A stretch of 63,007 nucleotides of DNA, filler included, from Perkinsus chesapeaki ATCC PRA-425 (taxonomy: Eukaryota > Protista > Perkinsozoa), in the NCBI GenBank assembly GCA_013115145.1. It is 5 parts of 5 records of this genome, joined end to end, with 100 filler letters (N's around TTAATTAATTAA, not from the genome) between each part and the next. Parts side by side here need not be neighbours in the genome. Positions count along the whole stretch, not along the records: positions 1 to 30,020 come from JAAPAO010000447.1; 4 more parts are not named here. One strand, written 5' to 3'. Every line of letters starts with the position of its first letter. Positions within the stretch are counted from its first letter, which is position 1. Positions 1 through 63,007 of this stretch are shown here, piece by piece. The notes under the pieces are model-generated. The model did no database searches and was not told the origin of the DNA. It saw only the letters and a list, made by a program, of their open reading frames with translations. The translations under genes were made by a program, and so were the position numbers.

Positions 1-203
1 GCAACCATCCTAACATAATGCCAGGTTCTTGTGTTGATGAAACTACTGTTACGTCTCGGGATGACTTGCTACAGCGAGCGAATGGCGGAGCGAAGCGATT
101 CATGTATTCCAGTTTTCGATTTCGTTATCTTTCTGAATTCGTTATGGATTGTTGAGTTGAGTATTCGCTACTAGAAGTCCGTAAGTGTTTTACTATTACA
201 ATA

Positions 204-3200
204 ATGGCAAGCACTTGTACTGAGGTGGACCCTAAGTTGAAGGATATCTTAGGTGAAGATGAATACGTTCATAAAATGCTGGATAAAACAAAGAAAGCTC
301 TAGTGTAATAATTCTAAGGAAATAAGCATACAAAGCCCACTCGTTTATTGTGGATAAGAATGAAATTATTAATGTTCTAGTAGCAGCTGGCATCATAGCA
401 ATTATGATACGCTCAAAAAATATATCAATTCGGACCTGTATACAGGTTATCGGAAAAAAGATCACAACCATTAAACAACGCTTTATCGACGGGTTAATGG
501 GCAATAGACGGGTTAGAGGGATGAAAGTACTGTGGAGTGGATCTGATGAACCGAGTGCAACATAAGGGAATCCAAGTCTACTAGGGCTGTATGATAAAGT
601 TACCGTATTTCTTACAGCCTCTTTTTGAGTACCTGAGTAAGTCTATAAAGCCATGAACGGTGTTGGAGTGATTATTGAGGTTAAATAATATATGTGTTAA
701 ATATAGATTGTTTAAGAATGTGGGATGCTACGTATTAGACTTGTATTTAACAATGCTCAATCGTGAACTCAATTGGTTGCAGTAAAAATAAAGATAATAA
801 AATGTGATTTTAGATCGGCGGCCCATCTACCTGGAGGAACTGAGTACTCAGTCATGGCTAGTATAGAGGATGTTAATAAACGAAGTGAATCTGCTGGCAG
901 GAGAGTCGTTCAATTGCTTGGAAGGCTATTCAAAAAACTGTAATGACGGAAAAGTCGGTATGAAGTGATCGGCGGTTTCAGCGATCCTGAGGTGCACGCT
1001 GGTAGAATTGGGGACTGGGGAGAGTTCGAAGATGCGATTGATAACCTATTTGGGAGGGTTGATGAAGCTTTTAAGATTAAGGATGCAGCTGAACATAAAA
1101 TAGTGGGAGACGCTAGACGGCTGAGAGGCGGTAATACGGAGGGAAAATGATAATACACTTTTTATAGTGAACATAAAGACTGAGGCTATAGATTGATGAG
1201 GGTTATCCACACTTATCATAAAATGCTTTATGGTTAGAATGAGTTATGTATTTGCATCAACTGATAACCGACTTGATCCTTTTATTAGCAAACTCCGAAC
1301 TCACTGCGGTACAGCTCTAGTGACCAGTTGTAGTGGAAGGAACCGAGGACTTCTTTCACTGAACAGTGTCGCACTGTCGAGATTAGGCGCTCTGTATAAT
1401 TTTTATTGCTGTTTGGTCAGGGTTGGATGGAGATCTAAATGCTGAAGTGGCGGATTTACCTTGGAGACCACAAGACAACTTTAAGCAGCTTGTTGATAAT
1501 TATCGACCAAGATTTGTAAAGGAATAGAAAGCTCTGTCTTTGTTATTGATGGTGTAAGGTGCCACGATTGAAGATTAAACATAATAGTGAACTACCTGTA
1601 CCAAAGGCGATAGTGGATGCTCAAAATGGAGGTCATAAAAGGAGGAGGAGGTTCGTTATACGAGTTTAGGGATTATGTAAAGTTCGACTATATAGTACTG
1701 TATAGAGCGCCTTGAATTCTTTCGAAAAGAGCTCCTGCAGGAGGAGTCCCGTTACTTACGAGTCAATAGAAGAATAGTAACCCGATAGGAAGAGGTTTTC
1801 ATTAAGAGCATTCTTTAACTTTCGTTCGAATGGAATGCAACTTTGTTGCTTGTGAAATAGTGTGCTTCCCGCTGTGGTGAGCGGGGTCAAAGAATTTCAC
1901 TCGCACCTTGCAATGTAGTGAATTTTCGTTGTGATGTTGCTCCCTATGTTTAGTTGTATCAACCGAGCCTTTGCCTAATGCATACACTGAAGAGATTAGG
2001 GGATGGCAGCAAATGGTGACAGCATCAGTTGATGGGATGACAGAGGTTACCTCACCACAGCTGCCAAATAAGGAAGCGGAGTTGGTAGTATTGGTGGCGG
2101 TTCGACTTGTGCTTTTATTGCTCTACTATCTGAGACTAGAGTTAATCTATACTACGTATCGACGAGAAAAATGAGGAATTGAACGACGTATCTACACATA
2201 CCGTATGTGACATACGTATATTACTTATCATTAATATTATGATAATATATATAGGAATTGCATACATTATTCCTCAATATACAATGTATGCCTTGAAGCC
2301 TTGACAGAACACGTGGCGATTAGAGGATAAGCGTTGGAAATGATCTGGTAGTTGGATTCTCGTCTGGGAAATTTGGTCCTCGGGGATCGTGACACGTTCC
2401 TAATGCGACAGAGGTGTTGCTGTAAACTATGTTCCTTGGCGAAGAGGAGATGCGAAATGATTAATGTTGTGTGTCAGATGTGGGTCGATACAGTAGAGTT
2501 GGTGGATGAGATGTTGGATGAGTTGGCAGAGGCGCCGGAAGTTGCTATTGATTTGGAGCATCACAACATGCAGAGCTACAGGGGCTTTACGTGCCTTATA
2601 CAGGTATAGTTTAGTCGGTTAGAGTGTTTGGCTTTTGAGCCGAAGGTCGCGGGTTCTATTCCCGGTGGGGGCACCTGGTTATTTTCAGATTGCAACTCGT
2701 AAGAAGGATTATATAGTAGATGTATTGGCGCCCGGCATAATGATGAAGATGCATGATTTTAATAGGATAACGAGTGATCCAGGAATAGTCAAGGTAAGAT
2801 ATTTTGGAGGTTGTTTTGGAGCCTCGCTTTGTCGTTGTTATTCGTCTTAATATTAACTCTCTATGGCCTGGGGCGTGGTAGGGATAGAATGGCAATTAGT
2901 ATGCGTCGTCGAACCATGATGATACAGTCCACATTAGATTCATCTACATCGTTGTAGTACAGATAGATAATGACTAGTTTACACTAGTCTAGGGATTGGA
3001 CCATACAGCTACATTTTGACAAACTCTGTATCATGTGGAATATAATTGGGGAATAGTGAGATCGTCCGAGAGACCTTCGCGATCATTTTGCCGTTTGGTG
3101 GCTTGCGGCAGGCAGAATAACGTTTTTTATTATTTGTCGGGTGGTTGGATCGAACCCGGGTGGATCGTCTGTTTAGGTCCTTCATGGTGCGGATATGGAT

Positions 3201-6200
3201 GTACAATGGTTACAGAGGGATCTATCAGCGTATCTTGTTAATATGTTTGATACTGGTCAAGCTGCCAGAGTTCTTGAACTAGGAGGAGGGTGAGGAGGGG
3301 GGGAACTTAGGAAGGAGGAGGAGGACTTGCATCGCTCCGCCTTTTTTGTAATTATTTATTAACTTTCTGCATACATCTATTTACTATGCAATTTGGGCCT
3401 ATCAGCCGTTATGGCGTTTTAATAGAACTCCAACCGCATTTCGGTGGTGATGTTATGTATCAAATACGCTATGATGAGTTACGCACATTTTATAACGACT
3501 TCGATAATGCATGGGGAAGAATACTGCGAGTACGGGTACGAAATTTTCCGATATTTTTGGGTAGTTGCTGTGAGACGATGGGTAGATATGTGTTCAACAG
3601 ATGCTGCATCTAACTTAGTGTAATCGATCAGGTGATCGATTATGTTGGCTTCAGGTATAGTTTGAAGAATCTATTGGATTTCTATTGTGGTTTCAAAGCT
3701 GATAAGGAGAACCAGGTGGCAGATTGGCGGCAACGGCCACTTTCCGATCGTATGAAGCAGTATGCTAGAAATGATGTGCATTATTTACTGTAAGACAGCA
3801 GCTCTACAATGATTAGGGAGATGGAAGGAAGTGTTGAGGCTCGTCGTCGTCGTCGTCGTCATCGTTTTACTAGTTATTAATGAACAGCGCGCAACTCATC
3901 GTTACCAACTGCGTTACGAATTTTCAAGAAGTAGAATTATTGTAGTGAGTTATTTATATATCATTCTTATATAAATACATTGATTCTCTTTCAATAATTG
4001 GAAGGTGTGGTAATAATGATGTGATACATTTGTTGTTTGGTATTAATAGTGCTCTGGAGTTTTGCTTGGTAATGGACATGTATGAATTGGGTGACATTCG
4101 CAATACAATAAAGTATGCTATGCGCCTCTACTGGGGTGAAGTGGTGCCCAATAGAAATATAAAGTTATTATTTATCATTCGACAGTCGATTTGTTTCGCA
4201 AATTGGATGCGTCATTGTTCAGATATATTTATGATCGAATGCGAGCTCAATTATTATGTGCTGGTGGAGGAGTCGAAGAAGGAAAGGTTACGGCGTACGG
4301 CAGGAAAATGTAAGACACCTATATGGTGCAATTTAAGATCGAGATAGAAAAGTTTGGTATGACTTTGTGCGGTGTGTCAGTGTTGTCGGCAACACATGTT
4401 GGCAAGGGGAACGAAATGTCACATTCTCGTCGCTTTGACATATCTCAACAGTATTTTTTCCTTGTGAGGCATCCAAAGCTCAACTGTGGCATTGGCAGCC
4501 GAGAGAGAAACCAACTCACTTGAAAGAATATCTTATAGCTCACTTACCTGCATAGGGACGCCGGCAAGGGTACTTTCCCTCACCGATGTTACCGTCTTAT
4601 CGATCTCTGTGGGGTGATTGGTGGGAAATTTCTGAAAGAGGCTCCAAAAATGCAGTAGTAATTCCCACCTCCTCTGTAGGTATCTGAGTGTTATTAATCG
4701 TAGCTGTGACGTTGCTTTGAAGACATATAAAGATGCCGACTCGGATTTTATGGAGCATGCGGTAAGTTGACTTGAGACGGTTTCGGTGAGCAGCATTAAT
4801 ATTGTCGGTCCTTACAGTCAAAGTTTGTTCTTTGATATATCCGAGGGTTATCTTCAGCATGGGTGTATGATCTGCAAACTCTTACTGTATAACTGTGTAT
4901 CGATCTTTATAGCTACTTTTATGAATTAAGAGTGAATTAAAGTACAGTAATATTAATAATAATAAATACACTTGGACGAGGTAGAGTGCAGATGGAAAAA
5001 ATCAACTGGAAAGTCGCATTTTTGAACAAGTCACATTTGCCTTTCGATTCCGCGTCTCTTAAAGACTGGCACAATACCTTCATAACTGTCTCTAGTATTC
5101 TCATTTTCTATAATATATCTCAAGTCTTCTCCACCTTGGCTTTTGCCCAGCTCAGTGATCCCTAAATTTAACCCTCTATTTACGTTCTGTCTTCTATCAG
5201 ATAAAGCTCTCAGCAAAGACCAACACTCCACTCTCTCTCACCGGTCGCCCAATGCTCGCAGCTTTGATGTATTGGCGTGACAAATTAGGGAGAAAGCAGG
5301 ACGTCTTCCCCAACTCGGTGAGATGAAAAAGCACGCGCCCAGATGATCGATTATGATTTGACAGATTCTTACGGACCGGTTGGCCTTGAGGATAGCTATG
5401 GAGGAGCCGGTCACTCGGGAGCAGTTATTCAGGGCGTTGGGAGGAGGGTCAGGGAATGTGGCACGACAAGTTAGAGAGAATGCTGATGAGGTGCTCGCAG
5501 TATTAAAGGTAAGAATGGCGTAGTGGTAGAGCGGTTGGTTAGGGTAGGAAAGGTCGTGGGTTCTATTCTTAGCTTTTGGAATTGCTTCGAGATCGGAAGA
5601 ATTAATAAAATTCATATATAATATATGATAATTTTGTGGCGCAGCGGTCAAGTTCATTATTTTCAGTACGCAGCACTCCATCCGAAGGCCCCTATTCCTG
5701 AGTCCACCGATGAGCTTAACGATACTCCAACCACCTCAGCAGTAGCACCGGTGAAGGCAGCAACTCCGGTGAAGATGGTCAAAAGGAAGATTGCTGCCGA
5801 AGGGAAGAAGAGGACGAGGAAAGCCAGCAGTGGTCGAGAGGAACCAGTTGTGTTGGAAGGGCGCGAAATTGAGATGATAAATCCAGGTGAGAGGAATGGT
5901 TGTCGTCGCTTTGAGTGTCTCCGGATTAGTGCGATATCAATGTCACTGAATTTATCTCTTAGTTTAATATTTCGTTAGTCTATGTTGGTAGCTATTATTA
6001 TTTTGGGCGAGTATAAGTTATAATGATTAAACATCAAAAGTTGGCACCTTTAATTTCCTGGGAGATGATTGTTCCGATTACGAGCGTCTGAGGGGGTGTT
6101 GCGTGCATGTTATTTATGGCTTTATTTACGTTGATCAAGCGGTCGGTGTCGAATATCTTAGCTTGAAGCGTGCATTTTAGGTGATTTACCAAATCACGTA

Positions 6201-8579
6201 GCTAGTAGTACTACTGATGTACTAAGTGTTGATACCTGTGGTGGTGGTGATGATGAGATATCAGCGAAGATTGAAGGTGTTCGAGCTGCTGTTGAAGTGT
6301 CATTAAGAGAGGTAGCCGGTGATGCGCATCATCCTATCTTATTATCGGAAATAAAATTCTTGCAAATTTCCCATTTGTTTTTCCATTCGTTTACTGTATA
6401 GTTTTCGCTATACCTGGTAGGCCATTTTTCGGAATTCGGTATTCCAATACATATATGGTATCTGATGTACCGTCCAACTTCGTCATCGCACGCAGCTCTA
6501 CGGCGAGAGATAATGTTGCTGTACTTGGCTCTCGTTGAACTTGAAGTTAATGAATTGATAACGCATCGGCATAGAGCTCGTGGAATAAGAATATATACAG
6601 CAAAGTTTATGAGTCTACTACTAGACAATCAATCTACACTAAGCTTAGCTCAAAGATATTTGTGTTACACAAGAGATTCTTGCAATCTTGCTAATCTTGC
6701 TTGAATCACAAGTTGCGATTCTCACAGATAACTAAAATTCGGTAGTTTTGTATAGCAGATTTGCACACACTGTATAGCATGTACCACCCTGAGCGTTGAA
6801 CCATTGACAACGTCTTAAGTGAATGAAGTGAAAGCAGTGATTTTCATCATCGCTGCTACAGGAGAAATTCCCATTACATTTTTCTCTGAATTGTTTGTCT
6901 TTCGATAAGGTGCCGGCGGAGTTGGCAAGTACGATGTACTTGGCACGACAAAAGGAAGATGCTCCGAAGGAAAATGAAGAAATCGATGAGAATCCTGTTG
7001 TGGCCACGAGTACGGTTGAAGCTACTGAGCTCAAGGTATGTGCATGCGTGCAGATTTCATACCGTATTTTCGTTTGATCGTCAGAATGATATGTCTAGTA
7101 AAAATAAGGACGTATCATCATCATCATCACCTGACATCATTCATGTGAAGGGAACGAAGGTTATCCCCAAGAGCATTCGGCAAGCCTATGCTAATGTAAG
7201 GGGGAAGGGCTCAAGGTGAATGGCCAACAGGCTGACAACTACGTTTACAGACGCAAGAAAACCGACTATTCTCTGGACGTTACGGTTGGGAGTCGGATGA
7301 ATTCAAAAATAATGAGCTCGAAAATGGTTATTCTTGCAGTCGAGGTGTTTGCTTGTCTGGACCCCGCGTTCCGGGTGATGTATTGAAGGACAATCTTACA
7401 CTACGGAATTGCGCTGATCAAAACGCCGCTTTGAAAATGGCCTTCCCTTGAGCAGTGTTAAGTCTCGTGTGGCTTTGGTGGCGATGTCCAACGTAGGCCG
7501 GACATTTGTTCAGAAGGAGAAATAGGTTGGGTTCAGTGGTGTAATGAATGTATGTCGCCGCGAATATCTCACATTGTCGTCGGTTTTTTTACTGGGGCGC
7601 AACGGTGGGGTAATACTGAGCGATAGTCACTGTATCGAGAAATAATAAAATCGATAGTTTTTCGGTAAGAGTATGTTATCTTGTTCTCATCAGGTTCCCC
7701 AAGCCCCAGTGAGTGGGCTATTGGGCAGAGGTCGTCATGGCTCTAAAGCCAATGCTGAGATAAGGAGAGACACTCCAGTGACGAGTGGGAAACGATCGGC
7801 TGCTAGTCAAGCTTTGAAGTAAGCGAAGGGATACGTTGTATTTTGGGACTATTTAAAAATATAAAGTCTTAATTTATCGAGGGTAGGAAGGTAATGTGGA
7901 CTAGAACTTCTCCTGAGGAAAGCTCGCTCGTAGAAAAGTGTTTCCAGTACGGAGGTGTAATAGAGAGACTCATAAGTTGCTATTCAAAACGATACGTGAT
8001 TCCCCTCGGAGCAGTCGATGATCTTTATGGCTTCGCGTCAGCATGTTGCTTCTTATCAGGTTCATCGAGCAAGAGTTCGACCTTAAGGACGACGATGCTA
8101 GTAACTTGCCCGCCCCAGCATCGAAGAAGAGGAGGAAGAATAAGAGGCAAAATGGAGGGGAAGGTTCGACGCCGCCGTCTAGCCCAGCGAATGGTAGGTA
8201 TCTGGCGAGCGTTGGTGTATCACACTTGAGACCTCGGGCTGAGCGGGGTTAAACGTGTTTTTGGCCGTGCCGATTGCACCGGGGAAAACCGCAAAAAAGG
8301 CCAGAGAAATTTCCGAAGAAAATTTCAGGAAGAGTGAGTTTGAAGGTGAATTCTGACGTGAAGCGTTATCGATATATTTTGGGAACATCATCGAATGTAG
8401 TGTCGAAGCTGATTCCAGTTTCACAATGGATAAGTTGAAGTTGTGGAATTTAGTACAGTACAAGTTGGAGTATAATTGTTGCTCGTTTTTCCGACATGCG
8501 AGTTGCCAAATATTCATTTATTTCAGATGGAGGTGGATTCGCGAAGCCTAAGGGGATTGCTAAGCGACAACGACGGTGA
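204..8579 (+). CDS. RRP6: Exosome 3'-5' exonuclease RRP6/EXOSC10 (multi-exon)
   Basis: Spliced exons give DEDD-Y exonuclease motifs [21 protein letters not shown] (~2540-2603), [27 protein letters not shown] (~3177-3290), [18 protein letters not shown] (~3655-3790), YIYDRMR (~4222), [17 protein letters not shown] / [15 protein letters not shown] (~5200-5510), and a basic NLS-like C-terminus ending KRQRR* at 8577-8579. The 5' exons (ATG 204) are less certain. Confidence 0.93.
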
Positions 8580-9011
8580 TTACTGTTGTTGTTGTAAACG
8601 TTATACGTCTAATACTGTTGTTTCCTAAGTGAATGGTGTTGATGTTCTCATACCATACTTCTGTCAAATCGTATTTTTACCCCCCCCCCCTATCGCATAA
8701 CTTTATGTTCGAATTGCTCGGCGTCTTTTCGATACATGAGGGCTCATTTCATTATGAACTCTTCTCCTGCAATAAATTTTATTAGCTGTGAATTCAACTC
8801 GCCAGTTTAAATTCAACGAAAAGCTTCCAGGGCAGTTCCCTTGGCGATCGACTATCGGCGAGGAACTCAGTAGTAGGGAACTCACTAACTCAGTATTCAT
8901 AAGCCCTATTATGACACAGTGTAATCATGCATCGTAACTCAGGCATAGTTATTGCTATATTCCTTGTATATCCTCCCACATACGGATTGTTGCTACAATA
9001 GTGTATAATAT

Positions 9012-12000
9012 ATGTCAAAGCAGCATTTTGCCAAACCTCATCGAACGCGGCCGCCGTCTTCTACATTCCTTGGTTTGAATAACTGGTATAAGATATCATT
9101 ATTTTGGTTATATATAGTCGTGTGGGTTGCTCAAGGCCTATTGGTAAGTCTACCTTGTTAGCTTCAATACTTACCACAATTTGCCACTTCAACGATTATT
9201 TGCGCGTAGAATGGATAGTCTAACTAAGCCAATTTCGGCGTTGGACTATAAACTCACATACACGTACCACAATTCGCCATTTCAACGATTTTTCCTTTCG
9301 CGCTTCAAGATAGCCTAGGTTGAGGATCAATAACCAGACTTCACCAACTGCTTACGTGTCTTAAAGGCACGTGTACCCTAAGCTGCTGCCCGTGCTTAAG
9401 CTTCGAATATGTGTATCAGAAGTACGGTCGGGAAAAGATCAAGTCTAAACTTGCATTTTTGACAAGGTTAGCTGTGAACGTTGAATTCCGGTCTCGGGTA
9501 GGCGTGCGCTGTAATGAACTCTGAAAGATGTTTGTCAATTGAAAAGGTTAAAGAGATGTATTCCTGTTGAGGTCCACGAAGTATCGGTGGCTGACACCAG
9601 AGATGGCATCAAGACCGATCCCAAAGTAGCAGTAGCATGGCAAGAGACTACCAAACTCATTATGGCTTGGTCGCTATTTCTATTCGAAACCGGCGGTACG
9701 ATAATGCAGCTTATAAGGCAATCGATGGGGCATCCAAGGTTACTGATGCTGTAAGTGATGTGAGTTAAGTTAGTGTGGACAGCTAGAGGTGTCAGAAACC
9801 TGGTGCCAGCGACGATGTACAGTATTTATAACGTCCTTACCTACTATGGATTGAAGCGTTTCGATCCAGCTACCTATTTTGTAAGTGATTGAACTTTTAC
9901 GAATCGATTGCAGTCCCATTTAATAATACCTAATATAAAACCACATTCTGTTCCGGTTCGCTGATGACATGCGTGGTAGTGAAAACATATAAAGTGTGGA
10001 AGGTATCCAACGTTCTGAGCATCGGTACCGTACTTCGTCGACAAAGGCGCGACTTTGTCTCTGAAACGGTTTCACTTTCCCTTTATCATACGTATCTGAC
10101 TTATTCGTGTTTGCCTAGTAAGATTTAGCCCCCCATGTCGAATAAGTATATTACTTATGTGTTTTAGTGAGTTGATACGTTTTTATAGGTAGTTGAAGTT
10201 ATAATATTGACACCACATCATGGCAAACATTTCTCTTTCTTTTACCTACAATTTATAATGTATTGTAGTGAATCATCATTTCTGATATTTTATTCCATCC
10301 AACAAGTATGAATATTCTCTATAGTAGGAATACTGTATCGGTTACGATCCGCATCCTAATAATTCACATAGCAGCTCTCAAGATAGACCAATTGCTAGAC
10401 ATAAAACGGTCGATGTCTTCTGTAATTCAGGTGTTATTGCAGACAAGAATAATCATAACAGCTGTATTATATCAACTCCTTGACACGGCTAATAGAAGAA
10501 TAACTCGTACCCAGTGGGTCGCACTTTTATTGATAATGTTGGGATCGATGCTCAAGGAAGGTCCAGCGTTCTATGCTGTTATCTCTGGTAAGGGGTTCTT
10601 CTCCTATATATTCTTGAGTAGTTTTATGTTTCAGGTGGTACCTTAATGATGCATCCACCAAGTGACTATGCGATCATCCTCTTACAAGCCTTCTTGTCGA
10701 GCTCGGCAGGTATCTTCTCGGAGAAGCTCCTCAAGCAGCCTGAAGTTAATCCACATGTGAGTGCGTATCGAGATAAATGTTAATGAAGCGAGTCAGCAAT
10801 CGTTTAGGATACCTATCATCGTGGGTTTTGTCACCCGTTCGGCGTTGGACTATAAACTCACACACACAGTCACCCATCGGTTTTACCTCTTACATTTACC
10901 CGATCGACGTCGCCTCCATATCTGTTTGGTATGTTTTATTACGTGCGCCTAGAAAGAATATATTCGATGCCATTCGCTGTAGGATAATAAACCCTATGAG
11001 AATTTCTAGAATGTCTCCACTTCAGGAAAAAGATAACGCTACCTGCATGGCGTGTCGATCTGTTTCATGCTGGTTAAATGACGCCTATCTCCCATATGCT
11101 AGTTAAACCACTTTGCATAGCGCCACTCGTAAAAAATACCTCCCCGCGTAATCACATTATGCGGCAACGGGCAAAGCGTGATTGAAAGTGAAAGGCGCGC
11201 ATTGCATGCACTGTGCGGTTATTGCACTAGCATGGGACAACGTCAACTACGTCCACATTTTCCCTATGCGTAGGGCTTACCGTCTTCGAAGTCTCGCGTT
11301 CTTAGTCGCTGTATTGACACAATTACAACGCTTTTCCGTTTTAAAGTAACGCGTGCTAACACGCATGCGCAGGGGGGCGGCGCCCCGTTCATTGCCCTCA
11401 GGGTGTGAAATATGCTCCCCTGGCAACTCCTGTATTGCTGAATTGAACCAAATGTTACTCGATAGTAGTACCATTACACTATGGCGATCCATAGGACTGT
11501 GGTTGGTCGTCAGTAGTTGTTGTTTTTGTACACGATGCAGCAATCCGTCGACCGCATGTTCAATCGAGCGTTTCCACGCAAACGACAACTACCATCCTCA
11601 AGCTCCTCTTCTACAACTCCCCCACCTCCCAAGCCTGAGAGTGTGTCCTCAAAAGATACCTCTGAAGAAAAAGCATCCGTTTGCAAACCTCGCCAAGGCT
11701 GGTTTGACCGGTTTGAGTGGCTTGTCAACCTCAGAAGCACGATGGGACAGGACAGATTGGAATCTATGATGAGATGCCACATTCACCGTGACACTCTGCA
11801 TCAGTTGGACCTCAAGAAAGTGGTGAACACTTTTGTTAGGACCAACACTACGAGGATGGCACACTTCAAACTTTTCGAGGTCTCCTAGTTAGTTCTCTCG
11901 GCTCGATTGTGCCTTGCCGCAAGGCCATCGCATAAACATAGATATAGTGAAGGAAGGGTGATCTGACCTGCTGGGAGCTACTCTAAGTAACTGCTCAATT

Positions 12001-13255
12001 ATCATCTGTTTATCTGACCGTTTTTTTGCTTTGCTATAGAACGGTACTTCTAGTATCCCTCAAGTAGCTCAAATCTTTTCTTAAAGGGAATCGCGTCGCT
12101 GAGTTTGCAGTTCAAACTAAGAAGAAAAAATCCTGAACTCCAGGGCGAGTGGCTCTCCATGACTCTGAGCGAGTCGCCCCCCTCAGTTTCTGCCTGGTTG
12201 GGCGCCTCTTTCACTCTGATCTGAGGGACTCCCTCAGATCAGAGTGAAAGAGCATAGTATTAATATGAGTATAATAATTAATTATTATAGCTAATTAATT
12301 GCTATTGATACAATTTTAATTAGTGGAATACATTTTGCCTTCTAAATACATATATTCCCGGATCTACAGCTTGTCGTTTCAGATACAAAATTCCTTTATG
12401 TACCTGGATAGTCTACTACTACTCCTCGTCACCTCGTATAGTAGTAATCAGATAACCTACTGGGACCAACTCACTCAACCATTAACGCGTCCTTGGACCC
12501 TGGCTGCTATTATCAACGCTGCAGTAACTGGTAGGCTTTCTTGCGCGCCCTGAAATTATAGAGTTGCTGGAACAAGCGTGAACGTGTGAGAACGTGTGAA
12601 AGTACGGAGTCAGGGCTTGTCGTCTGAAGCGGTTAATGTATCCTGGCATGGCCCCATTGGGAATTTCAAAAACGAAAATTGTTTGGTAACTAGCAAAGGA
12701 TGATTGATAAAATGTGAAGTATGAATTCTTCGGGTTCACTGGCTGCAATCACAGACTGCAAGTCTGTGAGTGCAGTCAAAGACTTGTCAGTCTTTTCACT
12801 TGCAGTCAAAGACTTAACTGCAAGTTTGGAGGGTCCAATCACCACAACGCGCGCGGCCATCAGTTTAATACTGTACCTCCCGCTTGCATGGTCCTCTCAG
12901 GTATAGTAACTGGTTTTGTTCTTCGTTCCCTTGGCTCGATTATCAAGTCTATCGCCGCTGCTGTAGAACTTTGGGGCACGGCCCTGGCGAGCTGCGTAAG
13001 CATCCCAGTAATTGAGAATTATTGTAACTGTTTCAACATTAGATACTCTTCGGGTATTCGCTCTCATATTCGGCCATTGTTGGGATACTCTTCGTTTCAG
13101 TTGGAGTGTGGTTGTATGGCACTAACGAAAGTGAGATTGGAAATTGGAATGTGCCCAACAAATTTCACTCTCCCGAAAATAATTAATATTAATATTCTAT
13201 TTCTTTGTTAACGGTGCGATTCTCAGGCTCGCCAGTGACGGTTAAGATCGACTGA
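9012..13255 (+). CDS. Nucleotide-sugar transporter, SLC35A/UDP-galactose transporter-like (multi-exon)
   Basis: Exons: MSKQH..LYIVVWVAQGLL; QETTKLIMAW; LVPATMYSIYNVLTYYGLKRFDPATYF; VLLQTRIIITAVLYQ..TQWVALLLIMLGS; LSSSAGIFSEKLLK; IQNSFMY; GIVTGFVLRSLGSIIKSIAAAVEL; ILFGY..VGVWLY. All match the SLC35A hydrophobic pattern, with GT-AG boundaries in frame. Confidence 0.88.
9198..9264 (+). mobile_element. Ultra-short retro-insertion (LINE-3'-end/SINE-like), copy 1
   Basis: 67-nt insert ending GGCGTTGGACTATAAACTCACATACAC, flanked by a 26-bp direct repeat (9172-9197 and 9265-9290, 2 mismatches), in intron 1 of the transporter. Confidence 0.85.
10837..10868 (+). mobile_element. Ultra-short retro-insertion, copy 2
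   Basis: TTCGGCGTTGGACTATAAACTCACACACACA flanked by GTCACCC (10830-10836 and 10869-10875); intronic. Confidence 0.8.
11535..11888 (+). mobile_element. Internally deleted hAT transposase remnant inside a transporter intron
   Basis: The ORF joins an N-terminal WFDRFEWL (start of a TTF-type zinc finger) directly to LRSTMGQDRLESMMRCHIHRD..LDLKKVVNTF (hAT C-terminal dimerisation domain). TIRs/TSD not resolved. Confidence 0.72.
12206..12252. repeat. Perfect 47-bp palindrome (23-bp arms, 1-nt loop)
   Basis: CTCTTTCACTCTGATCTGAGGGA-C-TCCCTCAGATCAGAGTGAAAGAG; the arms are exact reverse complements. Confidence 0.97.
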
Positions 13256-13365
13256 CGGTGACACATACTAGTGTAGCTGTGCTTTCCTGTATGATAGTGT
13301 TTGTTGCGCTGTGGTTTGGTGTTTTATGGTTTTTCTATCAGAATTGATACTATTAAGTTTGTGTA

Positions 13366-14074
13366 ATGTCTGGTATGGACCCTAGTGCAGTACCGGGCTT
13401 TAATGCTCTTTCAAATGCTGATCAAAGAACTGTTGAAGCTGAAATGCAGCGGCTTCAGGTGCCGAACGACTAGCGTCTGGAATGCGCTCGATAGTCTACC
13501 TGCCTTTTATAACATTTGAATTCCCGTTAATCCATTTCGCCTAACGAGACAGGACTTCCGATTTATTCCAACACCACCTTTAGCCGCCATTATGGCCTAT
13601 GGGAACTAGGGGCTTGGAGACCTAGTGTCCAAGAACTACCAGTGCTCGAATATTTATCTCCGATGTGTTGATGAGGGCAAGTGATTGGCCGACTGGATTA
13701 AGGACAGCATACTGATCGAATAAATCCAAGTTGTTCTTTAACACATTTCCATTTTCTTTCAGATGCGTGATTCGATGAATACCTACAACAACATGGTCAA
13801 TAGATGCTTCAGTACGTGCGTTAGAAGCTTCAACGAGAAGAAAGTCAATGGCGAAGAAGTGAGCGGAGCGAAGCGTTTCATGTTTACCATTTTTGTCATG
13901 GCTCAGATCGATTGCACCAAGCGATGTGTGCAAAAGTTCGTGATGTATTCGCAGCGTGTGGCGTTGAGGTTTGCTGAACACAATGCCGAGCAGTCGAAAA
14001 TTCTACAGGAAAATGAATCTCGAGGGAACACCTTGGAGATATACAAGGAGAATGAGAAGAAGGGTGTTGAGTAA
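13366..14074 (+). CDS. TIM9: Mitochondrial intermembrane-space chaperone TIM9 (3 exons: 13366-13458, 13763-13858, 13907-14074)
   Basis: MRDSMNTYNNMVNRCFSTCV..DCTKRCVQKFVMYSQRVALRFAEH: twin CX3C motif and the Tim9-type YN / RF-E signature. Confidence 0.92.
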
Positions 14075-14159
14075 AGCCCCCTTGTTGTACAGTGGAAATT
14101 ACTGTTTCTAGTTGCAGTTGGTGTTTTGCTAGTAGTGAATGAATACGGCCAAGTAGGTT

Positions 14160-17100
14160 ATGTCTGATGGTGGTCGGATACGTTCATTGAGCCCTCGGAA
14201 AGGCGGCCGTGTCAGGGAGCTTTCGCCGTCTCCGATTGATAGAGATGATCTCGATGTTGATGAATTGGCTGATAGAATAGTTTTAATGAGAAGTCCATGG
14301 CAAATGCCAAGCGATAGGATGGTAGGCTCTTTCATACCGTATTCTCCTCAACGATATCGACATTAATGTGTAGCACTGTCATCCCAATTATTATTGTGTA
14401 TAGTCCCTTTTTTTCATACACACGTTTTCACTAAAAGATTTGCAACCTGACTTATACACCAACAACAGGTATCGTATCAAGAAAAATAAAGATAAACTGT
14501 CGTCGTGGAATTGCAGATGTTGCTAATGAGACCTTCGTCTGACAACTGCACGGTCCTCCGTTGTAGGATATACACTTCTCCCGTCATTGAGTTTGGGCGG
14601 TCTTGGTACGCCTGAGACTATCAATCGCAAGCTGTGTTTGACCGTCTTTCTTCATCGCTGTTTTCACGTGACGTGAATGAAGCACAGAGGAGGACTCCTT
14701 TGTCATCGTTTGTGGTGGTTTGCAATGCACCACAGGGGGCATTTTGGACGTTGTGAAGGTTCAAAAGTGTTGTCATTGATTAGGCACATCGCAATAACAT
14801 CAACGTTGTATCGGAGTACCTTACTGATCGATATGGATGCAACTTCGCCGTGTGGAATATTGAAAGATCTCAGAGATCTTTGGTGGAGCCGGAGAAGTTC
14901 AGGAATCAGGTGAGAAAGGGCGTGGGTTCGATTCTTTACTGCGGTGAGATCGATGAAGCTCCTTAGAAAAGCGGTCTAATCGTCAAGCGCTCAAGATCAA
15001 TTGGCGCAACTTATGGTGCACGTAAATCGATATGGAAGTGATTTGTTAATAGTAATTTAACCTCGTACAGTGAGACTGGGATGAGGGCTGCTCGGCAGAT
15101 TCGAGGGGTTACACGCGAACATAGACACACTCGCGAGCCGGAAGTTGCCGATTGTTAAAGTGGACATGTGAATCTGTCGCAGGTCCTGGCATTTATTCAA
15201 TCGTTTGAGATATTCGACTCATGTCTGAATGTTCTTATTTTTCTTCGAACTTCTACAGTATCATTTGATGCCATATAGATAGTAAAGGCTGGTAGATACG
15301 CCGACATTGCTTGGTTTTCTTCAGATTCTTAATTTTACCCTACCGGCTACAGAAGCAAAAGGCCAAAGCTTATTATTGGCTCCACCAAGTCTAGGTAGGA
15401 TTGGTCACGTCTAATGTTGTGGAGCATTCCTATTTCAGAGTTACTTAGTCGTTTTTGTTCGTCCTTGCTCTTCTGGCTTGAACTAGACCGCACGAGGTTC
15501 GTGGCTGTTATTCACTGCAGAGATACGTCAGTAAGCCTATTGCGTCGAGAATTCGCCTCACTTACCCGAATTCATGGTGAAACCGTTTGTCTATCCGGTT
15601 TGCTATTTCTCGAGTGGAACATTTGACACCAGTTTCTAGGGTCTCTGGAATGTATACAAGTTGCTTCCGCGGTGTTCTATAATAGGATGCTTGGATGTTC
15701 CACCGCGAACCCTTGGGATAAATATCTTACTTTTGAATTCTTTGCCGAATTTTTTAGGAAAAATTGGGGGGAAATGAATTTTTCCATTTTTTATTTTTCG
15801 TCTCAGCCGACCACTTTACTGTTCATAATAGCGGCGTTGGTGTCGACTGGTGTATGTGCCGAAGTTAGAGATGCTATCGGCTACCTCAGAGAGAGATACG
15901 CTCTTACCGAACAGGTGGGGTGCGGCCTGGGGGTGAACCGTGAAGTATCCACGCATGAATAACTAAGCCAATTTTCGGCGTTGGACTATAAACTCACACA
16001 CATGAATAAGCCACTTTTGAAGAATATGAAATGCGGAGTTGTTCAGCCTGTTCTTTAGTACCTACTTTTTGTATTCTCCTACTCACTTTTTTCTGGTCTT
16101 GCATTGTTGTCATAATAACAGCCTAAAAGAATGCCGGTATCGTGTCAGTATTAATAATGTCATTTATTATCAAAATTGCTACTATGATTGAGCTATTAGT
16201 TACCATCAAAGGAAATAATATCATTCTCGGCAAAAAGATATGTTTGCTAATTTGGCCCGATTTTCACCGGGATATGAAAACCTCCGAATCGGGAAATTAT
16301 ATTACGCAAATGCTCAGTAAACCGGCGCTGAAGAAAAAAGCAGTAGAAAATAATTTTAATCGTTGTAAAATAATCTTGCGCGAAACGGCCCGGGAGTTCG
16401 GAAAAATAACTAGAAGGCGCTTTGGTTTCAATGAGCATCTCGGGCTTATGCTGCCGGTATGTCACATGCGCTGTGTAACTGTCCCCTGTCAGAGTAACAA
16501 TGTTACTGTACGATCCACCAGCGTTGAGCGAGACGCCTCCTTGGAGGGTTCTCGATCTACAGTGAAGTTCACGGAGCCTACTTCATGGCCACACAGTCTT
16601 CAACGGTGAGGTGTGGTAGATGTAGCTTCTGCTGTTAGAGAACTCCACCAGGAAAGAATTTTCCTGCGGGAAGGCGAGAAAATTTCGGTGGAATTTTTCA
16701 TCGCCTGGTCTAGCGTGGAGTGATGGATAAGAATTTGAGGCTTCACTGAGGAGGCTGAAGAGACCTTGATTTGCTATCACAACATCATTGCGGCGATGAG
16801 TTGTTTTGGTAGGTACGCCAAATACCTTCAGAAGCTCATTACGGCTGATGCTGGTGCAGCGAGGCAGACACCAACGTAAGCGATCTCCACGACATTTACG
16901 AAGAATTTTTTTCTAACGGGAAATTGCGGAAAAATCCAGCTTCAGAAGTGGACAAAGATTGTCGATTAAAAGGATCGCGCTGAGGAATTGATGGACCTTT
17001 GGTGATGATACTTTAGAGGCTGACTGAGACCGCTAATCTCGTACCGGCGACCAATTCCATTACAAAATCCAAACGGGAACTGCACTGAATAGTTCGTTGA

Positions 17101-20100
17101 TTCTCTAGAGCTTGAGATGTTTGATAACTCCCCACCGAGCGCCTACTGTTTAGATACCTGCTTAAGATGGTCATTATTGATCACTTTATTCCTCCAGCTT
17201 CGGATATTTACGTTGAAGTCGGGGAAGTTGTATTGGATAGATCGGAGCAGTTCAAGTCTGAGATTGGCGTCCTGGCCACCGATAACACCTATGCGATTGT
17301 GTGAGGAACAGTGGTTCGGGCGCTGCCGTGAAATAACTAGTCGGCGAGGAAAACTTTGATCTTGAAGCGAAAACGTGAAGTGGAGCCACCCTAGCTTAGC
17401 CAGCTTAGCTGAAGAACCTTTAAATTCTTCAGTCATGGTTAAGTCATGCTTCCCGATAACTAATATTACCCTTTATATTACCCTTTATATTACCCTTTAT
17501 ATTACCCTTTATATTACCCGTATATTGTATTTGACGGTATGGAAGGCAGAAGTATATGAAACCGATCCGGGGAAGGATAAAATTCAGGAGTATAACTGGT
17601 AAAGGCTGCTAAACGCACTTTTGCCTCCTGTTTCAGAGACTCCGACGAAATGACAGGGTCAATGACTGTAGATATGACCCACGGTGGAGAGTATACTGTG
17701 GTGCTTCGTGGAGATGTCGGTATCGTTATCAAAAGTAGAACAAGATCAAGGTTGAGTGCAAGATACTTCTTCCATACCGGTAAGGTGCAAATGGCAAATA
17801 CGACGCCGTGCTGCCAGAGAAATTGTGACTTTTCCAACAGCCTTCAGTTGACTATTATTTTGTTAAGGGTTTCTTGACAAACTGTACGAAGATTAGATTC
17901 ATGAAGAGAGTGTGGCTCTGAACATATGAAAGGTGCTGCAAAAGAGTGAACCCTTCATGGGCTGATTTCCTCGGCACGGGAACACAGATCTGAGATTGAA
18001 TTCCACAAACTGCACGAACCTGAGAGAGTCGCATCGCGTCTCTTCGCTCAAGCCTCTTGTGCGAAGGACCCAATCTAATATACATTCCTAATGCAAACTT
18101 CACGTGCATTTATTAGCCATGCCAGCTGCGCCGATTTTCCACCTTTATTGTCTCTCACTGCTGACAATGGACTTGGTCGGCATACTTGTTATTCATGGGG
18201 AACACGCACCTAGGACGCCCGCTGACTAGCTCCTCAACCTTAGTTGCTCCTGATGAGAGAAAAAGAGCTCGAATTCCACAGAAAAAGAAATATGCTTTTA
18301 ATAGCATCTAGAAGAAATCGCACGAGTCTTCGAGTTGTTCTTCGCAGCGTTCGTCGGTAACGATGAGGGTGAGATATTAGAGCTGGGCGTTGATGATATG
18401 GATGTCACTGGATTTGATGCTGGCCAAATACCTAAGGACTTCAAACTTACATTGTCCCTCAACAGGTAGGTACCCAGCTATATGGTCGTCATTATAAACT
18501 GATAAGTACGTGTTATGAATTGTACTTCTATCATATGATATGTATACATTAGCTAAATTTATATATTATTAATTATAAGCCCATCCACAAAACTGTATCA
18601 CATCAACGCTAGTTCATTCGATATAACGAGCTTAATGATCATTCTTTTTGTCAGTTGATCCTAGAGGTGTACGAATCACGATAGTCATCACTGTGATGAC
18701 GTTTTTGCCCGGCCAGTCATATTTTGTGAAACTGCCAAAAATCGCGCCTCCTATTTACTATCAGTCTACCATACTATCTATATACTATTGATTTACTAAC
18801 AAACAATAGAAATTGTTCTTAGACCCTTGAAAAACACGAGTTGATAAGAATTTGACGCGCGGTGTATATTGTATTTATTCATTTATAATGAATGATGAGC
18901 CATCGGAAAGTATGCAGTTCGTAAGATTCACACTGGCCAGATATGGAACGTTCCGAATTCGATGTCTGTCGTGATTAGTCTTTTTAAAATCAGCGGAATA
19001 GCCTTTGGGATTCTCGGGAAAAAGTAAAGGGGAACGAGCCAGACATTAGTTAATCTCAAGAACGAGACTATTAACCTCAAAAAAGTAACTCTTGAAGATA
19101 TCTTCTACTTGTGTTGCCCAGGTGGAGCGTTGAGGACCAAGAACGTTTCGAGGACAGAAAAAGGAAAAGGGCCGAGGACGAGGCTTTGGCTCGAGGGGAG
19201 CATTTGCAGCGGATCCGTAAGGCATCCTTTTGGCGATTCCCATGGCACCTGTAAGGATCTCTGAGCGGCTCTGCTGTTGCTGAGGATGATGTGTCACCAT
19301 CGCAACGACGTAAAGTGGGTAAGCTTAGCGATATGTCACCGTCTGCGCGAAAGGGAAGTGATTGGTCGACGGTGACGCTTACGAGGGAGACGGCAATATT
19401 GGAAAAACCCAAGGGGAAGGGGTAAGACTTCATGGAGGAACTGATACAACTGTACGCTGTTCTTCCCGCTAGTATAGCAATATCAATCCATCATTTAGTT
19501 CGCATATGATCTGGCCCTCCATATGATTCATTAGTGTATTCTTGCTGTGGCGAGATTCTAGTCTTAATGCATTAATCTTTTTCCGAATAAAGCTTCTCCA
19601 GATTTCCCATCTGCTCACGTTTGGTGCCTCAGGAAAGTGTTTTTCGATCATCACATGTTGGCACCGACGGTGCTGGCTAAGACCCGTACCGCATCCCACT
19701 TTCCTCTTTCACCCTGTAATAGAGGTTGTGATCCAGTGGCTGCTCTAGAGGACCGTGGCTTCGAGAGGATTCATGCTGGCATATCTCTGGAGGTAACCAT
19801 TCGCTGCACTTTACATATCGGTGGCTCGGCTATTACTGCCTGGCCAGCTGGGTAGCCCAACTCTGGTTCAAGTCGTTGACAACTACCCGGTCGGAGGAGG
19901 TCTGCATCACTCTACACTAAGAAATAGTTTATATCGGGCGACTTTCTTCACGCGCCACGATATTCTGTGCCCTCAGGTATCGGATATGAACCTGTTCGAA
20001 GCCTATGCGTTTTGCGAACGTTATTTTCCCCTGTCGGTGGCGGCGACTGTTCGATCAGATGGTCGAGGGATTTCCCGCGCGAATAGTTTGGTAAGAAAAG

Positions 20101-23100
20101 TGTCCCGCTTGTGTGACAGGGACGGGGTCCTTAGGCGTATCCTCTACCAGGGAGCATAACAGATGACGACAGCCACCTGATGGAAGATTTCAATCGTCTG
20201 CATTTCCTCGGAGTGCTTAGTCGGGGCGTGGGAGAGGGTCGCCAATCTATTGCGAATGGCGATGACGACAACGCCTCAAGTGTAAATCGTGCCAGAAGGG
20301 CCTCATCGTCACCGGTGAGCCAGCGGTCATTTCGATCGTCGCTGGTGCCGGGGAGCAACCCCGAGTATAGTTCGTCAATTGAAGAAGGTCGATACCCAGC
20401 TACGCAGTCCGAAGATCTTACCTATTTTCGAGGCGCGCGGTCACGTCGTCAGTCGATTTCCAGTGATGTTGTTGGCAGCTATGATGAAGACGATGACGAT
20501 GAGTACCATTTGGTCGACTCCTCCTCGACGACAGGGGGTTGGTACCGGATGCGATACATGTCTCACCTAGCCAGACAAGGTGGACGGACGTTCGGTGACA
20601 CGGCTGGCGGCTGCGGGGGCAGGCCGCTCATGCATCTCCTCGGTCCGGACGTAGGGCTGCCTGTCACAGACAGCCGCTATGAAAGCACAGCAGCCACTGG
20701 TCGAGCTGTTCCGAGATCGTATCATCGCCCATCCATATCGGCGTTGCCGAAAGCCAGAATGCCAGGGGTACCTTCGTCGCGATCGAGGCAAAGAGAGCTG
20801 CAACAACGCCGAACATTGAGGCACTACCAACAGCAGCGGCTGAGGAGAAGCTACGCTAGAAGCGTTTGCACCACCAATAGTGTTATTATGGAGTCACCCC
20901 CGGCTGGGAGTGACGCTAGTGGTATGGTGATGCAAGGGAATCTTGATGAGCTCCCTGAAGATACCTCGGGGTCGGCTCAGTTGTCACCGTTGTCATGGAC
21001 CAAGTGTGATGAGGAGGTCATATCACCGATACCTCAGAGGAGTTCTGATGAGGATGGAGTTGAAGGTTTATCACCTCAGATGGGAACTGCAGTAGTCAGT
21101 AGTGTCATCTATACACAGACTGGTCAAGGACCTTCACAAGTTATGTCTACTATTGAAGGGACGCCACCGCCCTTACCAACTGGTAAAGGGACACCACCGC
21201 CCTTACCAACTGGTAAAGGGACACCACCGCCCTTGCCAACTGGTAGAGGGACACCACCGCCCTTACCAACTGGTAAAGGGACACCACCGCCCTTACCAAC
21301 TGGTAAAGGGACACCACCGCCCTTACCAACTGGTAGAGGGACACCACCGCCCTTACCAACTGGTAAAGGGACACCACCGCCCTTACCAACTGGTAGAGGT
21401 ACCGCTCCTCCTCTACCTTGTGGTAAACCTCTGTCTTCAATCGGATATCGAGTATGCGGTTTAGAGTCTCCTGAGAAGCCCCTACGCTCAAAAACTGGAA
21501 CCCTCCCTAGTGGTAAGGGTATGCCCCCCTCCCTCCCTACTGGTAAGGGTATGCCTCCATCCCTCCCTACTGGTAAGGGTATGCCTCCATCCCTCCCTAC
21601 TGGTAAGGGTATGCCTCCATCCCTTCCTAGTGGTAAGGGTATGCCCCCCTCCCTTCCTAGTGGTAAGGGTATGCCCCCCTCCCTCCCTAGTGGTAAGGGT
21701 ATGCCCCCCTCCCTCCCTAGTGGTAAGGGTATGCCTCCATCCTTCCCTACTGGTAAGGGTATGCCTCTCTCCCTCCCTAGTGGTAAGGGTATGCCTCCAT
21801 CCCTCCCTAGAGGTAAGGGTATGGCTCCTCCTCCTCCTTTGTCTGGCAAGATGACACCTCCCCGAGCAAGCCTTGGTGAAGGCCATCCTCCCAGTCTACC
21901 AAGCGGTAAAGGCATTCCACCTTGTGCTCCGGGCAAAGGAGTTCCCCCGTCCATCGGTGGGAAAGGTCTTCCAGCCCTCCCCAAAGGTGGCGTAGTTACA
22001 CCATGCATGTCACCTGATCGCCCTACTGCCGAGGGATCTCCTATAGTCCTTCGCTCGCCACCTCTGGCATCTCCTCCACCCCCACCATTAAGTAAGTGCC
22101 GCACCTCTAATACGCATTTTTATCATTCAATTTCAGATAGGACATCGCCTCAAAGCGCTCCCAGCAAAAGTAGGCCTAGTTTAATGGCAGTTCTGTTGGA
22201 AACAAAACTCTCAGAAAAGCCAGCGGGTGTCCTACCACTCGGTAAAAAGCTCCATTGGAAGGCAATTCCTGATAGGCTTATAAGTTCTACAATATGGGCA
22301 AGCTACGATGAGGAAGGAGTGAGCCACGGCCATGGCTAGTGATGGTACCAGCTTATCCTTACAGTCCTCGACGCCATCCGATGATCACAGTGGGCAAACG
22401 CTGGCACGTGATGTAGCTGAAATGAAGACTGTTTTTGGGGCGTCAGCTGCTCAGTTGGAAAATAAACATGAAAAGAAGAAAATTGTCGGTGGGGATAAAA
22501 TCAGAGTATCTTTGACTATCTTTTGAGCTTAGATGATCGACCTAAGCTCATTGAGATTCTGGACCAGAAGCGAGCGCAGAATGCAGGGTTGGTCATGGCC
22601 CGGTTACCTGTGGAACTTCTGATTGAAAAAATGGAAAATCTTGACGTCGATAACATGGTTGACGCTTCCGACGATGAAAGTGTTTCACAGTTGAGCCACC
22701 CGCGAGCGGCTGGCTCTAATGTAAGACCTCCTCTTCGATCGTCTAGTAGACGATCGAGTAGACGACGCCTACGCCCATCCTGCTATTCAGAGCGAGACCA
22801 ATACTGAAGGCTGCGCCACAGTGGAGATGCTTGAGAAGCTGTCAAGCATCTTGCCGACTACGGAGGAGGCGGAGATGCTTCGGAGCTATCACGGTGACCT
22901 TTCCCTGCTGAGACCAATTGAGCGTCGATTGATGCCATTGGCTGTGATGAAGAGGCCACAGTTCCGGATAAAAGCCATGGTCGTCTTCCTTACGTTTCCA
23001 GACCAAGTACTTTATTAATGCGCACCGCCGGGTCAAGTTTTGCTTCAGTTGAGTGGCGTCCGTCGATCGATAGGAATATTCCAGGAAGCCTCTGATCAGG

Positions 23101-24830
23101 TCAGGTCTTCACAGAAGCTCCGGAGGCTTCTGTTCCTAGTAAGTGCATGTTTTATTCACTGACATAGGCAGCTGGTGCTCACTAGCAATGTGCTGAAATG
23201 CATGCTTGTGGTCGCAGACATTCGCGACGAAAATGAAGTGGGAAATTCGCAACATTTCGGTAGATTTTGCACATCCTAGCACACAAGGACGCAGGTGTTC
23301 GGGGCAGTCTTTGGAGAAACTCTTCGACTAATTAGCAACTAGGCAAGCTTGGTTCCTCAGGTACTCAAGTTCGGTAACTTTGTGAACCACGGCACAACTG
23401 ATTTGATGACAAGAGGCTACACTTTAGAATCTTTATTGAAATTAATGGAGTTCAAGTCAACTAGCGTTCCTGGTGTGACAATGCTCCACTATGTGGCCTG
23501 TCGGTTGATGGAGCCCGAAGGAGGGGATAAAGGGAATCGGAACTCTGCGGTTCCGATGGAACTGGCTGAGGAGCTCAATTTTGTGAGTGCTCAGTTCGTA
23601 ACTTCTAGACAGTGATGTATTTTTATGAACCAACTTTCAACTCAGTTTTAATAGCACGGATCTCTCTATATACCTGAGGTTGCAAGAAGAAAGCACAATC
23701 ACGAACCAGCTATCTGCAATAACTTATTCCAGCATTTCCCCAGCATTGCTATATTCTCATGCCTTTAGTACACTTGTACGGTAGCTTGCACACGTTGGCA
23801 TGGTGGGAAAGTTTTTCGAAATTTTTTGCGAAGTCATTCAGTACATCCGTCACTGCACACGATTACGTCATCATAATGGTCGTCCTAGGTGGTTTCGGCG
23901 ACATCAGAGAATACCGAGGTTATTGTTGCCACACTCACAGCACTCGATAGAGATTTAAAGCTGTTCCAGCGCGAGGCTGAGCAACAGGCGTCCCAATACT
24001 CCGGCGAAGCGCTGAGAAGGTGGGGTGTTGTTGGGCACCCATGATAGTGCGGCATTAGGTTGGAATCTTTCACGATGGGTGCTTTGAACCAGTTGGCTGA
24101 GGTGAAAGAAGATTGGAAGGTCTGTGAGGATTCTTTGAAGGAGCTTAGACGGTGAGCATTCACTGATTATGCTATATAGAGACCTACACTATCATAACAT
24201 GAGTAACATTTAATAGTGTAATTGGCTCCAGCAATCTAGGAATACTACTAGGAATACAATCCCTTCGTCTACAATGCGATGATTTCTGGCTCGGGTTCAT
24301 CACCTATCTCTTCAATGAACTGAGGTTTGATATTTTGCCTGGCGCACAATGTGCGGTTAAAAAGGTACTTTGGTGAAGATCCGAAACGATGCACCGTCGA
24401 GGACTTTTTTGGTACATTGAAGGCCTTTCTCGACAGCTACAAACGAGCGTGTAACGATATCAAAAGGAACCCTAAGAAGTTCCAACAGCTCATATATCGT
24501 AAGCCACCGATCCTGGGGAGTATCACAGGCGATGTTCAGCTCCCACATCAGCTGGTCCAGGAGGATGATGACGGTACAGTCCACATCGCAGCTCCATACA
24601 GGTGAGACTATCTGAAAGCTACGAGTCGGCGCTGTATTGCTACGGCTCGCATTCTTCATAGCTAGCCCAGATTGACCGCTGATATGTGAATTAAAATTGA
24701 CCGCATCATGTGAGCCTGTTTTGACGACTTTCAGGAGAAAATTTGATTGTTCTTTCTCAGGAGTGTCGTCAAGACTACCAATCAAAATCCGCTCATCGAA
24801 AGCCAGGCGAACTGCGTTGATGAGTTCTAA
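14160..24830 (+). CDS. Formin with N-terminal PTEN-like and C2 domains, FH1 repeats and FH2 domain (multi-exon)
   Basis: PTEN-like exons: DRIVLMRSPW, HRNNINVVSEYL, LELLSRFCSSLLFWL..VAVIHC, SLQRYAKYL. C2 exons: LRGDVGIVI..RYFFHTG, IPKDFKLTL. FH1 at 21158-21850. FH2 motifs: KKLHWKAIP, ILDQKRAQNAGLV, ILPTTEEAEML, VLKFGNFVNHG..GYTLESLLKLMEFKS, TMLHYVA, YFGEDP..EDFFGTLKAFLDSYKRA. The last exon is ambiguous (stop at 24605 or 24830). Confidence 0.9.
15963..16000 (+). mobile_element. Ultra-short retro-insertion, copy 3
   Basis: CTAAGCCAATTTTCGGCGTTGGACTATAAACTCACACA flanked by CATGAATAA (15954-15962 and 16001-16009), in a formin intron. Confidence 0.85.
17465..17524. repeat. 12-bp minisatellite (ATTACCCTTTAT x4 plus one degenerate unit)
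   Basis: Read directly; in a formin intron. Confidence 0.95.
21158..21427 (+). repeat. 30-bp coding tandem array 1 (GTPPPLPTG[K/R] x8 plus one degenerate unit)
   Basis: Read directly within the formin FH1 exon. Confidence 0.97.
21518..21817 (+). repeat. 30-bp coding tandem array 2 (GMPPSLP[T/S]GK x10)
   Basis: Read directly within the formin FH1 exon. Confidence 0.97.
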
Positions 24831-26082
24831 CATTCCACTGTACCCTTTAAATGGATTATTCACTGCAAAGAGATGTACATTGCTTTACGTTACGGTGATC
24901 ATTGTAGCGCTTGTTGTACAATGTTGTTGTACCATCAGCCTTTCTGCTGTGGCAATACCCTTTCCTTCATTTACCTGTCGTTGTGCTAGTTGTCACTAAC
25001 ATCCACCACTTGGATGCTACAACAGAATCACTCACGGTATTCGCGTACCAAGAATACGCTGGCGACATATCTGGGATTAGCCTCACCTTCAGTGACCTAA
25101 CTTAGGTCACCTAAGTTCTAGGCCGCTGAATGAGACGGATGAATCATTACTTCAGAGAAAGGCCTCCCGCACCCAGTTAGCAGGTCAAGTCAGGGACCCG
25201 CCAACTTGGCTTGATTTATCTAACAGAGTTAAGCTACGTTGACAGGCCCTTCATATCGGTTCACAAACACTTTCTCCATGTCGCTCTGAACGACCCGTTA
25301 ACGGCTACTCTGAGCCTCACAGGAGTTCGTATGGCAATAGCCTACTAAGTTGAATGTCGACTTGGGACCTGCTTCACATGTCGTTTCGGCTTATACGCTC
25401 GTTTCGGCGGTTTCGTCGCTCAAGACTTGAGCCTAAAGTGGGCGTCTTGATTCAAATGGGCCAAGTCACTGGATGACGCTATCGCTGTAGCCGCAAGTTA
25501 CTAACCTAGAGTTAGACATTCGGCCTACTTATCGGTCACATTCGTGTTACGGAAATTCGCTTATTTATCACTTACTCTGAGCCGCATAGTAAGTGACATG
25601 CAAGTATGTCCTTCATCTATCCTCGATAGACTATCGACTTTACTCATTCCAAGTTACGATTCCCAACTCAGATGTTGTCCGCTGGTGGATATCTCAAGGC
25701 TAGACGACCCTACTTGAGTTTGTAAACGAATCTTCGACCGCGCCCTGAGGGCCGCCCTCCCGAGAGCGCAAGTTTGTCGCTTCAAAAGACCTATTTCACC
25801 AATAAGAATAGTACATTCGCGATCGAGCCCTGTTCAGCAGGGACAACTGAGAAGCTGTGGAAACATCCAGACTTTGAGTAACCCAACACTGTTCTCCGTA
25901 AAGTTTAATGACGATTGATATTAATTAAAATTGAATTAAATTGGTATTAACGATGAAGGGAATAAACGGAAAATGTGATCTTATCATGGAGGAATCCCCA
26001 TCGTTGTTTTCGAGTAGCTGGCAAACGTACTTGCCTCTTCTCCAGTGACATTGGAGAGTATACGGCTCGTCACAAATAGTTA

Positions 26083-26259
26083 CTAGGGGCACCAACACTT
26101 GCTGCCGAAAGTAGTGCACTTGCAAGTATGTAGGCAACCCAGACAAACAAGGTTACCCAAGCTTCTTAAATGAGGAGGCCTCTCTTCAACATCACTGGCA
26201 GTAGTTAGAGTAGTTAGAGTGGTGATAGTGTAGATGAATAAGATGATGTATTTGAACAT
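26083..26259 (-). CDS. Candidate small secreted cysteine-rich peptide (58 aa)
   Basis: MFKYIILFIYTITTLTTLTTA-SDVEERPPHLRSLGNLVCLGCLHTCKCTTFGSKCWCP*: signal-peptide-like N-terminus and 6 Cys in the last 20 residues. An alternative spliced reading is possible. Confidence 0.5.
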   Translation of the reverse strand: MFKYIILFIYTITTLTTLTTASDVEERPPHLRSLGNLVCLGCLHTCKCTTFGSKCWCP

Positions 26260-26394
26260 TACTACGGGGAAAGGAGGTAAACCTATAAATATATCAATAC
26301 ACATTAGTGTCTCGTTGTAAAAATCCGACCGGCGAAATTAGTCTCTATACCCGTCTAAATAGTATTCCGCTAGCTCATTATAAGATTATTTCAG

Positions 26395-27495
26395 CAGCTC
26401 ATCTTGGGCACGCTGTAAAGCTCACGAGGAACCGGTGGAGCAGTGCTCCACCGACCGTACGGCACTGTTCCAGTACCAGAGAAGGATGGCATGCGATTTA
26501 CACAATGTAAACTCTTATACGCTACCTCACTCAAAGCCTGCCCAACTAATCGGGTATCTGTCTATACATGGTCAGCGCCATGAATCAGCCGTGGTGCGTT
26601 ATTTCGCGCCTGGGGTTTTCCCGCACATTGTGTGGCGAACTCTGGCGCTGAACTTGTACAACGGAATCCAGTGGGTTCAACCCACGGATGGCAGAAGCGA
26701 AAAAATCACCCAGGGTGATTCACCCTCTATAAGCTAGTATAGGTCCCTTAGAGTTAACAGAACAGATGATAGATGAGATCGTAACAGTTACAGGGTGGTA
26801 TAACATGGGACCATCATTTGTGATAGTAGCACAATACGTTGTGTGCAGCGTAAAACAGCGTGCTTCTAGGGAGCGCGCGTTGTGGAATACGAGCATTCGT
26901 CCGATGTGTATTTAGTGTATTAGTGAAATACCTTCCTGGCACAAAAATAATACTTAAGTGGCTAGAAGGTGCCAGCATCATGCAGGCAGCACTTCCGGAC
27001 ACTGCGAAATTCGCAGTGCGAATGCCCTCAGTTAGCAGGTTGTAAGAATTGCGTCTGATATTTCTTCCTTGCGTTGGTATTCGGCGGATACTATCCGCCC
27101 AGTTACAAAATCTGACCCTGGTGGCTCCACTTTTACTAATCTATATTATCCTCGTTGATCAATGATCAGTATCCAGCTACCGCCGCGACACATCGTGATG
27201 AGGAACCCGATAAGTAGAAGATGGGGTGGATAGATGGAGATAGATAGTTGTAGCAGGAGGAGCAGCGGGAAAAGTGCGATGCTCATTGAACCTGCTAAAG
27301 TGGTTTGTCACAGGGCGTGGTCAATCACAGTCTGTGATTCAGAGATCATTGGGATAAACCTTTAGCACAGCAACAGTACTAGGCAATGCATTCCGAAAGA
27401 TGTTTCCATTTACTAGTACGAGCTTCAATGGAGAAATGATAGAACATTTACTGCGACAAGAAGAAGTTCTTCTTCTGAAGAACGATTCATACTGA
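26395..27495 (+). CDS. Hypothetical multi-exon protein
   Basis: Open segments bounded by AG/GT at ~26395-26505, ~26575-26720, ~26920-27040 and a terminal exon TATVLGNAFRKMFPF..LLLKNDSY*. No family recognised; frames uncertain. Confidence 0.35.
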
Positions 27496-27523
27496 TTTAG
27501 ATAGAGATACTTCGGTTTGCTAG

Positions 27524-28293
27524 CAGGGTTGTCGAAAGTGGAAAGACATGAAATGCAACCCAAGGAAATTTCACATTTTGAAGAAATTTTAGGAAAGAGT
27601 CGAATAAACAGACGATTAGCATATTCCAAATAATTCGAAAGCTAGTAAAACAATCCCTCGAGTAGACGTTATGCAAGGTATAACGAAGTAAATACCACAC
27701 ACGCCCCCAGGACCTCCTGAAGAGAAATCGATTAGAACGACGCGCGGCATGTGTCAAAACCGTTTCATCCTGGACGCCGCCACTAGAATGTGGACGAGTT
27801 GATCTGAGACTCAAATTTTGTTTGCAGTACTTTGTTAATATGCCCGATCCGAGTCAGCTGAATGACGAAGTGTCTGCCGAAGAAGACGTCTTCATCTCCA
27901 ACTCAACCCTTGATAGATTCCTCACGGTTGCGGAGGAGAGGGTTGGTGACAAGATTGTAAAAACCTCCTCCTACCGGTGTCGATGGGAACAGGGTTTCGA
28001 GTCGAAACTTCCGACAACTCCACTCGTCGCCGGGAGCATGTCCGGTTTGAACAGTCGGCAGAATTTGGCGTACCAGTGGCAGGCTGCCACCACCCCTCCC
28101 AACTTGGGAGTTCCAAAAAGCGTCGAAAACGTCAACATCAACAGCAAGACGAGTCAGCGGTTACTACTCAGTCTTTCGTGAGAAATTTTTTCCACCTGTG
28201 AAACGAATTTCATTGAAATTTCCATATGAAATTTCCATATGAAATTTCAATTTCGGAAATGGCCTTCCAATTTCCATGAAATCGACAAGCCTG
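27524..28293. mobile_element. Non-autonomous hAT-superfamily DNA transposon (770 bp)
   Basis: 12-bp TIRs CAGGGTTGTCGA / TCGACAAGCCTG (1 mismatch), exact 8-bp TSD TTTGCTAG (27516-27523 and 28294-28301), subterminal GAAATTTCCATAT repeats near the right end. Confidence 0.9.
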
Positions 28294-28763
28294 TTTGCTA
28301 GGCTGTCTCTGGTAATACGTCATATTATAGAACCTTCACAGATGGTTTTATATGTAGGTTGCATATATAAGAAGGGTGGCACTGCAGGGCCTTGGACCAA
28401 GATGAGGTGTTTGTGTAGTCTTGTCTCCTAGTAGACTTGTACATGAAGCCAGGATATTATGGTTATGGTTGGTAAGTTCCGCGTGCCTATACTCTTCGGG
28501 GTATGTGGATAAGAGGGCCAACTTTGAACGAGACTTGCTGACTTGTAAACCGGTGATAAGATGCTTGTTGACATCTGATAGGCAAAGGAAAATAGTAGAC
28601 CATCATTTAGTGGTCAATAATATCAATATAGTGCCATCAAAGTCATTGTCATTATCTTCAGCTCACACTTCTCTACCAGCGAGAAGCCTGGCGATAGACT
28701 CGTAGTACTATCAGTAATACACTATTACCACTGGTAATAGTCCGATGAGTTGCTTTATTTCCT

Positions 28764-30373
28764 ATGCCTGCTCGTGGTGCAACTGCCAGAACCGACAATT
28801 CACAGTCGGGTCTGCCAAAAGGAAAAAGCTCTACGGCGCCAAAGCGGCACCGTGCGACATTACCGGTGGACGAAGCAGTGCGGATATTAACCTATAATGT
28901 TCGCTCGATTCGTGCACATGTGGTGGAAGTTAAGAGGATGGCGACAGGATGGTTGAAGAGGAAGGTGGATGTTATTGTACTGACGGAGAGTTGGTTAAAA
29001 CCGGGGGATAGAACCCCACGCCTTGCTGGATATACTGAGGCCGCAAGGAAAGACAGGAAGCAGCCTGGTAGTAGTAACGAGGGAAGAGGCGGGGGAGTGC
29101 TTATTTATGTAAGAGATAAGGTGGGATATGCTGTTGAGGAAATTAACTACAACTGTCGTACAATTCATGAGGGGATAGACTATATAGCGATTAACATATG
29201 TAGGAGTAAGAAAAGGAGGATACAACTCGTTGGCATTTACGTGCCCCCTAATCTCAGTGATGAAATATGGGAAGAAAGTATATTGGATTGGGACCTTAAA
29301 AACAATGAGAAGGGAACAGTCATTATAGCCGGTGATATAAACTCTCATGGAAGTTGGAGTTCGCTGAGTACTTCGGCGGGAGATAGAATAGAGGATTGGT
29401 GCGCAGAAAGGGGCTTGGAAGTTCTTAACGAGCCCACGATTCCTACTCGGATAGCAGTTACTACCAACAGAGAAGGTGATCGTATTGTTCAACAATCAAG
29501 CCCTGATGTTATTATAATGAAGGCTGTGTATGCGGCCCGCTCTATATGGGAGGCTTATCCAGAAGAATCTTGTGGATCAGATCATGTTCCTATACAGATA
29601 CTCTTCCCATGGCAGCAGGAAGAAGGACCAAAAAATATCAAATATCGGAAAAAATGGAAGTTGAAGAAAGCAAACTGGGATATGTTCAGGGATGTTTTGA
29701 ACAAACGTTGTGAAACATCGTTGGGAAATATATGCCAGAATATGACAGCCCAACAAGCATATGATATGCTTGAATCTGATGTCATCACATCTTTAAACCA
29801 ATCGATACCTAAGACCACTAGAGCACGAGAGTATATTTGGTGGTGTGATGAAGTTGAAGCAGCAGTTAAAGACCGGAAAGAAGCTTTAAAGAGATTTCGG
29901 CAAACTTGCTCTGCGGAAGATGGAGAGGTTTATGAGGAGGCAAAGCAAGCTTGTAATAGATTGATTTTAGAGACAAAAAGAAAAAGCTGGGAGGATTTCT
30001 GTTCGGAGTTAAATCCAGCGNNNNNNNNNNNNNNNNNNNNNNNNNNNNNNNNNNNNNNNNNNNNTTAATTAATTAANNNNNNNNNNNNNNNNNNNNNNNN
30101 NNNNNNNNNNNNNNNNNNNNCATCTATATACACATTATTCTACTACATCAAATGGGAATATAACACTGGAGCGGAGCGACGGGTTCCACTAGTACAGTAA
30201 GTGAGTACTCCCAGTCTCCAAAGGGGCAAGACGGGAATACTTCATTCGAGCGCAAACAACTATTTATGGCGAGCTAAAAGTGAACCGCAAGCACGTCTCT
30301 GCTGTCTGTCTGTAAGTCGTCTGACTTTCGATTTAGACTGAACCATTCTTGGCGTTGGACTATAAACACACAC
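28764..30373 (+). mobile_element. Non-LTR retrotransposon (APE-type LINE, I/ingi/Jockey-like); RT hidden in the gap
   Basis: ORF 28764-30020 has APE motifs ILTYNVRSI, VLTESW, GGGVLIYV, IYVPP, GDINSH, PDVI, SDHVPI, followed by WKLKKANW and WW..SWEDFCSEL. The post-gap segment ends GGCGTTGGACTATAAACACACAC. Joining across the gap is inference. Confidence 0.85.
30021..30120. other. Assembly gap with TTAATTAATTAA linker (similar gaps at 42009-42108, 47239-47338, 53532-53631; plain gap at 33732-33824)
   Basis: N runs read directly. Confidence 0.99.
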
Positions 30374-31083
30374 GTTGCCTGCCCTAAATAAGGGGAGGCA
30401 CTCATGAGGACCCTCGTTTCATCCGCCTAATTTGGAAACATAGGACTGTGTGGGTCTACACTCTCGGACGCATAGTGCAAGCGATGAGCGGCTCTGTTAA
30501 CACAATGCCAAAGGCTTTATACGAAGTAGTGCTTAGCAGGCAGGCAGCCTTTGAGGCACAATAGCTTGAGACCTCGGTGACAAGTAATGAAGCGTAGGTG
30601 AAGGTAACTTCTCACCAACAGCACGGGCAAAAGATTCCGAAGATTAGCGGATATGATTCAATCAATATTCTCTTACGTAGGTAATTCTCACACAAAGCGC
30701 CACGCCTGCGACCGTCTACAGCAGCAGGGGATATTAATACTCGTAGGTACATGTGGGCGAACGGAATCGATTTACATACAATATAGCTAGCACACAGCTA
30801 CAAATGGGTACACGTAGAAGAAATGCAATATCATTCTGGCGCAATGTGTGCGCCTGCGTGTAGATGCACGCATACACAAACACTATAGATTTTTTTACCT
30901 TACTCCCGCAGGGAATTGTTCCATTACGCATGTGAAGTTTATACTGAGACTTCTAGGTGTCCGTCGATACTGGCGCTCATCGAGGCGGCTTCCCACGAAT
31001 CGGAATTGCTATGTCTTAGGTTACCGTCTCAATGTTCATCTCACTAACGGTTATCCCGCTAATCTCAGCCAATATCCTGACAG

Positions 31084-33205
31084 CTGATGGTTTATGTGAT
31101 ACCGTTAAACAAATACCTGGCTACTTACACGGCGGTTCTGATGTTCTGTAGGTCTGAACTCAGATACGTCATGTCTCTTTTGTGCTGCCCTCAGACTGTA
31201 CTACTGGTTCTTCGAGTCGCGTAAGGCTCCTACTTCTAGCCCCACTCTTGTTTATTTCCAAGGAGGGCCTGGGGCAAGCAGCATGTATTCGGTCGTGTCG
31301 GGTAATGGTGGCCCATGTATACTTAATCGAGAGGGCAACGACACTTCTTTGAATACGTAGTTACCAATAATGACCTGCTCACGCCCATTACTCGGCGTAC
31401 TCAGTTGCTCTTATAATACTTTTGCTAATATCCTGTACATCGATCAACCAGCTCCGACAGGCTTTAGTAAAGGGACGAGTCCTAAGAATTCAGACAAGGC
31501 TGCCACGTTCACGTAAATGATTGTTCGCGGTTACCAGGGAATATTCCGCTACTGTTAGGCTGCGTGCGTTAGAGACTTTTTTCGCCAAGTACCCAGAATA
31601 CAATACTGAGGTATTCTTCATTGGCCAGTCATATGCAGGTGAGTGTCATGCCTTCGGTCATCATTCAACAACTGATCTTCTATGCTCCTTACCAGTGAAC
31701 GTCATCTGGTAGGCCATTATATCCCACCCTTAGCCCAGCTCACGGTTACCAGCAAGTCGCTAATCAAGTTGAAGGGTGTCATTTTGGGAAACAGCGAAGT
31801 CAATACCATGCTTCAGTACGTAATGAGCGCTCAAGCCCCGCGGTGCAGAAGTATTTAGGTGCGCTTCAATGCCTACAATGGCTTACGCCAGTGGAACGAG
31901 CCGAAGCGTCCTATCAGAGAAGGAGTACGAATCGCGGGTCAGCTGGTGAACCTTTGTTCCAGGTACCAGCGTATGCTCAAGTCCCTATCGGTGGTTATGT
32001 CGGATGCGCAACAATGTCTCAAACACAAAGATAGTAGAGAAATATGCCAAAATGCATCGAACACTTATTACGATAACCTAATCCTCCCGATTGACGAGAA
32101 GAATATCGATATGTAGGTAACCCTATGTAGCTGCTAAAACAATAGGCCTATTTTGCCTCACCAATGTGACGCATTGAATGCGTCACTTTGTTTCAAGAAT
32201 GTCGCAAAGTTCTCTGTTGCTAAATGCTTGGCTTGTATCAAGGTCCCAATTTTCCCCGCAGATTTGACCTTCGCCTTGATTGCGTCGTACCACCTCCGAA
32301 ATGTCACTACATAGAGAATGTGAGTTTGGGATAGCCCGGCGGGTATGGCACATTAACTATCATGGACGGTGGCCTTTTGTCAGTTTAACGCCTACTTTAA
32401 CAGTAAAAAAGTCCAAGCCTACCTGAAGGTCAAGAAGAAATGGTCGCTTAACAACGGTGATGTGAGCGTGTGTGGGCGTGTCACTCCCTTACAGCCGTGT
32501 CCTACTGTACAGGTATCTCGTGCATTTCTTGCTGATTCACCGGTTGACTACAGTCCGGACCTGAGCTTGATATTGAACGAAGGTCTGCGGGTATGTCCCA
32601 TATACCATCCATTGCATCAGACGCCAGCTGATGGAATGACACTGATGCCTGTGACAGGCTGCGTCTAGTCTTCTTCAATTCCTACGAGGTCCCACAGGTT
32701 GCATGTCCGCTTGTCAGGTCTTGGTATATGCTGGAGACCAAGATTATGCTTGTAACTGGATAGGTAACCGCGACATGACCCTGGAGATTCGGTGGAGTGG
32801 CCGGGATGGATTCTCAAAGGCCCCGGACACTTTGTATCTTGTAAGAGGTCCGTAGCTGAAAATATCTTTCGACATGATTTTTGATATGAGAATCATATTA
32901 ATGAGCTGATGAGGACTCGATAATAATAGACAAATACAGTATCTCTGATGAGCTGAGATGGACTCATATCATCACCGCTCTTGGTATATTTCCTTTCAGC
33001 TACCGACTGGGCAACAAGTTGGCAAACTGAAAAGCTTTACTTTTGCCGGTACAGGTGGACAACTTAGCTTTGCTCAGGTAGTCTTCTCTCTATTGATGCA
33101 ATAATTCTCCTTTAGATATTCAAGGCTGGTCATAGTGCCGCAAAAGATTCTCCCGAAGGAGTGTTACAACTTGTGTCAGACTTTGTACTCGGTCGAATCA
33201 AGTGA
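31084..33205 (+). CDS. Serine carboxypeptidase, family S10 (multi-exon; first exon unresolved)
   Basis: [41 protein letters not shown], catalytic [22 protein letters not shown] (Asp) and AGH (His); stop at 33203-33205. Confidence 0.92.
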
Positions 33206-33249
33206 TGGTCGGCCTCAGCTCGGCTGAGCCAGCTGGTATATCCGTGAAC

Positions 33250-33580
33250 GTTTGGCCATTTAGAATGGCCCATTTTTAATAGCCCTTTACATCGCAATAC
33301 AACATTTAGTTGAAGACAACAGCAACGGTATAGTGTATATGTCATTGTTGCTCTATTGTCTTTGCCTGGAGCGCTCCATACATACTCTATTTGAACATGC
33401 TATCGGTCATAATGTTCACATTGTTATGGTTCTAGCTCCCGTGAAGTATAAGGGAATCATTGACTTAGTCGACTTAGCTCCTTCAACGTACGTGCTTCAT
33501 TTCTTCAACGTTATCAATTTTGGCTTTGTCGCCGACGTAGCGGTTGCATAAGTTTGGGTCACATGAGGCCTGATAACTGA
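33250..33580 (-). CDS. Hypothetical gene fragment
   Basis: Two putative exons ASCDPNLCNRYVGDKAKIDNVEEMKH and HVQIEYVWSAPGKDNRATM with GT-AG borders; ends unresolved next to the gap. Confidence 0.3.
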
Positions 33581-34779
33581 TGAAGAATATCCACAAATAA
33601 TCTTTAGTAAGAGGCAACAAGGCATTGAGTTTAAGTGTTAGGTTTCTGCAGCATTAATAGTCACGTTAAATGCATGGCATGAGTCACGAAGCAGAACGGT
33701 ACCGAGTGACTCAGGCTTGGTAGGCTAACTCNNNNNNNNNNNNNNNNNNNNNNNNNNNNNNNNNNNNNNNNNNNNNNNNNNNNNNNNNNNNNNNNNNNNN
33801 NNNNNNNNNNNNNNNNNNNNNNNNCATTAATAGTCACGTTAAATGCATGGCATGAGTCACGAAGCAGAACGGTACCGAGTGACTCAGGCTTGGTAGGCTA
33901 ACTCCACTTGACCTCTTTGACAATGTGGCACTATCATATAAAATGGCACTCGTCACAAAAAACTGTCCCATGCCTTTAAGTAGTATCGGTCTACTTCTCA
34001 CTATCACACTCGTACTGTATTAGTTTATAATGTTACTGACTGTACATGTCAAATATTAACCGTGTACAACTCAACTTTATTGGAATACAAAGGCATTTAA
34101 CTTACTTGCTTAACCTCTTAAAAGGTTATCAACGACTCGTCATCAACATAAATGAATCTAACTCTTAATTCACCTAGTAGAGTGGGAAACAATATAGAGT
34201 ATGTTGAAGAGTGGCATACATAGAATGATCATCATCACCATACTCATTCAGATAAAAACCTTTTTCGGTTCCACCGAGAAGACCTCTTTCACGATGTCCT
34301 CGTTTCCGAGCTCAAGAGTTGGGCTCATGATAAGGTCACCCAATTGCTTGTCAACTCGACTTCATTCGGTATAGGTCGATAATTGCCAAACTTGTAGCTT
34401 ACCAACACACAGCATCATATCCATATTATACAGCCACATCACTATAATTTACCATTATCTTATTTCTAAGTATCTACTGTAGTGAGTGTGTTGTTAGTGT
34501 ACACCACAAGAGGGCTTACAACTCATATCGGGGTACAATACTTATGTGCTGACCCTCCTTCTAAGGCTTCGAATCAAGGGCCCTTCGACTAGGACTGTCT
34601 TCCGTATCACAGTTGATAAAGATTAGTGTGTTTGACAACGCAACTATCTGTATTTGGGGAAAACGACTCGGATGGAGTAATGATTGAATGACAATTAATA
34701 ATAATCATATTGTTAGAAGCCCCACCGTAAACAACCATGGTCGGGAATCATCCTACATTGATAATCACATAATATATCT

Positions 34780-35340
34780 ATTCATATATCATCAACTGTC
34801 ACCCAGGCAACCAATACGAGTCGTAGTAGTTGCCTGAGCCTTGCAGACATGATTCCATGGCAAATCATTCATCGGCATATGGGTGGACTCTTACTAGATA
34901 GTGGGAAAAAGTATAAGGGGAGGTAGAGGCTTATAACCACCTACCATGATATTCGAGCTTCCCTCAACGCGGCTACGATTCTTCACGATTCCGATAGTCA
35001 GACAAAGTGAATAGTTGGGTTGCACTAGAGCTGAGCTTACTCATGAAGGGTTTGAGGACTTCACAGCCCAACTCCAACCCGCCTGGAAAAAGTAGTTCGG
35101 ATCAAGCACGAAACGATCATGAAATGATGATTAAGAATAATCGTGATGATATAAGCTCGACCATGAACGAGCATGGAGGGAGATAAACTCCTCTTCCTTG
35201 ACAACGGTCTAGCATATCGACTCGAATATGAACAGCTATTGTCTAGGCAGTTAATGCGAGTCGTAGCAGTCGCCTGAGTCTAACAAGCGGGCCTTGGGCG
35301 CGAGCTCTTATCGGCATACGGGTGGACCCTGATTAGATAA
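34780..35340 (-). pseudogene. Degenerate paralogous fragments of the adjacent F-box-like/propeller family
   Basis: Two diverged copies of YL(V/I)RVHPYAD..(Y)YDS (~34815-34900 and ~35255-35340) plus segments resembling the end of the 35387 ORF (PTIHF, SSNIMVG), with many stops and frameshifts. Confidence 0.45.
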
Positions 35341-35386
35341 CAGCCGGTGTTAGAGCAATTGTAATAGGATAACATCCATCTTCCAT

Positions 35387-36315
35387 CTACTTTGATATTC
35401 CGAATATCATATTCGAGCTTGGGAAAGGCTTTCCACTCAATTCAAAATCAGCGACCTTCTTCAGACCCACTTTGGTGCGTAGACAGCAAGTCTTGCCATC
35501 ATCAGACTTATTCAAATAAATTGTCGGATCACCGATGACTGGGTGAAGAGAACCGGTAACCTTCTCAGTAAATGGGAGATCAAATGGCTCGAATTCGATA
35601 AAAGGATTGAACCGAACAATCTCCAATAACTTCTCTTTCCACACTCCTTTCATTTTGTAATGGATGATAACTTCGTAAGGTGAAGTGGGAACTGTGTGGA
35701 GGAAGAATGATTTCGGGTCGATATTTTCTTCATTGGTGCGATGAGCTACCTTGAATTCTCTACTTTTATCAGTCAGTTTCGTAAATAATACCTCAATGCT
35801 TGTCGAAGTTGCATTAGCAACGTACAGTAAGCCATTCGAATAAGCCATACTGCACACACAGTCCGACTGGCATCTGATTGGTATGTTCTCAATATCATGT
35901 TTAATACATTTATCTTTCATATCATACACTATGAATTGAAGATGATAACCCCCATCAAGTGTATACCCGACGAAGAGTGTACGGCTTGCAGGGTCATAAT
36001 AATGTGACTTAATGGTGGGGAATTTGCCAAGCGACTTCTTAATCGTAATTGTAGATCCTTTCTAAGGCTGAAACCATCAAATTCATCATAACAGCCACAC
36101 ACCACACCATCATCCTTAAAGGGGAAACAGGGAGTGAAGGTTCCACGGGTGAGTATCTCTTCCTTGAGGCCATCCAATCTTAATGTAGGTTTACCACAAT
36201 ATGACATAATCTCACCAACCAATTCAGGTAAAATATCTTTACCATCATTATTAGTCATACCAATTAATATCATATAACGTAAAGCTTCAACATGAGGGGG
36301 AAGTTGGAATGTCAT
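35387..36315 (-). CDS. Lineage-specific F-box-like / beta-propeller-like protein (frameshift or short intron near 36060)
   Basis: N-terminus LPPHVEALRY..ILPELVGEIMSY (F-box-like LP-E-I pattern). The frame switches near 36060 to KGSTITIKK..HYYDPASRTLFVGY and continues open to 35387. Confidence 0.6.
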
Positions 36316-36879
36316 TTAGGTATTGTCGTATTAGGATTATCCGGTCGATTGAAGGCTGTTAAAGTTATTAGGTTCCTCTCTTATGACGCTTCTAAGATAT
36401 TCCGTCGCCCCAAACCTGTTACACGCATACACACATTGTGCATGCGTGCAACACAAATCGACAAAGTGTCATGATTTTGCTGTAATCGTTCTCTAGGGGC
36501 TCATAAGCAGACTACTCTACTACTGAAGTCGAACAGTTTACTTAATAGTGCTAATAATTATAACAAACTTTACGGACAAACGAATGGTGAATGTTTCCAA
36601 AGTATATGAAGTTCATCCGCGCAGTTGAGACTCGATAGATGGAATAAAATGGTTGTTTGAATATATGAAATATTGAAATTTAACACCTCGTACGAATGTG
36701 CGATCCATGAAGTATCTGAAGACATAAACCAATACATGTATCATTCTATTCCATTCAACATATAAAGACATCAACTGTTACCCTCACCAGAGTTGAGATA
36801 TATAATATATTCAATCAACTTATTAAGTTCTGAATCACCTCCATTTCATATCACACCTATCACACTGTATTAGTTTATA

Positions 36880-39800
36880 ATGTTACGTGTATGCTTTATT
36901 CGACCACTCTTAAATATTCAATTCGCTTCCTCTGGAGTGGTATCAGCTGGTAATGTATATAAAGACTTCGCATCTGCTGTTGGCAATACTCCTTTGATCG
37001 AGTTACGTCATGCCAGTCGGGTAAGTAATCATCATTGACACCCAACTTTATTATAACCTTACCAAACACAGTCGTCTTTGTTTATAGCAAGAGATAGCGG
37101 TTGTCTCATACAAACACGTATTAGTACATAAATACATTGTATATTATAATTTATAATGTATATGGCATGCGCGTTATATACGTACTATAATGGGACTCGT
37201 TTCCTACTTCGACACTCTCTTAACTTTAAAGTTACACTGGTTTCTAGTTCACCGCTAACGACTGCACTCATTGCAAATATACACCTGTTAGTTCTTTTGA
37301 ACTCCACTTCGAAGAGCTTTTACTGCACTTTAAGGTACTACTATAGTTTAACCTTAGAGTTCAATTCAAACCGTTTATTAACGTGGCGGATACACAATGT
37401 TCCACGGCACATCGTCGAATTACCGTAGACTGTTCGGTGTTCGTCCAATGTATAGAGTATCATATATCATCATTGTTATCAGGTTACAGGGAGGACTATC
37501 CTTGGTAAATGCGAGTTCCTTAATCCTGGTGGATCTGTTAAAGATAGAGCTGCTGTATGGATGTTGAAAGATGCTGAGGAGAAGGGTCTACTTGTTAGAG
37601 GACAACCAGGTTATAATTATGGCATTGGGGCTTCGTTTGGGATCCCCCCGGGATTTTTATCTGGAGTATATTTTGTATGAACCTTTTGTAGAATAATTGT
37701 TATAGAGCATTCATGTATATATAAGTATAATGTGTATATACCTATGTATATCGAACTAGGAGGCGCTCGTTGTCTCTTTTGTTGAGAGTTTCGACTTGAG
37801 ACTTGTAATTAACAAGTTTAAATTCCTGATCTGATTAAAATAAAGCTACCGCTGAACTGATTGAAATGAATCTCTGATGGCAAATATGAAAAGCCATCAT
37901 CATCTGTATTGGTTTAGAGTATCATAGGTCCACTGTGTTTGTAAGGGTTATGCAGTATTATATTTGCTAGTGGTACATGACACAATTCATGCTGGTTACA
38001 CTGCATCCTGCATACTGCAGGTGGCATGCAGCACAACTCTGTCTAGAATGTTAGTAGTACTGTAGTAATAAGTATCAAACACACCCAAAGTTGAGCCCTC
38101 CAATTTCCTTTTGAGTTTTTATATCAGGGACGGTTATTGAGGCCACAGCTGGCAACACTGGTATTGGTCTAGCATTAGCAGCTAATAGTATGGGATATAG
38201 ATGTATTATAGTAATACCTGATACACAAACTGAAGAGAAGAAATCTGCTATTAGGCAGGCTGGAGCTAAGCTTATTGAGGTAGTATAGAATTGACCACTG
38301 AGGGGATGCACTCGGTTGGTCTGTCTTATTGGGGGAGGGGGGGAATACATTCATGGTTGAACGGATAAAGATGGTATTGGTGTGCTAGGAATTTTCCAAA
38401 TAAATAAAAGGGGAGTTAGGATTATATAGAGTAATCAATAATTGAATCGACGACATGAAAGCGCTTGCCAAGGTGGTATCTTCGCACTATAAAGATTTCG
38501 GATATGTCGGTGTGAACTTGGATGCACTCCGATTGGAGCTCATTTGAAGATTGTTGTCCTATGGTAGGTACCAGCGGTGCCATATCGCAATCCTAATAAT
38601 TATGTTAGAGTCTGTAGTAGAATGGTTGATAATCTCAGGGCTCAGGGACATCATGTGTTCTTTGGACAACAGTTTGATAATACTGCTAATAAAAAGGTAA
38701 GGATTAATTCTATTTCAGAAACGAGTATAATACAAGTACCTCCCAACCGATCTATAATGATTAAGTCCGTTACTATCTGCGTTACTACAGATTGTGCGAA
38801 AGTATTGCACTCCTTCAGCACTACTCAACGGACAGCATGAATCACTACCTGTTGCAGGGCTGCTCTTCGAGGCTGCGATGAGATAACACTTTTGTGCTTG
38901 TGTGTTTCTCTTACGTTGAAGAATAAAGTGATTGACGTGATGCCAAGTTGCTGAGGAAATGAGCATCAATCGGAAAGGAATGTTCGACTTCGATATTGGG
39001 CCAATATTATACTAAATTATTCCTCACTAAATTACACTACTTTATTAATTACAGTTTAATATTATAAACCCAGTATTATTGGCAGTTTTTTAACAAGTTG
39101 CCTCCTATCATCGGTAGTTGTTCTTGTTGTCGAGCAAGCTTCTCATTGAGATAGGCGGATACGTTAATGTGGTCGATCGGCAGCAATACCCGATTCACAA
39201 CAGTGTGTTTAGGCGCATATCGAATCTACCGGCCCGGAGATTTGGGAGCAAACAGGTCACTCGGTGGACTCCTTTTGCTGTGCTATGGGCACCGGGGGGA
39301 CTCTTAGTGGAGTTGCCGAGTATCTTAAGTCGAAGAACGATTCAGTAAGTCTGAGGATATGGCGTCTGTGAGGTTATGGTAGATACAAATAGGGCTGACA
39401 GACCCTAAAGGGGCGATGCTTTATCGATGGTTTAGTGAGGGGAGGCTGGCTGCAGCTGGTAGTAGTATAACGGAAGGGATAGGTCAGGCTAGGGTCACTG
39501 GAAATATGGTGGGACTGAAGCCGGACTCGGTCTATGGTAAGGCGCAGGTTCGAACCCCAGTGAGGGTATTTTTATGCCAGAAATTGATGATTCGGAGGCT
39601 TTGAGTTGCCTGTGGACACTTTTGAATGAGGAGGGACTAAGTCTTGGCTTATCATCTGGAATAAATGTTGCTGGGGCTATGAGGATGGCAATGACGTACT
39701 AATTGGGGGGAGGGGAGGGCGGGGGTACTTTGAATAACCATTGTAGTGCAGTTATGGCTTATAACTGGACAACTATGTGGCTTGGGATACGGTGTTGCCC

Positions 39801-40299
39801 TTCAGCTCGCACTTTGTGCAGTTGTTGTCTTAACTTTTGTAATCATTACTAATTGGATGGCAATCAAGGCTGCTGTATTAATAAGCAGTCCGCTGGAAGT
39901 GGTCTCGAGCTCATGTTAAGCGAAACCTGAGTGTGATGCATTACATAGATAGTTACCATTCCAATTTTACATCGCAGCATAACGCTTCATTTAAGAACCT
40001 ATTTTATTTGAAGTAGCACTACTCGGATTCTACTACGTCGTCGCGCTCAGGCGTCCAGCTGGTAGTGTTATTGTTACAGTGCTATGTGATACTGCTCAGC
40101 GATATGAGAGGAAGGTGAGGAGAAATACCCGAGCTGGGGATCGAACCTGCGACCTATGGTTGTTAGATGTTCGACGTGGAATATCTCAAGTCGCAGGGAT
40201 TGCCGCCTAGGCCTGTACCTGGTCAGAATATAGCGGATGAGGTAGTGAGGGAGGGTAATGCAAACTTTCGAAGGGATTACACAGAATGATAGTAAATGA
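36880..40299 (+). CDS. cysK: Cysteine synthase (O-acetylserine sulfhydrylase, PLP fold-type II; multi-exon)
   Basis: [23 protein letters not shown] (PLP lysine), [74 protein letters not shown]-terminal Arg/Ser-containing extension. Confidence 0.94.
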
Positions 40300-40321
40300 G
40301 TGCGTTGAGGAGGACGACCTA

Positions 40322-41498
40322 GATACTGTTTTTGTTGCATAGTTTTTTACCGTGGATTTGTTCAGCTGAAGCGAAAGTAATGTAGTGATAATAAACGAAG
40401 TGTAGGGGATCATTCGTATGAGGAACTTCTCTCAATTTTGCAGCGTGATTTTTTGGGTAACTGTTTCTCATATTAGGATTTATCATCAGCACTTGATGGG
40501 GCATTTGCATCAGACAGCGAAGTAAAGGCAGCATTAGCCGAATACGAGAAGGCAGTGCCAGAGGAGCTAATGCAGGGCCGACCATTACCGTAGACAAGCT
40601 GCTGTTGTTTTACCATGTGGTTTCAAATTTAATTGTGTTAACAAGTGTTATTGTTTCAGTGTATTAATTTAACGTGTGAGCGTATTGAGCCGTTGGTGGT
40701 AAGGAGGTTCCCACTGTGTGGATCTTAGAGGTTCTTATTAGGCGCACTTTGTTGTTGCCAAGCTTGTCCTATAAAATGTGGTATGTTGACGAGGTCTCTC
40801 GGTATGTCTGATGATTTACAGAGCATTGGTGAGAAATACAGATGTATGTTCGTTGGAGACATTTCTGTTTTGATTCGTTTTACAGAAGCTGGAAATATCG
40901 ATCAAATAGGCCGCCGAATCCTACCGCCCCTCCATTATGGTTCACCGCGGATCAGCCAGTCCTACCTTCATTATATTTTGACAGTGATTGTATGTGTTAC
41001 TGAATGTCATTCAACCATCTCTGGCCATCGGCTATAGGCCGTATGTTGGGTATGGTGGGATTGAGGAATGTTAATACAGTATGTGATGAAGGTGTGGAGC
41101 AGCATGGAGTTACTAAGGGAGGATTACGGTACTGGGTAGTTAGGGAGGGGACAGGCATGGACGCAATCGGGGAGGAAAATTTACAGAATGGGATCATTAA
41201 TGTGGATATTTTCCATTGATTTTATACTTAATCGGGAAGATTTCCGATGGAGAGTTTCCTTATTTGGGGACACCGTAAAAAATGGGTCCACGGGAATTCA
41301 TATGTGTTCCCTAAAAGTCTATCGTAGGTGGGAAGCAAGGCTGATCGAGGGCATATGACACGCCATGTAGTGGACGAGCGTTTATCGCTATTTTATACAG
41401 TAAATGCATTACACCGGGAGGATGGTGGAGCAGTATTGAGTGTATTGGGAGGAAGGACGTTCAGAGAGAGCCTTTTCAAACACGCCAAGGCACAGTAG
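40322..41498 (+). CDS. Hypothetical multi-exon protein, possibly secreted or pseudogenised
   Basis: Putative exons ILFLLHSFLPWICSAEAK / DLSSALDGAFASDSEVKAALAEYEK / WKYRSNRPPNPTAPPLWF / CDEGVEQHGVTKGGLR. No clean start codon and no family recognised. Confidence 0.35.
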
Positions 41499-42108
41499 GA
41501 CGGGAGGGAGATCCTTCGTAGTGTATTAAATTACCTTTATTAGAGTACTAATAGTATTATACTATAAATAGATATATACATCTATATATATGATCTATTA
41601 CTATATGTATACATGTGGTATATATATACTATAATATACTGATCTATATATGATGTAGTATATTATATACAGTACTTCTCCAATAGTATTATACTATTTC
41701 TTACATGTTGCCGCTAAGCGCTTGGTTACGGAGAGTTGGAAAATATTTGTTGAGGAATTCTCACGCGTTCAGCAGGTATCTATTGGGAGGTTCGTCTTTT
41801 TCCTTGTTACTCAAATTATTATAGAGGTACTTCTTAATTGCCTAGACACGCTTGTACGCGAGAGATTTTGCGTGTAAATTGGGTATATAGTGTTTGAAGG
41901 TACCTTGGCCGTCCTTTGCCGAGTGTGGTATCAACGGTCCCTCATAGAGATGAGGATATGAGCTATGATGCTGTAGTGAAAGCAGCGGAATGGTGGAGTA
42001 ACCCTTTANNNNNNNNNNNNNNNNNNNNNNNNNNNNNNNNNNNNNNNNNNNNTTAATTAATTAANNNNNNNNNNNNNNNNNNNNNNNNNNNNNNNNNNNN
42101 NNNNNNNN

Positions 42109-45100
42109 ACTTCTGTGCTTTAGCGCAGGCCCTACACCGTCTGTTGGGGCTCCTTCTGCTCGACGTTGTATTGGGAATAAAAAACTCTCTGGAGAAAGTT
42201 CGGGTATCACAGGAGCCCGTTATCCTTGGCTTCCAGTGGGATCTCAAATCTGACGTGGTAGGAGTTGCTAATCCGAAAGCCGAGACTATTCTGTGTAACA
42301 TTGAGTGTCTACTGCACGAGTCCCGCGAGAATAAGAGAGTATCTGTACCCCTGTTGAAAACCGTTACTGGTAGGCTGTAGTGGATGTGTCACGTGGCCAA
42401 ATTGTTGAAGCCGAAGCTACGTAGTCTGTATGCCTGTAAAACAGTTGCCGAGTGGCTGGATTGTCGAACAATTGCACTTAGCCAGGAAGCCAAGTCTGAT
42501 CTTGAATTTTTTCTTGCCACATTGAAGGAAGAATTACGCGGGCAGCATGTAGCGGGAGACGGTCCCAGCCTAGCACGAATCCCCTCAAGTTTCCTACTGG
42601 GTTGGGGCTCTAAACTTGGCGGATTCTCACATGAGTCGGATGTTACGGTGGTCATATCTGACTCCTCCACTTCTGCATTTGGTGGGCTGGTGATAGGCAA
42701 GGGTAAGGCCTTTTGGTACCGATTTGAACTTGAGAATCCCCGCAGTTCGAGAGTGAGTCGTCTGGTGGAACCATCGCGCTCGACTGCGTGGGAGTCCTCC
42801 GATATTTGTTCTCTGGAGCTGTTAGCTGTTTTATGTGGTTGTATGATCGCCACAGCCGATAGGCCAGTTATGATTCTGTGTGATAATGCATCGGCGGTGG
42901 ATGCAGTTAACAAACTTGCAGCAAAGTCTCCAAGGTTGAACTCTCTTTTGAAGGCTCTAGCGAGCTCATGGGGTTATAGTCGTGGTTTAAGGGCATACCA
43001 TCTGTCTACCGAGGACAACTGGCTCGCCGACATTCTGTCTCGTTGGTCATTGAGAGATATTAGAGAACACATGGTGGGAGACTGTATGAGCGAGATTGAT
43101 ACGAACGTTGTCCTAGACCAGATCGAAAGTTACACCTCATACTCCTAAGTCATTCTGTATACAGCTGTTCCTGATTGGCTTGCCTTGGGTTAATTGTCGA
43201 ATTGCAGGTGAGTCGCGCAGTGAGGCTAAGGACAGCGCAGTTCTGATATCTTACATGTTAACGCCTTCGTGGGTGACTAGCTTGATCCAAGGAAAGAATA
43301 GCGTCTACGCCACCTTAAGACCTAGCCCGAACCTAACAGTACAAGCAAGGCCGACTGGGTGGGATTTGTCCCGCTGCTCTCCATCCGATGAGCCCGCAGA
43401 GAGTTCCACCTTGCTCGAGCTAAGAGACTTGGCTACTCACGCTTCGACATCTCACACCAGAACCCTGGCTATATGTGATCAAGGTGTGAACGTTCCTGCT
43501 GTGCGAGCCTACGATGAGCAGGACACTATTCTTTTACTCACCCATTCGAGAGCCACATCAACTAACGCGTCCTACGAGTCGGTTCGTCGCGGTTATGAAC
43601 GCTTCCTGAGAAATAACACGGGTAACTTGGCATCACAAATCGAGGCGTTTCCACTTGATATTTGGCTGTTAGCAAGCTATGTCGCATATCTGGTCGATGT
43701 AAGATGCGAGAGGGCAGAGAAAGCCTATAAAACGTCTACTGTCCTGCAATACATCCGGGTACTCCTTACTATGAGTAAAATGCATCCTCATGCGAGGAGT
43801 TTTACTGTACAAGAAAACGAAATCCTCCGCATGGTACGTGCCGCAGTAGTGAGGGTACGCGGCAAGACTCCCACAACTCGAGCTTGTACCATGACTGCTA
43901 GCCAACTCCGATCGATTTCGGTTGTAACTCCGGCGTCAGGGAGACGAAGGAGTGAAGTAGCCTTACTAGTAGGCGTGGCCGGCCTGTTAAGAATTCGAGA
44001 GGTATCCGAGCTTCGTGAAAACGATGTTACTTTTTATGACGGTGGAAAGGCTATGGAGCTACGTGTGAGGTGGAGTAAAACGGATCCTGGCAGGGCTGGT
44101 GCCACAGTCACCATTGGATGTGCCTGCTCGCCAGCAACACATAGAAGAGGCTTTTCCGATGTCTGGTGCCCCGTTCATAGATTACTTGGGTGTTTTGATC
44201 GAGGTACCAACGTGGCAGCCGGTGGATGGAATCGCGTCTTTGCCGCCAGTTACGAACAACTGTCTGAAGATATAAAGTCTTTGGTTACCCTGGCGACAGG
44301 TCTTAGCCAAGGCTGTACAACACATAGTATGCGGCGCACCGGTGTGGTGTTGTTGCATGAGGCCGGATTTGATGATGTCCAGATAGCTGAATACGGTCGT
44401 TGGGCCGACACGCGGATGGTACGTGACATTCACAGGAGAAACAAAACGGGTAGAGAGCAGGAACAGATTAGATATGCTTCGCGAATGATCTCGCCTTAGC
44501 TAGTGTCGGAGGATTAGATACATTTTCTGATGTAAGCATGTGCTGAGTTAGGTATTGGAAACTTCAAAGTTACAAGGTTAAAAAAAAGAAAAAAAACTCT
44601 GCTACTGAGTGTGTTATGGGGACGGAGTGTGTCCAGGATGGGAGATGTCTGACGATGGTGAATATGTCTACAACTTATCCCAATGCCTACCATCGTGAGA
44701 CATGGGAAGCACCTATTTCCCTAGTCCTGTAGATCCAGCAGATTGGGGTTATGTGCTTTCCCCCTTCCCACACTCCCGTACCAAGGGTTTTTTTATTGAG
44801 AGCGAAGAGTAACGTAGCGGCAGTAAAAAACACGTGAAGTGAAGGGAGTGAGACCGTGACGTCACACGGACCGCACTCGCAAGAAAATTGTGTTACACAA
44901 TCCATGTACTGCACAAAATTGAATTGCTCCATTTGTGTACAAGATATCAAGAAGGAAGCAAGCATTACTGAAATCACAGACCAGCGGCGTGGCCCCGTGA
45001 GGGGCCGCTATGCCCTGTTGATTTTGGCCCAACCGCCCTAGGTAGGGAGATGTCTGACGATGGTGAATATGTCTACAACTTATCCCAATGCCTACCATCG

Positions 45101-45206
45101 TGAGACATGGGGAGCACCTATTCCCCTAGTCCTGTAGATCCAGCAGATTGGGGTTATGTGCTTTCCCCCTTCCCACACTCCCGCACCAAGGGTTTTTTTA
45201 CTGCCG
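42109..45206 (+). mobile_element. Tyrosine-recombinase retrotransposon (DIRS/PAT/Ngaro-like), 3' part
   Basis: RT thumb fragment (ILGFQWD), DIRS-type RNase H (SDSSTSAFGG, SLELLAVL, CDNASAV, NWLADILSR), YR ORF to 44499 (LLRIRE, SKTD, HSMRRTG, GRW), then terminal repeats B1 44640-44795, spacer, B2 45045-45200. Confidence 0.92.
44640..45200 (+). repeat. Split direct repeat B1-A-B2 (156-bp repeats, 3 mismatches, 249-bp spacer)
   Basis: 44640-44795 aligned by eye to 45045-45200. Confidence 0.95.
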
Positions 45207-46420
45207 TATATTATATCCCTCTTCTTTGGGCTCGCTAATTCCCCTCAGCGCAAACGCATAATAATGCCGCCACCACCCCAAGGAGTACCGCAGTAGAGCC
45301 CGACTTTCTACCCGATGATGGTGTCACCAGGGCTGCATTACGCAACTGCTAGTCAGTTAGTGTCAAAGCTTGCTTTGGTCGTGAACCAGGGCATCTCCGT
45401 CGTATCGCTTCTCTAGCCAGCCTCATAATCTCTTCTTCGGCCACTGACCCCCTCTCCACCCCAGTCGAAGATCTAACCACTACCCGTAAGACCCGAATGT
45501 ATTTCAAGACTGTGCTTTGAGCCTTATTTTCTTTCGCCAGGTACACTGCGTATCGGACCAGCATCGTCTATCGGAAAAGGAGCTCGGAAAGGGCTCTGAG
45601 CCGAAACAAATTTCTGGTACCCCTTTACGACAGACTCGTACTGTTTCTGTGTATTATCAGCTCTGGCCTTATACAAAAAGGCCGGCACCTCCCTATCCGT
45701 TATTTTAGGATAAATACACGGAACAGAAGTTGCCAATTGGCGAGTATCACTGCATCCCACAGTAGGACCATTCTTTGATATTAGTGCAGTCGTTCTATCT
45801 TTCAGGTACTCGCGTAAAACGGAGTCCTTTCTCTGCTTTTCTTCCCATAACCAAGATTGTAGTCCGCTGACCATCATAGACGGAAAGGAATCCTACTAGC
45901 CGTGAAGAGCAGCAATCCTGGTCATCATGCCCTTATGATCCAACAATAACGTTCACATTCTATGAAACTATAAGTGAGTCACTTCGAGTGACGATAGTAA
46001 GCTTCAACCGATACTCAATAGCTAATCCAATAACCTCTGTAATAGGTACAACACAAACTTCTCTACTTCTCTAAAAGAGCATCCTTTCATCAACTATCTG
46101 GCCTCATCGATGGAGCGAATGCGTGAGATTCTATCAACCAGCCAGTTCTCATGATTCGACATGGGGGCCGCTTTTAGACCTCTGCCATGTTCCGATCTCT
46201 GTGATGTCTTCATTACGATATTATCCACCCTAGCTGCTCTTCCAGCAGCCCTATTTATCGACTCAACTGCGGTAATATTGTTACAAAGCAGTAAACCAGG
46301 CGAACCTACTGTGAGTAGGCTCGCACCTGCCAAAGCTGCAATGAGCTCCAGGGATGGTATATCCCCGCTCCCCGACTTCGCTCTGTAAGGTTTCTCGCTA
46401 TTCCTCTTTATCAGTGCATC
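45207..46420 (-). mobile_element. Second, degenerate YR retrotransposon fragment (RNase H plus N-half of YR)
   Basis: SLELIAAL..LCNNITAVESIN..ENWLVDRISR; ARADNTQKQYESVVKGYQKF; STVLKYIRVL; QLRNAALVTPSSGRK..LLGVVAALL. All are homologous to element 1, with stops and frameshifts. Confidence 0.85.
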
Positions 46421-47238
46421 TTTGACTAGGTGTGGAATGGAACTTTCCTTACCTAAGACGAAATGTTTGAACTTGTCCGAGGGATTGAGTGATTCCAATC
46501 TGCGTTTGAAGGTTGATGACTCTGAAGTCGAGGAAGTAGATAAATTTGTCTACTTGGGTAACCTTTTTCCGAAAGGAAGGAATTTAGTGGCACCCTATCG
46601 ACATCGAGCCACTGTAGCCCTTGGGAAACTAAGTAGCCTTGCGGTGATTTTGAAGTCGAATAAGGTGTCACTGTCTTCTAAGGAGGCAATCATAAAACGT
46701 GTCGTACTGGCTTCGGCGCTGTATGGTTTGGAAACTGCTCCTTATCATGAAGAGTCGTTGAGGCGTCTCGATGTGGTAATCAGTCGCTGTAGGAGGATGT
46801 CATTAGGACTGACTCTCAGGGACAGGAGAGCAACTCTGGGAAAGGCCTCCCTTAGTTGACCCGAAACATGTTTTAGCCCAGAGGAGGTTGCGATAAGCAG
46901 GGAGGATTCTCTCTACGAGAGTCATTGGTGGCTTAGTAGAAAAATCCTGTAGGTTGAAGCTTATTAAAAGACGCGGGAGGCCGCCTACTGCGTGGCAGAC
47001 CAGGCTGAAAGCCGATGCTAACCTGTTCGGGCCTTGTAAGTCGCTTGCTGAAGCATTTGTGGTGGGTAACGAGTTATCTGGAGCTCCTATCCCCACAGTG
47101 CCCAGAGCGTCGAAATTATTTACTTGCTCACGTTGTGTGCACTGTGGTAAGAAATATTTTAGGGCTTGCAATTTGGCTAAACACATGGAAAGGTGTGGTG
47201 CGCAGCCTTCATCCTCTGTGAGAGGTGGCTAGCAGAGG
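46421..47238 (+). mobile_element. 5'-truncated RTE-clade non-LTR retrotransposon (degenerate)
   Basis: KTK..EEVDKFVYLG..KEAIIKRVVLASALYGLE..RRLD..RCRRMSLG, RRLR*AG, RGRPPTAW and a C-terminal CxxC-x(8)-H-x3-C finger; one frameshift and one stop. Confidence 0.85.
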
Positions 47239-47338
47239 NNNNNNNNNNNNNNNNNNNNNNNNNNNNNNNNNNNNNNNNNNNNTTAATTAATTAANNNNNN
47301 NNNNNNNNNNNNNNNNNNNNNNNNNNNNNNNNNNNNNN

Positions 47339-47453
47339 GCATATATTCTTCTACAGTTGTATTCGGTGTAGTAGTAGACGGTGGGGTAGAAGGAGCGGAT
47401 GTTTCAGCCACGGCGGTGAGCAGACCGGCGCAAATAATTGCAGACTTGAACAT
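47339..47453 (-). CDS. 5' end of a secreted Thr/Pro-rich protein (runs into the gap)
   Basis: MFKSAIICAGLLTAVA-ETSAPSTPPSTTTPNTTVEEYM: signal-peptide-like start followed by a mucin-like stretch. Confidence 0.55.
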
Positions 47454-48305
47454 TACGGTTTGAAGAATCTAAAGCCTGAAGGTCAAAGCAGATGTGTGAT
47501 AAGCTTGCTTCACTACGGTATTGTATACATCAGTTTTGCCGCTCGCCTCTGCTTCTGACCGTTTCAGATATCCCTTTCGACCATACCGCGCGCGCGTCCC
47601 GAAGATGCTCACTCGATGCCTAATAAATATCCTTGGATCGCAAGAGATAGATCCACTTGTGCACCTCATCGAATAGCGAGAGAGTAATGCTTCAAACCCA
47701 AGCGGATAGTTCCGAGTAAGAACATCCTCACTCGTCGGTGGTGTGGTTTCAGGAGCTTGGCGGAGATTCTAGCAAAGGTGCACCTCGACAGTTGTACGAA
47801 GAAGAGGACGACGTCCGGGGAAATGATTGCGCCTATTGATGTGAAGAAGCTGATCAAAGCCGAGTCTATTGCCGCTTACGCTTGCCATTACTTTCCTGTC
47901 GTCAATCTAGCCCAGAGCCATACACCGATTCGGTCGGTCAGCCCTTAGAGCCATAATGAAAATAGGTTGTGACAGCCTATTGGCCAAATAGATATTGTCA
48001 CATATACGATGTACACGCAGTTGATGTACGGGTAGCCACACCATAACCTATCCCATCTAATCTAATGCTCATCTCTGATCGCGGCGTGGATCTCTTGACA
48101 ACCTAGCCATCTGCCCTCTACTGTGATGCACATCAGTGATGTGGCATAATCCCACGCCACGTATGAGCTATGTGATTTCTCACCGTCCACTCAAACCGGG
48201 AAAGGTTTATATGTTATATGTTATGTGTTATATGTTAATGCTATCATCTTACTGTGGTTTTGCCCTTCCTCAACCTACACTTTTAACATTGTTGGTATAA
48301 TACTA

Positions 48306-48653
48306 CAGGGTGTCCCGAAAAAATGTGCTTTTTTGGATAACTTCCTCAGGAGAGCGAATATTTCGACGACACGTGCGACGTTCGAAAGCCCTCGAGAGTG
48401 ACTTCCTGAAGGCATACGGCCCATGATGATAATCGATTGGGTTAACGAGAAATTTGAATTTTAAAATTCCAAAAAAATCGGTTTCAATGGAAGAGGTCAG
48501 ATTTTGCCTTGTAAAAGTTGTCCCATACCCTGCTGAGAGGTGCTTCATTTTAGAACATCTTTGAATTGGACATCTCACCACTGGCAGCTAAAGATTATTT
48601 ATTTCCTCCTGAGGAAGTTATTCAAAAAAGCACATTTTTTTCGGGACACCCTG
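48306..48653. mobile_element. Tc1/mariner-type MITE (348 bp)
   Basis: ~47-bp TIRs starting CAGGGTGTCCCGAAAAAATGTGCTTTTTTG (1 indel, 1 mismatch), TA on both flanks (48304-48305 and 48654-48655), no transposase. Confidence 0.95.
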
Positions 48654-48776
48654 TATTCAGTTCTTTGCTACGCCTTTTGAAGCATCGGCCTTTTGGAGTC
48701 ACATTTGGTTCGGAGCCTCGCGACTTTGACAACTTAACACCCATTTTTAAAAGAAACTCGAATCTCGTCAGAAACA

Positions 48777-51421
48777 TCATTGAGCACTCTTAATAGCTCT
48801 AAAAACGCCGTACCTGGCATTCACATGAAATTCACGACCGGCAAAGCTAACCTACTGCATCACGCCGTCACGGAACGCCTCATGCATTCTCTCAATCGTT
48901 ATGATTTCTCTAATCGTGGACCACCAAACCTTCGGACTGATAAAATAGGAACATACAACACAGAGCAAACACGCGAAAGTTCTAGATCAGATCAGAACGA
49001 TGGTTGGTTCCACGCAAATGAGCTGCTTTGCCCAGTCACGTGACGCCAAAACTCACCCACGGATGATGACAGGCCATGGCCACCACACACCAACGAAAAT
49101 CGAATGGCGCCAACTTGGAAGTGTTTGAGGGCTCCAGTCTGCTGTAGCGACATCACGCATACACAAAGACTTACTGAACGCAGGAAAATGGAATAAAAAT
49201 GCCGAGGGGAAGGTTCGAACCTGCGCAGTATATCGCCGTATTCCTTGATAGATATGAACATCGGATGAGACCACTCTTCATAAAGAAAACGAAGTAGCCA
49301 TCTGAGGTTGAACATTGCAGTTCACGTTCGACCAAGATACTCCTACTTCTGATGGTCAGTCAGCGACTTTCTCTCGTGCGTTTCGCACCACGTCGCGATT
49401 ATCAACCGACCGCCTGGCTTTAGCACACGACACATCTCCTTGACGTACCTGTTGACAAAAATCGTCACTCGCCTCGAAATTAACTTACTCTTCCTTATCC
49501 GGCACATGTTCCCCACACTCGCACGACCAGACCAGATCGAACGAATCTTCAGGGAACTCCATCTTCAACGCGTCCATCTTCCTAACAGCACCAACTTTCC
49601 TGCGCGCCACGATATTCCACTGAGGCTAACCTGAAGGTGACATTATCCAACCCAGCTTTCTTGCTCAGTTCTGTGGCTCTTTGAACCTGCGCCTCCGACA
49701 GAGTGATACCGGTGACCTGTCCCACAGTAATGCTGCTGTATAACGAGAACCTCCTACCTCTACAGCGCCGCCGTATCGCTTAGCCATAATACGGCTACTT
49801 CCACCGATACCACAACCAACATCCAGAATCTTGATCGGTCTTGAACCTGAGGCTACTCCTCTCTTTAGTGATCAGCCTGCAAGACGGAAACCCCGCCGAA
49901 TAACTGCCTAGTGCAACACAACCACTATAGCAGTGTGGATTGTATATGTGAAACACAACCAGCTTGGCTATATAGCAGACAACTCCGTGGGCACCATCGT
50001 TCCCTTAATCGTATAGAAAACTTTAAAGGTAAAGATAAAGTGCTATATAGCAACCACGGTACCATCACTGACCTGATGTATTCGCCGCTTTAACAGCGCC
50101 GTCAAATCCTCCCCATTGAAGTAGCTCATCAACAAACGTGAACTTCTGGTCTTTGAACATGGTCTTTCTGGATCTGAAAATGATCAATTGAAAATTCGCG
50201 TAAGAAGACAATGCTTAAGTTTTTATGCCCTTTATGTCACTTATATGTTTTTAAGTGTACTCACATTACAATATCATTACCAAGTGAGGTTTGTATTGAG
50301 ACGCAAAGGTCTCTGGTGACGGAGCTGCCGAGTAATTATTGGAATGATTTCCAGCTCGTGATTTCCTACGTGTTCAGACAAGAAAGAGGAATCTCCGGGA
50401 AAATTCGTAGAATGCGGAGCGCTATCTGCATATCTCAGCAAAAATGAGTCCTGCTATGGGAAGGCGTTGTGACGTGACACTAACGCTAACTGGCGTTATG
50501 TACACGAGGTCGTACCATTCGATCTGACCGAATCGATTAAGCTTCCTTTTCTCACCTGTCATTCCAAAATGTGCACTTGATAAAGGACTCCATGAAACTG
50601 TCTTCTTTAATGAACCAACCATTAGACTCCTCAGTAGTATACGATCCCAGATGGATGTGTTCTCCCCAGAACGCCTCGACCAGCCCTAAACAACAAACAC
50701 TTGGGGGAAATGCAAGACTTGGGCGGAAACTAACCGTCATTGGTCCACTTGTCATATTCATCGCCAACACCTCCATTCGGCCGATATCTGACAGGACATC
50801 TCTGGCGGCAAGTGAATAAACACCTTGAGCGGGGAGAACCGAAGTAAGGCAAACTCTATTTACTGTATAATAGTATCTTATGAACACTCAAAAGGATCTT
50901 TGTAAACGTGAAACAAGTATTGGCGCAGCAATTAAGTTACATTTTGTAGAGTCCCGTAGATTAGGTGATAACTTATAACCTGATTTACGGTAGTAGATTT
51001 TCTATATAATGAAGTCAATTTAGTATCTTATTACTAATAAGATAGTAAATTGAATTTAGTATTGCCGAGAGTTTAGTCAGTTCTCGGCAAGAGAATACAC
51101 ATATCATCTATACCACTCTATCACGATTTGAAGCAAATATTTGGTGATGTAGATTCTCAAATAGGCAAATGCTTACTAGTGATCTCAGCTAGGACAAAAT
51201 AAAAAAGGTTACCACTGTTCAGCTTTTAATGGACATATAATGCCCAAATTCTACTATAGAAAGTGACACAAGCCTTCCGATTGAGCCTCCCCTTACGGTC
51301 GAGAGCCTTTTTGAAGTAGAGCTTGGTATGCCCATTTAGATGCCAGAGCGCTGAAACTGACTATGAGTGATGGTAAATGATAATGAGCTACTGCGAGGTA
51401 AATTGGAATTAATACCCACAT
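48777..51421 (-). CDS. MPBQ/MSBQ methyltransferase, cyanobacterial/algal type (gamma-TMT superfamily; multi-exon)
   Basis: SRPYRPNGGVGDEYDKWTNDGLVEAFWGEHIHLG, KFTFVDELLQW, ILDVGCGIGGSSR, VTGITLS..QVQRA, SFDLVWSCECGEHVPDK, EMCRVLKPGGRLIIATWC, EWSHPMFISI, LPSWRHSI..PWPV, ERMHEAF..MQYG. The N-terminus is ambiguous. Confidence 0.88.
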
Positions 51422-51499
51422 ATTAGATAATCTGACAAATCGATCACGTGATCGATTATGAAGCTTTACCCAGAGTATTCCAACGCAGCTTGTATCTCC

Positions 51500-53330
51500 T
51501 TTTGAACCGGCTTCGTTGAGCCACAGACGAGCAACTGCACCGCTGGCACAATCAATGAGATGCCTAGGACCGTCGTCGGAGATGGCTCCATAGAAAGTGA
51601 AAAAAACTATAAAAATTTCCACCTTGACAAACAGTGCCTCATCTTCGGGTGATCTCATCCGACGTTTGTGTGCTGATTGGGTGCTTCAAGCTAGTTTGCG
51701 ATCGAGCCACCCCGACGGATGAAACGCCTCAAGATGGTGAGGGAAATATCACGCCATAATGCCATGCTTTTCAAGATTCTCAACAATCACCGACATCCTC
51801 AGATAAACTCTCACTGTCGATTCTTGGGCTTGTCCGTCTATTGGTGTAGTATAGAGGAAGTAACCTGTATAGTTCCAGAGGAAGGACTAATGGCACACAA
51901 CAATAATATACCGAGACTCCTAAAGTAACTCATGCTGCCTGCTGTGACTCCCAGGCGGAATTTTCACGGAGAACATCTCCCAATGGCGTGTATCAAGTAG
52001 TAATAATTAGCCTCTCCTCAGCCGGCCCGAGATGGTCCGTAATATTCTCCCCGAAACTCACCTCTTAGGCGATCCATCAGCGTATCTCCACATGCCCTCA
52101 CACACAGTTCAGTAATGGTATAGTCACCCGGAGACGGAGGGATGAAAAAGCGGCATTTGCCAAAGTACATGAAATAACATCGGTCGGATCGAGCAATGCA
52201 ATCTCGAATGCCTGCTGACCTTCCAGTGCCAGCAAGTTTTCTCTCTATAAAGACGATGAGAGTTATCAGATATCAATTACAGCACAAGTATTAATAGAAC
52301 TGATACTCAAAATTGCGGACCGGGCGAAGCGTATACTCTACTGAACTAACACCTTGTGCATGCGTGCAAATTATTCAGCAGCTCGATGATCTACAGAGGT
52401 TACGACTGATATATGCCATACATCCTTCGATAAAAAAAGGGCTCTGATTATATCTTCAAGGTTCGAGGGCGAAAAAACGTTTATCAAAAAATATGGCTGG
52501 CCTGGGGATCGAACCTGCGACCCTCTCACAGAATCTATTGACGATTCGCTGAGCTACGTTCCTTCTCAGAGAAGGCCTAGGATTATGGAATCAATTAAAA
52601 CATATACTATCACGGAAAGTCTTACAATCGACAGGAAAATTCCAAAAAACCTCACTCCGACTGGCTTGAACCCACGACCTCCCATAGAGCATCCAGCAGC
52701 CATCCCAACTCACTCAGCACGTCCTGTCTCAACACGGCAACCTCTAACTGTCACCTCCATCACAGGCCATCTACCCGGGTCCGCTATGGCCAGGTTGAAA
52801 TCGAAACCACAATTTAATGGAACTTTAGGATCGCTCGACATCAGTAGTCCCGCCAGAACCGGCTGAAGGAGGAGCTTTTAAAGTGGAGAGTCTTGCAAGG
52901 TGGAAAACGGACACAGTATGAATATCTTATGTCGAAGCGTGCACGAAAAAGCACGGAAATCTAATGGTGTGCAATATGAGCCACAGAAACTAATATGCAG
53001 ATCTATCTTTTTTAGTAAAGAAGTACAATAATAAAAATTTTTCCATATAAACAAATTTTCCTCGCATCAAGACATTCGCTATATAAAAGATATCTCCACC
53101 CTTATCAGAAGGCATTCGCGAAAGAGTGTTATTATTCTCATCTTCATTCAGGTTCAGCCGTGACCTACATTCCCGTTGTCATGCTCCGTAACACTGGCAT
53201 CTCCCTTAACTTCCCCTTGCAGGACAATATAAGCCGGATTGGCTTCCTCCGCGGGAACCAGATGCCACGAACAGGATACTGTACTCAGTGGGCTCACAGA
53301 TACCTTGAAAACCCGCACACTTTGCCTTCT
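51500..53330 (-). CDS. Hypothetical multi-exon protein
   Basis: In-frame AG/GT-bounded exons RQSVRVFKV..EHDNGN, PVLAGLLMSSDPKVPLNCGFDFNLAIADP, RKLAGTGR..PPSPGDYTITELCVRAC..RLR, GSMSYFRSL, STVRVYLRMSVIVENLEKHG. No family recognised; 3' end unresolved. Confidence 0.5.
52486..52563 (-). ncRNA. tRNA-like element 1 (degenerate tRNA or tRNA-derived SINE head)
   Basis: Minus strand: A-box-like TAGCTCAGCGAA, B-box GGTTCGATCC, T6 immediately downstream; the acceptor stem does not pair. Confidence 0.55.
52644..52725 (-). ncRNA. tRNA-like element 2 (more decayed)
   Basis: Minus strand: AGGACGTGCTGAGTGA..GAGGTCGTGGGTTCAAGCC..TTTTTT; same layout as element 1. Confidence 0.4.
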
Positions 53331-53659
53331 AGAAAATGACCAAGTAACCCTCTAGTTCACATTTGAGATAAAGATCCAGCGCCCTGAAATAGCACGGATT
53401 GTTGGTGCCTTGTCAAGGAGTATATATAACGATATAAAAATTAAGACCGAATAAGAGCATTGTCACGTACCGTGACGCTGCACGCGTCCCGCAAGTCCGT
53501 GAAGATGCAATCTCGCTCGCCCACGGAAGATNNNNNNNNNNNNNNNNNNNNNNNNNNNNNNNNNNNNNNNNNNNNTTAATTAATTAANNNNNNNNNNNNN
53601 NNNNNNNNNNNNNNNNNNNNNNNNNNNNNNNCCGCTATCTATCAATAATCCCGACGCTC

Positions 53660-56600
53660 ACCTTCTAGTTAGAGACTAATATTTAAGGCGCCTCGTATCG
53701 GCGCCATCAATTCTGTATCTATGGAGGATCTCATTTTGTCGAGCCCGTGTGTCTCGATCACTTGGTTCTGGGCATCAGCCCCCAGTCACCTCAATCTTTT
53801 GTTATAATCCGGTCACGCTCTTCTCGATGACTATGACGCTTTAACGCTCGTGAATGCTTTGCGTTTGAACTGGTCAAGATACTCTGGCTTAGCAAGATAA
53901 GATAGATTCGGATACAAGGCTGTCCTTCAAGCTTGTGAATCACGAGCTACGCCGGGAGAAATTCTCCCAAGCAATCATTCTCCCGTAAAATAATTGCTTG
54001 AGACATCCGAGCATCCGGGTGCTGTACCCTTGTCGACGGGATGAGTCGTGTGCTGGTCGTACGAAGGAATATGGCACATTCAGCTCATGGGAGACCCACA
54101 ACTATTTTCGAAATCATCATAACGAACCGCGGCTATCGGCACAACTCAGGCGGAAACAAGGGGACATCGAAAGGACGCGAGTAGATGATTCACTGTGAAT
54201 TTGAGAAAGGACATGAGAATGATCGTTAAGTATGCGAAATGTTCGCTTTAAAGACTGCTCCACGGAGTTCGCGTACCTCCCCTCGTTCGCAGCAACCCAA
54301 TGTTAGACTCTTCCCTACACACTGGCAGAGTGACTCTGCGACGCAGAGTCTGGGGCGGAAAAGCCATGTCGGTTGTAGTGCCTCCGTAAGAGAGGAATAC
54401 TATTGATTGATCTCCGGTGAATAATGCAACACGGAGGTCAGCAGATAATAGAGTTGACACATGATGCAAGTACATGGAAGCATCACTTCGAGGGCAAAAC
54501 GGTTTTCTTCTTCTTGTTACTGTTAGGTTTTGGTGACGCTTCAATTAAGCCTGCCAGACACCAACAGCATTAAGAAAAGGTAGAGGTGGCCAACTGACGC
54601 AGATCCGCTGAAACCGTCCGAATGATACGGTATCAGCAGCATCTAATTTGCAACGTCTAGCATCAATTGCAGGAAAAATGGAAGCTCTCACCGTGTTTGC
54701 TTTGGGTTGAGTTCAGTAGCTTACCTATAACCTCGGGCAAAAGGACAGAGCAGTCCATCAATGCCAATACCTAGAGATGAGATTTCCGGTCTGCAGGCGC
54801 CCTAATGCCAGAGGCATGTGTAGGGAACTCACGATTATCTCTTCGAAGGCTTGACTGGTGACAGGGAAAGTCTGCTCCCTTCCTGGTGCCGGAATTTCGT
54901 TTGGTTTAGTTTGCGTCAAATCGCAGCGAATCTGTTCGTAGTGCCTGTACCTGAGCTTAGTACACGTTTAGCAGGTACTACAGATGACTGTATCCGGACG
55001 GTTATGCCTGCCAGCTCAAAGGCTGGTATTATCTTAAGTAGCAATCCTATGATAGGATTCCTAGCGTTGATGAAGCAAGTTGGTTCAATCAACAAGCAGT
55101 CTTTCTAGTATTTTTTGTGAACTGTAGTCTTATAACAAAGCTCCTATGAAGTGTCGAGTCCTTAACACTAGTGTCCCACTATAGGGTTGCTCTGGAAATA
55201 TTTTATGGCACGATGGTCGATATATCTATCAAGGCTCATTTGACTACTGTCGATGACAGTGGCCTCAGATAGACCATGATAGTTTGGCTCCAGGCAAAAC
55301 TAATCAACCATGCTGAAAGACTCTCGATGATTGATTTCCAGTGAACGTGTAACATCTCCTACACTTCAATCGCTGTCCGTTGTAGATCACATGGAAGCAA
55401 GTATCCCTCCAAAAGGTACATGATATCTTCAACGGTCACCTAGGCGAACATATCGACAGCGGTGTAGTCCTTCACGCACGGTAATATGTGAAGGCCATTC
55501 CGAGGGCCTTTTCTCGGGTGCTGAATGAATCGATTCGACATCTCCGCTGCGAACTGCATCTTTGCGTGCGAGTACTATCTCCCATCTTTCTCGAATGGGC
55601 TTCAAAGCATTCCTATGGCTGAGCCAGGTTAACGATAATTATTGAACTCACCATTTGGACCAGTGACTCACATGGTGACCATAACATCTGCAATACAGAT
55701 GAAGATTATAAATAACTTCTCATGAGATGACTGCCCGGAAATAAGTGGTGGATCATGCCTGGAAATGAGAGTAGCAGTTTATCCACCTGGGGTAGGTCAC
55801 TTGACGACACCCAAAGGGCCAAAGACATCCAGGATCTTCTGACAGGAAATACACGGAAATTCTCTCTCACCTGGCAAGCAGTCCAGGATTGCCGACAAGT
55901 TAGCTGTTACCTTGATCATCAGAATGACCAATTCTCTTCGCTAGTAAATCACACGCCTCAGTGTTCGTTCCAATAACTAAGTTGCTTTGGTTCAGAGCTG
56001 TTACCTGCCATTCGATTCAGAGAACTACGCATCACGATCGTGGCTGCCTCAGCGGGGGGGGAGGGGTTCATAAAGGTGTCTAGGAGCTCTAGACTAGGTT
56101 CATACGGCTGACTTCCTGAAGATCGGTGAGTGCTCCCATTAGAAGTCCCGAGCAGCCTACTAATGCGGAGGCTCCGCAGCGGAGCAGAAACAACAAAATT
56201 TCCGTCACGCAAAAAAATCACCAAAAGGGCACATCAAATATACTCGCGGAGGAAACTTTCTTGTGGATTCCTCGATGGCTCCTCGGATGATCTTGGTCTA
56301 GCAGAGCCAGGTTTAGGTATTAAACTCTCGCTCTGAATCTGCGCATAGAATGGATAGTCTAACTAAGCCAGTTTCGACGTTGGACTATAAACTCACACAC
56401 ACAGACCCAGACCAGTCGGAACGTTACCAGATCTTCGGCTGGTATAAGATCCGATACTCCTTCACTGATGCTTATCTGCTCGCAGCGTCGCATGAATGCC
56501 ACTCTGACATTCAGCAATGCACGAATGATTGTATGGTAACAACTCACATTGCTGCGGACTGCACCCGCAGTCGTTGGTGAATCATGGCCTCTGCCATACG

Positions 56601-58480
56601 CCACCGACCATCTTCGAGACCTGTTTTCGTTTCTTTAGTTTTTTCTATAGACAAGCTGGTTGGATGATTTATTACGTATTAATTGATTAACGTTGATTAA
56701 ACCCAGAAATTGCTGAACGATCGCGGAGTTGCTATAAATGAACACAGCAAAGTTTGCCCGGTAACTACTTCGCCGCAGAGGTGGGGAGTGATTGCTATAA
56801 GACTTACTGTTGTCTTCCTTATTCATGCAGAATGGAGCCAGGGTGCGAAGGACAGCGGCTCCAGTCATTTGTGTGATGGACGTATCAGCGTCGGCCATGC
56901 CATGCTGGATGAGAGAGCGCGGTGATGAGGCTTCGGCGAACTTGGCCTGCTCACCTGCTTTTTATTATCGATGAGGGTGCAGTCGATTGGCATAAATGTA
57001 TCGGTGAGCAAGGCGTATCTGAAAGATGGAAGAGATAACACAATAATCGTGCCCGTCAGTAGTTGACAACGGCCATCGAGCGGACTGTGCTGTCTCGGGA
57101 AGTGCACGGCAGTTACAGTTATGTGTTCATAGGGCCAATCGTATTGCGACTCATTCCACCGAAACCTGACAAGCTTACAACTCCGTCATTTCGATGTCCT
57201 CCTTCTCTTCGGCCCAACGCAGTACGCTCGTGTCTTTTGTGGTATCTGTAAGCCACTTCACCAGATAATCCATATATTTCAAGAAGGCCTAGACATTGCC
57301 ATCGATATACAAGCTGGGTTAAATGAAAGGAATAGGAGAGATAAAGTATGTTTTTCAATCATCCAGTGAGTGAAATCAAATTTATTCAACGCTTCTAGGA
57401 ATCCCTATGAGAGATACCTTTCCGACAGAGGCCTCAATCCGAGCATCCCGGAATACATATATCATCTCTTAATGCTTACTGTTCTCTAGGCATCGCAGTG
57501 ATGCATCTATCACGGGTAGTGGTATCGCCGAAATCACCGGGCATGCTCTGAGGAGACGTCGAAGTAGCTGTATAGTTAGTGGAGTTGACATCATATCTTC
57601 CGCTCGAACAACAAATGGATAATCGACTGTTGACCTGAGAGGTATAGCATCCGGAGAGACTGACAGCAGTTGCTCCAGCAGTTTCATAGTAGACTCAGCA
57701 ATGGCTGGGCAGGTCTCACCAGAAAACTTTATAGAGCCAGAGCTCAGCCTCCTCTAGACGAGCCGTGTGTGGAGGGGAGCGCAGGAGGGTGAAGTCGATA
57801 AGCGAATCCATGAAGGGCCGTAACTAAACGTCAAGTAATTGAGACAAGATATTATCAATCAAAGCCCCCTCGGACGGACCTTGTTGAATGTTCCTGGCGT
57901 GAGACGCATCTTCCATTCGAGCATCTCCATAAGAATATCAGGTAGTTCATCAACATCCACCGGATTGATGCGCTTCCAGAGGTATCTACAATGGGATAAT
58001 CGTGAGCATACAAATGTTGCCGATGCGTTAACGTCTCCCAAGCTGTTACACACCAAAGATCTATAACTTATCGATCATGAGCTCTCCGCATCATGGACAG
58101 CTTATTGACGATAAGTTGTTCATGAAGCGGAGATACAGTACAAACTTCTACAGGAATACATGAGTTCTGGTGACATTTAGTATCCTCTAATATCCTCTAG
58201 TTGCATACCTGTCATGCAGGCTTCGTAGGGCTTGAGGACATATCCAAGCAGTGGCTTTTGGATCAAGTTGAACGATCTCTCCCTCGCTGATTTGTCCACT
58301 GAAGTCACCTGCCAGCACCTTGCATCGAACATTGACTTTGCCGAGGTAAACTTCGACGAGTATTTCCGACCCAGTCAGACCGACCATTCGAACACACAAG
58401 CCCCTCGCGCGCTACCGAGAGCACGGCTAAGGTGCAACGTCTACAACTTCGTATAGCTCACACCGAGGTAACCGTACAGC
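53660..58480 (-). CDS. Large hypothetical multi-exon protein (helical, Leu-rich)
   Basis: Many short GT-AG-bounded open exons, e.g. TLHLSRALGSARGLCVRMVG..SLHDR, LEQLLSVSPDAIPL, HTIIRALLNVRVAFMRR, PSLELLDTFMNP, VTVEDIMYLLEGYLLP, VLALMDCSVLLPEVIGKLL. May be more than one gene; the 3' part looks degenerate. Confidence 0.5.
56337..56404 (+). mobile_element. Ultra-short retro-insertion, copy 4
   Basis: 66 nt align to 9198-9263 with 5 mismatches; antisense in an intron of the minus-strand gene; no TSD seen. Confidence 0.85.
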
Positions 58481-58586
58481 TATCATAATGCCTCAAAAGT
58501 AACTCGCCAGTTGTAAGCTGAACAATCCTTCCCTTCTTGTATCTCCGTAACTAATGAGAAGATCTATCATGAAGCAGATTTGAAGA

Positions 58587-61500
58587 TCATACATCATCTC
58601 CTTCGTCTTCATCTTCTCCGTATCTAGCAGCAGCTTCATTATTTGACACCGTATCCTAACCGGGCCCTAGGCGAAGTTGATAAGGTCGAGTGGCACATTG
58701 CTCATTTTGTGCGCAAATGTTTTGAAATCTTCCAGTATTCTGCCATGTCGATCTCCCTCATTCCCAAAGTCCGACATCAACTGCGAGAACTCCGTCATCA
58801 GCGCCCTTACCTGTACAAGGCACCAATACTTACTTCGGGACCTTTATGTCCGTGAAACCTCTCTATAGGAATAAGAGTCGCTGGGTCAGCACTGTGAAGT
58901 GCCAGTCACCTCATATTTAGACTAATTTTGGAAATATGAAATATGTTTTGGGAAGTCCCATCAAAAACGTTGTTCTTGCTGCAGTCAAGAACAACGTTTG
59001 CTGTTTGATACTAATGACTTACCTTATCAACCTCCTGTGCTGTTGGAGCGAGCTGAGCCAGCTCGAGTTTTAGCTCGTCGGAGGATTGTTCAAGGGTCGC
59101 TTTTTCTTCTTCGAGTCTGAAGCTAGTAATGTCTGCATTGAGTTTCGGGACGCCCTACAGTCGTATGGTATTCTCCAATCGTAATTTCTCTTTCTCAATG
59201 AGTGCGATCTTCCTCGTATGTGCGGCCTTGAGCGCCTACAAGCAATGCAAGCGGAAGGAAGCTTCCGTAATATTCACTCCAACCTCGATCGCCCCAGCGA
59301 GTTCGTTATCCTCCTGTACGCGTGCTTGAAGCTGTTCTATAAGATGGTCCTTATCAGTGATGAGCCTTAGATAACAACTCTATCAACTTTTCCTCCTTAC
59401 AGGTGACCTACCAGTCGAAATTTACTAGGAGTCCTTTGATTATCATTTCTATTGCGGATGCAGTCAACGACGACACGTGTCCTGATCAGCTGAACGCTTT
59501 GTTGTGTTACAGGATGTCCTGTTGACCTATGGACCGCAGCAGAGTGCGTAGCTCCCTAAGGTAATCTTGCACGACCAATTTAGAAGCAGTTTTGGCGGAT
59601 GGTTCGCTCGTGCTATCATCTGCTGCAAAATGATGACGTCGTCTTGCCAGTAGATCATCCACTAGCCTTCGGCTGACCGACCGGAGGGTTGCCTAGTAGT
59701 AGGAAATAAGGGCGCGGCGTGGGTTCAGGAATCCATAGCGGTCTCTGACCTCGGAGCAGTTGTGAAGATCTTCTAGAGAGCTTTCAGCATCTTTTGTAGT
59801 AACATCGATTGGCGGAGAGGGAGCCAACAAGGTGGGGAAGGATAATGTAGAGTAGCTGAAACTGAAGTTGTAACACAAGTTGTAAGCCGCTCACGACAAG
59901 CCCTACGAGTGAACGTTACAATTGAGATAAGTAGCAGTTCTACTAATCTAGATTGTAGCACCGACTTATGTACATAACCAAGGTGGCTTCTCTATGCAGT
60001 ATAATATGTAATGTAATGAGGTTCACATTAATATATTGCCGACATATTATTATTTGTTGAATTATCTCCTTTTTGGTAGAAATTGTATCCTATTCCAATC
60101 AGGCTCCAGCCCCCTAGAGAGTGCTCGTCTGAGCTACTGTCTTGGAAGTAGGATTCAAATCTAGAGCTCCACTGGTTGCTTCTTTTGCGTATTTGCAAGA
60201 TTAGACGGGGGGCACCGCGGGGTTTATCCTGCGCCCAAAAACGCCCACTGAAACTTACGAGTTGCGCGCGGGTCCAACAGTGTTGGGGCGTTCCAATGGA
60301 CTTCCATTCACGTCAGACTCGCTGTAATCCGAGAAACGAATGATTTGTGGGATCTGCTTAGAACTCATTCATGGTGTTCCCGAAATAACCCTCTATCCTG
60401 TGTATCAGAAGTAATAGTTCCGAAAGTGGGCCTACATCCAAAGGGGCATCAATAACTACTGAAAACTGTCCATTTCTTGATCTTCTGCATTTTGCCATCT
60501 TTTGCCCGATACCTAGTTGTAAACTTTGTAACCTTACCACCACAAAATAGCGGCTCTACCTGCCACGAAAGGCCTTGTCGTTGCAACTTTCATTGCCACT
60601 TGCTGGCGTCTTCGTCTTGAGGTGGCAAATGGATGATTCTTCACCGTAATCTCTACATCACTTATTCCGTTCCTATCAAGACAGAAGCGATGACACAGCG
60701 GCAAATCGGTAGTGTGCACGTGACGGCGGCGGGTAATGGAACTTGTGGGCTGGTCAAAGGTATCGGTTGTAAGATGTCATTTATGGTATCCGGGGTTGCT
60801 TGTCGAGTCCGTTTGACGATTGATGCCGTGTTAGTGATGCCTGAACAGGATCTTCCCCTCCAAGTCGGAGTGCTTGTTTATTTCAAGGGATTAGAGTTTC
60901 TGTTTATCAAGATGAAACTCCTTCAGCCGCATTCACAAATCTATTTGGCAGACGCTTTAAAAGCTGAAGACGGAAGTAACGTGGTGTTCTGAGCTGACAG
61001 CTATAGTTGAGGTCTAGTTCCGTCTGGACTTTATCATCCATCGACCTCAATGAAGTGATACAACCATCGTGGATGAGGCGGCTCTTCTCTTCTCCGATAT
61101 CGGCTTGGGTGTCGGCATCTACAGACGAAGCAATACTAAGATCACTGATAACGTACTAAGCTCGATGCCAACTGCGAAAATGATGTACAGCGACGGGTGA
61201 GGAAATGTCATTGAAAGTAGCACTCCCAAAGTACCACTTTGTTTGGGGTGGTTCGAGTCTCAAGGTTCACGGAGGGGTACTGCACCCCTTCGCGAACCGA
61301 ACACGCTCAGAGATACTATCTGATGAGACGGTCTCGTAAACTCGACAAAATGAATATAATCCCGGCCGCACAGTTGGTTGTTGTCCGCCATTCCTCCAAC
61401 AACTCTTGGATTTTCGTTGGTATTTTGGACTTCTCATCGTCGTTTTTATCCAATTGATCTGAGCGGCCATGTTTATTGAAATGACATCGCATGTTTCGCT

Positions 61501-62100
61501 TTTTACTGGCAAGAGTATCTTCCTCCTTAGAAGGGCTGATAACCTTCTTCCTGCTTTGCGCAGCGAGGTTCTGCAGAGTTATCAGCGGCATACCGATCCT
61601 GAACCGATGTGAATTGTACTGAGTCCTCAAGCTTAGAAATCTCGATCACTTTTGAGCTTTGCTTCCCGAGGCGGCCTTTGCCTTTGGAGATTCGCTCCTG
61701 ATTTCGCCGATCATAATTATTATTTCAACCCTACGAGAGCCAACCGTATATTTCCTAGTCACACCGCAGGATGACGAATGCGCACTTAAACCTCATGTAG
61801 CATAGTGAATTAGAACATTCACGAGTTCTTTGAGATATTCAACGAAACAAGACGATTTGCTCGAAGCTACACTTATTTTAAAGGCGAATCGCAGCACTTT
61901 TCAATTCTCGTGTCCTTTTCTTCTCCATCACATTATGCAACTTATGTTACGCAAGTTACGTGTTACCAGCCACTCAATAAGTGACAGCTTTGACTACAGC
62001 AATAACTGTTGGATAAAGCTGAAATTTGACATGTTAGTAACACGTCATGCCTCATGACAATCACGTGCACCAGACTCTTGAGCCGGCTTCTTGGAAGCCT
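58587..62100 (-). CDS. Hypothetical coiled-coil protein (multi-exon)
   Basis: Exons LITDKDHLIEQLQARVQEDNELAGAIE, ALKAAHTRKIALIEKEKLRLENTIR, LEEEKATLEQSSDELKLELAQL, VRALMTEFSQL and an acidic tail EDEDEGDDV*. The 5' extent is uncertain. Confidence 0.5.
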
Positions 62101-63007
62101 CAACTAGATGCAAGAGCGCAACGAGCGAGCTTCAGGTCAGCCTTATAAATCCGAACGCAAGCTGACCAAAAAGGGTGTACGGGAAAACGGCCAGTACAAG
62201 ACAGCAGACGAGTGGACCGGCCCGCAGATAGCTTAGTGATCCCAAGGGCGGTGAGAGCGGGAGAAATGGAAAACAGTAACAGTTACACTAACGGATACTC
62301 CGAATATAAGAATATGCGGTGGAATATTCGTAGTGCGGTTGTGCATGAAAATGCAAAGATGCGCGCTATAGTGGCGCACTCGCAACACGTGGGAGCACAC
62401 GTTGAGTTTTTAGCACCCATTTCCTCTTGCATTATAGCTTTGATTTCAGGGTCTTAGCTTCTCCTAAGGGGCTCTAACCTGCAGGAACTGGCGTCTCATC
62501 ATCGCTTATCGTAAATAACGCAAGGGCAGCCTTTAGATAATCCAACTTGAATCAGCGACTTGGGACAGAAAGAAAAGCTTGATTAAGGCCAGCTAGTAAT
62601 TGCCAGTTAGCAACTACATAGCAATTATAAAGATAATGGTATGATGATCATATCTTATGATTCATACGTATAATGATTGTAACTACTCTAGGACACTCGA
62701 GTCGAGAGACTCGATTCATCGCACCTTTCATTGGGTCAACTGAACTGAGGGCTCTGGAAGCATACACATTCGCATACACGCACATGGTGCGTTGCTCACG
62801 CATTTGACCCCATGGGCGCAGCAGCACAAAGCAACAAACAGTCAACAATATTAAGACAACAAAAAGGTCTCACAAAATAGGAGTCACAACAATTAGGCCA
62901 CCACTTCCTTGATAATGGGAATTGCTCGAGTCGAGCTAGTAAGTGCTGATGTGGGTGTTGATAACACCGTGCTATGAATAATCGATAGAATTATTGGTAA
63001 ATAGCGC

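Follow-up and report, generated by a model that had tools for sequence, protein, structure and literature searches.

Three short insertions and their gene context

The window is the whole stretch of DNA that was analysed (63,007 nucleotides, filler included), and the features described here lie in one piece of it, contig C2890 of the Perkinsus chesapeaki assembly; the assembly that was searched comprises 41.7 Mb in 3544 contigs. By the citation given in PMC8062965, the genome paper for this species is that of Bogema et al. (Genomics 113:677). Within the piece, the 20-mer CGTTGGACTATAAACTCACA matches exactly at three positions of the + strand (9239, 10843 and 15979) and nowhere else, against a chance expectation of 0.01 matches obtained from shuffles. 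Each match lies at the 3′ end of a short insert that is bordered by its own target-site duplication (TSD), TSDs being inferred solely from flanking repeats. The layout of the three copies is as follows.

9172 to 9197, + strand: upstream TSD of copy 1, 26 bp, 24 of 26 positions identical to 9265-9290
9198 to 9264, + strand: insert of copy 1, a 5′-truncated LINE 3′ end
9215 to 9249, + strand: predicted 3′ UTR hairpin of copy 1, with a 10+3 bp stem and a 6-nt loop, directly 5′ of AAACTCA(CA)n
9265 to 9290, + strand: downstream TSD of copy 1, 2 mismatches against 9172-9197
10830 to 10836, + strand: upstream TSD of copy 2, GTCACCC
10837 to 10868, + strand: insert of copy 2, 32 nt, with 100% identity to the parent over the final 25 nt before the tail end
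10869 to 10875, + strand: downstream TSD of copy 2, GTCACCC, 7 bp
15954 to 15962, + strand: upstream TSD of copy 3, CATGAATAA, 9 bp
15963 to 16000, + strand: insert of copy 3, 38 nt, 97.4% identical to the parent 3′ end
16001 to 16009, + strand: downstream TSD of copy 3, CATGAATAA

For these three copies, the coordinates, the common 3′ end and the TSD lengths of 26 (with 2 mismatches), 7 and 9 bp given in a first-pass annotation were reproduced exactly; the fourth copy listed there is located outside the piece. Its reading of the inserts as products of target-primed reverse transcription (TPRT), with a fixed 3′ end, variable 5′ truncation and variable TSD lengths, holds as well.

Copy 1 opens with about 3 nt of filler, followed by some 59-64 nt that are collinear with the parent element and by the tail CACATACACG. 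Positions 9201-9258 match the parent 3′ end at 94.9% identity (BLASTN), and the exact 22-mer of the LINE 3′ end lies at 9237-9258. In a genome-wide search with the flanks included, the flanks proved to be single-copy and only ~9198/9201-9264 to be repetitive. No empty-site allele of copy 1 was found in this assembly, as the flank search returned its own locus and other LINE copies only. Copy 1 seems to derive from an older insertion event, as suggested by its two TSD mismatches and by the 94.9% identity of its insert, compared with 100% and 97.4% for copies 2 and 3, respectively. In copy 3, the LINE shows microhomology at the truncation point to the final 3 nt of the upstream TSD. Since the 5′ arm of the hairpin is absent from both copy 2 and copy 3, these two would be truncation products and could not be independent functional units.

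All copies had originally been placed within introns, a claim that fares differently from copy to copy. In the intron scan, stop-free segments were compared with Pfam one by one, exons not being joined. Two weak collinear Nuc_sug_transp matches on the + strand (10272-10643, profile positions 107-150; 10622-10780, profile positions 180-205) have a GTGAGT donor (10757) at their end, and copy 2 starts 80 nt downstream of this donor; a location of copy 2 inside an intron is plausible from this arrangement. Support was not obtained for copies 1 and 3. Copy 3 has an open + strand segment on either side, neither with a family match, and a possible donor (15915) precedes it. The three inserts span more than one gene. 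An introner-like element was considered and rejected, as the GTGAGT donor at 10757 is host sequence and the inserts are without terminal GT..AG.

Several other features were observed in the same piece. A Tim10/DDP zinc-finger gene (13742-14071, + strand; 1.2e-10) is apparently split by a short intron. A near-perfect 47-nt palindrome with 23-bp arms and a 1-nt centre (12206-12252), followed by a very AT-rich stretch, lies in the putative long intron, or spacer, that follows the NST-like exons, and a perfect 12-nt tandem repeat, ATATTACCCTTT, extends over 4.8 copies at 17463-17526. Further downstream, a 719-aa open frame (20180-22339, + strand) with no Pfam match resides in an island of 55% GC; tandem repeats with a unit of 30 nt (10 aa) form two arrays within this frame (21156-21399 and 21501-21828), and a contig search with its protein gave no match.

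Genome-wide length range of the family

The 22-mer at the 3′ end has at least 131 genomic matches at up to 2 mismatches (73 on the + strand and 58 on the - strand), spread over more than 90 contigs, and the reversed control has none, which bears out the earlier description of a multi-copy family. In the sequence upstream of the first 30 loci, most copies reach well past 67 nt and are mutually collinear. Lengths were then determined for 58 distinct copies of the at least 131, selected by the 3′ 22-mer and measured against the longest copy up to the end of the 22-mer. The parent-collinear lengths form a smooth spread from 22 nt to more than 4256 nt, with a median of 104.5 nt and an interquartile range of 59-217 nt (n = 58). 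The shortest are 22, 25, 25, 33, 34, 36, 39, 43, 44, 49, 50, 51, 53, 57, 58, 61, 67, 73, 77 and 80 nt; beyond 80 nt the spread is even up to 722 nt, followed by single lengths of 1153, 1166, 3170 and >4256 nt. Copies of at least 1 kb are rare (4/58). Every measured copy is collinear with the 3′ end of one LINE encoding an apurinic-type endonuclease (APE) and a reverse transcriptase (RT), up to its individual break, and no preferred 5′ end is present among them.

This distribution bears directly on the central proposal of the first-pass annotation, namely a distinct ultra-short retroposon with a defined master RNA of ~67 nt. Such a dedicated non-autonomous RNA would carry the LINE 3′ recognition module only and would be mobilised by the LINE in trans. 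The stable hairpin and tail within the 3′ 45-50 nt could suffice for recognition, copy 1 measures ~64-67 nt, and very short copies are numerous, with 27/58 at 100 nt or less. However, lengths do not pile up at 67 nt among the 58 copies: only 3 copies fall at 58-67 nt, and the nearby values of 57, 58, 61, 67 and 73 nt belong to an even spread without an excess at any one position. Copies 2 and 3 and seven others of the 58 are shorter than the hairpin itself, and hence truncation products. A promoter-like head, or a tRNA or Rfam match, was not found either. The proposed class therefore dissolves into a range of copies that is continuous from 22 nt to more than 4.2 kb, with no spike and no shared non-LINE head; the histogram of 5′ ends passes smoothly into a longer LINE, the very pattern that the annotation had itself set against its proposal. 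We regard a dedicated ~67-nt RNA as very unlikely.

A conventional SINE, composed of a Pol III head that was missed and a LINE-derived tail, would have precedents, given that partner SINEs with a common 3′ tail often accompany stringent-type LINEs (PMC1636434, PMC4176376). Against this, when the 300-nt stretches 5′ of 54 truncated copies were compared all against all by BLAST, no shared non-LINE head was detected, the only matches being one artefact and one match of 62 nt, and LINE collinearity extends to the break in each measured copy. Searches for tRNAs (ARAGORN) and for Rfam families gave no match, which is consistent with the lack of Pol III boxes noted at the outset. The probability of a SINE origin is accordingly put at extremely low.

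We consider it highly probable, instead, that the three short insertions are dead-on-arrival, extremely 5′-truncated copies of one autonomous LINE family of P. chesapeaki. Family membership, the continuum of lengths and the TSDs are direct observations, as is the coding capacity of the parent element.

Two long copies represent the parent (L048, on C3401, and L032, on C2989). They align over 3182 nt at 96.5% identity and have unrelated flanks, and L032 continues in the 5′ direction to its contig end, which puts the minimum length of the element at 4.26 kb. Pfam searches identified RVT_1 at 3.2e-23 in L048:1345-2979 and at 6.7e-13 in ORF2 of L032. A 651-aa ORF of L032 (1643-3598, - strand) carries both Exo_endo_phos_2 and RVT_1, the former at 4e-7 (30.4 bits, cutoff 27.4) over residues 87-213. 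Downstream of the RT, ORF2 contains a C-terminal Cys/His domain. The upstream ORF1 (185 aa) is gag-like, carries three CCHC knuckles and, at its end, overlaps the start of ORF2. The 3′ end consists of the predicted hairpin, AAACTCA and a (CA)n tail with n = 2-6. The long copies are without common terminal direct repeats of the LTR kind, and an RNase H domain is not recognisable in the P. chesapeaki copies read. An intact full-length master was not seen among them, as the two longest copies are frame-broken and one reaches the contig end. The ORF of L048 is 100% identical to 'hypothetical protein FOL47_011004, partial [Perkinsus chesapeaki]', which is encoded on a 10,059-bp contig. The nearest relatives of the parent protein are found in P. 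olseni (35-37% identity), all others being at most 28% identical, and the neighbours of the parent RT in the protein atlas belong to generic 'jockey-like' or RVT_1 clusters. Judged by its architecture rather than by RT phylogeny, the parent can be classified as an APE-type non-LTR retrotransposon that is I/Jockey/CR1-like.

A LINE at 28764-30020 was rejected as the parent (21% identity, E = 0.024). This open frame on the + strand, which is cut by the contig end, contains Exo_endo_phos_2 (1.8e-12) and Exo_endo_phos and is the 5′ portion of ORF2 from a second LINE family, unrelated to the parent.

The 3′ module, insertion junctions and a proposed mechanism

The RNA of copy 1 (9198-9264) has a predicted folding energy of -17.5 kcal/mol (z = -3.45), and 0/200 shuffles are as stable; the same hairpin is also predicted in a long copy. 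Covariation in the hairpin is not assessable in this set of copies, which were chosen by the 3′ 22-mer and thus by the 3′ arm. The reverse complement of the loop region has what we take to be a likeness to the dinoflagellate spliced leader, and this lead was dropped as too weak.

Conservation of the 3′ end was also apparent in the P. olseni relative (L078, JABANP010000211.1:13990-25978). Its RT is 35% identical to that of the parent, and its C-terminal domain 44% identical (E = 6e-26); it also contains an RNase H piece (3e-4) that is interrupted by a stop. The box AAGCC..TTTCGGCGT..GAC..TAAA is kept at its 3′ end, followed by a long tail of (CAA)n/(CAN)n, not (CA)n. The inner GCC/GGC stem is likewise kept, and the outer stem is not evident in this single relative. 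The surrounding region is rich in transposable elements, with another element of APE+RT type from 9401 and an RNase_H-bearing ORF at 611-1900.

In stringent-type LINEs such as eel UnaL2 and zebrafish L2, the ORF2 protein recognises the 3′ stem-loop and repeat tail of its own RNA (PMC1636434, PMC4176376). The Perkinsus element shares with them a stable predicted hairpin that adjoins a short repeat tail, and a terminal box of ~45 nt has been kept between the distant Perkinsus relatives despite protein identities of 35-44%. It differs from them in that no partner SINE was found for it and that it has no sequence similarity to the UnaL2 tail. Its 3′ pattern thus resembles that of stringent-type LINEs, and a comparable recognition by its ORF2 protein may be supposed by analogy.

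Exact TSD cores could be delimited in 30 copies, where they measure 6-14 bp (mode 7-11) and abut the truncation point and the tail; the 26-bp TSD of copy 1 is the long extreme of the range. The base at position -1 of the TSD is T in 17 of the 30, and the TSD itself mostly starts with [G/C/A]C. Such starts would fit a model in which the (CA)n tail of the RNA anneals to the bottom strand after nicking. Microhomology of 1-8 nt is frequent at the 5′ junctions, and a few junctions carry 9-16 nt of filler that is partly target-derived. Microhomology and filler are known features of LINE 5′ junctions. At three loci (L070, L072 and L024), the LINE 5′ end is separated from the TSD by 9-16 nt of filler that partly copies the adjacent target, inverted in L070 and direct in L072 and L024, which suggests template switching during second-strand synthesis.

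Taken as truncated LINE copies, the insertions could have arisen by the following route, in which hairpin recognition, the use of the tail for priming and the cause of truncation are modelled on what is known of TPRT. The ORF2 protein would bind the 3′ hairpin and tail of its own RNA and nick the bottom strand of the target, with a weak preference for T just before the segment to be duplicated, which itself usually starts with [G/C/A]C. Synthesis of cDNA would be primed on the (CA)n tail and, in most cases, be aborted or resolved after tens to hundreds of nucleotides; a staggered second nick would then give rise to TSDs of mostly 6-14 bp. With the RNA 3′ end as the starting point of synthesis, such a scheme would leave copies of any length with the identical 3′ end.

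Comparison with known elements and regional clustering

The P. chesapeaki element shares overlapping ORFs, CCHC knuckles in ORF1 and an ORF2 comprising APE, RT and C-terminal Cys/His domains with the Jockey, I, CR1 and L2-like group. Further likenesses are the massive 5′ truncation, the variable TSDs, a short microsatellite tail in place of poly(A), and the RNase H domain in the P. olseni relative. In contrast, proteins outside Perkinsus are at most 28% identical to it, and RNase H was unrecognised in the P. chesapeaki copies read. As with chicken CR1 and mammalian L1, the majority of copies were dead on arrival, being short fragments whose 5′ junctions show microhomology, but truncation is more extreme in P. 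chesapeaki, with a median of ~105 nt and a quarter of the copies below 60 nt. Searches of the literature yielded no description of Perkinsus non-LTR elements, and the family is for this reason apparently undescribed: a LINE family of an already known kind that had apparently not been catalogued before.

The result is thus mainly a negative one, in that a supposed class of minimal retroposons turns out to be ordinary LINE debris. The value of the family lies in its clear 3′ module of what would be the recognition type, in its recent activity (copies 95-100% identical) and in its unusually severe 5′ truncation. Insertion polymorphisms could serve as markers for strain typing of P. chesapeaki, a parasite of oysters and clams (bivalves). 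The family is also relevant to repeat masking and gene annotation, as NCBI labels one copy a hypothetical protein.

The copies are not evenly distributed. Under uniform insertion, three copies within 6.8 kb have a Poisson probability of 1.6e-6 per interval of this size, and ~0.01 such intervals would be expected genome-wide. Among the 100 matches listed, 16 pairs lie within 10 kb of each other, against 2.4 expected. Other clusters, of mixed orientations, are present on C802 (4 copies in 9 kb) and C564 (3 in 10 kb), and clustered LINE 3′ ends occur on C802, C564, C2890, C585, C2906, C2240 and C930. With three same-strand copies in 6.8 kb and clustering elsewhere in the genome, one might think not of retrotransposition but of events at the DNA level, be it local duplication, gene conversion or chance similarity. 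Yet the three copies are individually distinct in both TSD and truncation point, 0.01 matches to the motif would be expected by chance, and copies are found on more than 90 contigs; the copy-specific TSDs refute DNA-level events, to which we assign a negligible probability.

Simple random TPRT does not explain the clustering of the copies; an insertion bias, or regional tolerance of insertions, could do so. There is a slim chance, finally, that the terminal module of ~45 nt (hairpin, AAACTCA and (CA)n) is a self-sufficient retrotransposition signal, that some very short copies come from separate short RNAs, for example processed 3′ UTR fragments, and that integration hot-spots explain the clustering. 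If true, a LINE lineage specific to Perkinsus would have in such short copies a SINE-like parasite at a nascent stage. As a separate observation, two truncated copies stand in opposite orientation at C2905:18013-21034 (L028), with a common inverted flank of 92 nt between them.
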